Assembly (NCBI GenBank): GCA_965116025.1
Contig: OZ220480.1
Span: 1,184,001 to 1,248,000 of the forward strand
Direction: 5' to 3'
DNA from: an uncultured candidatus Porisulfidus sp.
GTDB lineage: Bacteria; Pseudomonadota; Gammaproteobacteria; Poriferisulfidales; Poriferisulfidaceae
DNA length: 64,000 bases
Shown here: positions 1 to 64,000 of the stretch, in pieces
Layout: the number at the start of each line of letters is the position of its first letter
Position numbering within the stretch: the first letter of the stretch is position 1
Position numbers and translations under genes: made by a program
The notes under the pieces: model-generated
What the model was told of the DNA's origin: nothing
What the model saw: only the letters and a program-made list of their open reading frames with translations
Database searches by the model: none

Positions 1-1735
1 CCAGCCGGAAGCCTACGTGCCGTCCTCGGACACCTTCATCGAGAAGGACGCTTCGGTCAACGACCATATCGAGCAGATGCGCCTGTCCGCGACCAAGGCC
101 CTGTTCGAGCGCCCCGACACCATCATCGTCGGCACGGTCTCCTCCATCTATGGTTTGGGGGATCCCCAGTCCTACCACCGGATGGTGCTGCACCTGAGTC
201 GCGGCGACCGCACCGGGCAGCGCGGGATCCTGCGGCGGCTCGCGGAGCTGCAGTACAAGCGCAACGAGGTCGATCTTCGCCGCGGCACGTTTCGGGTGAA
301 TGGCGACGTCATCGACGTGCATCCGGCGGATTCGGAGCGCGAGGCGGTGCGCGTCGAGCTGTTCGACGACGAGGTCGAGCGCTTGCGCTTCTTCGATCCT
401 CTGACCGGAGAGGTCAGCCGCGACGTGCCGCGGCTGACCATCTATCCGAAGACCCACTACGTGACCCCGAAGAAGGTGCTGGAGCGCGCGGTGTCGCGGA
501 TTCGCGAGGAGCTCGACGAGCGTCTCGCCTACCTGCAGTCGCGGGAGCGGCTGGTGGAGGCGCAGCGCCTGGAGCAGCGCACCCGTTACGACCTGGAGAT
601 GATCGAGGAGCTCGGCTATTGCGCCGGGATCGAGAACTACTCGCGCTATCTGTCCGGACGGGAGCCGGGCGAGCCGCCGCCGTGCCTGCTGGACTACCTG
701 CCGGACGACGCCTTGATGTTCGTCGACGAGAGCCATGTCACGATTCCTCAGTTCGGCGGCATGTACCGGGGCGACTACTCGCGCAAGAAGAACCTGGTCG
801 ACTACGGGTTCCGGCTGCCGTCAGCGCTGGACAACCGGCCCCTGAAATTCGAGGAGTTCGAGGCGCTGGCGCCGCAGACCATCCACGTGTCGGCCACGCC
901 CGGGCCGTACGAGCTGAGACTGGCGGGGCAGGTGGTCGAGCAGGTGGTCCGCCCGACCGGCTTGGTGGACCCGAGCGTCGAGGTGCGTCCGGTCGCGACG
1001 CAGGTCGACGACCTGCTGTCCGAGATCCGCGCGACCGCCGAGGCCGGCGACCGGACGCTCGTGACCACGCTGACCAAGCGCATGGCGGAGGACCTGACCG
1101 ACTATCTGCGCGAGCACGAGGTCCGGGTCCGCTATCTGCACTCCGACATCGACACCGTGGAGCGCGTCGAGATCATCCGCGATCTGCGGCTCGGCAAGTT
1201 CGACGCGCTGGTCGGGATCAACTTGCTACGCGAGGGGCTGGATATCCCGGAGGTCGCGCTGGTGGCGATTTTGGACGCGGACAAGGAGGGATTTCTGCGC
1301 TCGGAGCGCTCGCTGATCCAGACCATCGGACGCGCGGCGCGGCACGTGAAAGGCCGCGCGCTCCTGTACGCCGACGAGATCACCGACTCGATACGCCGGG
1401 CCATGGAGGAGACCCGGCGCCGCCGCGACCGACAGCGGGAGTTCAACCGCGAGCGAGGCATTACTCCGAGGAGCGTCGAGAAGCGGGTCGCTGACATCAT
1501 GGAAGGAGCGGGTGGCCGCGCTCCCGGAAAGCGTGGCAAGCGAATCCGCTCCGCGGAGCCCGAGCCGATCGAGTCGATGGCGCCGGAGGAGGCGCTACGG
1601 AAGATCCGGGAACTGGAGAAGCGAATGCATGGCCACGCGCGGGAGCTGGAGTTCGAGGAGGCCGCGCGACTGCGCGACCAAGCGCGCGCGATCCACGAGC
1701 GGACGTTTGGCGCGCGGCTCCAGGAGGCCGGCTGA
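1..1735 (+). CDS. uvrB: Excinuclease ABC subunit B (5' truncated by window edge)
   Basis: Frame open from the window start ([16 protein letters not shown]); motifs [39 protein letters not shown] and C-terminal UVR motif [11 protein letters not shown]. Confidence 0.97.
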
Positions 1736-1740
1736 TGACG

Positions 1741-2742
1741 CTATCGGTGGCCGACGCGGACTAGGGTGCGGCCCTGACCCCGGCCCTCCAAAAATCCCGG
1801 GAAGCGGCCGGGCAGGTCCTCCAGATCGACCGTGTCCGTCACCAGCGGCTCCAGATCCTCCGGCTGGAGCGTCGCGAAAATCTGGTTCCACGCTCGCGCG
1901 CGCGGACCCGGCGGGCAGTTCGCCGAGCTCACGCCCAAGATGCTGACGCCGCGGATGATGAACGGCATGACGGAGCCTTGGAACTCGTTTCCAGTGGCGA
2001 GCCCGACGCTGACCACGGAACCCCATGGCTTCGTTATGCGAATCAGAGCGGCCAGCGTGTCGCCGCCCAGGTTGTCGATGGCCCCGCCGATTTCGGATTT
2101 CGCCAGGCCTCCCGGGCTGCCGCTCGGCTCGAAAGGCTCTCGGACCTCGCCCGCTCCAAGAGCGCGCAGAGCCGCATGCGCTTCGGGCTTGCCCGTCATG
2201 GCGATCGTCGGATAGCCCAGCTTGGAAAGCAGAAGGATGGCCAAACTGCCGACGCCGCCGCTCGCTCCGGTCACCAGGATCGGCCAGTCTTCCTCTTCCG
2301 CGTCGACGCGATTGTCCCTCAGACGGTCGATGGCCAGCATGGCGGTCAGCCCCGCGGTGCCCAGAATGGCCGCCGAGCGCGGAGTGAAGGGGGGCGGAAT
2401 CCGAATCACGGATTTCGCGGGAACGCGCAGGCGCTCGGCGAACCCGCCGTCCCGGGTCTCGGACAGCCCGCACCCGGTCACCAGAACCGCTTGGCCAACC
2501 TCGAGGTCCTCGCCCTCGTCGCTCTCCACATAGCCAGCGGCATCGATTCCCCCGATCAGGGTCGGGACGCGCAAGATCGGCGCCGCGCCGGTCGCGGCCA
2601 TCGCGTCCTTGAAGTTGATCGCGGAGAACTCCGTGGCGATCACGACCTCGCCGGCGCTCAACTCCTCCAGAGACACCTGATCGAGCTCGCAACGAGGCTC
2701 TCCCTCGGCGCGCAAGCGCAACGCGCGGTAGGAACCGCTCAC
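1741..2742 (-). CDS. YhdH/AcuI-family NADPH-dependent MDR oxidoreductase (acryloyl-CoA reductase-like)
   Basis: SAINFKD, GIDAAG, AAILGTAGLTA, VTGASGGVGS, MPFIIRGV motifs; GTG start overlaps the purK stop (GTGA). Confidence 0.85.
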   Translation of the reverse strand: MSGSYRALRLRAEGEPRCELDQVSLEELSAGEVVIATEFSAINFKDAMAATGAAPILRVPTLIGGIDAAGYVESDEGEDLEVGQAVLVTGCGLSETRDGGFAERLRVPAKSVIRIPPPFTPRSAAILGTAGLTAMLAIDRLRDNRVDAEEEDWPILVTGASGGVGSLAILLLSKLGYPTIAMTGKPEAHAALRALGAGEVREPFEPSGSPGGLAKSEIGGAIDNLGGDTLAALIRITKPWGSVVSVGLATGNEFQGSVMPFIIRGVSILGVSSANCPPGPRARAWNQIFATLQPEDLEPLVTDTVDLEDLPGRFPGFLEGRGQGRTLVRVGHR

Positions 2743-3887
2743 GCGCTCAATTTCTGGTGAAGCGCGCGCGCGCGCGCGCGGGCGATTTCCGGATTCGCGT
2801 CCAGCACGCAGATGTGTCCCATCTTGCGTCCGGGGCGCGCCTCCTCCTTTCCGTACAGATGCAGGCGGACGCTCGGATCGTCGCCAAGGATCGTCCAGTC
2901 CGGCTCGCCGTCGCGCCAAAGATCCCCAAGAAGGTTGATCATCGCGGCGGGCGTATGCTGATCGGGCGCGCCGAGCGGGAGACCGCACAAGATCCGCGCC
3001 TGCTGCTCGAACTGGGAGGTGGCGCAGGCGTCCAGCGTGTGATGGCCACTGTTGTGAGGGCGCGGCGCCATCTCGTTGAAGAGCGCCCCGTCGGCCGTGA
3101 CGAAATACTCGACTGCCAGCACGCCCCGATAGTCCAGCGCGTCGGCGATCCGGCGCGCGCTGTCCTGGACGCGCTCCCGCAGGTTTTCGGGGATATCGGC
3201 CGGAGCGCTCGAGCAATGAAGAATCCCGTCGCGGTGCTCGTTCTCCACGACCGGATAGACCACGGACCGGTCGCCATCTCGGGCCACGATCACGGAAACC
3301 TCTCGTCGCAGGTCGAGTCGCCGCTCCAGCACGCACGGGACGTCGCCGAGTTGGGAAAAGGCCGCTTCCGCGTCGGCGAGACTCTCGACGGGAGCCTGCC
3401 CCTTGCCGTCATAACCCAGCCGGTCGGTTTTCAGGATGCAGGGCGGGCCGACCCGTTCTAGCGCGGCGCCGATCCGTCCAGCCTCGTCGACGGGCTGATG
3501 CGGCGCCGGCGGGGTGCCTGGGGCATGCGTCGCGGCGAAGCGCTTCTCCGCGATCCGGCTTTGCGCGACGGCCAGGGGCCGGGCGCCGGGCCATACCGGG
3601 ATTCGCTCGCTCAGCCGCCGCACGGCTTCGGTCGGGACCGACTCGAACTCGTAACTGGCGGCCTCGCACAGCTCGCCAAGTTGATCCAGCGCCTCCGCAT
3701 GGTCGTACTCGGCGACCAGATGCTGGTCGGCCAGGAGTCCGGCCGGACAAGGATTTTTCGGTTCTAGCACGACGACGCGGTAGCCTAGCTTCCGCGCGGC
3801 CTCGGTGAACATGCGGCCTAGCTGGCCGCCGCCCAGCATGCCCAAGCGGGCGCCTGGCGCGAGGGGCCTAGTCGATTTTCTGCTCAA
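2739..3887 (-). CDS. purK: N5-carboxyaminoimidazole ribonucleotide synthase
   Basis: [50 protein letters not shown]. Confidence 0.96.
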
Positions 3888-4365
3888 GGACGGCGCGGGT
3901 TTGGGCGGCCCGGAAGTCGTCCAGACGCTCCGAAAGGTCCGGGTCCGCGTCCGCCAGCATGGCCGCCGCGAACAGCGCGGCGTTCGCGGCTCCGGGCGCG
4001 CCGACCGCGAAGGTCGCGACTGGAACGCCTTTCGGCATTTGCGCGATCGACAGCAGGGCGTCCCAGCCCTGCAGCGCGGTCGCGTTGATGGGAACGCCGA
4101 GCACTGGCACCGGTGTCATGGCCGCTATCATGCCCGGCAAGTGCGCGGCCCCGCCGGCGCCGGCGATTACGCAACGGACTCCGCGCTCGCGGGCTTCGCG
4201 GGCGAATTCCGCCATCAGGTCAGGGGTTCGGTGCGCGGACACGACCCGCGCGAGGTAGGGGATTTCCAGCGCGTCCAGTTGCTCGGCCGCGGCCCGCATG
4301 GTGTCCCAATCGCTACGACTCCCCATCACGATGGCGATGGGCGGCTCCGAATCCGGATAGGTCAT
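3868..4365 (-). CDS. purE: N5-CAIR mutase
   Basis: [38 protein letters not shown]; start placed at ATG 4365. Confidence 0.96.
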
Positions 4366-4565
4366 GAGTGACGGCGCGAGGACTTTCGGGAATGGCGAAT
4401 TATACTGCGTAAGCATATAATGTATTCGCCTTGATGGTTGCTGTTCCCTGATTCAGGGAAAATTCCATGGTGCGCTGTTCTGCCGATTCCCCAACCAGGA
4501 TAGGTCGCTAACCGAGACCAAATTCCATATAACTCGGCATATCGGGAAATCAGGTTTAACGAAAA

Positions 4566-5681
4566 ATGTCATCCGTTCACTATCACGAAGGACGTTTCCC
4601 ACCAGACCAATATCTTGACTGGCCTAGGTTAATTCCATTCATTGGTCCGACGGCGGCGGCGGTCGCGCGTTACGATGGGACGCTTGCCGCGATTCCGAAT
4701 CCTGATGTATTGCTATCACCCTTGATTACTCGGGAAGCGGTTCTCTCTTCGCGTATTGAGGGCACGCAGGCCACCATGGGAGAAGTGCTGGAATTCGAGG
4801 CCGGACGAGAACCCGCCTCGCCGGAACGCCGAGAGGATATCCATGAAGTGCTTAATTACCGGGCAGCTATGCGCCAGGCGGAAAAGATGCTAGATAAGTT
4901 GCCGCTGACCCAGCGCGTTTTCCGTGAGGCACACTCCGTGTTGCTTGCTGGGGTGCGTGGACAAGGAAGATCTCCTGGTGAGTACCGGCGCATTCCAAAC
5001 TGGATCGGACCGCCTGGTTGTGCCATTGATGATGCAAAATTCGTTCCCATTGGCGCGGAGAAGCTTCCATCCGCCATGGCCGCGTGGGAGCGTTACATCC
5101 ATGAAGAAACCCCTGACCGGTTAGTGCGACTCGCCATTCTGCATGCCGAGTTCGAGGCCCTGCATCCATTTCTGGACGGCAACGGACGCTTGGGACGGAT
5201 GCTGGTCCCTCTTTTCCTTTGGCAGACCGGAATCATAGGGGCGCCCGTGTTTTACATCAGCGCCTATTTCGAGGCCCGGCGCGATGCTTACTACGACGGT
5301 CTGCTTGCTGTCTCTCGCGATGATGACTGGACCGGTTGGTGCCTATTTTTTCTTGAGGCGGTGCGAGCGCAAGCTGAAGATAACCTGGTGAAGACCAAGG
5401 GCATTCTGGATTTATATGAGGAAATGAAAGACCGTGTGCCTCGCATGACTCGCTCCCAATATGCCGTTCGCGCCCTGGATTGGGTATTCAAGCGACCTAT
5501 TTTCAAGGGCGCCGACTTCATGGCTGGTGCGCGAATTCCAGAGTCCACCGCACGACGGATTCTCGGAATTATGTGTAAAGAGGGCATCTTGAAGGTCGTT
5601 TTCGAGAGGAGTGGGCGTCAGGCAGCCGTTTTGGCCTTTCCCAAATTGCTTAACATCGCGGAGGGGAAAACCGTATTTTGA
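4566..5681 (+). CDS. Fic-family protein (class II-like, N-terminal inhibitory motif, probable C-terminal HTH)
   Basis: Catalytic HPFLDGNGRLGR and inhibitory SSRIEG motifs; visibly more AT-rich than flanks. Confidence 0.92.
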   Translation: MSSVHYHEGRFPPDQYLDWPRLIPFIGPTAAAVARYDGTLAAIPNPDVLLSPLITREAVLSSRIEGTQATMGEVLEFEAGREPASPERREDIHEVLNYRAAMRQAEKMLDKLPLTQRVFREAHSVLLAGVRGQGRSPGEYRRIPNWIGPPGCAIDDAKFVPIGAEKLPSAMAAWERYIHEETPDRLVRLAILHAEFEALHPFLDGNGRLGRMLVPLFLWQTGIIGAPVFYISAYFEARRDAYYDGLLAVSRDDDWTGWCLFFLEAVRAQAEDNLVKTKGILDLYEEMKDRVPRMTRSQYAVRALDWVFKRPIFKGADFMAGARIPESTARRILGIMCKEGILKVVFERSGRQAAVLAFPKLLNIAEGKTVF

Positions 5682-5690
5682 CGTTCATCT

Positions 5691-5743
5691 ATGGCGGACA
5701 AACTTGTTTGTCCGCCACATTTCGCGAAATATGGCGGACAAAC
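5691..5743. repeat. Three alternating copies of ATGGCGGACAAAC, including a near-perfect 38-bp palindrome
   Basis: Forward 5691-5703, inverted 5706-5718 (one mismatch), palindromic spacer ATTTCGCGAAAT 5719-5730, forward 5731-5743. Confidence 0.85.
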
Positions 5744-5878
5744 GCTCTTTACTGCAATATATGAACGTCAAAGAGACCGCGCCTGGGTCCGGGAAGCGGG
5801 CCCGTTCGATTCGGCGAAGCCACGCCCTTGGCTGGCTTCTCGCCGGGAGAGACCGCTTTCGCCAGCGTCTCCGCGAGC

Positions 5879-6802
5879 ATGCCTCCCGTCTTTAGGACCA
5901 ATCTCGCCCGCTTGCCGCTTCTCGCCCGGGGCAAGGTGCGAGATCTGTACGAGATCGACGCGGATCATCTGCTGATGGTGGCCACCGACCGGCTGTCGGC
6001 TTTCGATGTCGTGTTGCCGACTCCGATCCCTGATAAGGGAAAGATTCTGACCGCCATCTCCGAGTTCTGGTTTGATCGTCTTAGGCGCGTCGTGGGGAAT
6101 CACCTTTGCCCTCTGGATCTGGAGGATTTGCCGCTGGGGCCGGGAGAGCGGGAAATGCTGGCGGGTCGCGGCATGCGGGCGCGACGGCTTGATCCCTTGC
6201 CAGTGGAGGCGGTCGTTCGCGGCTACCTGATCGGATCGGGTTGGAAAGACTACCAGCGCGACGGACAGGTATGCGGCATCGACTTGCCAAGCGGTCTGGA
6301 ACTGGCCGCGCGCCTTCCCGAGCCGCTGTTCACTCCCGCCACCAAGGCTCGTCCGGGCGAGCGCGACGAGAACATCAGTTTCGAGGCGGTGGCGGATCTG
6401 ATCGGAAGGGAGCGCGCGGAAGAGGTGCGGGACGCGAGCCTCCGGTTGTACGCGGAGGCCAGCGCTCACGCCCGCGAGCGCGGGGTCATCATCGCCGACA
6501 CCAAATTCGAGTTCGGGCTGGACGCGGAGGGAACGCTGACGTTGATCGACGAGGCGCTGACTCCGGATTCGTCCAGATTTTGGGACGCGGACGAGTGGCG
6601 TCCGGGCGAGCTGCCGCGCAGTTTCGACAAGCAATTCGCGCGCGATTGGCTGGAGACCTTGGGCTGGGACAAGCGTCCGCCCGGGCCGGAGATCCCGCCC
6701 GACATCGTGGAGCGAACCGCCCAGCGCTATCGACAAATTGGCCGCCGTCTGCGCGGCAAATCGATCTTCGACGAAAGGAGACCCAACCTATGGCAAACCT
6801 GA
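5879..6802 (+). CDS. purC: SAICAR synthase
   Basis: GKVRDLYE, TDRLSAFDV, EAVVRGYLIGSG, IIADTKFEFG, DEALTPDSSRFW, DKQF. Confidence 0.96.
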   Translation: MPPVFRTNLARLPLLARGKVRDLYEIDADHLLMVATDRLSAFDVVLPTPIPDKGKILTAISEFWFDRLRRVVGNHLCPLDLEDLPLGPGEREMLAGRGMRARRLDPLPVEAVVRGYLIGSGWKDYQRDGQVCGIDLPSGLELAARLPEPLFTPATKARPGERDENISFEAVADLIGRERAEEVRDASLRLYAEASAHARERGVIIADTKFEFGLDAEGTLTLIDEALTPDSSRFWDADEWRPGELPRSFDKQFARDWLETLGWDKRPPGPEIPPDIVERTAQRYRQIGRRLRGKSIFDERRPNLWQT

Positions 6803-7155
6803 AAGAGCCCGGAAAGACCCCGGAAGTCCGGATCGCGGAATTGGAGAAGTACGTCGCCCGCATGCGCGTGGGCCTGATCCTGATCGGATCGATCATCCTG
6901 TACCAGGGCACCGCGGATATGGGACTGCTGGGCCCGACCCGGCTGTACGCCACGGAAGTCTACGCCAGCCAGTTCATCTTGGAGGACGAGGACCAGAAGG
7001 TGTACGGACGATGGGAGGTGACGGAAGAGGGGGACCCGGCGCGGTTCATGGTGTTCGGTGACGGTCCAGATTATGTCCTGATTCGCGCGGATGGCCTAGA
7101 GCGGCGAGCGGATCGCGTTCCAAGCGAGCCGGTTCCGGAAGCCTCGACCGATTGA
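6790..7155 (+). CDS. Hypothetical single-pass membrane protein (121 aa)
   Basis: AAAGGAG RBS at 6774-6780, ATG 6790 overlapping purC end, hydrophobic stretch VGLILIGSIILY. Confidence 0.65.
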   Translation: MANLKEPGKTPEVRIAELEKYVARMRVGLILIGSIILYQGTADMGLLGPTRLYATEVYASQFILEDEDQKVYGRWEVTEEGDPARFMVFGDGPDYVLIRADGLERRADRVPSEPVPEASTD

Positions 7156-7297
7156 CGGTGGGGAAGCGGATTCTGGTTTGGTATTGGCGGACGAGCGCCG
7201 GGTCTGGTTTTTCGCGGCCTTCGGGCATGCTTCGCCATGGCGGTCGCGCTCATCGCGTCTCCGAGCGCTCGCCCCGAATAGTCGATCCAACGCCATA

Positions 7298-7374
7298 AGC
7301 GAATTTCTTACCGACATGATGAGCGAATAATGGTATAACTGAAAAAGCGAATTAACGCGCGACTAGATCAGCGA
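7298..7374 (+). promoter_or_regulatory. Four AGCGA(AT) direct repeats at exact 24-bp spacing, with a -10-like TATAAC between copies 2 and 3; putative operator
   Basis: Motif starts at 7298, 7322, 7346, 7370; TATAAC at 7334-7339; ATG at 7386. Confidence 0.55.
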
Positions 7375-7385
7375 GAAATCCCACG

Positions 7386-8912
7386 ATGGCGTCACCTTCC
7401 GAAAAACTGGCCGCTTCGCTCGACGCGCTCAACAAGCTGCAGGAGCGTGGAAGCGTCGCGATACGTTCCGCGGACCTCTCCAGAACGCACAGGGAGCGAT
7501 TGCTGAAAAACGGTTTCTTGGAGGAAGTCCTCAAAGGTTGGTACATTCCCTCTCGCCCCGACGAGGCGAAGGGCGGTAGCGTTGCTTGGTACGCCTCTTT
7601 CTGGCGGTTTTGCGCGGCATACCTCAACCATCTCAAGGGCGATGACTGGTGTTTGTCTCCCGAACAGTCGATCATTCTTCACGCCGGGAACTGGTCGGTG
7701 CCGCGGCAATTGCTCGTGCGCTCGGCGAAGGCCCGAAACAACGTGACGGTCTTGCCGCACGGAACGTCGTTGCTGGACATACGCGCGAGTTTGCCATCCG
7801 CCAAGAGCGTGAGCGAAATGAACGGCCTTTGGGTTTTCGCCCTTCCCGCGGCGCTCGTGGCTTGTGGTCCGCGATTCTTCACGCGAAATCCGACCGATGC
7901 GCGCGCGGCCTTGTCCACGGTCGTCGACGCGTCGGAAATCCTGGTGCTGCTGCTCGAAGGGGAACACAGCGCGATCGCGGGGCGCTTGGCGGGCGCGTTC
8001 CGTGACATTGGACGGGACTTGATCGCGGACGACATTCTGGCGACCATGCGCGGCGCCGGATACGAAGTTCGGGAAAGCGATCCGTTCGACCAGGCGCCCA
8101 TCAAGTTGGAAACCCGCGAGCGGTCGCCCCATGTCAACCGAATTCGGCTGATGTGGCGAGAGATGCGGCCCGTCGTCCTGCGGCATTTCCCGGAGCCAGG
8201 CGCCCGACCTATTGATGCGAACGCGTATATGCGGCGCGCCGAGAGCGTGTACGTCACCGACGCGTACCATTCGCTCTCGATCGAAGGGTATCGCGTGACC
8301 CCGGAACTTATCGAGCGAGTCCGCTCGGGAGACTGGAACCCGGAGCGAAACGAGGACGACCGGGAAAGACTCAACGCTTTGGCGGCCCGGGGATATTGGC
8401 AGGCGTACCAAAGCGTCCGATCCAGCATCGAGCGAATCCTGTCTGGCGAGAACGCTGGAGAAGTCGTGGAGAGCGATCATCGCGCATGGTACAGGGAGAT
8501 GTTCGCTCCAGGGGTGGCGGCCGGCATTCACAAGCCCGCCGATTTGGCGGGATACCGCGACGGGCCAGTCTTCATACGCCATTCCATGCATATGCCGCCG
8601 AGCCGGGAGGCCGTCCGGGACGCCATGCCCGCGTTCTTCGATCTGCTTCGGGAGGAGGAATCTCCGGCGATTCGAGTCGTCCTGGGGCATTTCATCTTCG
8701 TGTATATCCATCCATACATTGACGGAAACGGGCGCGTCGGGCGCTTTCTGATGAACGCCATGCTGGCCAGTGGCGGATATCCGTGGACGGTCATTCCGCT
8801 GGAACGGCGCGGGGAATATATGGAGACGCTCGAAGAGGCCAGCGTGAGACGGAACATCAAGCCGTTCGCCAGATTTTTGGGCGAGCTCGTGAAAGCGGGG
8901 ATGGCCGATTGA
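7386..8912 (+). CDS. Fic-family protein with long N-terminal (AbiEi-like) extension
   Basis: HPYIDGNGRVGR near the C-terminus and inhibitory SLSIEG; N-terminal GFLEEVLKGWY and CLSPEQSIILH resemble AbiEi antitoxin motifs. Confidence 0.88.
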   Translation: MASPSEKLAASLDALNKLQERGSVAIRSADLSRTHRERLLKNGFLEEVLKGWYIPSRPDEAKGGSVAWYASFWRFCAAYLNHLKGDDWCLSPEQSIILHAGNWSVPRQLLVRSAKARNNVTVLPHGTSLLDIRASLPSAKSVSEMNGLWVFALPAALVACGPRFFTRNPTDARAALSTVVDASEILVLLLEGEHSAIAGRLAGAFRDIGRDLIADDILATMRGAGYEVRESDPFDQAPIKLETRERSPHVNRIRLMWREMRPVVLRHFPEPGARPIDANAYMRRAESVYVTDAYHSLSIEGYRVTPELIERVRSGDWNPERNEDDRERLNALAARGYWQAYQSVRSSIERILSGENAGEVVESDHRAWYREMFAPGVAAGIHKPADLAGYRDGPVFIRHSMHMPPSREAVRDAMPAFFDLLREEESPAIRVVLGHFIFVYIHPYIDGNGRVGRFLMNAMLASGGYPWTVIPLERRGEYMETLEEASVRRNIKPFARFLGELVKAGMAD

Positions 8913-9053
8913 TTTTCATCGCGCCCTGCAAAGAGCCCCAGGGTGCAGCGAGGCTTTCCTCACGCCTGGACAGGTTGCCGAATCCGCGTGGCGCGCCGGG
9001 TTTGGCGAGAAAGGTCGAAATCTGCTAAACTAGCCGCCGCGCGAGACGCACTA

Positions 9054-9497
9054 ATGAGTAAAAAGACACTGACCCGTAGCACGGCCAGCGCCACGCCCGG
9101 CGCGGGCGAGTGGTATGTGGTGGACGCCGCCGACAAGATTCTTGGCCGCCTCGCGACCCAGGTGGCGCATCGCCTGCGCGGAAAGCACCGGCCCGACTGG
9201 ACTCCGCACGTGGACGCGGGCGACCATGTCATCGTGCTCAACGCCTCTTCGGTGCAGGTGACCGGAAACAAGCGGGCCGACAAGATGTACCATCGCCATA
9301 CGGGCTATGTTGGCCATTTGCGGAGCGAATCCTTCGGGGATCTGCAGGCCCGCGCTCCCCAGCGCGTCATTGAGATCGCGGTTCGCGGGATGCTCCCCAA
9401 AACCCGACTGGGCCGCCGCATGCTGCGTCGGCTGCATGTTTATGCCGGGGACGAGCACCGGCACGTCGCCCAGCGACCCGCCGCGTTGGAGGTCTGA
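9054..9497 (+). CDS. rplM: 50S ribosomal protein L13
   Basis: [36 protein letters not shown]. Confidence 0.97.
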
Positions 9498-9499
9498 CC

Positions 9500-9889
9500 A
9501 TGAGCGCCGTTCATTTGGGCACTGGACGTCGCAAGAGCTCGACCGCGCGGGTGCGTCTGAGCGAGGGAACCGGGGAGATGCGAATCAACGACCGCTACCT
9601 CAAGGACTATTTCGTTCGAGAGACGGCCCGAATCCAGGTTTGCCAGCCATTGGTCGTGTGCGGAATGCTGGGCAAGCTAGATCTGGATGCCAAGGTTTCC
9701 GGGGGCGGCATCAGCGGCCAGGCCGGAGCCATCAAACTCGGCATCGCCCGGGCGTTGCTTTCCTATAGCGAAGAGAATCGCGCGCAACTGCGACAAGGCG
9801 GGTTTCTGACCCGTGATGCAAGAATTGTCGAACGAAAGAAAGTCGGACTGCGAAAGGCCCGCAAGGACGTTCAGTACTCCAAACGTTGA
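9500..9889 (+). CDS. rpsI: 30S ribosomal protein S9
   Basis: [35 protein letters not shown]-terminal QYSKR. Confidence 0.97.
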
Positions 9890-10052
9890 GTTTCGAGTCT
9901 CTGGGGCATTCCGGGAATTCCGGAAAGGCTTTCACCATCTTCGAAGACCAGATCCACGCTTAGAGCGGACCGTTCGGGTCGCGCGTCATGGCTGATGGAT
10001 GTCTTGGTCTACCATATGAAGCGCGACTTCAACCAATATGAGGGGAAATAAC

Positions 10053-10958
10053 GTGAAAAATTGGAAATTCATCGCCGCCTTAGCGGCGGTTCTGGCCGGT
10101 CCTGTCATGCCGGCCCATGCCGAGATCGATCTCTCGGCGAACTTCGGCATCATGTCCGATTACATCTACCGCGGCTTCCACCAGAGCGATGCCGTGGCCA
10201 ACGGCGGAATCGATCTGGAGACGGGTCCGTTCTACTTAGGCGTCTGGCTCGCCGACCTCGATTCCGGCAGCGGAGTGGAGATCGACGTGTACGGAGGATT
10301 GGCTTGGGAGTTCGAGAGCGGCTTCTCGGCGTACGTCGGCTATACCGCCTATCGGTACACGGAAGACGACGACGGGACGCTTGAGGTCAAGGACAAGATG
10401 AAGGAAACCGTGGAGGATGACGGCACCGTGAAGCGACTGACCGTCTATGCGGACGCGAATTCGAACGAGTATCTGCTCACTCCTGCCAACGTGGAGAACG
10501 AGAACCTGACCGGCGTGGAGAAGCCGGACGGTGTCGCGACTCTTCCAGCTTTCGGCGATCTGACGAAGCTCACGGTCGAGGAGTGCGTGGGCGGCGGGTT
10601 CGACCAGGACTATGATGAGATCAACCTGGGCGTGGGGTACGCCATGGACGATTTCTCGGTCAGCCTGGACTACGCGATCGGCGAGCATGAGAATGGTCAT
10701 ACATGCGGTAGCGAGGACAATGACTATGACATCGCCACGCTAACTCTGGACTATAAGGGCGCGTACGTGACGTTCGGGACTTACGGCATCAGCGAGGATG
10801 ACGTGGACAAGGGGGAGCCGGAAGGCGACTACTTTGAAATTGGCTACGCCACCACGATCCACGATCTGGACCTCGCCGTGTATCTGGTCGATTCCGATGA
10901 GGACATCGACGACGAGACCCGTCTTGGAATGAGCGTGGGCTACGCGTTCGGGCTGTAA
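10053..10958 (+). CDS. TorF/TIGR02001-type putative outer-membrane porin with a large loop insertion
   Basis: Signal peptide ending AHA; SDYIYRGFHQS, GGID, FYLGVW, EIDVYGG motifs; aromatic C-terminal strand VGYAF; GTG 10053 after GAGGGG (ATG 10038 is an alternative start). Confidence 0.8.
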   Translation: MKNWKFIAALAAVLAGPVMPAHAEIDLSANFGIMSDYIYRGFHQSDAVANGGIDLETGPFYLGVWLADLDSGSGVEIDVYGGLAWEFESGFSAYVGYTAYRYTEDDDGTLEVKDKMKETVEDDGTVKRLTVYADANSNEYLLTPANVENENLTGVEKPDGVATLPAFGDLTKLTVEECVGGGFDQDYDEINLGVGYAMDDFSVSLDYAIGEHENGHTCGSEDNDYDIATLTLDYKGAYVTFGTYGISEDDVDKGEPEGDYFEIGYATTIHDLDLAVYLVDSDEDIDDETRLGMSVGYAFGL

Positions 10959-10992
10959 CCCGTCCGTCGCTCGGAGATATCCGGAATCGGGG

Positions 10993-11030
10993 AGAGGCCC
11001 GCCCATGCGATGGGCGGGCCTCTTTCTTCT
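10993..11030 (+). terminator. Rho-independent terminator
   Basis: AGAGGCCCGCCCAT-GCG-ATGGGCGGGCCTCT followed by TTCTTCT. Confidence 0.8.
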
Positions 11031-11099
11031 GGAGCTATCTTTGAAGCGCTTCGTCGTGAGCCAGCGCGTGGCGCATGGGGAAGCGGTCGCGCGGAATCG

Positions 11100-11189
11100 T
11101 GGCGGAGAGTGAGGGATTCGAACCCTCGGTGCGACAAGCCGCACAACGGTTTTCGAGACCGCCCCGTTCGACCACTCCGGCAACTCTCC
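11100..11189 (-). tRNA. tRNA-Ser(CGA)
   Basis: GGAGAGTTGCCGGAGTGG...GCGGT-CT-CGA-AA-ACCGT, long variable arm, GGTTCGAATCC, 3' CCA. Confidence 0.97.
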
Positions 11190-11292
11190 ACCCTATAGCG
11201 TATCATCTATCCAGGATTGGCCCGGGGCGCCGCGTGGCGTTTCATGTAAAATGCGATCTTCCGAATGGCCAAGGCGGATGCCGCTCCCACAT

Positions 11293-12546
11293 ATGAACTT
11301 ACAAGAAAACACCGCGGCGCGACCCGCGCCATCGTTCGTTCGGCATTCCCTGCTGGGGTGTTTGGCGTTGCTTCTAATGGCCTGCGGAAGCTCCGGAAGC
11401 AAGACCTTGATACCGAATGAAACGGTGACCTCCCCGAATGAACAGACGCAACGGCACGCCACGGTCAAGCACGCGATTCCAGCCACGAGCATCGCCTCTG
11501 CGAGGGAGAAATTCACTGGCGCCACGGAACTCTCGCTTAACGCGGCGCAACTCGCTAGCAACAGACTCATAATCATTAGAAAAGCTGGCCGTTATTCGAG
11601 CACGGGCGCTTTGCTGGCGAGGACCACGGATGCTGACGCGACTCCCCCCACGGTTGAGCACGTTGCGGTGGAAGCCACCTGCGCGGAGGGAAGCGGCCCC
11701 ACGAGACCGAAGTGCGTCTTTGGAATGGATGGTCTGCGCAACGCGGTCACGAACCATCTGGGCTTGACGAATGAGGATGATCAGGGGGAGAACGATGTCG
11801 GATTCCTGAACTCGTCCTTTGATCGCGAACCCATCATGTATTACAAGGATGTCGCGCTGTCGCAAGTGCGAGGGAAGGGAACCGACACGAAAGACAAAGC
11901 GGGGGATGATCCGGACGAGAACGCGTACGAATACGTGGGTTATGACGGCATGTTGATCCACAGCATGTTTTTTGTCGGGATCCATAAATTCTTCGATGAC
12001 GACGAGGAATTGATGCACGTGCGCCTCGGGAATGCCTCGATCGGAAAGATCTACGACCAGGAATCCGACACCACCGGCATCCAAAACCCGAATCTCAGCC
12101 TGACCGGAACCGGCGTCATGGTCGGCGCGGAAATCAAGCAGAAGACCTTGGAGAACCACCTCGTGCAAGGTGACGTGGCCATTGATTACGATCATACCGA
12201 TTCGACGGTCGATATTACCGTCACGGGCATAAAAAGGCTGTTGGGAACCGATCCCGCTTGGTACGCGGCCTCCGCCCGAACGGGCGCCAGCAATCCGCTC
12301 AAATGGTCGGGATTGAGCGTCGAGAATTCCAAATTCACCGCCACGGGTTCGGGGAAGAAGATACAGGGGTCGTTCTATGGAACTCCGAGCACCAGCGAGG
12401 GTGATGATCCCGACAATGGAGCGTATGAGATCGGAGCTGCTTTCCATCACATTGAGGCTTCGCACGCCACCGAGGCCAGATATTCGATTTTCGGCGCTTT
12501 TGGCTCTAAGCTAAGTCCCCCCGAAACCAACGGAGGCGGGTCGTGA
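11293..12546 (+). CDS. Surface lipoprotein with TbpB-like C-terminal beta-barrel
   Basis: Lipobox LLMA-C followed by GSSGS; C-terminal IQGSFYG...EIGAAF...IFGAFG pattern; start codon uncertain (11251/11278/11293). Confidence 0.65.
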   Translation: MNLQENTAARPAPSFVRHSLLGCLALLLMACGSSGSKTLIPNETVTSPNEQTQRHATVKHAIPATSIASAREKFTGATELSLNAAQLASNRLIIIRKAGRYSSTGALLARTTDADATPPTVEHVAVEATCAEGSGPTRPKCVFGMDGLRNAVTNHLGLTNEDDQGENDVGFLNSSFDREPIMYYKDVALSQVRGKGTDTKDKAGDDPDENAYEYVGYDGMLIHSMFFVGIHKFFDDDEELMHVRLGNASIGKIYDQESDTTGIQNPNLSLTGTGVMVGAEIKQKTLENHLVQGDVAIDYDHTDSTVDITVTGIKRLLGTDPAWYAASARTGASNPLKWSGLSVENSKFTATGSGKKIQGSFYGTPSTSEGDDPDNGAYEIGAAFHHIEASHATEARYSIFGAFGSKLSPPETNGGGS

Positions 12547-12626
12547 TGGATGCGGAAGGAGAGGGGCAGGTGGCGCGAGACGCTTCCGCCAGGGTATCCA
12601 GATTCCCGAAACGGAGCCTCGACGAT

Positions 12627-12700
12627 TGGCTGGGGGAGAGGGATTCGAACCCCCGCTGGCGGAGTCAGAGTCCGCAGTCCTGCCACTAGACGATCCCCCA
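12627..12700 (-). tRNA. tRNA-Gln(CTG)
   Basis: TGGGGGATCGTCTAGTGG...GCGGA-CT-CTG-AC-TCCGC...GGTTCGAATCC...GCCA. Confidence 0.97.
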
Positions 12701-12748
12701 GCGGCACGGTTAAAATTATACGCTCATAGAATCAGGAGGATTTTCGTG

Positions 12749-12988
12749 ATGGCTGAAGAATCTGGTAAGCCAGATGCCGAAGAGCAGAGCGATTCTGGAG
12801 CTTTGCGCTTGGAGGCCCGGGAATACGACGCGATCGGCCCCATCCACTGCGGCGTGACCCGCGAGGGGCTGGTGGCGATTGGTGGGCGGCAGTTCCATGT
12901 GAAGGATGGCGAGCGGCAGACCGCCGAGCACGTAGGGATCACGGTGCGTCGCGCTGGCGAGACGTATACCTTTTCGAAGATGGAGTGA
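12749..12988 (+). CDS. Small hypothetical protein (79 aa)
   Basis: AGGAGG RBS at 12734-12739; fills the gap between tRNA-Gln and argB. Confidence 0.6.
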   Translation: MAEESGKPDAEEQSDSGALRLEAREYDAIGPIHCGVTREGLVAIGGRQFHVKDGERQTAEHVGITVRRAGETYTFSKME

Positions 12989-13031
12989 TTTCGCGCGGGG
13001 CGAATTCGTTCCCGCGCTTCCTTCGCCAGAG

Positions 13032-13931
13032 TCAAGTTGCCGCTTCGGCCGCGATCAGCGTGCCGATTCCTTCGCGCGTGAACACCTCTAGAACCACCGC
13101 GTGCGGAGTCCGTCCGTCAATGATGTGAGCGGTGTGGACGCCAGCGTTCAGCGCGTTCAGCGCGCAGCGGGTCTTGGGCACCATGCCGCCATTTATCGTC
13201 CCGTCATCAATCAGGGCCTCGACATCCGACGGCTTGAGGCTGGTGAGCAGTTTCCCCTGGGCGTTCAGCACTCCCGGCTGATTGGTCAGCATGATTAATT
13301 TCTCCGCCCGCAGCGCGACGGCCATGTGACTGGCAACCGTGTCCGCGTTAATGTTGTAGGTTTCGCGGTCGGCCCCGATCCCGACGGGCGCGATCACGGG
13401 GATCTTCCCGTCGTCTTCCAGTGCCAAGATCGGGCCGGGGTCGATACTCGCCACCGTTCCGGTATGGCCGAGATCAATGATTTCCGGCACGTTCATGTCC
13501 GGGGAGAATGGCTTCAGTTCTAATGGTTTAGCGTGAATGAAGCCGCCTCGCTTGCCCGTGACACCGGCGGCGCGACCCCCATGCCGATTGACCAGATCGA
13601 CGATCTCCGTGTTGATGATGTCGCCTAGGACCTTTTCGACCACATCCATGGTCTGCCGGTCGGTGACGCGCACGCCATCAATGAAACGGCTTTCTATGCC
13701 GAGTTCTTTCAGGCGGACGCCTATCTGGGGGCCACCGCCGTGCACGACGACCGGTTTGATGCCTACCTGCCGCATCAGCGTCAAATCGCGCGCGAAGCTG
13801 CTCTTCAACGTCTCGTCGATCATCGCGTTGCCGCCATACTTGATGATGACGGATCTTCCCGAAAACGCCTGCATGTAGGGCAGGGCCTCGACCAGAACGC
13901 GAACGGTCTGCTGGGCGGATCGCCGGTCCAT
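13032..13931 (-). CDS. argB: Acetylglutamate kinase
   Basis: EALPY, IKYGGNAM, VHGGGPQI, GVRVTD, NINADT, GGMVPK. Confidence 0.97.
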   Translation of the reverse strand: MDRRSAQQTVRVLVEALPYMQAFSGRSVIIKYGGNAMIDETLKSSFARDLTLMRQVGIKPVVVHGGGPQIGVRLKELGIESRFIDGVRVTDRQTMDVVEKVLGDIINTEIVDLVNRHGGRAAGVTGKRGGFIHAKPLELKPFSPDMNVPEIIDLGHTGTVASIDPGPILALEDDGKIPVIAPVGIGADRETYNINADTVASHMAVALRAEKLIMLTNQPGVLNAQGKLLTSLKPSDVEALIDDGTINGGMVPKTRCALNALNAGVHTAHIIDGRTPHAVVLEVFTREGIGTLIAAEAAT

Positions 13932-13981
13932 GCCGTGTTCTCGCGCGGGCGGATTGGTGAAAAATCGGTGAGGGACGAGAC

Positions 13982-14058
13982 TGGTCGGAGTGAGAGGATT
14001 TGAACCTCCGCCCCCTGCCTCCCGAAGGCAGTGCTCTACCAGGCTGAGCTACACTCCG
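13982..14058 (-). tRNA. tRNA-Pro(CGG)
   Basis: CGGAGTGTAGCTCAGCCTGGTAGAGC...CTGCC-TT-CGG-GA-GGCAG...GGTTCAAATCC...ACCA. Confidence 0.97.
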
Positions 14059-14141
14059 AAACCGGAAGCCGGGCGCGCATTGTACACCCCGAGAATCTTG
14101 AGTGCTCGCTCCGCTCCGCTCTCTGATCGTTTCAGGGCGAC

Positions 14142-14175
14142 AAAAAAGCCCGCCGACGGAGGCCGCCGACGGGCT
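14142..14175 (-). terminator. Rho-independent terminator of the Hsp20 gene
   Basis: Minus strand AGCCCGTCGGCGG-CCT-CCGTCGGCGGGCT then T run. Confidence 0.8.
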
Positions 14176-14193
14176 CGGATGGAACCCGCTGGA

Positions 14194-14631
14194 TTAGCTG
14201 GTCTGGACCGTGATGCGGCGCGGCTTGGTGGCGGCGTGCTTGCCAATCTGAATATGCAGCACTCCGTCCTTGCCATGCGCCTCAATCGCGTCCGAGTCGA
14301 TATCGTCCGGCAACCTGAAGCTGCGCTGGAACGAGCCGTACGCGCGCTCGATCCGGCGATAGCGCCTCTCGCCTTCTTCTCCGGCATCGGTCTCGGCCAG
14401 ACGCTGGCCCTTGATGTGGAGAATATCGCCGTCCACGTTGATTTCCACGTCTTCCGGCTTGATTCCGGGAAGGTCGGCCGTGACCAAATAGTGTTCGCCT
14501 CGGTCTTCGAAATCCACCGCGGGAGCCCAATCCGATTGGATCTGGCCGCCTTCGCTCTTGGCTAAGCCGCGGAACAGCTGATTCCAGTGGCCCAGCGAAT
14601 CGAACGGGTCGAAATAAATGCTTGGATACAT
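14194..14631 (-). CDS. Hsp20/alpha-crystallin small heat-shock protein
   Basis: WAPAVD, ADLPG, ERAYGSFQRSFRLP, A..KDGVL.I; GGAGGG RBS. Confidence 0.95.
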   Translation of the reverse strand: MYPSIYFDPFDSLGHWNQLFRGLAKSEGGQIQSDWAPAVDFEDRGEHYLVTADLPGIKPEDVEINVDGDILHIKGQRLAETDAGEEGERRYRRIERAYGSFQRSFRLPDDIDSDAIEAHGKDGVLHIQIGKHAATKPRRITVQTS

Positions 14632-14667
14632 GGTTGTTCCCTCCAAAATGGTTTCCTTGCTTTAAAA

Positions 14668-14696
14668 AGATAGGATTGACCGCGGAAAATTTCAAG
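14668..14696 (-). promoter_or_regulatory. Putative sigma-32 (RpoH) promoter of the Hsp20 gene
   Basis: Minus strand CTTGAAA-N14-TCCTATCT, close to the CTTGAAA-N13/14-CCCCATNT consensus, upstream of a heat-shock gene. Confidence 0.65.
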
Positions 14697-15189
14697 AGGA
14701 AGGCGAGGTCGGCTCGAATCGCTGTCGTTTCCGGTTTTTGCGCGCTTGGTCGTGCGGATACAGGCATCCGCCCATGGCGATGTAGGCTCCAGCTTTCGCG
14801 GTGAGCGCGGCCGCGATGGCGAAGCCCAAGTTGAAGGGGGCATCGGTTTGGCGGAATCGGGCCGGGCTCATAGCCCCGGTGAGCACGATGGTCTTGTCTG
14901 GGATATCGGCCAATTTCGCGGCGGATTCCGTCATGGTGTCCGTGCCGTGGATCACCACGACCCGCGAGGCGTCGCAACTCGCGGCCGCCGTATGCAAGAT
15001 TTGGCGGTCGTCGTCGGTCATGTCCAGGCTGTCTTTGCGCATCACCTCAATCAACTCCCACCCGTCTCGCATGCCGGCCTCGGCCAAGATGTCAGATGCG
15101 CAGGGGGCCCCCACACTGTACTCGCTCAATGCGTCGTGGTAGACCTTGTCAAAGGTCCCACCGCAGGTGAGGATCGCCAATCGCGTCAT
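14692..15189 (-). CDS. Short asparaginase-domain protein (N-terminal domain only)
   Basis: CGGTFDKVY, KDSLDM, HGTDTM, VLTGAM.P motifs; about 165 aa. Confidence 0.85.
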   Translation of the reverse strand: MTRLAILTCGGTFDKVYHDALSEYSVGAPCASDILAEAGMRDGWELIEVMRKDSLDMTDDDRQILHTAAASCDASRVVVIHGTDTMTESAAKLADIPDKTIVLTGAMSPARFRQTDAPFNLGFAIAAALTAKAGAYIAMGGCLYPHDQARKNRKRQRFEPTSPSS

Positions 15190-15205
15190 GCCGGGTTGAG
15201 CTAGC

Positions 15206-18200
15206 CTATCCGCCATCATGCTGGCTGTATTGACTGTAGCCCAAGCCTCGCACGTGCGGCTCTTTCCCGAGCAACGCCCGAAGGCGCGCCAATTTTTGGC
15301 GATCCCAGCCCATGGCCGTGGCCACCGCATCGTCCCAAGTCTCGCGCACGTCGCAATCGCCCTCCCGAAACTGCGGAACCATAATGCTTTTGGTTTTCGT
15401 CCAGCAGTCGGCCAAGATCCGACAGACTCGCCGTTCGCTGACATCGGGAATTCTGATGCTGTTGGTTTCCTTCGCGCTGTATGTCGGAAACGCGAGTTTA
15501 CGGCCCGGCGTCCGCATCAGTTGCAGGCGTCCCACCGTCGAATTCAGCCAGACCGCCAATGCCTTCGCCTGCGTCACCGTCAGTCCGGTGACCGGCATCC
15601 AGCCGTTACCGACGTACGCTTTCTGGCTCGCGGTCGCGGTGAGTCGCCCCGTGCTGGTGTCTTGTCCGGCAGTGACTAGCAGATATCCAGATTTTTGCAG
15701 GAGTTTTCGCGCTATCGGATATATGCCGCCATTCTCTTCGTGGGCTTGTTCATCTCGTCGCTTGGGAATCCAATATTCGTCTGGTTCGCTCCGTATCGTC
15801 ATTTGGCTGTCCGCCCCTTTTGATTTCAGGATCGGGAAACTGCCCGGCGCGCCCGCTTCCGCTGGCTCGAAATCCCCGCGGAGCACTTGTCCGGTCGCGT
15901 GCGCTTGGAAACCAGCGGCTTTGATGCTGGGGAGCGTATCGTCGCTCGCATAGTTGCTCGCGGCCTCAGCCAGCTCGGGAGAGCGCCATGCCGCGGCGCT
16001 CCAGTCGCCGGCCTCAATCCGTTCCTCTGGCCAATGGAACACCTCGCCCCAGCCATGCTCCAAGGCGCCTCGCTCGCAATGCGAGAGGCATTGATGCAGA
16101 TTCTCCACTTCCGCCTCGTCCATAGGGAGGCGGTCCAGGTTGATGAAACGAGTGGGTGATGGAGAGTCGGCCGCGTTGTCCGCGCGCTTTTTGGCGATGA
16201 TAACGCTTTCGTTAATATTGGTGTTTTGACTCATGTTGACCTGCCCGGGCTGGTGGCAGGTGAGCACCGTGTGGATGTGATAGCGCCGGGCGAGAAGCCA
16301 TCGCTCATTCAGTCCGGATGTGGCGCATAAAGTTATTGTTGGGTTGATCATCGCCAGCACGCCGTCTTCGTGAAGGCACTGATCGGCCAAAGCGACAAAT
16401 GTCGGACCGATAGAGTTGCCGCTCCCGAAATTCGCCATTTCCCTATCCGAAGCCGTTAGCTTTCGCTCTATAAGGTCCACGCGGTCGCGCAAATCTTTCT
16501 GCGTATCTTTCAGAAATTTCTCGCCCATCTTGGCCCGGTTGGTGAAAGGTGGATTCATGATGATCAGATCCGCGTTTTTCACCTCCCTCACAACGTCCTC
16601 GATTTGGCCGCTGACTCCCTCGTCTTCGCACCAGATGGCGTTGGTCCCAATTTCTTCTTCCATCAAAGCCAGTTCGCTGGACCTGGGGCTGATACCGCGC
16701 CGTCCCAACAATTCCAGCGTTCCCGCGAACACCTGCAGGCTCAGCTCGCCATCCGGGCCGTATGGCATCAAGTGCAGGCCCATCCTCTGATAGCGGATTT
16801 CCTTATGCCCGGTCGTCAATTGCGCGGCCGCGAGTTGCAGAGATATCGGGTTGATATCCAATCCCTTCAGGGTGTCTTCCACGGCCAGCCTTTGCAGCCT
16901 GGCGATCTGCTCCTCGCTCGCGTCCCGCGCCTTAGCGCGGCGTTTCATCTCCGCCAGGACGGCGGCCAAGAGCGTGCCGCTCCCGCAGGCCAAATCGACG
17001 ATCTTGCGAGACCGCAAGACGGTCTCGTCCGTCCAGTCCATATCTCCGCAAACATCTAGCGCGAGCCGGGCGACGATGGAGCCCGCTATCGGCTTGGTGA
17101 AGTAGGCCCCATCGCTGGCCTGGTTGCCCATAACCCGATTGAAAAGTGGGCCAGCGTGGTCAGCCCCTAGATTGGCATAAGTGTCCGCGATGCGCGCGGA
17201 TTCCGTTGTCAGATGGCGCAAGGCTCGCTCTAGCCCAGCCAGCTTCCGGGTATCCTCGATCAGCTCGATGACATCGACCGCGGGCCTCAGCACGGGCTTG
17301 TAATCGCGGTCCAGAATGCGGCCCCATGTCCGCCGCGCGAGGCGCACTATGTCGGGATCGTTTTTAATGATTTCCAGCTTGTCAATCTTCCCGATCCAAC
17401 GGCTCTGGGCGATGCGTTGATGGAGCATGGCCGCGTTCATCATCAGCAAGGCCGCGATAACGCAACCATCCGCCTGTTCCTCGCGCTTGCTCTCCTTCAG
17501 GTGGTTCAGGTCGAAATGCCTGTCCAGAACGGGTTGCAACCCGTCGCTTCTCAGATGGTGCGCGGCTTCCTTGATGCTGTCCTCGAGAATGTTCAGATCC
17601 CGGATGACGCGATTTTCCGCCAATCCCGATCGGGACAGCAAGTTCATGCTGATCGCGTGACCGTGCTCGCTATCCATATCGGTGAGCATTAACAGCTGTT
17701 TAGCTACCCGCTCGGTCGTCTCCTCTCGATGTTTTTTCTTCGTTTTGACGGTAGCGCGCCGTCCCGCGCTCTTGTTGATCATTTTCTGGGCCTTCGCCTT
17801 GGATTTTCCGATATCCACCGGGCCGCGGTCGCCCTTGGAGGAAGAGGTCGGTTTGGCTCGCTCAACGGTGTCGATACGGATTTCGTTTTTTCCGTCATCG
17901 TTCTTTTTGCCAGTAATGATCAAGGCGAGATCCAGCGCGTCAGCTTTCGTCGAATCGGGCAGAAGAGAAAATTCCTTATCAATGGCGCTTTGCCCATCCA
18001 GCACCCGTTCCACGGCTTTTTCCGCCTCTCCCGGGGGGCCCGCGTGCGTCCGATAGCGGATTCGTTTCGTTGCTCCATCCGCGATCGCGATCAGAGTGTG
18101 TTGCGTTTCGGGCGCTTCGGGCAGATACAGCCGCAACAACTCGGACAGGTCGTCCTCGATGCGACTGTCATGCGCGCGCAAGGCGAGCAGGATCTCTCCC

Positions 18201-20248
18201 AGTTCCTGCCACCCCTCTCCCATGGAGCTGGCGCTCAGCCAGCGCTCTGGGTCCACGTTGGGCGGGATTAATACTGGACAGACGATGTAGCCTCGCTCCT
18301 TGCCCGGCGCGGAGCGCATGACTCGGCCAACGGCCTGAATGACGTCTATAGGGCTTTTCCTTGGCTCTAGGAAGGCCACCGCGCTCAACGACGGAGAATC
18401 GGTGCCTTCACCGAAAATGCCTACGTTGATGACCCCATGCGGAGCTGTGGCGTTGGCTTGGGCCAGCCGTAATTTTTCGTTCTCCCGGGCCGCCACGTTG
18501 CTGCTGGCGTCCAAATGCTCAAGCGTGTATCGCGTGGCCTCCTGTTTCCGCCCGTCGGCGAGCAGCCAGCGCCGCAGCCAATCCCTCACGGCGCCCGTTT
18601 GCAAGTCTTTCGCCATATTTTTGGATTTGTCCACGGTGTTCATGAACGCGATGCAGGACTTAATCGTCACGCGTTCCTTGTCGCCAGGAACGGACGTGGC
18701 TCCTCCCATCGCGAGAGTGAAGGCGAGTCCCTTGAGATAGTGGGCGGTGGTCAGGGCGTTCCTTCCTTTGCTCTCGGTTTTCTTCGCGAGTTGATTGGCT
18801 TGCTTGAACGCGTCCTCATCGTTGATCCCCAGCGCGATGATTCGGTAGTCGGCGAGCCAGCCGTTTCTCACGGTCTCCACGTAGCTCTTGCGATACAGTT
18901 CCACGCCAAAAATAGTTTCATCATCCATGGTGCGAACTATCCAGTCGCCGTCTTTCGATGGCTTGCTGGCGTCATAAACGCGAGGCGTGGCGGTTTGGTA
19001 GATCCGGTAGATGGTCGGGAACGCTTCGTTGTCGTGGCACAGCGTGAATTCGCGCAACCGCTTTTCTTCCTCGGCGCTCGCGTTGGCGTTCCCATTCTTC
19101 TTCTTGCGGCGCAGGCCAGCGGTGCGGTGCGCCTCGTCCGCGATGAGAACCTTGATCGTCGCGCCAGATTTCTCGAGGGCGTCCGCGATGTTTCGCCCGC
19201 TTTGGTAGGTGCCGAAAATCACGCTGATTCGATCGCTTTTCCTGCCTTCCGCTATCCAGCCCGCGATTTCATCCGGATTCGTGGTGACGTGCCCGATCAC
19301 CTCCGATTCGCTTACGAAACTGTAGTCTCGCGTCGGATCATCAACGGCGTTCCTAGCTCCCTCCCGCTTGGGGTCGAATCCGGCCGTTTTGTCGGAACAT
19401 ACGGCGAGAGGACGGAGTTTGATCCGCGCATGCTGAAGATACTCCCGCCGGATTTGCGCGACCAGCGCGATCGACGGGCAGAGAACGACGGACAGTTCGC
19501 CCAGCGCGGTCAGTTCCTCGACGATTCGCAGGGAGATGCGCGTCTTGCCGGTGCCGCATGGCAGGATGATCTTTCCTCGGGCTTGGCCTTTGGGCAGTCC
19601 GCCGCTGTCCGATTTCTCGTGCGCCCTTAGAATGCGCGCGCTTTCGCTAACGGCCTCGCGTTGCATGCAGGTTTTGGTTCGCTTCGGCGGTTCGCTCGTC
19701 TGGTCCGGATCAGCAGGCACGCCGCGCGAACGAGTCTCGCTGGCCGATGTATCGGGGCCTAGCGCGTCATGCTGCCGCTGCAGATCATTGGTGATAAGGA
19801 CCGTTTTTATGGGCTTGTCGGCCATCAGCAGGTTTTGCTGGACATTGGCGGATAGCGGGGTGTTGCCGTTGGTGACGAGCCAGCGCTCCGCCCAAAAATC
19901 TCCAGATGACGCGGCGGCGAAACTGTCGATCTCTTGCTTGGGGATGGCTGGGCCTTTTCCTCTCTCATCCAGCATGCGGGCCTTGCACTGGATGGCGATG
20001 CATTCGCCATCGCCACGTTCCGCGACGAGGTCTATGCCGGTATCTTGACGATTGGAGCCAGGAAATCGCGCCTTCCGTTCCGGCCAATCTCCCCATTCAT
20101 GGCATGCGGTGATGTCCCACTCTTTGATGTGAGGAGCGATGCGGACGGTGATATCTTCAAGCCAGCGCCCGTCGCTAGGGCGGAGACCGCGCTCGGCCAC
20201 CTCGGCGAGCGCTTCCGCGATAATGGCCTTGACGCTCTCATTCTCCAT
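15206..20248 (-). CDS. Single-chain restriction-modification enzyme, Type ISP-like (Mrr-type nuclease + SF2 helicase + amino-methyltransferase + putative TRD)
   Basis: DTGIDLVA..IAIQCK nuclease; LPCGTGKT, DEAHR, TATP, QAVGRVMR helicase; GAYFT, DLACGSGTLL, MNPPF methyltransferase. Confidence 0.85.
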   Translation of the reverse strand: MENESVKAIIAEALAEVAERGLRPSDGRWLEDITVRIAPHIKEWDITACHEWGDWPERKARFPGSNRQDTGIDLVAERGDGECIAIQCKARMLDERGKGPAIPKQEIDSFAAASSGDFWAERWLVTNGNTPLSANVQQNLLMADKPIKTVLITNDLQRQHDALGPDTSASETRSRGVPADPDQTSEPPKRTKTCMQREAVSESARILRAHEKSDSGGLPKGQARGKIILPCGTGKTRISLRIVEELTALGELSVVLCPSIALVAQIRREYLQHARIKLRPLAVCSDKTAGFDPKREGARNAVDDPTRDYSFVSESEVIGHVTTNPDEIAGWIAEGRKSDRISVIFGTYQSGRNIADALEKSGATIKVLIADEAHRTAGLRRKKKNGNANASAEEEKRLREFTLCHDNEAFPTIYRIYQTATPRVYDASKPSKDGDWIVRTMDDETIFGVELYRKSYVETVRNGWLADYRIIALGINDEDAFKQANQLAKKTESKGRNALTTAHYLKGLAFTLAMGGATSVPGDKERVTIKSCIAFMNTVDKSKNMAKDLQTGAVRDWLRRWLLADGRKQEATRYTLEHLDASSNVAARENEKLRLAQANATAPHGVINVGIFGEGTDSPSLSAVAFLEPRKSPIDVIQAVGRVMRSAPGKERGYIVCPVLIPPNVDPERWLSASSMGEGWQELGEILLALRAHDSRIEDDLSELLRLYLPEAPETQHTLIAIADGATKRIRYRTHAGPPGEAEKAVERVLDGQSAIDKEFSLLPDSTKADALDLALIITGKKNDDGKNEIRIDTVERAKPTSSSKGDRGPVDIGKSKAKAQKMINKSAGRRATVKTKKKHREETTERVAKQLLMLTDMDSEHGHAISMNLLSRSGLAENRVIRDLNILEDSIKEAAHHLRSDGLQPVLDRHFDLNHLKESKREEQADGCVIAALLMMNAAMLHQRIAQSRWIGKIDKLEIIKNDPDIVRLARRTWGRILDRDYKPVLRPAVDVIELIEDTRKLAGLERALRHLTTESARIADTYANLGADHAGPLFNRVMGNQASDGAYFTKPIAGSIVARLALDVCGDMDWTDETVLRSRKIVDLACGSGTLLAAVLAEMKRRAKARDASEEQIARLQRLAVEDTLKGLDINPISLQLAAAQLTTGHKEIRYQRMGLHLMPYGPDGELSLQVFAGTLELLGRRGISPRSSELALMEEEIGTNAIWCEDEGVSGQIEDVVREVKNADLIIMNPPFTNRAKMGEKFLKDTQKDLRDRVDLIERKLTASDREMANFGSGNSIGPTFVALADQCLHEDGVLAMINPTITLCATSGLNERWLLARRYHIHTVLTCHQPGQVNMSQNTNINESVIIAKKRADNAADSPSPTRFINLDRLPMDEAEVENLHQCLSHCERGALEHGWGEVFHWPEERIEAGDWSAAAWRSPELAEAASNYASDDTLPSIKAAGFQAHATGQVLRGDFEPAEAGAPGSFPILKSKGADSQMTIRSEPDEYWIPKRRDEQAHEENGGIYPIARKLLQKSGYLLVTAGQDTSTGRLTATASQKAYVGNGWMPVTGLTVTQAKALAVWLNSTVGRLQLMRTPGRKLAFPTYSAKETNSIRIPDVSERRVCRILADCWTKTKSIMVPQFREGDCDVRETWDDAVATAMGWDRQKLARLRALLGKEPHVRGLGYSQYSQHDGG

Positions 20249-20640
20249 CGATTTTTCCGGCTACCGTGGAATGATGTCGGGTCCAAAGGCCATGCTGGAG
20301 AGGGAGGCCATCCGGGATGGCTCATGCGTTTGTCGCGTGATTCTCCCTGCGAGAGGCATTGTACACATCTGGCTGGACGCGTCCGCCAATCGGTGTGGGA
20401 GCGAAGTGGAAATATGGAGAGTGGACCGAGCGAGTCTCGGGAAATTTGGCTGATTCGCGGGTACAGGTGTTTGGACCGTTCCCGTAATGAGGGGCCGGAG
20501 CGCGTGACCCATGGCCTCCCGGAGGAGGAGCCCTCCCACCGAAGGTTGGATGCGCGCGCGTGGTCTGCCAAACGTCGTCAGGTATGGGACTTGCTAGGAA
20601 GCCCTAGCTTCTCGCTGAAAGCCTGAACTGGGGAATCGCG

Positions 20641-21486
20641 CTACTCGATGTTTTGGATCTGCTCGCGCATCTGCTCAATCAGCACTTTGAGCGCGAGTGC
20701 TGTGTTGGTGGTGGCGACATCCGGCGCCTTGGAGGCCAGCGTGTTCGCCTCGCGCGTGAACTCCTGCATCAGGAAGTCCAGTTTCCTGCCCTGCGCGCCC
20801 TTCCCGTCCAGCACCGCCAGGGCCTCCTCAAGGTGACTGTCCAAGCGGGCTAGCTCCTCATCGACATCGGCCCGCATTACTTGAATAGCGATCTCCTCTT
20901 CCAGTCGTTGAGCGTTCACGGACGCCTTCAATTCCTCCAGTCGCGCTTGCCATCGCTCGCGCATGGCTTGTTGGACGGACGGCCTCTGGGACCGTAGCGT
21001 CTCGATATGCCGCCCGACTTCTTTCAACTGCTCGCGCAAGACGCGCGCCAGACGGTCTCCCTCGTCCTGTCGCTGTCGAGCGAACGCCTCCAGAGCCTCT
21101 TCGTACGCGCGCTGGGCCACGGGGGCCAGCGTGGATTCCGACGCGGGAGAGGAGCTCCACGTCGCCGGCAGATCCATCACGCGAGCCGGATCGGAATGAG
21201 GGAACAAGCGCCGGGTCGTGCTGACCAAGCGGCGTAGCTGGACCGGATTTATGGACGCGGGCTTCGAGTCGTCCGTGGCTCGCCGAAAATTGGCGGTCAC
21301 ATCGACCTTTCCTCGGGAACAAACCTCTCGCAACCGCGCGCGCCAAGCGGGTTCCAGCCTGGCGCACTCCCGGGTCAAGTGGAATCCGGGTTGCAGGTAA
21401 CGGTGGTTGACGGACCGGATCTCCACCACCATCTGCCCGCGCCCGGCGTTCGCCTCGGCGCGGGCGAACGCGGTCATGCTGCGCAT
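20641..21486 (-). CDS. yicC: YicC/YloC-family endoribonuclease
   Basis: RSMTAFAR, EIRSVNHRYL, RGKV, DVDEELARL, GRKLDFLMQEF.REANTL.SK, EQMREQIQNIE. Confidence 0.95.
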   Translation of the reverse strand: MRSMTAFARAEANAGRGQMVVEIRSVNHRYLQPGFHLTRECARLEPAWRARLREVCSRGKVDVTANFRRATDDSKPASINPVQLRRLVSTTRRLFPHSDPARVMDLPATWSSSPASESTLAPVAQRAYEEALEAFARQRQDEGDRLARVLREQLKEVGRHIETLRSQRPSVQQAMRERWQARLEELKASVNAQRLEEEIAIQVMRADVDEELARLDSHLEEALAVLDGKGAQGRKLDFLMQEFTREANTLASKAPDVATTNTALALKVLIEQMREQIQNIE

Positions 21487-21525
21487 GCGCCGGAAGGTCG
21501 GCCGCGACAGCGCGGAACGGTTGTA

Positions 21526-22935
21526 TTACAGGCTGTAGTACATGTCGAACTCGACCGGATGGGTGGCGGCCCGCAGGCGGGTAACCTCCTCGCGCTTGAG
21601 TTCGATATAGCCGTCGATGGCATCGTCGTTGAAGACGTCGCCAGCCTTGAGGAAATCGCGGTTGGCATCCAGCTCGTCCAGGGCCTGATCCAGCGCGTGA
21701 CACACGTGCGGGATGCTCGCTTCCTCTTCCGGCGGCAGATCGTACAGGTCCTTGTCCATTGGCTCGCCCGGATCGATCTTGTTGCGGATCCCGTCCAGGC
21801 CGGCCATCAGCATGGCGGCGAAGGTCAGATAGGGGTTTCCGCAGGCATCGCCGAAGCGGACCTCGATGCGGCGCTGCTGTGGGTGCATGACGAACGGGAT
21901 GCGGACGGCCGCCGAGCGGTTGCGCGCGGAATAGGCCAGCAACACCGGCGCCTCGAAGCCCGGAACCAGTCGCTTGTAGCTGTTGGTGGAGGCGTTGGCG
22001 AACGCGTTGAGCGTCCGCGCGTGCTTCAGGATTCCTCCGATGTAGTGCAGGGCCAGGTCCGACATCCCTCCGACTCCGTCGCCAGCGAACAGGTTCTTTC
22101 CATCCTTGCTCAGCGACTGGTGCACGTGCATGCCGTTGCCGTTGTCGCCGACCAAGGGTTTAGGCATGAAGGTCGCGGTCTTGCCGAAGTTGTGCGCGAC
22201 GTTCAGCACCACGTACTTGAGGATCTGATTCATGTCGGCGCGGCGCACGAGAGAATCGAAGCGGGTGCCGATCTCGCACTGTCCGCCGGTCGCCACCTCG
22301 TGATGGTGCACCTCGACTGGCACGTCCATATCCGCCAGCGTCTCGCACATGACGGAACGGATGTCCTGCAGGCTGTCCACGGGCGGCACCGGAAAATACC
22401 CGCCCTTGGGTCCCGGGCGGTGTCCAATATTCTCGTCGAATCCTCCGCGGCCCGAGCTCCAGCTGCCTTCTTCGGATTCGATCTTGTACATGCATCGGTG
22501 CATCTCGTCAGCCCAGCGGACGCCGTCGAAGACGAAGAATTCCGGTTCCGGTCCAAAATACGCGGTGTCGGCGATGCCCGAGGACTTGAGGTATTCCTCG
22601 GCCTTTCTGGCGATGCCGCGGGTGTCTCGCGCGTAGGGGCGCATGGTGGTCGGCTCGATCACGTCGCAACGCAACAGGAGCGTCGTCTCGGTGTAGAAGG
22701 GATCCAGGACCGCGGTGCTTGGGTCCGGCATCAGGATCATGTCCGATTCGTTGATGCCTTTCCAGCCGGCGATCGATGAGCCGTCAAACATTTTTCCGCT
22801 TTCGAAGACATCCTCGTCAATCGTGTCGGCGGGCACGGAGACATGGTGCTCTTTGCCACGGGTGTCGGTGAAACGGAAGTCGACGAAGCGAACTTCTTCC
22901 TCGTCGATGGTTTTCAGGATTTCTTCAGGATTCAT
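21526..22935 (-). CDS. glnA: Glutamine synthetase type I
   Basis: [42 protein letters not shown], adenylylation-site region DLYDLPPE, C-terminal EFDMYYSL. Confidence 0.98.
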
Positions 22936-23359
22936 GGCAAACGCTCCAGAGTGGCTGGTTCAGGTGGCGAGGGATGAGGCGACATCGCCCGCGCGTCCGA
23001 TTTCGTCTCGACGCGGTCCCCTTCCAGAGGCGATTATACATCCGCGACCGATTTTACTGATTAAGACGGCCGCCGCATCGCAGAGGAATCTCCCGGCTTG
23101 AATGAGAGTCGGGGAACCTTCTCGGTTTCGGGAGCTGCCCATACGGCGGTCGCGGTGGCAGTCGAGTCTCCGATGCGCCACTGCACGGCTTCGAACAGGA
23201 TCAGGAGGGCGCTCCATAATTCCGCTATCGATTCAGTCAAGCGGTCCTATCCCGAATTGGAACGTCTTTAAGGCGGACGTGAGAGGCTTTCTCCATTGGG
23301 CTTGTCGCGACCAGGGAGATGGGAAGTTCCTCGGCGCTTCTCTTCTCCCGCCTTCTCTG

Positions 23360-23644
23360 TTACAGGTTCTCCCGTCTATCTTCTAGCATCTCTTCGGCGC
23401 GGACCATTCGCGTCGCCTCTTTGAAGTACTCCAGGAAGCCTTCCGGGTCTAGCCAATAGGAATACAAAGCGGCCACCCGATCATAGTATCGGCATTCCAG
23501 AAACATTCGGAACTCATCCTTGGTCAGATCTTCATGCAAGGCGAGGGTCAGGTTCTGGGCCAAATTCGGCCGGACCGCCAGGATCAGGCGGAGCATGCTG
23601 GATCTTTCTGAAGGGCGGAGCGCGAATTCACGGAGAAGGCGCAA
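23360..23644 (-). CDS. Hypothetical protein (94 aa)
   Basis: TTG start just after GGAGG; protein-like helical composition; no family recognised. Confidence 0.4.
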   Translation of the reverse strand: MRLLREFALRPSERSSMLRLILAVRPNLAQNLTLALHEDLTKDEFRMFLECRYYDRVAALYSYWLDPEGFLEYFKEATRMVRAEEMLEDRRENL

Positions 23645-23737
23645 TGCCTCCGCCGTCGAGAGCGGGGGACGGGAAGGGCTACATGGCCGAGCCCCGCGAT
23701 CAGCCGGGAGGTTTCCGTCGCGCCCGCGCGGAGATCT

Positions 23738-24175
23738 TCAGAGCTCTCCCTTCGCTCGCTGGCCGCAGTAGAAGGCGAGCCCGGACGAGTCCGACGTGAA
23801 CGTGATTTTCGCGCCCTTGTCGAAGTAGACGATATCGCCCACGGTCGCATGGAAAGTCTCGCCACCTTCCTCAGCCAAGGTCATCTCGCCAGAGACGATG
23901 AATTTCACCTCGTTGTACGTATAGGCGTATTCGAGGGGCTCGCTTTTCGTCAGGCGGAACAGGCCGCAGGTCATCGGCGCGTTCTCGCTCGACGTGACGA
24001 TATCGGTCAGCGCGGCCTCAATGTTTTCGATGCCCATGGAGGCCAGTTCCATGCTGGCGGCGCCCTTGTGGGGAGTCATTTTCGCACCGCCATGGCCGTC
24101 GGCGATGGCGGCGCCCGACCCCGCGAGCGCGGCGGAAAGGAGCAGGGAGAGGATCGTTGTATTGAGCGTTCGCAT
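23738..24175 (-). CDS. EutQ-like cupin with N-terminal signal peptide
   Basis: PMTCGLFRL...YAYTYNEVKFIVSGEM...GDIVYFDKG.KITF pattern; hydrophobic leader ending AIA. Confidence 0.7.
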   Translation of the reverse strand: MRTLNTTILSLLLSAALAGSGAAIADGHGGAKMTPHKGAASMELASMGIENIEAALTDIVTSSENAPMTCGLFRLTKSEPLEYAYTYNEVKFIVSGEMTLAEEGGETFHATVGDIVYFDKGAKITFTSDSSGLAFYCGQRAKGEL

Positions 24176-24352
24176 GATGTTTGCCTCGGGTTGTTGTAAT
24201 GAATCGCGCTGGCTTGGAACCATTGCCGATTCGCCAGCCTGCAGTATCATAATGATACCCTGATTCGCGAGATGGACCGTCATGCCGCGCGCCGCGCGGG
24301 TGGGATTCCCAGCGTATCCAGCTTCAACGTCACACCACGGAGGACTCTCGAT

Positions 24353-24922
24353 ATGGCGAGCTATGGACTGAACGACATCAAGCCAGGACTGAAGATCATG
24401 GTCGACGGCGCTCCTCATGAGGTCGTGGACAGCGAGTTCCGCAAGCCTGGCAAGGGACAGGCGTTCACCCGGATGAAGGTGCGGAATCTGCTGACCGGCC
24501 GAACCAATGACAAGACGATCAAGTCTGGGGATGCCGTGGATCCCGCGGACGTGCGGGAAATCCGCGTTCAGTATCTGTACGCGGACGGGGACGCGGCGGT
24601 GTTCATGTCTCCAGAATCCTATGAGCAGTATTCAATCCCCGCCTCCGTGCTGGGCGAGGCGGCCTCGTGGATTCGCGCGCAGGATCTCTGCTCCGTGCTG
24701 CTGTACAACGATCAGCCGGTCAGCCTGACTCCGCCGCAATTCGTGGAGCTGAAAATCGCCGAGACGGATCCCGGGGTGCGTGGCGACACCGCGTCCGGTG
24801 GCGTCAAGCCCGCCACGCTGGAGACGGGCGCGGTCGTGCGCGTGCCGTTGTTCGTCGAGGTTGGCGAGACGATCCGGGTGGACACGCGCGACGGCGCGTA
24901 CGTGTCCCGAGTGCGCGACTGA
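24353..24922 (+). CDS. efp: Elongation factor P
   Basis: KPGKGQAF, PGVRGDTASGG.KPATLETG, VPLFV..GE.I.VDTR; GGAGG RBS. Confidence 0.97.
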   Translation: MASYGLNDIKPGLKIMVDGAPHEVVDSEFRKPGKGQAFTRMKVRNLLTGRTNDKTIKSGDAVDPADVREIRVQYLYADGDAAVFMSPESYEQYSIPASVLGEAASWIRAQDLCSVLLYNDQPVSLTPPQFVELKIAETDPGVRGDTASGGVKPATLETGAVVRVPLFVEVGETIRVDTRDGAYVSRVRD

Positions 24923-24923
24923 T

Positions 24924-25832
24924 CTATTCGGCGGCTTCCCGCGGGGGCGCGGTCTCTGGCAGGAGCAGGGCTTGGCCGTAGGTCACCGCGCCGTCAGGCT
25001 GGATGGCGGCATCCCAACGCCGGTCCTGGTGGGCACTGAGGAACACCACGGTCGAGCCCAAGTGGAAGCGCCCGAGCTCCTCGCCTCGGCGAAGCTCGAC
25101 CTTCAGGGGAGTCTCGCCGTATCGCCAGCGCGTGACCGACCTCCGCCTCGGCGCGACCAAGCCGTGCCAGCTCGTCTCGATGGAGGCCACGTTGACGGCT
25201 CCGACCATGACGATGGCGAAGGGGGCGCCGTCCGGGTCCTCGAACAGGCTCGCCATCCGCTCGTTGCGCGCGTACAGTCTAGGGATGCGCTCGACCGCGT
25301 AGGGGGCGACCGTGAACTGGCGCCCGGGAATATGGAGCATCTCGGTCAGGCGGCCGTCGGTCGGCATGTAGATCCGATGGCAGTCGTTCGGGGAGAGGTA
25401 GATGGTGGCGAAGCGCCCCTGCGCGAACTCGGGATGAGCGCCGCCGAGCAACTCGTCCACGGTGAAAATCCGCCCTTTCGCTTGGATGACGCGTCCGTCC
25501 TCAATCCGGCCGAATTGGCTGATCCGGCCGTCGCAAGGCGCCGCCAGCGCGCTCGGGTCTTCCGGCCAAGGCCGCGCGTCCGCCTTCATGGCGCGGACGA
25601 ACAGGGCGTTCAGGGTGGGGTACGCCTCTGGATCCTCGATTTCCGCGTCCTCCATGCGAAGCTGGAAGAAGGAGACGAACGCGCGGATCAGCAGATTCTT
25701 GACCTTGACGGTCTCGATCCGGGCGAGACCGCCAGCCGCCGCGGACGCCCAGTGGTGTGGAAAGCAAAGGAAGGCCCAGGCCTTGAGGTCGAGCAGGCGC
25801 TTTCCCCAAGAGGATCTGGAGGACGCGCTCAC
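24924..25832 (-). CDS. psd: Phosphatidylserine decarboxylase proenzyme
   Basis: PCDG, QAKG, YLSP.DCHR, RNER, VGAVNV, autocleavage FHLGSTV; GTG start overlaps the SCO stop. Confidence 0.93.
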   Translation of the reverse strand: MSASSRSSWGKRLLDLKAWAFLCFPHHWASAAAGGLARIETVKVKNLLIRAFVSFFQLRMEDAEIEDPEAYPTLNALFVRAMKADARPWPEDPSALAAPCDGRISQFGRIEDGRVIQAKGRIFTVDELLGGAHPEFAQGRFATIYLSPNDCHRIYMPTDGRLTEMLHIPGRQFTVAPYAVERIPRLYARNERMASLFEDPDGAPFAIVMVGAVNVASIETSWHGLVAPRRRSVTRWRYGETPLKVELRRGEELGRFHLGSTVVFLSAHQDRRWDAAIQPDGAVTYGQALLLPETAPPREAAE

Positions 25833-26437
25833 GAGGCACGCCCGATCAGTTTCCGAAGATCCGTGGCGATGGCTTTGGCGTCTAGCGGAGTGGTGAGCAC
25901 TCCAGCGAGTCGCGCCTCGGGGTCGATCAGCCAAGCTCCGCCGCTATGGTCGACGAGATAGCCGGTGGTGAGATCTCGCCTGGAGTGGAACGCGCCGAGC
26001 CGTCGGGCGAGATTAGCGATTTCCTCGGGCTTTCCGGTCGCGCCCACCGTGCCTCGACGGAAGTGGCTCACGTATCGCGCCAGGGTCTCGGGGCTGTCGC
26101 GCTCGGGGTCGACTGAGACGAACACGATCCGAGCGTTTTTCTCATCCAGGATTCGCAGGGCGACGGTCAGCTTCTGCATGGAAGGCGAGCAGATGTCCGG
26201 GCAGTGGGAATAACCGAAGAACAGCAGACTCCAGTGACCAAGAAAATCCTCTCGCTCCAGCGTCTCTCCGTCGTGGCGCGCGAGAGAGAAGGCGGGCAAA
26301 GGGCGAGCCTGGCTTCCAAGCGCGGTGATCGCCTCGTATTCTTCCGTCTCGCTGGAGTTCATCCAGTGGAAATACGCGACCCCGGCGAGAGCGAGGGCCG
26401 GCAGGAGAATGAGCGCGCGCTTCAAGAATCTGTCCAA
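25829..26437 (-). CDS. SCO1/SenC-family copper chaperone
   Basis: N-terminal TM, FFGYSHCPDIC, SVDPERD, VDHS motifs. Confidence 0.93.
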   Translation of the reverse strand: MDRFLKRALILLPALALAGVAYFHWMNSSETEEYEAITALGSQARPLPAFSLARHDGETLEREDFLGHWSLLFFGYSHCPDICSPSMQKLTVALRILDEKNARIVFVSVDPERDSPETLARYVSHFRRGTVGATGKPEEIANLARRLGAFHSRRDLTTGYLVDHSGGAWLIDPEARLAGVLTTPLDAKAIATDLRKLIGRAS

Positions 26438-26458
26438 AAAGCGGAGCGAGTGATTCTA

Positions 26459-28306
26459 TCAGTCAAATCTCCATTCCAGTCCGGTGCTGAAATTCCGTCG
26501 GGGAGCCGCGTATCCCCGGATTTCCTGGTAGGAGTCGTCGAGAAGGTTGCGGGTCTCGAAGAGCAGGTCCAGTTTCGAGGTCAAGGCGTGGCGCGCGGTT
26601 AGGTTGATCAGGTTGTGGTTGTCCAGAGCGGTTCCACCGTCCAGCAACCCCCGCGCCGTCGTGAAGTCCAGACGGAATCGCCACTGGGCCGATCTTCGCG
26701 ACAGCGCCAGGCGGTATTGGTGCCGGGGTCTCCGGACCTCTTTCCGGTCGTCCGCGTCCCCCGGAGCGGGTTCGGTGGCCTGCAGATAGGCGTAGTCGGC
26801 GGAGAAGGTCCAGCCCGGATGCGGATCGAATCCGAACTCCAGTTCCGCGCCCCAGCGGTCGGAATCTCGGACTCCATTGATGGAAGTGGGCAGAAGGGGA
26901 CCCCCTAATCCATCCGGGTCGTGATATTGGATCTCATCGCTCAGGCGTTGGTCGAACACGCTGACGCTGATTCGGCAGCAGGCCCCGCTTGGGTTGTGCT
27001 CAATGCCGATCTCGGTATTTCGGGAGCGCTCCGGCAACAGGTTGGGGTTGCCTTGGAAAGCGTTGGGAAAATAACCGTAGCGCTCGGTCAGGGTTGGGTT
27101 GGCGATGCCGATGCCGCTCGCCAAATAGAGCCGCGTCGGATGGTCTGGCCACTGGTAGGCGAGGGAGACGCGCCAAGTGTCGGCGTCCTCGAAGTCCTGG
27201 TTGTTGTCGCGGCGCAGCGCCAAGTCGAGCGTCATTTGGGGGTCGGGCCGCCATTTCAGCGTCGTGAACACGCCGGAAGACAGGAAACTCAGAGGCTCGA
27301 TGCCGCCACGGTCGTAACGTTCCCGCTCCCATTCCATCCCGGCTCCGACGGCGCAGGGCCGACCCAGAAAGCACTTCTCGAAATCGCGCCAGACCATCCC
27401 GTCCGCTTGGACGCGGCGTCCCCGGGTCTCGGTGATGGAAGTCTCTTGATGATTCTTGTTCGACGTTCGCAGATAGCCGACGCTCGCCTGATAGTGGAAC
27501 GAATCCGTTCGCGAGCGCAGGATGGCGTTTCCGTAGGTCCGCAGGTTCCTCGAGGTGTTGTTCTGGTCCGAGGGAAGCGGCCAGCCACCATCGTATTCCA
27601 GGTTCGCATGCGTATGGCGGGCGGAGAGTCGCAGGTCCGTTCGGGAAGAGGGACTCCAGAGCGCGCTCCATTGCGCGGTATTGTTCCGGTATCCGTCCCG
27701 CTCCGAGCCTGAGAGCGAGACGTTCTCGCCATCCGTCTGAAAACGGCGCGCGCTGGCCTGCATGCGGAAGTCGTCGGTCTCAGTGGCGAGCCGGAGCGTG
27801 GTTTCGTGGCGCCGGTTCGATCCGGATTTTTGAGTCAGGCTGGAACGTCCGCCCGTTCGGCTGACCAGGTTCACGACGCCGGAGATCGCCTGGCTTCCCC
27901 ACAGGGGGCCTGGCGCGCCGCGCACCACCTCGACGCGCTCGATTCCGGCGGTGGAGAGGTGGGCGAAATTCACGACACCACTGGTGGGGTCGCTCAGGTC
28001 GACGCCATCCAGAAGCACGCGCGTATGGCTGGATTCCCCGCCGCGCATCCTCAATTCCGCGAGCGTCCCGGCGCCGCCCAGCTGACTGACGGAGAGCCCT
28101 GGAATCTCGCGTAGCACGTCCGCGATGGAGATTCCCGCTCCTTGCCAATCGTCCAGATCGATGACGGTGACGCGGCCACTGATGGCGTGCGAGGCTTGAG
28201 GGAAGCGCGCCGCCGTGACGATGATGGTCTCGATATTCTGCGCGGCGGGCAGGGGGGAAGCGCCCAGCGTGGCGAGCGCGAGCGAGGAAAGCGTTTTCTT
28301 GAGCAT
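26459..28306 (-). CDS. btuB: TonB-dependent receptor, BtuB-like (cobalamin)
   Basis: Signal peptide, TonB box ETIIVTA, plug LLDGV..IERVEVVRG, C-terminal NLLD..Y...RF; directly downstream of a cobalamin riboswitch. Confidence 0.8.
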   Translation of the reverse strand: MLKKTLSSLALATLGASPLPAAQNIETIIVTAARFPQASHAISGRVTVIDLDDWQGAGISIADVLREIPGLSVSQLGGAGTLAELRMRGGESSHTRVLLDGVDLSDPTSGVVNFAHLSTAGIERVEVVRGAPGPLWGSQAISGVVNLVSRTGGRSSLTQKSGSNRRHETTLRLATETDDFRMQASARRFQTDGENVSLSGSERDGYRNNTAQWSALWSPSSRTDLRLSARHTHANLEYDGGWPLPSDQNNTSRNLRTYGNAILRSRTDSFHYQASVGYLRTSNKNHQETSITETRGRRVQADGMVWRDFEKCFLGRPCAVGAGMEWERERYDRGGIEPLSFLSSGVFTTLKWRPDPQMTLDLALRRDNNQDFEDADTWRVSLAYQWPDHPTRLYLASGIGIANPTLTERYGYFPNAFQGNPNLLPERSRNTEIGIEHNPSGACCRISVSVFDQRLSDEIQYHDPDGLGGPLLPTSINGVRDSDRWGAELEFGFDPHPGWTFSADYAYLQATEPAPGDADDRKEVRRPRHQYRLALSRRSAQWRFRLDFTTARGLLDGGTALDNHNLINLTARHALTSKLDLLFETRNLLDDSYQEIRGYAAPRRNFSTGLEWRFD

Positions 28307-28400
28307 GCCGGTCCTGATCCATGGACCGGGCGGGCAAAGGAAAAATGCACGGCCAAGCGGCCGCGCGTCACCCCGGTCGCCCACCGCGGCCGTGATAATT

Positions 28401-28570
28401 CAGGATGGGGCCGGTCTCCGGGCTCGCGAGGGGTTTCTTGGACGCTCCCTTCCCAGGCTGAAGCCCAGTGGATCTCGCGTCCCTCTCGCCTACCGTTGCG
28501 GGGGCAGCGCCGGCGTTGCGTTCGCGCACCGGCTTCCCTGTTTCATCTGTCGGGCAGACACCCCATCCCG
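28401..28570 (-). ncRNA. Cobalamin riboswitch
   Basis: Minus strand AACAGGGAAGCCGGTG...CCGGCGCTGCCCCCGCAACGGTA...CCACTG...GGGAAGG...GAGCCCGGAGACCGGCC with closing P1 GGATGGGG/CCCCATCC. Confidence 0.92.
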
Positions 28571-28612
28571 CGTAGCGCGATCAGCTTAACACGAGGCGCT
28601 AGCCGAGAGAGG

Positions 28613-29317
28613 TTAGGTCGCGCCATCGGCGGGAGACAATTCTTCCAGGATCAAGCGAATCGCGCCCGGCGGGTCGCTGGCGCGCACCACCGGCCGCCCT
28701 ACCACCAGATGGCTGGCGCCGGCCTCGGCGGCCTCTCGGGGAGTGGCCGTCCTCTTCTGGTCGTCCGCGCTCGCGACGAAGCGTATGCCGGGCGTGACGA
28801 TCCAGAGGCCGGAACCGAATTCCTCGCGGACCTGCCGCGCTTCCCGGGGCGAGCAGACGATACCGGAGAGACCGGCCCGCGCGGCGAGCCGGGCCAGCCG
28901 CGCGACCTGCTCGCGCGATGAGCGTTGCCCGATGGCTTCCAGGTCCTCGTCGCTAAGTGAAGTCAGGGCGGTGACGGCGACCACATGCATATCGTCGCCC
29001 GCCGCCTCGCGGGCCGCGTCCAGCATGGCGGGCCCTCCAGAGGCGTGCACGGTGCACATCCAGACTCCCGCCTCGCGCGCGGCGTGGCAGGCGGCCGCCA
29101 CCGTGTTCGGAATATCGTGAAACTTGAGATCCAGGAAAACCTCGAAACCCTGTCGCCGAAGGTCCAGAACCAGCTCTGGACCGCCCTTGACGAACAGCTC
29201 GGAGCCGACCTTGAGGCGACAGTCAGAGGGCGAGAGGCGATCCGCGAGCTCCACCGCCTCTCGGCCGCTCAGGCCATCCAGGGCGACGATCAGGCCCGGC
29301 GCCGAATCCGCGGGCAT
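28613..29317 (-). CDS. pyrF: Orotidine-5'-phosphate decarboxylase
   Basis: IVALD, LKVG.ELF, FLDLKFHDIPNTV, TPGIR, DDQKR, VVGRP. Confidence 0.97.
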   Translation of the reverse strand: MPADSAPGLIVALDGLSGREAVELADRLSPSDCRLKVGSELFVKGGPELVLDLRRQGFEVFLDLKFHDIPNTVAAACHAAREAGVWMCTVHASGGPAMLDAAREAAGDDMHVVAVTALTSLSDEDLEAIGQRSSREQVARLARLAARAGLSGIVCSPREARQVREEFGSGLWIVTPGIRFVASADDQKRTATPREAAEAGASHLVVGRPVVRASDPPGAIRLILEELSPADGAT

Positions 29318-29326
29318 GAGAGGATG

Positions 29327-30523
29327 TCAGACCAAGTAGGGACGGTGCGGGGCCTTCTCGGCATAGGGCTCGATCGGCTGCAGCGTGTCCCACCGTTGGC
29401 AACTCGGGCACTGCCAGTACAGCTTGCGCACCTGAAACTGGCACTCCGAGCATTCATGGGTCGGCCGATCGGCCAAATAGCGGTCCAGCGTGGTCAGGAT
29501 CTGGCGCATGCTCCGCTGGTCGGCCGCGACCCTGTTCTCGGTGATCGCCTCTACGTACTCGCGTAGCAATACCAGCGAGGACGGATTGGACTGGAAGGTG
29601 CCGCTGAAGATATCATCCAGTTCGCCACCACCATGTTGGCGCAGGTCCTCGACCAGGGACAGCGCCGGAAACAGGGCGTGCGGCTGGGTTCGCGCGCTAT
29701 GCAGGAACTGGCGGAATCCGTCCGGGTTTCCCTGCGCTTGATAGGCCTTGTGGATGAGCTGGATGATCTGGGGCGCGAAGGCTGGACGTTTCTCGTAGGC
29801 GTCCCGATAGTGGCGGATGGCGGCGTGGTAGTCGCGCCGCCGGCTGGCGATGTTGCCGAGCATGATGTGCGCTCGCGCGCAGTCGCGGTAGTGGCCCAAG
29901 GCCTTGTGCGCGTTCTGGACCGCCTGCTCCTCGCCATTGCCGCTGGCCAGGGTCTCCAGCGCGATCTCTCCTAGCTCGCAGTAGTACTGGGCGATGATTT
30001 CCTGTTGCGGTCCTCCGCCCTCGCGCTCGATGTTGCGGGCGACGTGGATCGCTTTTTTCCACTCCTTCTCCTGTTCGTAGATTTCCCGCAGATGGCGCAG
30101 GGCCTCCAGTTGGTGGGCACCGGTGTCGAGCACTCCGCGGAGCAGATGCTCGGCGCGGTCGAATAGTCCGGACTTGAGGTAATCGCGGGCCAGCTCCAGC
30201 AATACGTCAGCTTTGGTCCGGTCGTCCAGATCCGGCCGCGCGATCAGGTTCTGATGCAGCCGAATGGCGCGCTCCACCTCGCCGCGCCGGCGCAATAGAT
30301 TGCCGAGAACGATGTAGGTCTCGACGGTGTCGGCGTCCAGGTCGACCACGTTCACGAACAAGTCGATGGCCTTGTCAGGCTGCTCGTTGAGCAGGTAGTT
30401 GATGCCCTTGAGATAGTGCCCGGGGACGGGTTTGGCCTTTCTGTTCCGCATGTCGCGCCGCGCCGCCCACCAGCCGGTCAGCGCCGCGACCGGGAGCAAG
30501 AGCCAGAGCAGGGCGCTCGTCAT
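29327..30523 (-). CDS. lapB: LPS assembly protein B
   Basis: N-terminal TM, YLKGINYLLNEQPDKA, RGEVERAIRLHQNL, TPR repeats, C-terminal CxxC..WQCPSC. Confidence 0.95.
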   Translation of the reverse strand: MTSALLWLLLPVAALTGWWAARRDMRNRKAKPVPGHYLKGINYLLNEQPDKAIDLFVNVVDLDADTVETYIVLGNLLRRRGEVERAIRLHQNLIARPDLDDRTKADVLLELARDYLKSGLFDRAEHLLRGVLDTGAHQLEALRHLREIYEQEKEWKKAIHVARNIEREGGGPQQEIIAQYYCELGEIALETLASGNGEEQAVQNAHKALGHYRDCARAHIMLGNIASRRRDYHAAIRHYRDAYEKRPAFAPQIIQLIHKAYQAQGNPDGFRQFLHSARTQPHALFPALSLVEDLRQHGGGELDDIFSGTFQSNPSSLVLLREYVEAITENRVAADQRSMRQILTTLDRYLADRPTHECSECQFQVRKLYWQCPSCQRWDTLQPIEPYAEKAPHRPYLV

Positions 30524-30524
30524 G

Positions 30525-30815
30525 TCAGGCCTCGTGAATCGGCATGCGCCGCAGGTTGCGGACTTCCTGGTACACCAAATCGTATTTTCGCCGTAGGCGG
30601 GTGAATCGGAAGCGGTAGCGCAACACCATCCAGCCGCCAAGGCCGATGGCCAAGGACAGCCCCAGTCCCAGCGCGGCCAGCAACGCGAGCCCCAGCTGGA
30701 GCGTGTATTCGGCGAAATACAGATTGACGCCGACCGGTTGCGGGTTGGACATCACCAGCATCAGCCCGAGGGCCATCACCATCAGGAAGATCAGAAGCGC
30801 GCCCAGTTTATTCAT
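30525..30815 (-). CDS. lapA: LPS assembly protein A
   Basis: Two TM segments with N...V.VNLYF between them, basic tail; position directly upstream of lapB. Confidence 0.85.
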   Translation of the reverse strand: MNKLGALLIFLMVMALGLMLVMSNPQPVGVNLYFAEYTLQLGLALLAALGLGLSLAIGLGGWMVLRYRFRFTRLRRKYDLVYQEVRNLRRMPIHEA

Positions 30816-30897
30816 GGCAGGAATCGGTCCCGGATATAGAGCGACCTATGACTATATCACGTGCGGAAATCTTCGACTCTCTCTTGAAGTGCCGTGG

Positions 30898-31111
30898 TTA
30901 TGCGAGCGTCAGGCGTTCGCCCTTCGGTTATGGGATGGGCCCGACCAAATTCCCATCTTGTTCGACTCATAACCCTACGGCATTTTTGATTTGGCCTGAT
31001 TCGATTTCTTGGTCGTTGCCGTGCGCCATGTGGCTGGGCAATTCGGAAATTCTTGCGATGAACGTTTGGTTCTCATTGTTCCAATGAGAAAATAAGCTTG
31101 CGCTTGCGCAT
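30898..31111 (-). pseudogene. hicB: HicB-family antitoxin pseudogene
   Basis: Reads MRKRKLIF, +1 frameshift, then WNNENQTFIARISELPSHMAHGNDQEIESGQIKNAVGL*VEQDGNLVGPIP*PKGERLTLA*; matches the HicB pattern W..ED..F.A..PELPGCMAHG...A..LW...G.PIPEPKG. Confidence 0.75.
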
Positions 31112-31179
31112 CAGTTGTCCGGTCTCTCTCGACTCCCGATGAATCAGTTCTTTGATCATCAGGTATGCTATTTCCCCGA

Positions 31180-32967
31180 TCAATAAGCCTTGGCATTAGG
31201 GCGTGGCCATGCTTGCGCGGCTAACTCGGCAAGGTGCTTGGAGCGCTCTTTGATAGTTTCGTCATTCCAGACTTCATGCTCCACTAAACGCTTATTCAAG
31301 AACAGCGTACTGTGCTTAGCCAAAGCTTTCCGCTTACTCTCCCATGGGCTATTCGACAACGAGGAATTCAGGCTACCTTTTACCAACGTGAGGTTTCCGA
31401 TCATGTTGATCGAGCGCTCGCGATTTTCCTCGGATTCGTCGCCGGAATCCTGTATTGGCCAATTCGCGCGCCAAGCCTGGGGCATGACGTGCTCGATTTG
31501 CAGGCCGCTCGGCACTTTCTGCGTTTCCGTATGATTCGTGCGCAGTTGCTCCTCAATGCCCATGATTACCATTCTGAGGCGGCCTATGGTCAGCCACCAG
31601 TAGAGTGGCTCTTCAACGAACTCTTTTTGTAACTCCTCATCGCTCGGCCATCTCGTCACTTGAGTAGTCTGTTTCGCCAAATGGGAAATGAGAATATCGT
31701 CTGCCTGGTCGTTCGGTGATTTGTGCATCTTTGCAAGCAAGCTTACGAAGAGTTTTCCATAGCCTTGTGTGCTGCAGCTGCATACGACTCGGCGTACTAG
31801 AAAGCTCTCAAGCGCCTTGATGCAAGCCTTGAGCGTTTTCTTTGGCATGTCTTCGGATAGCAACCAGAGAAGAAGAGGGGTGACCGCGCCGGCGTTCATG
31901 GTTTTGCGCCTGTCCAGAAATTTCTTGATATCTTCATCTTCATGTCGCGTCGCCTCGATATCACGGTAGATTTCCCCGATTTCTTTCATATCCTTCGCGA
32001 TCTCGTGAATCGTTTTTCCCGCTTTTTCGCGGTGGTCTGCATACTTCCGGAAAGCCTTGAACTCGTCTCGCGCTTTCGTTTCCTTGCTGTTGCGTAGAGT
32101 TAGCCAGTAGTTCAAATATACGTCGATTCGTGGCCTCCGTTGAACGCCTCTCCCCACTTCTTCACTCCACCAGGAATCATTATCGAACGGCCACAGTTGC
32201 GTTATCGAGGCATCGTTCTCATCCTCCTCCCGAAAACCCGCGTCGTTCAAAATCTTGTTTTTCACCATGTCGGATTCAAGAAGTGGCGTGCCGCGCGCGT
32301 TGAGCGCTTCGAATATGGCATGCTGATCGTCAGTGGCATCAAGATCGATCACGACGAGCTCAAGATTCATGCGCACCGCATTTTCCAGAGCCGATGCGGC
32401 TTTGGCACGAAATTCGTCATCTCCAGAATATTTATCTAGCCACAATTCCACCTGCTTTTTGAAGAATTCGTGGGCTTGCACGATGCGGGCCTTCGCATGC
32501 GTAGCTGAAGGAAGGTCGTTTCTCATCGCATGTTGAAACGCCTCTCTGTCCGCGATTGTCGGCCATACCTTGAAAGCGATTTCCGGTTTTCCATCGCGAA
32601 ACTCATCTCGGTTCATGACGAGCGCCGTGAGGCGCCTAGCGGGGTCGGTATGCTCTCGCTTCTCAAGAACTTCTTGAATCGCGTCGATCAGCAGTTGCAG
32701 AGTGATCAATCTCTGCTGTCCATCCACTACGATACGGCGCTCTATGGTACCTGCGGGATATGGTTTTTGTTGCAGGACGACTGCGCCCATGAAGTGGGGC
32801 TTTTCTTGGTCACCACCCAGAATATTCTGCGCGAGGTTTTCCACATCGTCCCATAGCGGTTCCCATTGTTGTTCTTGCTCCCACACATAACGCCGCTGGA
32901 AAGCGGGGATTTCGTACTGAACCGGTTGCGCGAACAAATGCTGAGGCAACCGAAGGTTGGTTTGCAT
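31180..32967 (-). CDS. GmrSD-like (DUF262 + DUF1524) modification-dependent restriction protein
   Basis: FQRRYVW, VDGQQR, FEALNARG (DUF262); IEHVMPQ, IGNLTLV...NSSLSN (DUF1524 HNH-like); AT-richer than flanks. Confidence 0.9.
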   Translation of the reverse strand: MQTNLRLPQHLFAQPVQYEIPAFQRRYVWEQEQQWEPLWDDVENLAQNILGGDQEKPHFMGAVVLQQKPYPAGTIERRIVVDGQQRLITLQLLIDAIQEVLEKREHTDPARRLTALVMNRDEFRDGKPEIAFKVWPTIADREAFQHAMRNDLPSATHAKARIVQAHEFFKKQVELWLDKYSGDDEFRAKAASALENAVRMNLELVVIDLDATDDQHAIFEALNARGTPLLESDMVKNKILNDAGFREEDENDASITQLWPFDNDSWWSEEVGRGVQRRPRIDVYLNYWLTLRNSKETKARDEFKAFRKYADHREKAGKTIHEIAKDMKEIGEIYRDIEATRHEDEDIKKFLDRRKTMNAGAVTPLLLWLLSEDMPKKTLKACIKALESFLVRRVVCSCSTQGYGKLFVSLLAKMHKSPNDQADDILISHLAKQTTQVTRWPSDEELQKEFVEEPLYWWLTIGRLRMVIMGIEEQLRTNHTETQKVPSGLQIEHVMPQAWRANWPIQDSGDESEENRERSINMIGNLTLVKGSLNSSLSNSPWESKRKALAKHSTLFLNKRLVEHEVWNDETIKERSKHLAELAAQAWPRPNAKAY

Positions 32968-32989
32968 AGCACGGAGACTGCCGTCTAGG

Positions 32990-33304
32990 CTACCGGAATA
33001 GGTCGCGAAGCCTCTCGCGCAGTTTTTTTCCGGGCTTGAAATATGGGACGTACCGCGTTCCCAGCATGACCGGGCCGCCCGTGCGGGGGTTGTTCGCCAA
33101 GCGTGGCCGGCGGGCGCGAACGCCGAAACTGCCGAAGCCGCGCAATTCCACCCGGTCGTTCCGCGCCAAGCTTTCGGATATCTGGCGGAAAACCAGTTTG
33201 ACCGCCATCTCCACTTCGCGCGGGGTCAGATGCTTCTGTCGGGCCGCGACTCGCTCGATCAGCTGGCTACGGCTGATCTGGGTGGCGTTTTCTCGCTTGG
33301 GCAT
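32990..33304 (-). CDS. ihfB: Integration host factor beta
   Basis: RVELRGFGSF, NPRTG, PYFKPGK.LRER; follows rpsA. Confidence 0.93.
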   Translation of the reverse strand: MPKRENATQISRSQLIERVAARQKHLTPREVEMAVKLVFRQISESLARNDRVELRGFGSFGVRARRPRLANNPRTGGPVMLGTRYVPYFKPGKKLRERLRDLFR

Positions 33305-33314
33305 GATCGCGCGA

Positions 33315-35000
33315 TCAGGATCCGGAATCTTTGCGACCGACCAGTTTGTCGCGCAGGATGCCGCCGAGCGACTTGCTGATCTTGGGGGTGGCTTCCTGAT
33401 ATTCCCTGACCGCCTGCTTCTCCTCCGCTTGGTCCTTGGCGCGGACCGAGAGGGTCAGATGGCGGCGCTTGCGGTCGAACGACAGGATCACGGCCTCCAG
33501 GGTCTCGCCGATTTTGACGTGGGCGCGGGCATCGTCAACTTGCTGGTCGGAAAGCTCGGAGGCCATGATCGAGCCTGCGATATGCTCGGTCACCTCCACG
33601 GTGACGGAACGCGGCTCGACTTCGGTGACCGTGCAGGAGACGGTATGTCCTCGAGGGTGTTCGCGCAGCCATTCCTGCACCGGATCCTCCTCCAGCTGCT
33701 TGACACCGAGCGAGACCCGCTCGCGGCCGACATCGATGGACAGCACCTTGGCCTCGACCTCGTTGCCTTTGCGGTAGTCGCGTATGGCCGTCTCGCCGGG
33801 TTTGGTCCAGGACAGGTCGGACAGGTGAATCAGGCCATCGATACCGCCATCCAGGCCGATGAATATCCCGAAGTCGGTGATCGACTTGACGGCTCCGGTC
33901 ACCCGGGAGCCTTTCTTGTACATGGCGGCGAAGGCCTCCCAAGGATTGGCGACGCACTGCTTCATGCCGAGCGAGATGCGGTGGCGCTCCATGTCGATCT
34001 CCAGCACCATCACGTCGACGGTCTCGCCGAGCGTCACCACCCGGGACGGATTGGCGTTGCGCGAGGCCCAGTCCATTTCCGAGGCGTGCACCAGGCCCTC
34101 AATGCCGTCCTCGACCTCCACGAAGCAACCGTAGTCGGTGATGCTGGTCACCGTGCCCGAGACCTTGCGGCCGGTCTCATAACGGTCCGCGATGTTCTCC
34201 CAAGGGTCTTCCGTCAGCTGCTTGATGCCGAGCGAGATCCGCCCGCTTTCCTGGTCGTAGCTCAGGATCTTCACGTCGATCTCTTGACCGACCTCCACCA
34301 CGTCGGACGGGTGCTTGATACGCTTCCACGCCATGTCGGTGATGTGCAGCAGTCCGTCGACGCCGCCGAGGTCCAGGAAAGCTCCGTATTCGGTCAGGTT
34401 CTTGACTGTGCCGCGCGCCACGCCGCTCTCGGTCAGTTTCTGCAGGATCGCGTCGCGCTCGGCGCTGTGCTCGGTCTTGAGCACCGCCCGGCGGGACACG
34501 ACGACGTTGTCGCGGCGCCGATCAATCTTGATGATCTTGAACTCCAGCTCGCGGTTCTCCAGATAGGCCGTGTCGCGCACGGGACGGATGTCGACCAGCG
34601 AGCCTGGCAGGAAGGCCCGGATCGAGTTGAGGCTGATGGTGAAGCCGCCCTTGATCTTGCTGACGATGGTGCCGGTGACGTTGGTGTTCTCCTCGTAGGC
34701 TTTCTCCAGCTCGTTCCAGATCCGGATGCGTTTGGCGCGCTCGCGCGACATGCGGGTCTCGCCGCTGCCGTCCTCGATCGCGTCCAGGGAGACCTCGACG
34801 GTGTCGCCGATCTTGATCTCCAGCTGTCCATCGGCGTCGGTGAATTGCTCGGCCGGTATGAAGCACTCGGACTTCAGTCCGGCGCTGACGACCACCGCGT
34901 CCGAGCGGATGTCCACCACGGTGCCGTCGATGATCGAGCCAGCCCGCATTTGCAGTTGGGAAATGTTCTCCTCAAGAAGTTCCGCGAAGGATTCGCTCAT
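33315..35000 (-). CDS. rpsA: 30S ribosomal protein S1
   Basis: [40 protein letters not shown]; repeated S1 domains. Confidence 0.98.
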
Positions 35001-35698
35001 GTGTGGATGCCTTTGTTCGGTTGGGTTAATGTTCCGGGCAGGCAGGCCCGGGCCTTCGCGTGAACCTCCTGGATCGTGGACTCGCCGGTGTCGATCAGGA
35101 TGGCGTCGGGAGCCTGAACCAGAGGCGACGCGCCCCGTCGCGCGTCCTGGATGTCGCGCTGGCTCAGCTCCTTTATCAGCGCGCCGATTTTAGCATTGAT
35201 CCCCATTTCCTCCAATTGCCGCCTGCGCCGCCGCGCCCGGATCTCCAGCGCGGCGGTCAGGTGGAACTTCGGGCGCGCGTCCGGGAACACCGCGCTACCC
35301 ATGTCCCGGCCGTCGGCCACCAGCCCGGGCGGGCGTCGCGCCGCGCGCTGGCGCTCCAGAAGGGCCTCGCGCACTTGCGGGTGCGAGGCGGCTCGCGATG
35401 CGGCGCGACCGACTTCCGGCTCCCGGACGCGGGACGTGACATCGACCCCGTCGAGCAGGAGGCGGATCGACTCCGGGCTGGTCCGGGTCTCGATTCGCGC
35501 CGCGCGGGCGACCGCGCCACAGGCGGCGGCATCGTCCAGATCCGCGTCGCGCTCCAGGATGGCCAGCCCGACGGCGCGGTATAGAGCTCCAGAATCCAAA
35601 TAATGCCAGCCCAGCTCGGCCGCGAGGTTGCGGGCCAGCGTGCCCTTGCCGGAGCCGGCGGTTCCGTCGACCGCGATGACGGGGACGGATTCAGGCAT
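34997..35698 (-). CDS. cmk: Cytidylate kinase
   Basis: [34 protein letters not shown]. Confidence 0.96.
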
Positions 35699-36989
35699 CG
35701 CGCAGGCGCATTCCGGCCTGGCGGGCGAGGTCCGGAAATCCGGGGAAGGACGTCGCGACCCACTGGGCGTCGCGGACGCGGACCGGCCCGGACGCCGCCA
35801 GCGAGGCGATCGCGAAAGCCATGGCGACGCGGTGATCCCGGTGGCTCTGGACGGCGCCGCCGCTCAGGGCGCCTCCGGAGATCCGGACGAAATCCTCGCC
35901 CGTCTCCACCGTCGCGCCCAGCGTGGCCAGTCCTTCCGCCATGGCGGCGACCCGGTCGCTCTCCTTGACCCGCAGTTCCCCGATTCCGGTGAACGTGGTG
36001 GTCCCGCGCGCGCAGGCGGCGGCGACGCACAGAATCGGAAACTCGTCGATCGCGTTGGCGATCAGCTCGGGGCCGACGTCAATGCCGGCCAGCGCGCCGC
36101 CGCGCGCGTGGATGTCGGCGACCGGCTCCCGACCGACCGAGTCGCGGGGGGAAAGGCGCAGGGCGGCGCCCATTCGCTCGAGAACTCTCAGGACCCCGTC
36201 GCGCCGCGGGTTGACGCCGACCCCGCGCAGGCGCAGCTCGCGTCCCGGCGCGATCAGCGCGCCGACGAGAAAGAAGGCGGCGGCCGACAGGTCGCGCGGG
36301 ATGACGATGTCGGCTCCGCGCGGGGCCTGCCCTCCCTGGACGCGGACGCGGGCTCCGTCCACCTCGCAATCCACGCCGAACAGCGGAAGCATGCGCTCGG
36401 TATGGTCTCTCGACGGCGTCGCCTCCGTCAGGCAAGTGGATCCTTGGGCTTGGAGCCCGGCGAGCAGCAAGGCGGACTTGACCTGCGCGCTCGCGACGGG
36501 GGTCTCGAGCGTGACTCCCCGCAAAGGGCCGCCGTCGATCCGGACCGGGGGGCGGCCATGATCGGTCTGGACGCGCGCGCCCATTTTCCGCAGAGGCGCG
36601 GCGACTCGCTCCATGGGTCTTCGCGACAGCGAGGCGTCTCCGGTAAGCGTGGAGGAGAACGGCCGCGCGGCCAGCAGGCCGCACAGCAACCGCATGGACG
36701 TGCCGGAGTTCCCGAGGTCCAAGGGGCCCTTGGGTGGTTTCACGCCTTCGGCGCCTTGGCCTTGGACGGTCCAGTTTCCTGGGGACGTTTGGTGGAGGTC
36801 CACGCCCAGTTGGGCGAGGGCTCGCGCGGTCGCCTGGCAGTCCTCGCTGTCGAGCGCGCCGCGCAAGCGGCTCTCGCCCTTGGCCAAGGCGGAGATCAGG
36901 AGGGCGCGGTGGCTGATGGACTTGTCGCCAGGCAACGCGAGGTCTCCGTGGACCTGGCCTCCTGGTTCCAGCAGCCAGTCGTCACTCAC
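35691..36989 (-). CDS. aroA: EPSP synthase
   Basis: PGDKSISHRA, GNSGTSMRL, RPMERV, SAQVKSA, RDHTERML, ELRVKESDR, DHRVAM; GTG start 36989. Confidence 0.97.
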   Translation of the reverse strand: MSDDWLLEPGGQVHGDLALPGDKSISHRALLISALAKGESRLRGALDSEDCQATARALAQLGVDLHQTSPGNWTVQGQGAEGVKPPKGPLDLGNSGTSMRLLCGLLAARPFSSTLTGDASLSRRPMERVAAPLRKMGARVQTDHGRPPVRIDGGPLRGVTLETPVASAQVKSALLLAGLQAQGSTCLTEATPSRDHTERMLPLFGVDCEVDGARVRVQGGQAPRGADIVIPRDLSAAAFFLVGALIAPGRELRLRGVGVNPRRDGVLRVLERMGAALRLSPRDSVGREPVADIHARGGALAGIDVGPELIANAIDEFPILCVAAACARGTTTFTGIGELRVKESDRVAAMAEGLATLGATVETGEDFVRISGGALSGGAVQSHRDHRVAMAFAIASLAASGPVRVRDAQWVATSFPGFPDLARQAGMRLRDA

Positions 36990-37851
36990 GCTCGTTCGGG
37001 CGCAGGGCGTCCCGGGTGCGCTTCGCGGCCGCGAACGCGTCGCGCAACGCGTCGGAGCGGTCATCGCGCAGCGCCGCGGCCAGCTCGCCGACGCGCTTCT
37101 CGAACCGTTCCAGGATGGGCGTCAGGTGCGCGCGGTTGGAGCGGCAGATGTCCAGCCAAAGATCGGGGTTGCTGGAGGCGATCCGGGTGAAGTCGAGCAG
37201 GCCGCCCGCGGCGTAGCGCTTCAGATCCTCGGCTGGCAGTCGCGCGCCCAAAACGTCCATCAGGGCGTACGCCAGCATATGCGGCAGGTGGCTGATGCCG
37301 GCGAACAGCGCGTCGTGCGCGTCCGCGCTCATGCGTTCGACGCGCGCGTCCAGTCGCTCCCACATCCAGCGAATTCTCTCGACCTTCTCGGGGTCGGCGT
37401 TGCCGGCCGGCGTCAGGACCACGCGCCGGCCCCGAAACAGGTCGCCGCGCGCGAGCCGCGCTCCGCTCTTCTCCGTGCCGGCGATCGGGTGGCCGGGCAC
37501 GAACCAGGGGGGAACCTCTCCGCGGGCCCGCTCCAGAGCGCGCAGCGGCGGTCGCTTGACGCTGCCGACGTCGGTGACCGTCTGGCGCCCGGAGACGCGC
37601 GGCGCCAAACGGCGGCAAAGGTCGGCGATGGCGGCGGGCGGCGTGGCCAGCACGATCAGCTCGGCCTTCTCGGCCGCGGCTTCGGGCGTGGAGTGCGCGA
37701 CGTCGATCAGGTCGAGCTCGCGCGCCAGCTCCAGCGCCGCCGGATCGGAATCGTGGCCATGAATGACGCGCGCGGCGCCAGCGGCGCGCAGGCCGGCCGC
37801 CATGGAGCCGCCGATGTGCCCGATCCCGATGAACGCGAGGGACGCGCTCAC
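36982..37851 (-). CDS. tyrA: Prephenate/arogenate dehydrogenase
   Basis: GIGHIGGS, TDVGSVK, GHPIAGTEKSG, HD..FA.ISHLPH, DFTRIA. Confidence 0.93.
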   Translation of the reverse strand: MSASLAFIGIGHIGGSMAAGLRAAGAARVIHGHDSDPAALELARELDLIDVAHSTPEAAAEKAELIVLATPPAAIADLCRRLAPRVSGRQTVTDVGSVKRPPLRALERARGEVPPWFVPGHPIAGTEKSGARLARGDLFRGRRVVLTPAGNADPEKVERIRWMWERLDARVERMSADAHDALFAGISHLPHMLAYALMDVLGARLPAEDLKRYAAGGLLDFTRIASSNPDLWLDICRSNRAHLTPILERFEKRVGELAAALRDDRSDALRDAFAAAKRTRDALRPNERE

Positions 37852-38969
37852 GATTCCCGCCACGCGCGCAACGCGTCGATCAGGGCGCAGGTCTCCGCGG
37901 GGGTTCCGATAGTGAAGCGCAACCAGTTCGGGAGCTCGTACTCCGGCAGCGCGCGCGCCAGGATCCCGCGTTCTCTCAAATGGGCCGCGACCGCCGCGGC
38001 CTGGTCTTCGAAGTCCAGGGTCAGGAAGTTGGCGCGCGCGCCCAGCGCGCGCAGGCCCAGCGCGCGGGCCGCCTCGCGCAACCGCCGCATGCCTTGGGCG
38101 TTGACGGCTCGGCTGCGCGCCACGTGCTCCTCGTCCCCGACGGCGGCCAGCGCCGCGCGTTGGGCCAGGACGTTGACGTTGAACGGCTGGCGCGCCCGGT
38201 TGAGCATCGCGACGACCTCCGGGTGGGCCAGGGCGTAGCCGATCCGCAGTCCGGCCAGCCCGAAGATCTTGGAGAACGTTCGGGTCACGATCACCTGCGG
38301 GTATTCCAGAAAACGTCCGGCCGCGGGAATCGGGTCGCGGTATTCGGCGTACGCCTCGTCCAGCACCACCACGATCCGTGGCGGCAGAGCCTCGATCAGC
38401 GCCCGAATCTCGTCGTCCGCGAGCGTGGTTCCGGTCGGGTTGTTCGGGTTGGCGAGGAAGACCACGGCGGTGGTCTCGTCCACGAGTTCGAGCAGGGTGT
38501 CGGGGTCGTGCCCCAGCGGACGCTCGTACTCGATCGGATGGGGCGCCGCCACCCGCGTCGCGGCGCCGGCCGCGCGCGCGATCAGCGGGTAGACCACGAA
38601 GGCGTGCCGCGCGAACGCGGCGCTGCGGCCCTCCTCCAGATAGACGCGCGCGACCAGGTCCAGCAAGTCGGAGGAGCCGTTGCCGAGGAGCAGGTGGTCG
38701 ACGGAGCAGTCGTGGCGCGCGCCGAGCGCCTCGCGCAGCGCGTGTCCGTCGTTGTCCGGGTAGCGGGATAGGTCGGGCGGCTCGGCCAGCGCGGCCAGCG
38801 CCCGCGGGGACGGGCCGAGCGGGTTCTCGTTGGAGGCCAGCCGGCAGACTCTCTCGCCCGCGACGCTCGGCCGCGCGCCCGGCGCGTAGGGGGCCAGCTC
38901 TCGCACGCAGGGGCGGGCGGCCGCGGTGATCTGCCGCAATGCCGCGGAGGCGGGAGCGGGGCGGGTCAT
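37848..38969 (-). CDS. hisC: Histidinol-phosphate/aromatic aminotransferase
   Basis: LASNENPLG, GNGS, NPNNPTG, DEAY, RTFSKIFGLAGLRIGY. Confidence 0.93.
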   Translation of the reverse strand: MTRPAPASAALRQITAAARPCVRELAPYAPGARPSVAGERVCRLASNENPLGPSPRALAALAEPPDLSRYPDNDGHALREALGARHDCSVDHLLLGNGSSDLLDLVARVYLEEGRSAAFARHAFVVYPLIARAAGAATRVAAPHPIEYERPLGHDPDTLLELVDETTAVVFLANPNNPTGTTLADDEIRALIEALPPRIVVVLDEAYAEYRDPIPAAGRFLEYPQVIVTRTFSKIFGLAGLRIGYALAHPEVVAMLNRARQPFNVNVLAQRAALAAVGDEEHVARSRAVNAQGMRRLREAARALGLRALGARANFLTLDFEDQAAAVAAHLRERGILARALPEYELPNWLRFTIGTPAETCALIDALRAWRES

Positions 38970-38973
38970 GCGG

Positions 38974-40047
38974 TCAGCCCGACGCGCGGGGGTAGGAGCC
39001 CAGGATCTTGCAGAACGCGGCGGCCTCGTCGAGACGCTCCAAGGCCCGCGCCACCTCGGGATCTCGCCGGTGGCCACGGATGTCCAGAAAGAACACGTAC
39101 TCCCAGTTTCGGGTCCGCGTGGGGCGCGACTCGATTCGGGTGAGATCGATGCTGGATTCGGCCAGCGGGCGCAACAGCTCGAGCAACGCGCCGGGCCGGT
39201 TGCGCGCCGACGCCAGCACGCTGGTCTTGTCCTCGCCGGACGGCTCCGGGTCGCGTGCGCCGAGCACCAGAAACCGGGTTCGGTTGTTCGGGTGATCCTC
39301 GATGTTGGAGGCCAGGACGCGCAGCCCGTACCGCTCCGCGGCGGCGCGCGGGGCGATGGCCGCGGATTCGGGATGGCGCGCGGCGTGGCGGGCGGCCGCG
39401 GCGTTGCTCGCGGCGCTGACGCGATCCAGGTCCGGCAACTCCCGGTCCAGCCATCGTCGGCACTGGGCCAGGGCTTGCGGGTGCGCGCGCACGGCGCGCA
39501 GGGCCGCGCGGTCCGCGCCGTGGGCCAGTAGATGGTGGTGGACCGCTAGCTCGACCTCGCCGCAAATCTTGAGCGGCGACTCGATGAGCAGGTCCAGCGC
39601 GCGGGCGACCACGCCGTCGCTGGAGTTCTCGACCGGCACCACGCCATGCTCGGAGCGTCCGCTTTCCACGTCCCGGAACACCCCGGCGATGTCGTCGCGC
39701 GGCGCGACCCGCGCGGCGTGGCCGAAGTGGCGCAGGGCGGCCTGGTGGGTGAACGTCCCCTCCGGCCCGAGGTAGGCGACGCGGGTTGGGCGCTCCAGCG
39801 CCAGGCAGGCCGACATGATCTCGCGGAACAGGCGCGCCATTCCGTCATCCGACAGGGGTCCGGGGTTGGCCGCGCGGATTCGGCGCAGCACTTGGGCCTC
39901 GCGCGCCGGGTCGTAGAACGGGCCGTTGGTCTCTTTGGCGCGCGCGGTCTCCAGCGCCAGCGCGGCGCGGCGGCTGATCCGCTCCATGATCTCGTCGTCC
40001 AGCGCGTCGATACGCCGTCGAGTCGATTCCAGATCGAGCTTCCTCAT
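38974..40047 (-). CDS. pheA: Chorismate mutase/prephenate dehydratase (P-protein)
   Basis: RRRIDALD, LGPEGTF, PVENS, HPQALAQC, NRTRF, LTRIESRP, LGSYP. Confidence 0.96.
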   Translation of the reverse strand: MRKLDLESTRRRIDALDDEIMERISRRAALALETARAKETNGPFYDPAREAQVLRRIRAANPGPLSDDGMARLFREIMSACLALERPTRVAYLGPEGTFTHQAALRHFGHAARVAPRDDIAGVFRDVESGRSEHGVVPVENSSDGVVARALDLLIESPLKICGEVELAVHHHLLAHGADRAALRAVRAHPQALAQCRRWLDRELPDLDRVSAASNAAAARHAARHPESAAIAPRAAAERYGLRVLASNIEDHPNNRTRFLVLGARDPEPSGEDKTSVLASARNRPGALLELLRPLAESSIDLTRIESRPTRTRNWEYVFFLDIRGHRRDPEVARALERLDEAAAFCKILGSYPRASG

Positions 40048-41120
40048 GTCCCGCGCTCGAACTCCCGCATGAACTCGACCAAGGCTTCCGCCCCCGCTAT
40101 CGGCATCGCATTGTACAGGCTCGCGCGCACGCCGCCGGTCGCCTCGTGCCCGCGCAGGCCGAGCAGGCCGGCGGCCTCGGCCTCTCGCAGGAATCGGGAC
40201 TCGAGCCTCTCCTCCGTCAGGCGGAAGCAGACGTTCATGCGCGAGCGCGCTCGTTGGGCGACGCGATTCACGTACAACGCGCTCGCGTCGACGCACTCAT
40301 ACACGAGGCGCGCCCGCGCCCGCGCTCGCCGGGCCATCTCCTCCAGCCCTCCCCGCTCCCGGATCCAGCGCAGCATCAGCGCGCTGACGTACCAGGGATA
40401 GATGGGCGGCGTATGGTAGAGGCAGCCAGCGCGGAGCTGGGCCACGTACGATAGCCCCGGGCCCAGCCCGGTCTCCTCGCGGAGCAGGTCGCGCCGAACG
40501 ACCAGGGCGGTGAGGCCGGCCGTGCCGAAGTTCTTCTGGCTGCCGGCGTAGCACAGCGCGTACGGACGGATGTCGAACGGCTCGCTCAGAAAATCCGACG
40601 TGCGGTCGCAGACCAGCGGGCAGCGCGCGCGGGGAGGCGGCGTCGACAGGCCGGTCAGCGTCTCGTTGGAGACGTAGTGCAGCGCGGCCAGACCCTCCGT
40701 GTCGGCCTCCTTGACGTCGGGGTGGTCGGTCGGGTCCGGGGAGGTCGGCAGGACGCGGACGTCGCGGATATTTCGCGCCTCCTTGATGGCTTGGCGCGAC
40801 CAGAAGCCGGTGTCGAGCAGGCCGATCCGGTCGCCCGGGGCGGTCAGATTCCGTGGCCATAGGGAATAATGCGTTCGGGCGCCGCCGTTCAGGAACAGCG
40901 TGGCGTACTCGTCCGGGAGCGCGAGCAGCGCGCGAAGGTCGGCCTCCGATCGTTCCGCGATGGCGCCGAATTCCGCGCCGCGGTGGCCCAGTTCCAGGAT
41001 GGAGCGTCCGCGCGGAGGAAAGGAGCGGACCGCGGCGGCCGCCTCGGCGACGACTTCCGGTGGCAGCTGGGCGGGCCCGGGCGCGTAGTTGTAACGCGCC
41101 GGGGCGGCCTCAGTGGACAA
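40044..41120 (-). CDS. serC: Phosphoserine aminotransferase
   Basis: [33 protein letters not shown]...GG.RASLYNA. Confidence 0.94.
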
Positions 41121-43692
41121 CCGGCTCGTCCTCCTCGTCCCCGTCGTCCAGTGGCTCGACGCAGACGACCCGAGTCAGCGATTCGTCCGCGCGCGGCTCG
41201 ATGAGCCGGACTCCTTGGGTGCGGCGTCCGATCACCGAGATCTCGTCGATGCGGGTGCGCACCAGCGTGCCGCCGTCGGTGATCAGCAGGACCTCTCGGT
41301 CGGGCTCCACCTCCACGGCCGCGATCACCCGCCCGTTGCGCTCGGAGGAGCGGATGGCGATCACGCCCTTGCCGCCCCGGCCCTTGCGCGGGAATTCGCC
41401 CAGCGCGGTGCGCTTGCCGTAGCCGTTTTGGGTGGCGATCAGCAGCTGCCGCTCGTCTCGCGCCTCGGGATCGAGGACCGCCAGGCCGATCACGGCCGCG
41501 CCGGGTTCCAGGCGGATGCCGCGCACGCCGATCGACTCGCGGCCCGTGGGCCGCACCGCGCTCTCGGAGAAGCGCGCCGCTTTCCCGTTGTCGCTGACCA
41601 GCAGGATGTCGCGGTCGCCATCGGACAGGGCGGCGCCGACCAGCCGGTCGTCGCCGCGCAGGCGCGCGGCGATGATGCCGCAGCGCAGGGGGCGAGAAAA
41701 CGCGGACAGCCGGACTTTCTTGACGATGCCGTCGCGGGTGGCCAGGACCACGTGGCGGTCGTCGCGGAACTCGCGCACCGGCATGATCACGCTGACCTTC
41801 TCGTCCGGCCGCAAGGGGAGCAGGTTGACGATCGGCCGCCCGCGCGCGGAGCGCGAGCCTTGCGGGAACTGGTAGACCTTGAGCCAGTAGACCCGGCCGA
41901 GGCTGGTGAAGCACAGGACCGTGTCGTGGCTGCTGGCGACGAACATCTGCTCGATGAAGTCCTCCTCCTTGGTCGACGCGGCGGCCTTCCCGCGTCCGCC
42001 ACGGCGCTGCGCCCGGTACGCGCCCGGCGACTGCGACTTCGCGTAGCCCTGCCCCGAGAGGGTGACCACCCGATCCTCCACCGGGATGAGGTCCTCGTCC
42101 TCGATGTCGTAGTCGATGTTCTCGATCTCGGTGCGCCGCGGGTCCGCGTACCGCTCGCCGATGGCGACCAGCTCGTCGCGAATCACCCGCATCAGCCGAT
42201 CCGGATCGGACAGGACGCCGAACAGCTCGGCGATGAGGTCGAGGACTTCCTGGTAGTCGGCGCGGATCTTCTCTTGCTCCAGGCCGGTGAGCCGATGCAG
42301 CCGCAACTCCAGGATGGCCTGCGCCTGGGCTTCGGACAGGCGGTAGCCGTCCTCCGCGAGCCCGCACTCTTTCGGCAATCCTTCGGGACGGGAGGCCGCG
42401 GCTCCTTGCCGTTCCAGCAGTCGCGCCACGCTTCCGGGCGGCCACGCTCGCCCCATCAGCCCGGCCCGGGCGGTGGCGGCGTCCGGCGAGGCCTTGATCA
42501 GCGCGATGACCTCGTCGATGTTAGCCAGCGCGACGGCGAATCCCTCCAGGCGATGCGCGCGCGCGCGCGCCTCGCGCAAGTCGAACAAGGTGCGGCGGGT
42601 CACGACCTCGCGGCGGTGGCGCAGGAACGCCTCCAGCACGTCGCGGAGCGTGACGATCTCCGGCTGCCCGTCGATCAGGGCCACCATGTTCACGCCGAAC
42701 GACAGGCGCATCCGCGTATGCTGGTACAGGTTGTTGAGGACGACCTCGGCGACCGCGCCCTTGCGCAGCTCGATCACGACGCGCATCCCGTCCTTGTCCG
42801 ATTCGTCGCGCAGGGTGCGGACGCCCTCAAGGCGCTTGTCGCGCACCAGCGTCGCGATGTGCTCGATCAGCCGGGCCTTGTTGACCTGGTAGGGCAGCTC
42901 GGTGACGATGATTCGCTCGCCTCCCTTCGCGTCCTCCTCGATTTCGGCGCGGGCGCGGATCATGATCCGGCCCCGTCCGGTGGCGTAGGCGGCGCGGACG
43001 CCGCCACGGCTGATCAGCCCCGCGGTCGGGAAGTCCGGCCCTGGAAGAGCCTCCATCAGGCCGTCCAGGTCGATCTCGGGGTCGTCGATCAGCGCGACGC
43101 AGGCGCGCATCGTCTCGCCAAGGTTGTGCGGGGGGATATTGGTCGCCATGCCGACCGCGATCCCGGCCGCGCCGTTGACCAGCAAGTTCGGGACGCGGGT
43201 CGGCAGCACGACGGGCTCGCGCTCGTTGCCGTCGTAGTTGGGCTGGAAGTCCACCGTCTCCCGGTCGAGATCGGAGAGCACCTCGTGCGCGATGCGCGCC
43301 AGGCGCACCTCGGTGTAGCGCATCGCCGCCGGAGAGTCCCCGTCCACGGACCCGAAGTTGCCTTGGCCGTCGACCAGCATGTGCCGCATCGAGAACGGCT
43401 GCGCCATGCGCACCATGGTGTCGTACGCCGCGCTGTCGCCGTGCGGATGATACTTGCCGATCACGTCGCCGACCACGCGCGCCGACTTCTTGTACGGCTT
43501 GTCCCAGTGGTTCTTGAGCTCGTTCATGGCGTACAGCACCCGGCGATGCACCGGCTTGAGGCCGTCGCGGACGTCGGGAAGGGCGCGGCCCACGATCACG
43601 CTCATCGCGTAGTCGAGATACGACTGGCGCATCTCGTCCTCGATCGTGACGGGCAGAATCTCGGAGGATCGGGAAAGGTCTGGGTCGCTCAT
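41110..43692 (-). CDS. gyrA: DNA gyrase subunit A
   Basis: [41 protein letters not shown], GyrA-box QRRGGRG. Confidence 0.98.
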
Positions 43693-43865
43693 TGACTATG
43701 AGGAGGGTCGGCGGGCGAGAGCGCGGGCGAGTGGAAAATTGCTCGCGCGCATTCTACCAGAGCCCGCGCTTTCCCGCGTCCGGAGGGCCGCCTTGGAACG
43801 CGCGCGGAAGAGCCGGCAAGAGAGCGATGAATGGCGATCTGGCCGTCGCCGAGAGCGTGGTCGCG

Positions 43866-43942
43866 TGGTGGCTATGGGTGGACTCGAACCACCGACCTTG
43901 GCATTATGAGTGCCACGCTCTAACCAGCTGAGCTACATAGCC
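43866..43942 (-). tRNA. tRNA-Met(CAT), elongator type
   Basis: GGCTATGTAGCTCAGCTGGTTAGAGC...CT-CAT-AA...GGTTCGAGTCC...GCCACCA; paired G1-C72. Confidence 0.95.
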
Positions 43943-43953
43943 AGACGCGCGCA

Positions 43954-44616
43954 TTATAAGGGGGGACGAGCGGCGCGCGGCTCGACATGGCGGGCGAGCG
44001 CGACGATTCGCGAGCCGGCGACGACCGAGACCCGCGCGCGGAGGCCGTTCTCCAGGAGCGCCTCTCCAGAGTCCAGGCGGACCTCGATGTCCTGGAAGCC
44101 GACGCGCCGCCCCGCGCTCGCGCGGAGCGCCTTGTAGACCGCCTCCTTGGCGCAGAACAGAACGCGGCTTCCCAAAAGGCGGGAGTCGTATCTGGCGCGC
44201 TCGCCGGGGGTCGCGACCGCGTTGATCAACTTGGGGGGAAGAGGCTCCGCCGGCTCGACGTCGATGCCGATCGAGACGTCGCCGGAGGAGGGCAGGACGG
44301 CGGCGACGGCGAACCGACGGTCGTGCGCCAGGGATCCGGCGAAGCCGTCCGGCCATTGGGGCGCGCCGCTCGCCAGCCGGGGCAATTCCGCGGCGGGCCG
44401 CCCCAACCGCGCGAGCAAGCTCCGCGCCGCGATCCGCGCCGCGCCGCTCTGCCTGCGGATCTTCAGAGTCGCGCGCTCGATCCCCGCGCGTTCGGATGGC
44501 AGCAGCGCGTCCTCATCCCCGGGCGTGATGATGCGATAGCCCAGCAACAGCCCCGGCGCCCGCAACGCGCGCAAGTCGCGCTCCATCCCGGGATCGGTCG
44601 CGTCGGTCTCCGCCAT
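43954..44616 (-). CDS. 4'-phosphopantetheinyl transferase (EntD/Sfp-like)
   Basis: GAPQWPDGFAGSLAH, IGIDVE, FCAKEAVYKA; start overlaps the upstream stop (TGATG). Confidence 0.88.
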   Translation of the reverse strand: MAETDATDPGMERDLRALRAPGLLLGYRIITPGDEDALLPSERAGIERATLKIRRQSGAARIAARSLLARLGRPAAELPRLASGAPQWPDGFAGSLAHDRRFAVAAVLPSSGDVSIGIDVEPAEPLPPKLINAVATPGERARYDSRLLGSRVLFCAKEAVYKALRASAGRRVGFQDIEVRLDSGEALLENGLRARVSVVAGSRIVALARHVEPRAARPPL

Positions 44617-45266
44617 CAGCGTCCGGCCTCCGCGGGCGAGGTCCCGTAAATCCGGTCCATGCCCTTGAGGAATTCCGCCTCCCCGCCATGACCGGGATGT
44701 CGCGTCGCTTGGCATCGCAGGCCAAATCCGTCCAGCGCCTCCTCGGCGTCTCTGCCGATCGCCACGAGACGCCGGGGCTGGAGCAGGTCCAGCAGAGCGG
44801 GGAGAACGTCCCGGCAGGCCTGGCGCTCGGCGCGGGTGTGGCGCCGGTTGGAAAGGATCTCTCCGGGCCGGAATGGATGCAGGGGAAAGACGTTCCAGAA
44901 GAAGACGCGCCAGGGGATCCGGGAGCGGGCTTTCCAGACCGCGGCGGAGGTCCGCTCCGCGACGGGCGGCCCCATGGTGGCGCGCCGCAGGACGATCCCG
45001 CCATAGTCCCGCGCGAGGAGCGGGAGGCGCTCCTCGTCGGTCAGAGGCAATCCGGCGCGGCGCCCGCCCCGATGGCCGAGGTCCCGGGCGATCCAGAGGG
45101 AATCCACGGGCGCGCGCGTCGCCGCCTCCATCAAGGCGCGCAGGTTGGCGCGCCGCCGCGCGACGGCGTCGGCGCGGTCGCGCGCGGGACAACGCTCGCC
45201 GTACGGGTTGAAAACTCCGTCCAGGCGGATCCGGCTCAGCGCCTGGACGAGAGAGCGGGGAGTCAT
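44616..45266 (-). CDS. Uracil-DNA glycosylase-superfamily protein
   Basis: FNPY, RDLGHRGGRR.G..LTDE, ERT, WNVFPLHP, NR, VAIG, RHP..GG motifs; ATG 45275 is an alternative start. Confidence 0.8.
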   Translation of the reverse strand: MTPRSLVQALSRIRLDGVFNPYGERCPARDRADAVARRRANLRALMEAATRAPVDSLWIARDLGHRGGRRAGLPLTDEERLPLLARDYGGIVLRRATMGPPVAERTSAAVWKARSRIPWRVFFWNVFPLHPFRPGEILSNRRHTRAERQACRDVLPALLDLLQPRRLVAIGRDAEEALDGFGLRCQATRHPGHGGEAEFLKGMDRIYGTSPAEAGR

Positions 45267-45506
45267 GGAGGCCATTAAAGCGCTCGCCGCCTTTCCGCTC
45301 GCGTCCCGCGCTCGTGGAGCCAAGCCGGGACCGACTTGATTTCTTGATGATTCAAACGTTTAAGATTCGCGTTCCTAGGTTGTGCTAGGCTATGAAACAT
45401 GCTCACGCCCCTCCGACGACGGAATAGACGAGGCGGCTCATGATCATTCGTTCGCCCACGGTCGGGATATGAATAAGGCGACTCGACCGGGCTAAGCAGG
45501 AGCGTT

Positions 45507-46019
45507 ATGCTTGAGACAGCGATCCAACTCGTCGCCGCGATGGCGATCACGGGGTTCCTTTGGAACCTTCACCGAGACTCGGACAGACTCCACCGAGACA
45601 TGGCGGAGTTTCGCGAGGATGTCAACCAAGGCATCGCGGGCCTTCGCCAAGAGACCGGTCGGGACATGGCCGACCTTCGCAGGGAGATGGCCGAGCATCG
45701 CCGAGCGATGGACCAGGACATGGTTGGCCTCCGCAAGGAGATGGCGGAGCATCGCCAGGCGATGGATCAGGACATGGCCGGCCTCCGCAAGGAGATGGCC
45801 GAGCACCGCCAGGCGATGGACCAGGACATGGCCGGCCTCCGCAAGGATATGACTGATCATCGCCTGGAGACCAGCCGGGATATCGCCAGCCTTCGCGAGG
45901 ACGCGACTAGCCATCGCTTGGAGACCGGCCGGGATATGGCCGACCTTCGCGAGCGGATGGTGCGGGTGGAAAGCTTGCTGGAAGATATCGCCGGGCGTCC
46001 TCGGGAATCGCGATCCTGA
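45507..46019 (+). CDS. Membrane-anchored coiled-coil repeat protein
   Basis: AGGAG RBS, hydrophobic N-terminus, 18-aa repeats DMAGLRKEMAEHRQAMDQ, C-terminal LRERMVRVESLLE. Confidence 0.75.
   Translation: MLETAIQLVAAMAITGFLWNLHRDSDRLHRDMAEFREDVNQGIAGLRQETGRDMADLRREMAEHRRAMDQDMVGLRKEMAEHRQAMDQDMAGLRKEMAEHRQAMDQDMAGLRKDMTDHRLETSRDIASLREDATSHRLETGRDMADLRERMVRVESLLEDIAGRPRESRS
45663..45959 (+). repeat. 54-bp intragenic tandem repeat, about 5.5 units
   Basis: Units start at 45663, 45717, 45771, 45825, 45879, 45933. Confidence 0.9.
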
Positions 46020-46125
46020 TCCGGCGGCCCGCGTGGGCGGGCGCGGCCTCGAAATTCCGCCGGGGCACGCGCGCCTGTACTATACTTGATTGGCTAGGTT
46101 CGCTAGCCGTCTGCGGGAGCGCGTG

Positions 46126-49100
46126 ATGTCGACGAGTCGGATGCCGGAGGGCAGCTTGCATCGTCCCGAGTTCGAGCGGGACGGGTGCGGTTTTGGCCTG
46201 ATCGCGCACATGGATGGCGAGGCCAGTCACGATCTCGTGCGGACCGCGATTCGCGCTCTGGAGCGAATGACCCACCGTGGCGCCATCGCCGCCGACGGCA
46301 AAACCGGCGACGGTTGCGGCCTGCTGCTCAAGATCTCTCCCCGGTTCTTCCGCGCCGTCGCGAAGCGCGCCGATATTGATTTGGGCGCGGACAACGCGCT
46401 GGGCATGGTGTTCCTGAGCCGCGACGAGGCCCGCGCGAAAGCGGGAAGGGAAGCTCTCGAGAAGAGTCTGGTCGAGCGAGGATTCCGGCCACGGGGCTGG
46501 CGGGTGGTGCCCGTGGATCCGGATGCGCTCGGAGAGCAGGCCCGCGCGTCGATGCCGCGCGTCGAGCAGCTGTTCGTCGATCTGCGCGGCGGGGATCCCC
46601 AGCACAGCGACGCGCCTTTGCTGCTGGCGCGCCGGAACGCGGAGGAGGCGATGAAGGAGGATCCGGATTTCTACGTCTGCAGCCTGTCTCCCCACGTGGT
46701 CAGTTACAAGGGCCTGATGATGCCGGAGTGGTTGCCACGGTTCTACGCCGACCTGAACGACCCGGAGCTGGCGTCCTCGATCTGCGTTTTCCACCAGCGA
46801 TTCTCCACCAACACGTCCCCGCGGTGGGCCTTGGCCCAACCGTTCCGCTATCTGGCGCACAACGGAGAGATCAACACCATCCGGGGGAATCGAAACTGGG
46901 CCGAGGCCCGGGCGCATACGTTCAGCAGCGAGAGCCTGCCGGGCCTGGAGCGGCTGCGGCCGTTGGTCTCCGCGGAGGGATCGGATTCCTGCTCCCTGGA
47001 CAACATGCTGGAGATTCTGCACGCTGGTGGGATCGATATCTTTCGGGCGATGCGGCTGCTGATTCCGCCCGCTTGGCAGAACGCGGTGGGCATGGACACG
47101 GATCTGCGGGCGTTCTACGAATACAGCTCCATGCACATGGAGCCGTGGGACGGCCCGGCCGGGATCGTGCTGACCGACGGTCGCTACGCGGCTTGCGTCC
47201 TGGACCGCAACGGGCTGCGCCCGGCCCGCTACGTGATCACCCGGGACCGGCGCGTCATGCTGGCTTCCGAGATCGGGGTGCACGATTTCGCGGACGCCGA
47301 CGTTGTGGAGAAGGGGCGGCTGGGTCCTGGCGAGATGCTGGCCGTCGACACCCGCACGGGCGAGCTGCTGACCTCCCAGAAGATCGACCGCATCAACAGC
47401 GTCCGGAATCCTTATTGGCAGTGGTTGCGCGCGGGGTCCCGCCAGGTGCGGTCCCTGACCAGCCATCGGGTGCCGGAGTGGAAGGCGCTTCCGGTCGCGG
47501 ACCTGCGACATTACGAGAAGATGTTCGATATCAGCCACGAGGAGCGCGAGCAGGCGTTGCGCGCGCTGGCCGATCTGGGACAGGAGGCGGTCGGATCGAT
47601 GGGGGACGACACGCCCTTGCCGGTGATGTCCAGCCGGGTCCGATCGCTCTACGACTACTTCCGGCAGCAGTTCGCGCAGGTCACCAACCCCGCCATCGAC
47701 TCGCTGCGCGAGAAGGTCGTGATGTCGCTGGAGACCTGCTTCGGCCCTGAGCTGAATCTGTTCGACGAGACGATGAGCCATGCTACGCGACTGGTGTCGG
47801 AATCGCCCGTGCTGCCGCACAAGAAGTTCGAGCATTTGAAAGCGATCGACGATCCTGGTTATCGGCCTCTTCGCGTCGACCTGAACCACGACGAGAGCCG
47901 CGATCTGGAGGAAGTGGTCCGCGAGATCGCGGAGCGGGCGGTGCGGGGGGTTCGGGACGGGGCCGCGCTCGTCATCCTGTCCGACCGCGATCTCGCTCCC
48001 GGCAAGATTCCGGCGCACGCGCTTCTGGCGACGGGCGCCGTGCACCACGCGCTGATCCGCGAGGGCTTGCGCTGCCGGGCCAACATCGTCGTCGACACGG
48101 GCACCGCGCGCGACCCGCACCATTTCGCGGCGCTGATCGGCTACGGCGCGACCGCGGTCCATCCGTATCTCGCGTTGCAGTCGCTGTTCGACATGGCGCG
48201 CCAGGGCGAGATCGCCAAGGACGCGTTCTCCGTGGTCGAGCGCAACTATTGCCGTGGCATCGACAAGGGATTGCTCAAGATCTGCTCCAAGATGGGAATC
48301 TCGGCGATCACCAGCTACCGGGGCGCGCAACTGTTCGAGATCGTGGGCCTGGCCAGCGAGGTGGTGGACCTTTGCTTCGTGGGGTCGGTCAGCCGCGTCG
48401 AGGGCGCGGGCTTCGAGGATCTGGTCGCTGGGCAGAGACGGCTCGCGGCCCGCGCTTGGAGCCGGCGGGGGTTGCGGCAGGGGGGCTTGCTGAAATACGT
48501 GCATGGCGAGGAATACCACGCGTTCCACCCGGATGTCGTGCATGCCCTGCAGGCCGCCGCGCGCAGCGGCGCGATGGAGGACTACCGAACGTTTCGGGAT
48601 CTGGTGAACCGCCGCGAGCCGATGGCGTTGCGCGACTTGTTGCGATTGCGCGAGGGCGTCGAGCCGATTCCGATTGAGGAGGTGGAGTCGGTGGAGGAGA
48701 TCACCCCGCGTTTCGACTCGGCTGGCATGTCGCTCGGCGCGCTGTCGCCCGACGCCCACGAGACCTTGGCGACGGCCATGAACCGCTTGGGCGCGCGCTC
48801 TAATTCCGGCGAGGGCGGCGAGGACGCGGCGCGCTACGGAACCGATCGGACTTCCCGGATCAAGCAGGTGGCCTCCGGGCGCTTCGGCGTCACGCCGGAG
48901 TACCTGGTCAACGCCGAGGTTCTGCAGATCAAGATCGCCCAAGGAGCCAAGCCAGGCGAGGGCGGGCAGTTGCCGGGCCGCAAGGTGAACGATCTGATCG
49001 CTCGGTTGCGACACTGCGATCCGGGCGTGACCTTGATCTCCCCGCCGCCGCACCACGACATCTATTCGATCGAGGACCTGGCCCAGCTGATCTTCGACCT

Positions 49101-50586
49101 CAAGCAGGTCAACCCGCGGGCCTTGGTGTCGGTGAAGCTGGTCGCCTCCGCTGGCGTCGGCACCATCGCCGCCGGAGTGGCCAAGGCGTACGCGGACCTG
49201 ATCACGATTTCCGGTTACGACGGCGGGACTGGAGCTAGCCCCCTGACCAGCATCAAGTACGCTGGCGGACCGTGGGAGATGGGCGTCAGCGAGGCGCAGG
49301 TGGCCCTGCGCGCCAACCGGCTGCGCGACAAGATCCGCCTGCAGGCCGACGGCGGCCTCAAGACCGGGCTGGACGTGATCAAGGCGGCCATTCTGGGCGC
49401 GGAAAGTTTCGGCTTCGGCACCGCCCCCATGATCGCCATGGGCTGCAAATATCTGCGGATCTGTCATCTCAACAACTGCGCCACCGGCGTCGCCACCCAG
49501 AACTTGGTCCTGCGGCGAGACCATTTCGTCGGTGAGGCGGATATGGTGGTCAACTACTTCACGTTGGTCGCCCAGGAAGTCCGGGAATGGATGGCGGCGC
49601 TGGGCGCGCGGCGCCTGGTCGACTTGATCGGACGCTCGGATCTGCTCGAGATTAGCCCCGGCGTCACGGACCGGCAGCGCGGCTTGCGGTTGGAGCCGTT
49701 GCTGTCCGACGGAGGAGTCCCGGCCGACGTGCCGCGCTACTGCCAAGTCGAAAGCAACCCTTCCTTCGACCGAGGAGAACTGGCTGAGCGGATGGCGCGG
49801 GAAGCCCGCCCGGTGATCGAGAGCATGGCGGGCGGCGAGTTTCGGTACCAGATCGACAACACCAATCGCTCGATCGGCGCGCGGGTGTCGGGAGAGATCG
49901 CGCGACGCCATGGCGACCGCGGGATGCGCGCCGCGCCGCTGGTGGTGCGCCTGACCGGCACGGCGGGGCAAAGCCTCGGGGCCTGGAACGCGGACGGGCT
50001 GCACCTCCACCTGCAGGGCGACGCCAACGACTATGTCGGCAAGGGCATGGCTGGCGGAAAGCTGACGTTGCGACCAGACCCGGATCTGGCGCTTCCGACG
50101 CATCGGACGCCTATCATGGGGAACACTTGTCTGTACGGAGCCACAGGGGGCAAGCTGTTCGCCGCCGGCGCCGCCGGGGAGCGCTTCGCCATCCGCAACT
50201 CGGGCGCCGTGGCCGTGGTCGAGGGCGTCGGCGACCACGGTTGCGAGTACATGACGGGAGGCGCGGTCGTCATTCTGGGCGAGACCGGGATCAATTTCGG
50301 CGCCGGCATGACCGGCGGCTTCGCGCTGGTGCTCGATGAGCGCGAAGACTTTCCCCAACGCGGCAATGGCGAGATGATCGAATGGCGACCCTTGAGCTCC
50401 GAGGAGTGCGGGGATTACGTCCAGTACCTTCGTGGAATGCTGATGGAGCATAGCGGCGAGACCGGCAGCGCGCGGGCGCGGGGGATCCTGGAGCGGCTGG
50501 AGGACTGGTTGCCGAGGTTCTGGCTCGTGGCGCCGAAGGAGGCCCGGCTCGACGCCTTGCTGGACGGGTACCGGGAGGCGGCCTGA
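46126..50586 (+). CDS. gltB: Glutamate synthase large subunit
   Basis: CGFG amidotransferase Cys, [36 protein letters not shown]...RICHLNNC Fe-S motif, GXGXG C-terminal domain. Confidence 0.98.
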
Positions 50587-50612
50587 TCCGGGCCCCGGTC
50601 CCGCGCGACGCC

Positions 50613-52379
50613 ATGGCCGGACGCATCCCACCCGAGTTCCTCCAGCAACTGCTGGCCCGGACCGATCTGGCCGAGGTGATCGGCCGCTACGTCACGCTCG
50701 AGAAGGCCGGGGCGGAGTTCAAGGCCTGTTGCCCGTTTCACAACGAGAAGACTCCCTCGTTCACGGTCAGCCCGCGCAAGGGCTTCTACCACTGCTTCGG
50801 TTGCGGCGCGCACGGAACCGCGATCTCGTTTTTGATGGAGCATGCCCGATACTCGTTTCACGACGCGGTCGAAGAGCTGGCTCAGCGGGCCGGGATGCAG
50901 GTCCCGCGCGCGGGCGGGAGCGCCGCGCCGCGCCAAGATCTGGATCCTCTGTACGAATGCATGGAAGCCGCGTGCGAGTTTTACGAGCGAACCTTGGCCG
51001 AGTCCGGGCCGGCGCGGGCGTACGCCCGCGAGCGCGGGCTTTCGGACGAGATCCTCAAGGAGTACCGAATCGGCTTCGCGCCCCCGGGGTTCGAGGGAAT
51101 CGGGAAGGGCCTGTCGAAGCGGTTCTCTCCCGAGCTGCTGCTGCGGGCGGGCTTGCTGGCGGAGAAGAACGGGCGGGCTTACGACAAATTCCGCAACCGC
51201 CTGATGTTCCCGATCCGGGACGGGCGCGGGCGAACGCTCGGATTCGGTGGGCGGATCATCGACCCCGAGGACAAGCCGAAATACATGAACTCGCCGGAGA
51301 CTCCGCTGTTCCACAAGAAGCGCGTCCTGTACGGCGCGCATGAGCTGCAGCGACGGCGCGGAAATCCCCGGCATCTGATTCTGACGGAAGGATACATGGA
51401 CGTGGTCAGTCTGGCGCAGGCGGGGGCCCGCAACGCCCTCGCCACCCTGGGCACCGCCACGACCGAGGACCATGTCCGCCAGTTGGGCCGTTTCTGCCGC
51501 GCGTTCGTGTTCTGCTTCGACGGCGACCGGGCGGGCCAGGCCGCGGCCTGGCGCGCGTTAGAGAATCTGCTGCCGGTTTTGCGCGAGGGCGACGAGGCTC
51601 GCTTCGCGCATTTTCCGGAAGGGGAAGACCCGGACAGTTACGTCCGCGCCCACGGGATCGCTGGCTGGAAGATCTTCATTCGGAAGTCCATTCCGTTGGA
51701 GGATTATTTTTTCGCGCACTTGGAGCGAGACCTGAACCTGGACATGGCTTCCGGAAAAGCGGCGTTGGTCGCGCGCGCGCAACCGTTGCTGGAGAAGATC
51801 GGCGCGCCGGTCTTTCGCGACTTGTTGATCCAGAAATTATGCGAGACGACCGGGTTGCGGGAAGCTCAACTTCGCGTGAAGTCGGGAGTCGAGGCGCGGC
51901 CAGCCGCCCGAAGGCGCCGCCGGGTCTCGCCCGGCCGACCGTCAGCGGCGCGGGTGATGGTGCGCCTGTTGCTGGAGTACCCCGCGCTGGCCCGTCTTTC
52001 CTTGCCGCCCGAGGATCTAAGGCTGATCCCGGAGCCGGGGTTCGATCTGATCGCCATGATTGTGGAACTGGTGCACCGAAACCCCGAGATCACCGCCGCG
52101 GGGATCATCGAATCGTTCCATGGTCAGGACACGGAGCGGCACCTGATGAGCCTGATGGAGTGGATCCCGGCGGTATTGTCTGGCGTGAGGGAAGAGAATG
52201 ACATCTGGGATGATTTTGAGAGAGGCATGCGCAAGTTTCGGAAGAAATGCCTCAGGATGAAAATCAACTTTCTGATGGCTAGGCAGGTTGAGAAGGGGGA
52301 TCTGAGCGAGGAGGAAAAGGAGGTGTTGCGGGGGTTGCGCGAGGAGCTCAAGGCGATTCCGCCGGAGCTGGTCGCGTAG
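50613..52379 (+). CDS. dnaG: DNA primase
   Basis: CPFHNEKTPSF..YHCFGCG zinc finger, PKYMNSPET, EGYMDV, FDGD.AG, DPD. Confidence 0.97.
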   Translation: MAGRIPPEFLQQLLARTDLAEVIGRYVTLEKAGAEFKACCPFHNEKTPSFTVSPRKGFYHCFGCGAHGTAISFLMEHARYSFHDAVEELAQRAGMQVPRAGGSAAPRQDLDPLYECMEAACEFYERTLAESGPARAYARERGLSDEILKEYRIGFAPPGFEGIGKGLSKRFSPELLLRAGLLAEKNGRAYDKFRNRLMFPIRDGRGRTLGFGGRIIDPEDKPKYMNSPETPLFHKKRVLYGAHELQRRRGNPRHLILTEGYMDVVSLAQAGARNALATLGTATTEDHVRQLGRFCRAFVFCFDGDRAGQAAAWRALENLLPVLREGDEARFAHFPEGEDPDSYVRAHGIAGWKIFIRKSIPLEDYFFAHLERDLNLDMASGKAALVARAQPLLEKIGAPVFRDLLIQKLCETTGLREAQLRVKSGVEARPAARRRRRVSPGRPSAARVMVRLLLEYPALARLSLPPEDLRLIPEPGFDLIAMIVELVHRNPEITAAGIIESFHGQDTERHLMSLMEWIPAVLSGVREENDIWDDFERGMRKFRKKCLRMKINFLMARQVEKGDLSEEEKEVLRGLREELKAIPPELVA

Positions 52380-52472
52380 ATTGTCCGCGTGAGCTCTCGC
52401 GGTTAGCGGTGGCGAGTCGCTCGTGAACGCGGGGAAGATCTAGATGGCGCCAGTCGGATAGGTGAACCGCGG

Positions 52473-52502
52473 CGCGGCCCCGGCTTGAGGGCCGGGGCCG
52501 CG
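52473..52502. terminator. GC-rich hairpin between the convergent dnaG and autotransporter genes
   Basis: CGCGGCCCCGGC-TTGAGG-GCCGGGGCCGCG; no clear U tract. Confidence 0.5.
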
Positions 52503-52514
52503 ATCACACGTCGA

Positions 52515-55500
52515 TCAGAAGCGAACCTTCAGCAGGACGCTCGCGCCGTAATCATGATTGTCGCCGTCCGACGCCGCGTAGTGAGCGTCCCCCGAGAGCG
52601 TCGACTCTCCCTTCTCATCCAAGACCATCACGCCCCCAACGCCCAATCGCGCCCAAGTCGACTCCACCTCCGAGCGAAGCCGCGACCCCGACGCCATGAC
52701 CTTCCGGCTCTCCGAGAACTCGCGCTCCACGTCCAATGAGGCGTACGTCTGGCCATTCTCCAGCAGCGCCCCAACCCGCGCCCGCACGCTGTCCTCCGAG
52801 CGGAACGACACCCGACCGCTCCCAGTGACACCCGACACGTCGTCAAAGCCGTCGATGTCCACCCAAGTCCACGTCAGTCCCCCGCGCGGAACCAGCGCGA
52901 AGCCGTCCCTCTCCATCCGCCTGCCGACCTCCACGCCGATCGCGTGACCCTCTCCATCCAACCCGGACGCCACCATCCCCCGAGTCTCCGAGCTCAGGTC
53001 GACATCCTCGAACCGCGTGTACGAGAGCTCCCCGTCCGCGTACCAGCCGTCCTCGCCCCGCCAAGTCGCCGAGGCGCCCACGCCCACGCCCGAGACCTCG
53101 ATCTTCCCGCCGCGCGCGACGTCCGCCTCGCCGTCCCGGTAATGCGCGCTCACGCCCAGCGTCACGCCCGGCAGATCCGTGGGAACGGCGAAGCCCGTCT
53201 CCACGCCCCAGCGCTCGAAGTCCCAGGATAGCGCGCGACCCGCATCGTCCATCTCGGTCGTGGATATATCCGCTTCCCGCTCGCCGTCGCTCGCCAAAAC
53301 CCGCGCCCACGCGCCCCCGCCATCTCGCGTCGCCGACAGCCGCGCCTGACGACCGTCGGAGCCGCTCATCTCCAGCAGCACCGACGGCAGCGCCTCGTAC
53401 ACCCGAGCCCGGGCGTGGTACGTCCGGCTGATTTCCCTCTCCACGCCCGCCTTGAACTGGTGCCCTCCCGTGATCGACCTCAGCGTGACCATCCGCTCGA
53501 ACACCGCGTCATACACCCCATGCGTCCCCGTCTTACCGGACGTCGCCTTCACCGCGTCCCCCACAGCGATCGCCTTCGTCATGCCCGCCGTCGACTCGCG
53601 CTGGAAGACGTTCGGCGTTTTATCGCCACTATTCAGGAATTTCCCCGTGATGAACGCGACCTGCCCATGCGCGTTCTCCTTCAGGGTGACATGCAGCGCC
53701 TTGTCCGCCCTCACCGCGGTCCCCGACGTCGCGCCGATCTCCGCCTTCGGCCCGATCACCAGCGTCCCGCCGTTCACCATCCGAACGCCGGCGTGCTCGC
53801 CGGCGCCGCCCATCACCTTGCCGTTGATGGTGACCGTCTGGTCGTAGTGACCCTTCCGGGCGTGGTCGGACGCGAACGTCCGCATGCCTTTGACATGCAC
53901 TCCGTCCTTCTTGGCTCGGATCGTCGCCATCTCCCCCACCGTGACGCTGATCTTCCCGGCTTTCGGCGCGTCCTCGTCCTCGTAGGCGGTGGCGGTCTCC
54001 GCGTAGACCCCATACCCATCCGCCGTGATCGCTCCGCCTGAAACATCGATCATGATCGGGATGATCGTCTCAATGTCCGGTATCTCCTCCGCGTCGTTCA
54101 AGTCTCTCACATAGGCGAGAATCCCGTCGCCCTTCGACGTGATGTCCGCCTTCGACTCGATCTCGATCTTCCCGATCTTGGCCTCGTAGGTGGAGGGGGC
54201 TTGAGAGTCGGCCGCCGTCTCGTCGGAAGCCGCCTGGGGCTCCGAGCCCCCATGAATGGCGAGAATGCCGGCGGTCCGGGGCTTCAGGTCCGCCAGCTCC
54301 GTCTTGTGATCCTCCGTGAGCGAGAAGAAGGCGTTAGGCTGGTCGCCCGCGACGATCTCTCCCGCCAGATGCTTCGCGACCACGTCGCCCTGACTGATAT
54401 GCAAAGCGAGGATCCCCGAGCCTTTCGCGTGGATGAAACCCTCGTTGGTGACCATGAGATCAATCTCGTTAGTCGCGTCTTCGGTCTCGACGAACACGCC
54501 GTTCTCGCCGACCGGCGTCTCCGCGGTCCCGATCCGCGCGCCGGACTCGATGTCCACTCGGGTCGTTCCCTCATCGACTTGGTTGCGAACGTACACGCCA
54601 TGGCCGCCAGCCTGAGCGATCACGCCCGCCAGGTCGATTTCGATATCGCCGCCCGCATGATTGGAATAAACATGGATCCCGTGAAGATCCTCCGCCTCCG
54701 TCTTGATCGTTCCCCCGGTCACCTTGACCGTGACCGGAACCACCGAATCGTCGTCCCCTCTCGTGTCGATATAAATGCCATTACTGCGGACGTCAATGTC
54801 GCCGCTCGAGACGATGGCGATCTCGCTGCTCGGAGACGCGGCGGTGCCCATGGTCGAATCCTGATGGAACACGTAAATGCCATGAAAATTGTAGTAATCG
54901 ATATCGCCGTCATACAGCGTGGCCTCTCCGCTCGGGGTGAGCGTTCGCGCGTACAAAGGCCGCTGCCTCAGGCTCCGGATCGTCCCGTGGTTCGTGACGC
55001 GGATGTCCCCTCCCTCTCCACTATTGGACTGATCGACTAAAATCCCCTTACTGGTCACGCTGCCCTTCGCCGTCTCGACGGCGACGTCTCCAGACCCCGC
55101 GTGGTACACGTAGATTCCTCGGTAATACCCGTAGATCTCGCCCCGGTTCACGATCAACATGTCGCCCTCGGCGGACGCGTCTCTGTAATACGCCCACACC
55201 CCATAACGCCCCACCGGAATCTCCTCGGTGCCGATCCGCGCATCAGCCTCGATCGCGATCTCGATCTTGTCCGTTCTCGAGTCCGAGCCGGCTCCGTCGT
55301 TCTCGACGACGATCCCGTAGTTTCTGCTGCCCCGCCGATACTGGGGAGCGATGAAGGTCGCGCTATACTGTTGGCCACCAGAAGAGTACGTGCCCGCCGT
55401 CGTCGTCCACCCCGCCTCGTTCACGATCCTCGCCTTGCCTTCTAGATTGACCGTCAGCTCCCCGCGACCGACCACGGCGATCCCGGAATTTCGGCCTCGG

Positions 55501-55881
55501 GTAAGATCGCTGGGAGAGGTGCCGGGATTCTTGGGAGGAAGGAACGACTTGATGGTCGTCATCTCCCCGGAAGGCCTCACGGTCAGCGCCAGACCGCCCG
55601 TCTGACCCGTGTACTCGATGGGATTGGCATCGGCGTTATTAGTCCCGCCGTAGGTCGCGGCATCGCAGGTGACTGTTTTGGCGGCGCTGACGGCGCCGCA
55701 CTCGTCCGCCTCGGCGGAATGCGGAATCAGCGGAATGGAGAGAACGGCCGTCAAACCGGCCAGAACGGTCAGGAAACGAGGGCTATGCCCCCCCCCCCCC
55801 CCCCCCCCCTATGAGGGAAGACGACGAGGCGCCGCGAAACGCGGCGCGAATGGCATTGGAAGCGGAAAGGATCTTCTTCAT
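52515..55881 (-). CDS. Autotransporter (type Va adhesin-like); out of frame by one base at a poly-G tract in the signal-peptide region
   Basis: Beta-helix-like passenger repeats (GI.V...G.I), C-terminal barrel ending LKVRF; ATG 55881 reads MKKILS...LIGGGGGGGA*, whereas G21 would continue HSPRFLTVLAGLTAVLSIPLIPHSAEA into the 1079-aa ORF. Confidence 0.85.
55788..55809. repeat. C22 (G22 on the coding strand) homopolymer
   Basis: 22 consecutive C counted in the sequence. Confidence 0.95.
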
Positions 55882-56252
55882 TTTGGTTCTTATCTTGAGG
55901 TTCAAGCGAGCGCGATTATACAGCACGATCTTGCCGGCGCGCGTCATGCCGCAGGCGTGGACGCTCGCTTGCCCGGGTCCACGCCCAGATGGGCGATGGC
56001 GAGTTGACGTGGAGTCCTTTTCATAAGGGTCGTCCCGCTTTCGCGATGGGTTCGTCGTGCGCTCATCGTGCCCGCTCAAGGCCGAACAGGGAAGCGGGGC
56101 GAACCATCCCATCAACGATATCGTGGAGCGCGCTCCTTTCTTCCCGATCTCCGTAAATCGCGCATCTGTGAAACATCCACTGAAGAGGTATGGCGAATGG
56201 GGTAGAATGGATTTCCAACCCCGATAATAATCACAACTAAGGGGGTGATCCA

Positions 56253-58163
56253 ATGGAGGGAATCCTCGAGATCAGGGACGGGTGCAACACTCCGGAGCAG
56301 TTGCTTCGCAGCCTCGCCTTCGCTCGTTACCTGAAAATCTACAAGGAGGAGTTTTTGGCGGACCTTCTGCGTCGCGACCATAATCTCGATGAGGCCCAGC
56401 ACAAGGCGGAGCTGATTCGCGGCATCACGTTGCGGGACATCACCGAGGTTCTGGACTCCAGTCATTTCTCGCCCGAGGCCCTGGAGCGCGCCCGCGCGGT
56501 CGTCAAGTTTCTGGACGGCGGCTTCCACCACTTCCGCAACGCGAGCTACTCGCGCTTGGTGCGGCTGCAGAACGAGGTGGTCAGCTCGGGCACGGAAAGC
56601 CAGAGCACGATCAAGGACAAGGTCACGGAGAAGGCCGCCCAGTTGAACGACCTGATTCTGGATACGCGTCGCCGGTTGCTGTCTCAGGTGGGGCTGGGCT
56701 ATGGCGTGCGCCGCACGCCGGGCATGGACGCCTCCCCGAACGTGACGGCCGGCGAGATTTCTGGCCACTACTGCAACATCCCCGCCACGTACAGCGTCCT
56801 GTGCCATGTTCCCCTGACCATGGCGGCGGATATCCGCACGGGCGTGGACTACCGCACGCCGGCCAACCGGCGCGCCTATCCGTTTTTCGAGCTGGACCAT
56901 AACCCGTTGCATCTGGAGCGTTTCGACCCGGATGCCTGGGTATCGGTCCCGTTGCGGGTCGGGCGCTGGCTGATCGTCGCGTACATTCACAAGTCGCGCG
57001 GCTGCATCGAGATGGAGCCGGGATTGCTGAACCTGTTTCCTTTCGCTGGCGTCGAGCGTGATTTTCCGGCGATGCGCCCCGACGGGCTGTTCTTCTTCGG
57101 GGATCCGAACGGGACGTTCGGTGAGGATCTTGGCTACTACTGGGACGAGGACGACCAGTTGCTGATCGGCCTGGTCCCGCAACACGACGAATACAAGTAT
57201 TTCGGCTATTGCAAAAAACCGATTCTGACCCTGCACAACGTGCTCGCGATTCGCGCTGGCGACGTTCCGTTGCACTGCGGATGCACCCGCTACATCGTGG
57301 GCTTCGAGGGCGACGATCCGTACGTTTCGGAAATGCTGATCAAGGCGGACGACATGGGGCGGGTCGTGCTGGAGCGCGCCAATGGCGCGGCGTTTCGCCG
57401 GCCGATCTTCTACGGCACCGAGATCGGGGCGTTCGCGTGTCTGGACGGTTTCAGCGAGCAGGCGAAGCTGGCCATGGAAGGCCGGGAAGTTGGCTACAAC
57501 AACCATATGGGCTCGAACGCGCGGCAGGTCGTGCCGGTGGCCGAGGAGTCCGAGGTGGCGCTGGGCAGCGACCTAGACGTGTTGCTGTATATGAACAACT
57601 TCGACATCAAGGAAGAGGGCGAATCCTGCATCGATGTCGATATTCCGGTGTCCGAGGCGATCCGGCATTTTCGGAAAGGCGAGCGGGTCGCCGCGGGCAG
57701 CACCCAGACGCACCGTGGCAAGAAGGAGGCCAGCTACTGGGCCAACCCGTTCCCGACGCTGATGAGCAACGAGGGCGACGTGCTGCACCCCGATCTATAC
57801 GAACGTTTCAGCGAGACCGAGGCGTCATTCATGAAGGATGTCGAGGAGCTGGTGGAGCGCGGAGAGATGTATCTGGGTGTGGCCTACAGCCAGTTGATGG
57901 CCGGAGTCTACGAGAAGGTCGAGGACGAGGATGTCGCGCGATGTGGCTTCCGCGACCGCGAGGAGATTGAGCAGGTCGCGCCGGAGCGCCTCGCGCGCGA
58001 GCTGATCCAGATGGTCAAGCGGATCGCGGCGCGGAAGCGCGACCGTTTGGGTGGCGAGGCCAAGGAAATCGACGTGACGGTGGCTTTGGTCGGCGACAGC
58101 CGCACCGGCAAGTCGGAGACCGCGGAGAAGCTGGAAGGCGTTCTTGGGCTGACGCTGATCTGA
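56253..58163 (+). CDS. Phosphoenolpyruvate carboxykinase-like protein with a C-terminally placed P-loop
   Basis: YFGYCKK, LTLHN, PLH, DDMG, GTEIGAF, NAR, ANPF motifs; Walker A GDSRTGKS only in the last 25 residues; AAGGGGGTGA RBS. Confidence 0.7.
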   Translation: MEGILEIRDGCNTPEQLLRSLAFARYLKIYKEEFLADLLRRDHNLDEAQHKAELIRGITLRDITEVLDSSHFSPEALERARAVVKFLDGGFHHFRNASYSRLVRLQNEVVSSGTESQSTIKDKVTEKAAQLNDLILDTRRRLLSQVGLGYGVRRTPGMDASPNVTAGEISGHYCNIPATYSVLCHVPLTMAADIRTGVDYRTPANRRAYPFFELDHNPLHLERFDPDAWVSVPLRVGRWLIVAYIHKSRGCIEMEPGLLNLFPFAGVERDFPAMRPDGLFFFGDPNGTFGEDLGYYWDEDDQLLIGLVPQHDEYKYFGYCKKPILTLHNVLAIRAGDVPLHCGCTRYIVGFEGDDPYVSEMLIKADDMGRVVLERANGAAFRRPIFYGTEIGAFACLDGFSEQAKLAMEGREVGYNNHMGSNARQVVPVAEESEVALGSDLDVLLYMNNFDIKEEGESCIDVDIPVSEAIRHFRKGERVAAGSTQTHRGKKEASYWANPFPTLMSNEGDVLHPDLYERFSETEASFMKDVEELVERGEMYLGVAYSQLMAGVYEKVEDEDVARCGFRDREEIEQVAPERLARELIQMVKRIAARKRDRLGGEAKEIDVTVALVGDSRTGKSETAEKLEGVLGLTLI

Positions 58164-58230
58164 TTGGCCTTCCCGAAATACTCGCGCGGTCCGGCGAGAG
58201 AGGCTCTAGAGCCCGCGAAAGCCGGGGGCG

Positions 58231-60987
58231 CTACATCCGCTCGATGCGCTCGCGCTGTTCCAGAAGCTGCGTTCGCGCGGTTTCCAGCTCCTCCAGCCGG
58301 TCTCGCTCTTTTCGCACGATCTCCTCTGGGGCTCGCGCGAGGAATCGCTCGTTGTCCAGTTTGCCGCGGGCCGCTCCGAGGGATCGCTCCAACTTTTTCA
58401 GTTCCCGACCAAGCCGGGCCAGCTCGGCCTCGCGGTCGATGAGGCCAGCCAGCGGGATCAGTAGTCGCATGCTTCCGACCAGCGCCGTGGCGGCTTCCGG
58501 CGCCGTCTCGCCGGGCTCCATCCAGCAAATCGACTCCGGGCGCGCGAGACTCTGGACCCAGTCCCGGGTCGCTTCAAGGCGCGCTTGGTCCCGTGCCGTC
58601 CAGTTCTCCAGAAGCACGGGCACCGGCCGTCCCGGGGCGATATCCATCTCCGCGCGGATCCGGCGAATTCCGCCGATGATCTCCCTCAGCCAGCGCATCG
58701 TCTCGAACGTCTCGGGGTCCTCATCGGCGCCGCGCGCGTCGGGCCAGCGGCGAGTCAGAAGCATATCGTCCCCGTCGTTTTCGCGGCGCGGGAGCTGGCG
58801 GTGCAACTCTTCGGTGATGAACGGCATGAACGGGTGCAGCAGGCGCAGGATCCGGTCGAACGTCGCGAGCAGAACGCGCAGGGTGGACTGCGCGGCGCCG
58901 TCCGGCGAGTCCTCGTTGAGAGTCGCCTTCGCGAGTTCCAGATACCAGTCGCAGAAGTCGCGCCACACGAAATCGTACAGCGTTTTCGCGGCCAAGTCGA
59001 AGCGATAGGATTCGAGGCGCTCGGTGACTTCCCGGGCGACTTGCCGGGAGCGGGCGGCGATCCAGCGGTCGACCAGGCTCGGCTCGGCCATGGGCGCGGA
59101 TTCGTCCAGCCGGTCGGCGCGCGTCCGCGCGAAACGCGCCGCGTTCCAGATTTTGTTGCAGAAATTCCGATAGCCCAGCACGCGTGGCAACTCGAAGCGC
59201 ACGTCGCGGCCAAGCGTCGCCTGGGTAGCGAAGCAAAAGCGCAGCGCGTCGGTCCCGCACGTCGGAAATCCTTCCGGAAACTCCTGGCTGGTCGCCCGCT
59301 CGATCGGGCGCGCTCGCCTAGGGTCCATCAGGTCGGCGACGCGCTTGCGGACCAGCTCTTCCGGCCCGATCCCGTCGATGACGTCAATCGGGTCGATGGT
59401 GTTGCCTTTCGACTTCGACATCTTCTGTCCGCGCGCGTCGCGCACCAGGCCGTGCACGTAAACGGCTCGGAACGGGACCTCGTCCAAGAAGTGCAGGCCC
59501 ATCATGATCATGCGGGCCACCCAGAAGAAGATGATGTCGAATCCCGTGACCAGCGCGTCGGTCGGATAGAAACGCTCCAAAGCCGGATCCTTTCCAGGCC
59601 AGCCGAGCGTCGAGAACGGCCACAAAGCCGAGGAGAACCAGGTGTCCAGCACGTCCTCGTCCTGGCGCAACGGCGCGTCGGGCGGGAGCCCGTGCTTTTC
59701 CCGAACTTCTCGCTCGCTTCGCCCCACGAGCGGCGCGTCATCGGCTCCGTACCAGGCGGGAATTCGGTGTCCCCACCACAACTGACGACTGACGCACCAG
59801 TCCTCGATGCGGTCCATCCACTCATAGTAGGTCTTGCTCCAGTTCTCGGGAACGAAGCGGACGCGGCCATCGCGGACCGCGGCCACGGCCCGGTCAGCCA
59901 GCGGGCGGACGCGGACGAACCACTGATCGGTCAGATAGGGCTCGACCACGGCGCCGCTTCGATCCCCGCGCGGAATGGTCAGGGCGTGCTCTTCCACGCC
60001 CGCTAGCAACCCTCGCGCATCGAGATCCTCCAGGACTCTCTCTCTCGCGCGCTCGCGGCTAAGTCCTCGGTACGCCTCGGGCGCCTCCTCTCCGATCCGC
60101 GCGTCGTCAGTGAGAATGTTGATCCTCGGAAGGTCGTGCCGCAGTCCGACTTGGTAGTCGTTGAAATCGTGCGCCGGCGTGATCTTCACGCACCCGGTGC
60201 CGAACTCCGGATCCACGCGCTCGTCCGCCACGACCGGGATCTCCCGCTCCGCCAGCGGCAGGAGCGCGGAACGCCCGATCCACTTTCGATAGCGGGGATC
60301 GCCGGGATGGACCGCCACCGCGGTGTCGCCCAGCATGGTTTCCGGGCGGGTGGTGGCGACCTCCAGCATCTCTTCGGAGCCGATGATCGGGTAACGCAGG
60401 CGCCACAGTCGTCCTCGCTCCTCCGAGGCGACCACCTCAAGGTCCGACAGGGCGGTGCGCAACGCCGGGTCCCAGTTGACCAGTCGCTCGCCACGGTAGA
60501 CCAGTCCTCGCTCGTGCAGTCGCACGAACGCCTCGCGCACCGCCTCGGACATGCCCCGGTCCATGGTGAATCGTTCGCGCGACCAGTCGACCGAGGCTCC
60601 CATTCGGCGGAGCTGCCGGGTGATGTTTCCTCCAGATTCGCGCTTCCAGGCCCAGACCTCCTCGACGAAGGCGTCCCGACCGAGGTCCCGACGCGTCCGC
60701 CCCTCGCGCTCCAGCTTGCGCTCGACCACCATCTGGGTGGCGATGCCGGCGTGGTCGGTCCCAGGTTGCCACAGGACGGCCTGACCCCGCATCCTCCGCC
60801 AGCGAGTCAGGATGTCCATCAGGGTGTCCTGGAACGCGTGCCCCATGTGCAGGGTTCCGGTCACGTTCGGGGGCGGGATCATGATGCAGAAGGGCTCGCC
60901 TTCCGCTCCCGGCGCGAAGGAGCCGCTCTCTTCCCAGCGTCGCCGCCAGAAAGCCTCGATTCGTTCGGGGTCGTAGCTTTTGTCCAT
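58231..60987 (-). CDS. valS: Valine--tRNA ligase
   Basis: [43 protein letters not shown]-terminal coiled coil. Confidence 0.98.
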
Positions 60988-61022
60988 GCGCGGAACCGCC
61001 CGGGGGCGGGGCCGTGGTCGCG

Positions 61023-61439
61023 TTACTGGACGATCTCGTGGAGATCCGGCTCTACGCCGCTCTCCCGATATTGGCGGTAGCGCGCGCGACCGTGGCTCTT
61101 GGTGTCGTCGTCGGGCCCGACCACCTCGGCGACCCGGGCGAACGATTCGGGGTCGTTCGGCATGTCGTTGGCCAGATTGATCAGCACGTCACGCTCTTGG
61201 GGCAACCATTCGTCATGGATGGTGACCTTGACGAGCGGGCTGGAGCTCTGGCCAAGACTGTGCGGCAGGAAGCTCTGGTCGCGGAAGGTCCACATTTTCG
61301 CGTCCAGGGACTCGGCGGCCCGCATGTCCGGGACCCGGACATGCACCCGGTGTCCGCGCTCCACGGCCTTCTCCGCGATTTGGCAGGCGACCCGCTCGCG
61401 GTCGCCGCGCTTGATGACGTAGAAGTGGACGTGATCCAC
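61023..61439 (-). CDS. holC: DNA polymerase III chi subunit
   Basis: [11 protein letters not shown]...[19 protein letters not shown]; lies between pepA and valS. Confidence 0.93.
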
Positions 61440-61441
61440 GG

Positions 61442-62932
61442 CTAGGAACGCGCGTCACGCATCAGGAAGTGCGTCAGCAGGGGCACGGGCCGGCCGGTCG
61501 CGCCCTTGCTCTGGCCCGTGTTCCAGGCGGTGCCGGCGATGTCGAGATGCGCCCATGGCGTGTCGCCGACGAAGCGCGACAGAAAGCAGGCGGCGGTGGT
61601 GGCCCCCGCGTAGCGCTTCCCGATGTTGGCGATATCGGCGAAGTTGCTGTCGAGCTCGGACTGGTAGTCGTCCCACAGCGGCAACGGCCACGCTCGGTCC
61701 CAGCTTTCCCGCCCGGCGGCCATAAGCGCGCGCTCCAGCGGCGCGTGCGAGGTGAACAGCCCGGACGCATGCTTGCCGAGCGCGTGCAGGCAGGCGCCGG
61801 TCAGGGTGGCGACATCGATTATCAGGCGCGGCTTGAAGCTCAGGGCGTAGTGGAGCGCGTCGCACAGGATGAGCCGGCCTTCGGCATCCGTGTTCAGGAT
61901 CTCCACGGTCTGCCCGGACGCGGTGGTGACCACGTCGCCGGGCCGGGTCGCCCGGCCGCCGGGCATGTTCTCGGTGGCCGGCACGACGCCGACCAGACGT
62001 TGCGGCAAATCCAGCGCCGCCGCCGCCCGGAGCGCGCCGAGCACGCTGGCCGCGCCGCACATGTCGAATTTCATCTCATCCATCGCGGAACTGGGCTTGA
62101 TCGAGATCCCGCCCGTGTCGAACGTGACGCCCTTGCCGACCAAAGCGATCGGGGGCCGCTCGCGGTCCTTCCCGCGGTACTCGACGACGATCAGACGAGG
62201 TTCTTCCGCGCTGCCCTGCGCCACGGCCAGGAACGCGCCCATACCGCGCTTCTCCAGCTCGCCGCGCCCGAGCGCCCGGACGCGAAAGCGCTTGTCCTGA
62301 TTCGCCAGCGAACGGGCCTCGCGGGCTAGATAGGTCGGCGTGCAGAGGTTGGGCGGAAGGTCTCCGAGGAGCCGGGCCCAGGTCATTCCGGACGCGATCG
62401 CGACGCCTTGCCTCACCGCCTCGCGGACCTTGGCCTGGCCCGCCGCGGAAGAGAGAATCGAGACGGATTTCAGGGGGACGGCCGGAGGCTTGGCGGAAGG
62501 CTTGGTCTCCTGGAAGACGTAGGCCGCGTTCTCCAGCGCCATCGTGGCTTGGCGCGCGTTCCACCGCGCGTTCCTGCCGGCGACCCGGATCTCGCTGATG
62601 GCCAGCGCCGCGGTCTCGACCGGGTCCTTATGCAGGACCCGCGCGATCTGGCGCGCCGTCTTGAGGAAGTCGTTCTCCCCGACCGCGTCGCTCTTCCCGA
62701 AGCCGGCCAGCAGCATCCGCGCGGCCTTCAGCCCGGCGGGGCGATACAATGCGTGAAGCGTTCCCGCCTCGCCCGCGGCGCCCCGCATGGAGAGGAGGTC
62801 GCTGACCGCGCCGCCCGTCGCCCGGTCCACGGCCCGGGCGCTGGGGGTCATTTGGCCGTCCTCGTAGACGCCGACCACCAGGCAGTCGCAGGCGGTTTTC
62901 GCGGGCGGGGAAGTCGTGACGGAATATTTCAT
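61442..62932 (-). CDS. pepA: Leucyl aminopeptidase
   Basis: VGKGVTFDTGGISIK, MKFDMCGA, NTDAEGRL, ATLTGA, HLDIAGTAW. Confidence 0.97.
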   Translation of the reverse strand: MKYSVTTSPPAKTACDCLVVGVYEDGQMTPSARAVDRATGGAVSDLLSMRGAAGEAGTLHALYRPAGLKAARMLLAGFGKSDAVGENDFLKTARQIARVLHKDPVETAALAISEIRVAGRNARWNARQATMALENAAYVFQETKPSAKPPAVPLKSVSILSSAAGQAKVREAVRQGVAIASGMTWARLLGDLPPNLCTPTYLAREARSLANQDKRFRVRALGRGELEKRGMGAFLAVAQGSAEEPRLIVVEYRGKDRERPPIALVGKGVTFDTGGISIKPSSAMDEMKFDMCGAASVLGALRAAAALDLPQRLVGVVPATENMPGGRATRPGDVVTTASGQTVEILNTDAEGRLILCDALHYALSFKPRLIIDVATLTGACLHALGKHASGLFTSHAPLERALMAAGRESWDRAWPLPLWDDYQSELDSNFADIANIGKRYAGATTAACFLSRFVGDTPWAHLDIAGTAWNTGQSKGATGRPVPLLTHFLMRDARS

Positions 62933-62954
62933 GAGGAGAATCTGGAGATTGCGG

Positions 62955-64000
62955 GTGACGAATCCAGATTTTATCAAACCCCGGCTGTCGATCCTGGACC
63001 GCTACCTGACGCGCGAGATCCTGCGGGCCGCGCTCGCGGTCACCGTGGCGTTGCTGCTGCTGATCGCGAGCAAGCTGCTCATGCAGCAGCTGGGCTACCT
63101 GATGGAGGGCAAGTTCTCCTCCGGCATCGTCCACGAGCTGCTGGCCAACAAGCTCCTCGCGTACTTCGCGCACATGCTGCCGCTGCTGATGCTTCTGTCG
63201 TCCGTTCTCGCGCTCGGGCGCATGCATCGGGACTCCGAGATGACGGCCCTGCGCTCCTGCGGCTATTCCGAGGCGCGTCTGTTGCTTCCCATGGCGATGG
63301 TCGGAGTCCCGCTGGCCGTCGCGCTGGCGGCGATGAGTCTCTACGTCACGCCCCGGTTGTCGCTTGAGGCGGAACTGGCGCACCATCAGGCGCGCTTGCG
63401 GGCGGGGGTCGACCTGATGCGGGAAGGAAGGTTCATGCAGACTCGGGACGGCCGTTGGGCGCTGTACGCGAGCCGCGCGGACGGGGAGGTCGCGGAAGAC
63501 GTGTTCTTCGCCAGCTATGAGGCCGAATCGAGGCGGGTCCATATCCAGACCGCCGCTCGAGCGAGACGGATCCTGGATGGCGAGGACGGCGTCGCCACGC
63601 TGGAATTCGAGGATGGACGATGGCACAGCGGATGGCCGGGAGACGCGGACTTCCAGACCATGACGTTCGATCGACACCGATTGCGGATCGATCTGGCTCC
63701 GCCCTCGGAGATATGGACGAACCCTCGGTACATGACTCCCGAACGGTTACGGGCGGACGGATCCCCGGCGGCGCGGGCGGAACTGCAGTGGCGATGGTCC
63801 GGGCCGGTCTCGCTGTTGCTGATGATGGCGCTGGCCGTCCCTCTGTCGAGAAGCTCGCCGCGCGAGGGAAAATACGCGCGCGCCGCCTACGCCATAGCGA
63901 TCTATCTGGTCTACGCGCAGTTCCAGTTGCTGGCGACCAGCCAGACGCGGGGAGGCAACTGGCCAGACTGGGCGGGCGTGTGGTGGGCGCACGCGCTGAT
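62955..64000 (+). CDS. lptF: LPS export ABC transporter permease LptF (3' truncated; absent from the ORF track)
   Basis: Own translation: ILDRYLTREIL...LGRMHRDSEMTALRSCG...AELQWR...ALAVPLS...PREGKY; frame open to the window end; divergent from pepA as is typical. Confidence 0.9.
   Translation, partial: MTNPDFIKPRLSILDRYLTREILRAALAVTVALLLLIASKLLMQQLGYLMEGKFSSGIVHELLANKLLAYFAHMLPLLMLLSSVLALGRMHRDSEMTALRSCGYSEARLLLPMAMVGVPLAVALAAMSLYVTPRLSLEAELAHHQARLRAGVDLMREGRFMQTRDGRWALYASRADGEVAEDVFFASYEAESRRVHIQTAARARRILDGEDGVATLEFEDGRWHSGWPGDADFQTMTFDRHRLRIDLAPPSEIWTNPRYMTPERLRADGSPAARAELQWRWSGPVSLLLMMALAVPLSRSSPREGKYARAAYAIAIYLVYAQFQLLATSQTRGGNWPDWAGVWWAHAL

Follow-up and report, generated by a model that had tools for sequence, protein, structure and literature searches.

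In ATP-dependent phosphoenolpyruvate carboxykinase (ATP-PEPCK; PckA; PF01293; PDB codes 2pc9 and 1aq2) the Walker-A loop, GLSGTGKTT, belongs to a kinase-1a unit located between the metal-binding His and an acidic pair (DD). A related family with an internal P-loop, hereafter family A (~550-600 aa, mainly Bacillota and Bacteroidota by Atlas labels), keeps this canonical order of His-strand, P-loop unit and DD-strand, with the loop GDSGAGKSE. Circularly permuted GTPases (YlqF/YawG-type) carry the Walker-A motif out of the usual motif order, the permutation being a circular one of the P-loop NTPase domain. A non-circular permutation has been described for the HK97-like capsid fold of phage BPP-1, and the accessible part of that report states that such a permutation 'rarely occurs in nature' (PMC3863775); a second source, in the portion available, likewise treats such permutations as rare (PMC10085705).

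We analysed a 64,000-nucleotide stretch of DNA (the window) from an uncultured candidatus Porisulfidus sp. that encodes a PEPCK-fold protein with a P-loop in its C-terminal tail (family B). In comparison with the YlqF/YawG GTPases, only one beta-alpha unit appears to have changed place, with the N-terminus as before and a predicted fold resembling that of PEPCK. As with the BPP-1 capsid, the same structural elements would occupy the same places while being encoded in a non-circular order (PMC3863775, accessible part). The same text reports no detectable sequence similarity between the capsid topologies, whereas families A and B are clearly homologous, and BPP-1 concerns a capsid protein whereas the element moved here is a catalytic motif. 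No report of a relocated loop in the PEPCK/HprK group was found in the literature searched, the part of PMC1079889 available does not describe one, and nothing on the gene was found in the literature on Porisulfidus. We regard the protein as a known fold with a new topology.

The gene and its motifs

The open reading frame occupies 56253-58163 on the forward strand, which also holds all features described below, and is open throughout, encoding 636 amino acids plus a stop codon (residue n begins at 56253+3(n-1)) and ending in VTVALVGDSRTGKSETAEKLEGVLGLTLI*. A Shine-Dalgarno-like sequence, AAGGGGGTGA (56239-56248), was read 4 nt 5' of the ATG, and the choice of this start is supported by the N-terminus MEGILEIRDGC, which is kept across homologues. 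The genome contains one copy of the gene. A promoter/terminator scan gave one promoter-like site within the ORF and no terminators, which is uninformative; the leader (55700-56300) had no Rfam match at E<=1, and no RNA run is among the 4 public runs listed for the gene. Assembled contigs from three public runs cover the region: an identical 2,815-bp contig from run X1, which may be the source sample, spans 56023-58500, a 1,468-bp contig with 1 difference from run X2 spans 57370-58500, and run X3 holds a contig of 3,395 bp, from a diverged strain, that spans 56142-58500.

Residues 1-168 (56253-56756) form a mostly helical N-terminal extension which is common to family A and accounts for ~168 residues that ATP-PEPCK lacks. 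The alignment of the window protein to a family-A HMM starts at residue 5, whereas the extension lies outside most PEPCK structural alignments, which mostly start at model residues ~166-185 (few rows at 100-104). The PEPCK-like two-domain core follows (residues 169-598, 56757-58046; delimited by VIA, Foldseek and hhalign). It contains YFGYCKK (residues 316-322, 57198-57218), the His strand VPLHCGCTRYIVGFE (residues 338-352, 57264-57308; DSSP E338-352 of the model) with His341 at 57273-57275, and the acidic pair D366-D367 of KADDMG (57348-57353), kinase-2-like, following a hydrophobic strand and invariant in 36/36 sequences. GTEIGAF (residues 388-394, 57414-57434) and N422-A423-R424 (57516-57524) come next, followed by the strand LDVLLY (residues 441-446, 57573-57590), which aligns to PckA ~355-360. 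The core ends in a long helix (residues 569-598, 57957-58046; DSSP H569-598, block pLDDT 83-96), paired by hhalign with the PckA 449-464 region. Beyond it lies the putatively relocated unit (residues 599-636, 58047-58160), delimited by the family-A HMM match, pLDDT and a complex model, which comprises a strand (605-613, 58065-58091), the P-loop GDSRTGKS (614-621, 58092-58115) and a helix (620-631, 58110-58145).

Only 25 codons separate His341 from Asp366, and no P-loop is found in residues 342-365, where PckA has its own. The earlier note on this DNA had placed the motifs at these coordinates in PEPCK order, with a gap devoid of a P-loop and GDSRTGKS in the tail instead, and the translated ORF agrees in every point. 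The short turn 352-356 (57306-57320) may be read, from the spacing and from a gap in the HMM alignment, as an 'excision scar' where relatives hold the strand/P-loop/helix unit.

Predicted fold and putative catalytic residues

The AlphaFold2 model of the window protein has a pLDDT of 84.9 and a pTM of 0.85. All Foldseek matches listed were PEPCKs (best E 4.9e-11). VIA aligned 329-345 residues to PEPCK with a Z of 13.8 and an rmsd of 3.3-4.1 Å, at an identity to the PEPCK structures of 11-13%. The alignment runs from model residue 169 to 595 against PEPCK residues ~2 to 459 and thus includes both PEPCK domains, so that the predicted model has the same two-domain fold as ATP-PEPCK. The model of an internal-type (family A) protein gave a pLDDT of 92.2 and a VIA Z of 18.8 against PEPCK.

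At the sequence level the relationship is distant. The window protein has no Pfam or NCBIfam match at E<=1 and no PDB sequence match by phmmer, the sole row being a chance GST at E 1.6. When 10 relatives were scanned, 8 gave sub-threshold PF01293 matches, among them 7 of the 8 that have an internal loop, and the best match scored 24.1 bits; the gathering score of 26.5 bits was reached by neither the window protein nor the scanned relatives. The family-A profile retrieved generic P-loop matches only from PDB sequences (PEPCK 1j3b at E 0.41). A search for homologues of E. coli PckA returned 86-93% identical proteins only, too shallow for a profile, and the PEPCK profile was built from 28 ATP-PEPCK sequences, with 27 PEPCKs drawn from a phylum sample. 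Against this profile hhalign gave a probability of 90.3 and an E of 1.5e-6 for family A, and an E of 2.5e-4 for family B.

In these alignments PckA Y207, K212, K213, H232, N331 and R333 correspond to Y316, K321, K322, H341, N422 and R424, each of which is invariant (36/36). The metal and substrate residues Tyr207, Lys212, Lys213, His232 and Arg333 of PckA thus all have counterparts in the window protein, as the earlier note had claimed, and its assignment of the core to a PEPCK fold is borne out by Foldseek and VIA on the predicted model. GTEIGAF aligns near PckA EGGCYAK, with G392 (36/36) pairing with Gly284. The PckA kinase-1a columns 248-256 fall on the non-conserved residues 352-362. The same note had equated the DD pair with Asp268/269; motif context suggests that D366/D367 are indeed the equivalents, but the hhalign pairing does not bear this out, Asp268/269 being matched with other residues in what appears to be a mis-registered segment. 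For PckA Arg65 the greedy hhalign partners were of low confidence and mutually inconsistent between families A and B; R207, invariant in 36/36, is a candidate counterpart judged from sequence. ATP-PEPCK and the window protein have in common the counterparts of Tyr207, Lys212, Lys213, His232, Asn331 and Arg333; each also has a Walker-A loop and an acidic pair, and is encoded by a stand-alone gene. They differ in the position of the kinase-1a unit and in the loop itself, which reads GDSRTGKSE in the window protein. Its Arg617 (36/36) stands where PEPCK and family A hold an invariant Gly (46/46), a change that could alter or abolish nucleotide binding; the earlier note suggested that this Arg may perhaps alter the use of the phosphoryl donor.

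The tail is homologous to the internal P-loop unit

Among 8000 scored candidates, 383 homologues were retained at E<=1e-3; the best 120 of the 383 are ~614-678 aa long and cover 96-100% of the query. In species-representative genomes 193 family-B loci were confirmed. We classified the architecture of the 195 proteins of at least 500 aa out of 270. The P-loop was found in the C-terminal tail only in 126 and between His and DD only in 53, while none of the 195 had both P-loops or neither. All 126 tail-type proteins have a His-to-DD spacing of 27-29; in the 53 internal-type proteins most spacings lie at 47-53, 51 being typical. Twelve leftovers (at least 450 aa) comprise one tail-type protein in which W replaces G, five variants of the internal-loop motif and six degenerate internal types. 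We considered whether the odd ones are intermediates and rejected this, as they proved to be degenerate internal types or, otherwise, an artefact of the translation code.

Family A, which includes the ~590-aa relatives with an internal GDSGAGKSE mentioned in the earlier note, is homologous to the window protein over the N-terminal extension and the core. Identity is ~30%, with phmmer E values of 1e-37 and weaker for alignments of ~500 residues, and the two families have the motifs YFGYxKK, LPxH, DDMG, GTExGAF and NAR in common. An HMM built from 59 internal-type proteins only splits the window protein into three pieces. HMM columns 12-341 match residues 5-344 and columns 377-511 match residues 356-502 (131.4 and 78.3 bits), columns 342-376 are without a match at the His-DD turn 352-356, and columns 351-372 match residues 607-628 in the tail (13.0 bits, conditional E 1.9e-6). 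The segment order is thus changed in a non-circular manner (12-341, 377-511, 351-372), with the N-terminus unmoved. This three-piece pattern was seen in 126/126 family-B proteins and in 0/126 controls with the last 40 residues shuffled, in line with the internal gap and matching tail foreseen in the earlier note.

The tail motif ALxGDSRTGKSETAEK is unchanged in 21/21 diverse homologues, and G614, D615, S616, R617, G619, K620, S621 and E622 are each invariant in 36/36. A tree of the core alone puts its 20 family-B rows and 40 family-A rows on opposite sides of a single branch (SH-aLRT 100), consistent with a single origin. Taken together, the sequence comparisons show homologous segments in an altered, non-circular order, with the P-loop unit mid-chain in family A and at the C-terminus in family B. 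We infer that the relocated form derives from the internal-loop form, the latter being the presumed ancestor because PEPCK has that arrangement too.

Predicted placement of the tail

In the AlphaFold2 monomer the tail blocks have pLDDT values of 94, 87, 83 and 68. We also predicted a complex in which the core (residues 160-598) and the tail (599-636) were entered as two chains, together with ATP and Mg. The ipSAE was 0.94 in 3 runs and 0.02 in the best of 3 controls, with contacts agreeing to at least 91% and a partner pLDDT of at least 78. In a benchmark, 58 of 80 solved complexes attained this mark, as did 2 of 110 mismatched pairs; these figures are a rough guide, our own alignment and ligands having been used here.

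In the complex model the tail strand is flanked by the His strand on one side and by strand 441-446 on the other. Tail residues 608-612 pair antiparallel with His-strand residues 342-347, the parallel neighbour is strand 441-446 (lowest-error pairs 442:609, 443:610, 444:611, 445:612 and 446:613), and further contacts are made with 363-367 beside K-A-D-D. A tail packed against the His strand and adjoining the DD segment, as the earlier note envisaged, is accordingly what the monomer and complex models both predict. The corresponding hairpin of the family-A model consists of DSSP strands E341-352 and E357-363, and the register of the tail against the His strand differs by no more than 1-2 residues from that implied by the hairpin, the latter taken from DSSP boundaries only. 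Contacts and register are both consistent with a moved unit that may occupy the same three-dimensional place as the internal unit. Family A stops at the helix (H558-573 in its model) that family B extends.

Distribution and genomic context

Family B is common to many sulfur-oxidising marine bacteria. Within the window's order, two families carry the gene in 14/14 and 12/14 genomes, respectively, and the second of them has genomes of ~0.9-1.2 Mb. Thiohalomonas denitrificans is a cultured carrier. No canonical PEPCK, PEP synthase/PPDK or malic enzyme was found in the window's genome. In a sister family (f4), 19 of 19 genomes are without the gene and also without ATP-PEPCK, GTP-PEPCK and PEP synthase/PPDK. 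Across the order, ATP-PEPCK and PPDK_N were each found in 0/49 genomes, gene carriers or not, and GTP-PEPCK in 1/49, a single genome of a further family (f3) that is without the gene. Among 50 carrier genomes, which are MAGs of unstated completeness and partly related, hence not independent, ATP-PEPCK occurs in 2, GTP-PEPCK in 0 and PEP synthase/PPDK in 35; canonical PEPCK occurs in 35/61 of the phylum sample. The argument that the gene fills a gap left by PEPCK was rejected as decisive because the whole order is without ATP-PEPCK and PPDK_N, whether the gene is present or absent.

Neighbourhoods were compared at 80 family-B loci (target ORF recognised in 76) and 80 metagenome loci of family A, and no conserved operon partner hinting at function was found in either. 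The best family-B neighbour cluster was ValRS, at 19/80 loci; at 11 loci it lies immediately downstream and on the opposite strand. The best family-A cluster reached 12/80 loci, and the recurrent neighbours there (ABC transporter, acyltransferase, RNase H-like protein, MBL, AsnC regulator) have no common theme. As to the reaction catalysed, the genomic context gives a mixed picture: the sister-family genomes, the carriers that also have ATP-PEPCK or PEP synthase/PPDK, and the lack of an informative operon partner all count against a PEPCK function in particular.

A proposed rebuilt active site and its alternatives

We propose, with a probability of roughly 75%, that the window protein is a PEPCK-fold enzyme whose P-loop unit has been relocated to the C-terminus and whose active site is rebuilt by docking of the tail. 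The Walker-A (kinase-1a) unit, consisting of a beta-strand, the GDSRTGKSE loop and the start of a helix, would have been lost between the His and DD strands, and a homologous unit would be supplied by the ~35 C-terminal residues of that chain. Helix 569-598 would bring the chain back to the sheet, where strand 605-613 would insert antiparallel to 342-347 and parallel to 441-446. This would put the P-loop beside His341, Lys321/322, Asp366/367 and Arg424, and with it rebuild the phosphoryl-transfer site in the same sheet order by a different chain order, which amounts to a non-circular permutation. Docking would presumably take place in cis. The protein is presumably active, transferring phosphoryl groups in a nucleotide-dependent manner with a carboxylate similar to PEP or oxaloacetate as its substrate. 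Among possible reactions PEP/oxaloacetate interconversion is the foremost candidate, though less likely than not. A more speculative extension, which we consider unlikely, is that the family represents an unrecognised PEP/oxaloacetate enzyme of SUP05/Porisulfidus-type sulfur oxidisers in which activity is gated by the docking of a detachable P-loop, either in cis or from one subunit to another. If true, an enzyme of central metabolism would contain a natural switch based on a split active site, in organisms that show no other C4-acid/pyruvate-to-PEP route.

The tail could instead act in trans, its P-loop unit filling the slot of a neighbouring subunit in a domain-swapped dimer or oligomer and making activity dependent on assembly. 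The chain reaches the tail through a helix of 30 residues and then a short linker, and the tail's confident docking as a separate chain (ipSAE 0.94) implies an interface that needs no covalent continuity. The monomer prediction nevertheless already packs the tail (blocks at pLDDT 83-94, pTM 0.85), so that insertion in cis is sterically possible. The predictions are compatible with both arrangements, of which we hold the trans one to be improbable.

We give still less credence to a catalytically altered or regulatory protein with the tail P-loop as a nucleotide sensor, latch or pseudo-substrate. Arg617 in place of the Gly that PEPCK and family A keep invariant (46/46) would fit such a role, as would the lack of metabolic complementarity within the order; moreover, non-catalytic derivatives do exist in the superfamily, judging from the family-A members P0198, P0220, P0238, P0240, P0249 and P0250 with degenerate His, P-loop and DD motifs. 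Against this, the mapped catalytic residues and GDSRTGKSE remain invariant (36/36) down to ~40% identity, a pattern expected of an active site, and the gene is kept in ~1-Mb genomes.

Very little probability attaches to an HprK/P-like protein kinase rather than a small-molecule carboxykinase. GDSxxGKSE is similar to the HprK P-loop, one member of family A matches Hpr_kinase_C faintly (E 0.087), the family-A profile gives weak matches to HprK in the PDB via the P-loop (E 0.16), and an Atlas lead has a score of 0.86. The model nevertheless aligns to both PEPCK domains (residues ~2-459/470), the PEPCK residues Tyr207, Lys212/213 and Arg333 are kept, and the C-terminal domain PF07475 (Hpr_kinase_C) has no match in the window protein or anywhere in the genome, so that no HprK is detectable there. 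Nothing was found in favour of an artefact, be it misassembly (which the earlier note had thought worth checking), fusion by frameshift or a 3' motif arising by chance, and this reading is refuted by the tail common to 126/126 homologues from many independent assemblies, the 193 confirmed loci, the contigs of 3 public runs that span the junction with no joints, and the shuffled-tail control (0/126).

On the rebuilt-site reading, a catalytic Walker-A beta-alpha unit would have left its ancestral position and would now be supplied from the chain terminus, a natural case that is family-wide and traceable in sequence. Because related families still preserve the two topologies, it could be reconstructed step by step how a non-circular permutation came about. 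Being kept in ~1-Mb genomes of marine sulfur oxidisers with a full PEPCK-like catalytic set, family B is probably an unassigned enzyme of central metabolism. For annotation, models that depend on motif order miss family B, and naming of the related internal-loop family is inconsistent, some sources automatically calling its members 'phosphoenolpyruvate carboxykinase' and others 'EcfA2'. Family-B members, wherever they are named, appear as 'hypothetical'.

A P-loop at the C-terminus of a PEPCK-like protein

The open reading frame at 56253..58163 (+), as read from the window sequence, encodes 636 residues (P0001, the window protein) and is preceded by a Shine-Dalgarno-like AAGGGGGTGA located 4 nt 5' of the ATG. 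An earlier note, made from sequence only, had claimed a PEPCK-like enzyme with a relocated P-loop, and each of its motifs was found in the translated ORF at the coordinate it gave: YFGYCKK (residues 316-322), His341 (57273), DDMG (start 57348), GTEIGAF (residues 388-394), NAR (residues 422-424) and GDSRTGKS (residues 614-621, 58092-58115), all on the + strand. The 25-codon interval from His341 to Asp366 is likewise free of a P-loop, and the GDSRTGKS loop is located 15 residues before the C-terminus. A check for misassembly, using contigs from three public sequencing runs, found the core-tail junction bridged in all three, with no joint. Run X1, which may be the source sample, is identical over 56023-58500, X2 shows 1 difference over 57370-58500, and X3, a diverged strain, covers 56142-58500.

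The window protein matched nothing in Pfam or NCBIfam at E≤1, and phmmer against PDB chains returned none but a chance GST match (E 1.6). A word-indexed search yielded 383 homologues at E≤1e-3 out of 8000 scored candidates. The best 120 of these are ~614-678 aa in length, cover 96-100% of the query at 61-91% identity and are, where the source names them at all, only called 'hypothetical'. The tail ALxGDSRTGKSETAEK is invariant in 21 diverse members, as are G614, D615, S616, R617, G619, K620, S621 and E622 in 36 members with identity down to ~40%; the family is strongly conserved. An exhaustive phmmer search of 1.84 billion representatives gave 238 proteins at E≤1e-3, including a second tier of ~550-600 aa and ~30% identity for which the match ends near query residue 520.

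Two architectures related by a non-circular permutation

We refer to the tail-P-loop type as family B and to the internal-P-loop relatives of ~550-600 aa as family A. In the latter, GDSGAGKSE is found between LP[LI]H and DDMG, in agreement with what the earlier note says of ~590-aa relatives. From 270 relatives collected, the 195 proteins of at least 500 aa were classed by regular expression. The P-loop occurs only in the last 45 residues in 126 (His-to-DD spacing 27-29) and only internally in 53 (spacing mostly 47-53, typically 51, with two values of 77-79 because another DD-like motif was picked), while none of the 195 has it at both sites. One (P0122) scored as neither type, with W in place of the others' G, and 15 were left unclassed. 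Looser rules gave a tail set of 126 and an internal set of 59, leaving 12 proteins of at least 450 aa: P0122, which is tail-type, five internal-loop motif variants and six of family-A architecture with degenerate His/P-loop/DD. No intermediates between the two architectures were seen among the proteins classed and these 12.

An HMM built from 59 family-A proteins only matches the window protein in pieces that are out of order. Columns 12-341 correspond to residues 5-344 (131.4 bits) and columns 377-511 to residues 356-502 (78.3 bits), whereas columns 351-372, skipped in the core, correspond to residues 607-628 (13.0 bits, conditional E 1.9e-6), confirming both the internal gap and the matching tail. 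A tail domain on the P-loop columns was found in 126/126 family-B proteins, as compared with 0/126 when the last 40 residues were shuffled; therefore, at the sequence level, one strand/P-loop/helix unit has been relocated. At that level the rearrangement is a non-circular permutation with an unchanged N-terminus, which supports the claim originally made.

Several of the proteins outside the main sets deserve mention. P0122 (637 aa, from a 2,531-bp contig) is a family-B homologue with W at the family's invariant G positions (WDSRTWKSE) and a composition of 5.5% W and 2.4% G. It looks like a protein from an organism that reads TGA as Gly, mistranslated with TGA=Trp, in which case the tail-loop family would also be present in a recoded lineage. 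P0198, P0220, P0238, P0240, P0249 and P0250 keep the family-A architecture with degenerate motifs (for example His to Asn/Ala/Arg, GK[ST] broken, DD lost) and are likely inactive paralogues. P0269, at 2170 aa a very long protein, may be a fusion form, as part of it resembles family A (PIH at 1526, GDSGAGKS at 1547).

Correspondence with PEPCK active site residues

The two families were aligned by hhalign to a profile of 28 PEPCK sequences, comprising E. coli K-12 pck (annotated record) together with 27 diverse ATP-PEPCK sequences taken from a phylum-wide sample of genomes. This gave Prob 90.3, E 1.5e-6 over 286 columns for family A and Prob 43, E 2.5e-4 over 239 columns for family B; against the E. 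coli sequence alone, the family-B alignment ends just past His232. Tyr207, Lys212 and Lys213 of E. coli PckA pair with family-B Y316, K321 and K322, and His232, Asn331 and Arg333 with H341, N422 and R424 (each 36/36); all of these also correspond to family-A invariant residues (45-46/46). The kinase-1a residues Gly248, Ser250, Gly251, Gly253, Lys254 and Thr255 are matched by invariant residues in family A, but align to the non-conserved stretch 352-362 in family B. The tail loop of family B has Arg617 at a position where both PEPCK and family A have an invariant Gly. Equivalence of the invariant D366/D367 with Asp268/269 rests on motif context, because hhalign did not pair them, and alignment did not establish a counterpart of Arg65.

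Predicted fold and placement of the tail

An AlphaFold2 model of the window protein, based on a 36-sequence family-B alignment, has a mean pLDDT of 84.9 and pTM of 0.85. Following a long helix (569-598), the tail is modelled as strand 605-613, loop 614-619 and helix 620-631 (block pLDDT 94, 87, 83, 68). Foldseek against the PDB gave 107 matches at E≤1e-3; among the matches listed all are PEPCK, ATP-type ahead of GTP-type (top 2pc9_B, E 4.9e-11; E. coli 6v2m, 2.1e-10). VIA-align to PEPCK (Z 13.8, rmsd 3.3-4.1 Å, 329-345 residues) places model residues 169-595 over PEPCK ~2-459, i.e. both PEPCK domains, with Z 12.0-12.5 for GTP- and PPi-dependent enzymes; residues 1-168 and the tail lie beyond the aligned range in most PEPCK alignments. 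The model supports the PEPCK-like core proposed in the earlier note. A model of the family-A member P0148 (46-sequence alignment, pLDDT 92.2) aligns to PEPCK with Z 18.8 and rmsd 3.3 Å over 356 residues, and has the order His strand 341-352, strand 357-363, P-loop, helix 370-378 and DD strand 383-399, the chain ending at helix 558-573.

Core (160-598) and tail (599-636) were also predicted as separate chains, with alignment rows for both and with ATP and Mg included. The core-tail ipSAE was 0.94 in 3 runs, against 0.02 for the best of 3 controls, with at least 91% agreement of contacts between runs and partner pLDDT of at least 78. The mark reached by this complex was also reached by 58/80 solved complexes vs 2/110 mismatched pairs, a calibration that is only rough here because a custom alignment and small molecules were used. 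Although this chain order is absent from solved structures, resemblance to PEPCK structures could still account for part of the ipSAE pass. The lowest-error contacts pair tail 608-612 with 347-342 (antiparallel, i+j ~955), so that G614 adjoins His341 in the predicted complex, and tail 609-613 with 442-446 (parallel); the predicted interface also takes in 363-367 (K-A-D-D). These predicted contacts agree with the suggested re-insertion of the tail at the active site. In family-A numbering the predicted tail/His-strand register has a sum of 707-708, and the tight hairpin of the family-A His and P-loop strands implies ~709 (from DSSP boundaries rather than coordinates). The modelled topology is consistent in itself: the His strand of family A would run up, followed by the P-loop strand down, a helix and the DD strand down. 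Removal of the strand-helix unit would leave a legitimate His-DD hairpin, modelled as E338-352 and E355-375, and the tail strand, likewise running down, would refill the emptied slot.

Distribution and origin

A scan of species-representative genomes confirmed 193/254 candidate loci. The nearest named loci are from Candidatus Porisulfidus MAGs (81-91% identity), and other labels include Piscirickettsiaceae, Thiohalomonadaceae, Thiotrichales, Thiohalophilus, Candidatus Venteria and Methylophaga, as well as a few betaproteobacterial ones. Three MAG records of close homologues (L004, L076, L081) bear unlikely labels, namely Nitrospira sp. (91% identity to the window protein), Bordetella parapertussis and Dichelobacter nodosus, which are probably binning or naming errors. 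Among 49 genomes of the window's own order (completeness at least 80%), the gene is present in 14/14 other genomes of its own family and in 12/14 of a second family (genomes of 0.9-1.2 Mb), and was found in 0/1 and 0/19 genomes of a third and fourth family. In an unrooted maximum likelihood tree of the core without P-loop segments (20 family-B and 40 family-A rows, LG+G4, quick search), one branch with SH-aLRT 100 parts the two architectures. We infer that family B is the derived form, because the internal position is common to PEPCKs and family A.

Relation to PEPCK and possible function

The window protein resembles ATP-PEPCK (PF01293) as a putative PEPCK-superfamily phosphotransferase, but falls short of the PF01293 sequence threshold and differs in kinase-1a position. 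Some sources give its closest relatives, the likewise uncharacterised family A, the automatic name 'phosphoenolpyruvate carboxykinase' or 'EcfA2'. In parts of a kinase classification (PMC1079889), PEPCK is grouped with HprK, and circular permutation is the one kind mentioned, in a general way. Non-circular permutation is documented and called rare in passages on the BPP-1 HK97-like fold (PMC3863775), and likewise in the introduction and discussion of PMC10085705, where DNA methyltransferases are cited. Our literature searches yielded nothing on DUF4914, an uncharacterised PEPCK-like family or a relocated PEPCK P-loop. The relocated P-loop is confirmed as an observation and its interpretation as a permuted PEPCK-like enzyme is supported: the window protein shows a known fold in a new topological form, with a predicted three-dimensional placement of the tail, and belongs to an enzyme family that is widespread yet lacks annotation.

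The PEPCK fold, invariant PEPCK-type catalytic set and conserved Walker-A unit together suggest an active phosphotransferase that depends on a nucleotide and has a PEP/oxaloacetate-like carboxylate as its putative substrate. We estimate a chance of about one in three that the reaction is PEP/oxaloacetate interconversion. In favour of this role, the window's own genome (one contig, 2.0 Mb, 99.39% complete) contains two full-length PEP carboxylase genes (L083, G000:C1:903094-905832; L084, G000:C1:864097-866661), while ATP-PEPCK, GTP-PEPCK, a PYC_OADA carboxyltransferase domain (pyruvate carboxylase/oxaloacetate decarboxylase), malic enzyme, PEP synthase/PPDK and RuBisCO large subunit were not found in it; control genomes gave matches for every family scored absent. 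Also in favour, only 2 of 50 carrier genomes have ATP-PEPCK and 0 have GTP-PEPCK, as compared with 35/61 in the phylum sample. Against this role, ATP-PEPCK and PPDK_N are each found in 0/49 genomes of the window's order, including 19 without the PEPCK-fold gene, and GTP-PEPCK in 1/49, the lone third-family genome. Furthermore, PEP synthase/PPDK occurs in 35/50 carrier genomes, a conserved operon partner is lacking in both families, and Arg617 stands in place of the invariant Gly.

Upstream of the PEPCK-fold gene, an intergenic ~95-bp dispersed repeat (56020-56114) has 10 genome copies of 86-100% identity, a depth 5-12x that of its flanks in the public-run contigs and no match in Rfam. The divergent upstream neighbour, a 1079-aa ORF at 52515-55754 (-), combines a passenger-like region of repetitive, Gly/Thr/Asp-rich sequence with a C-terminal part that looks autotransporter-like by eye.
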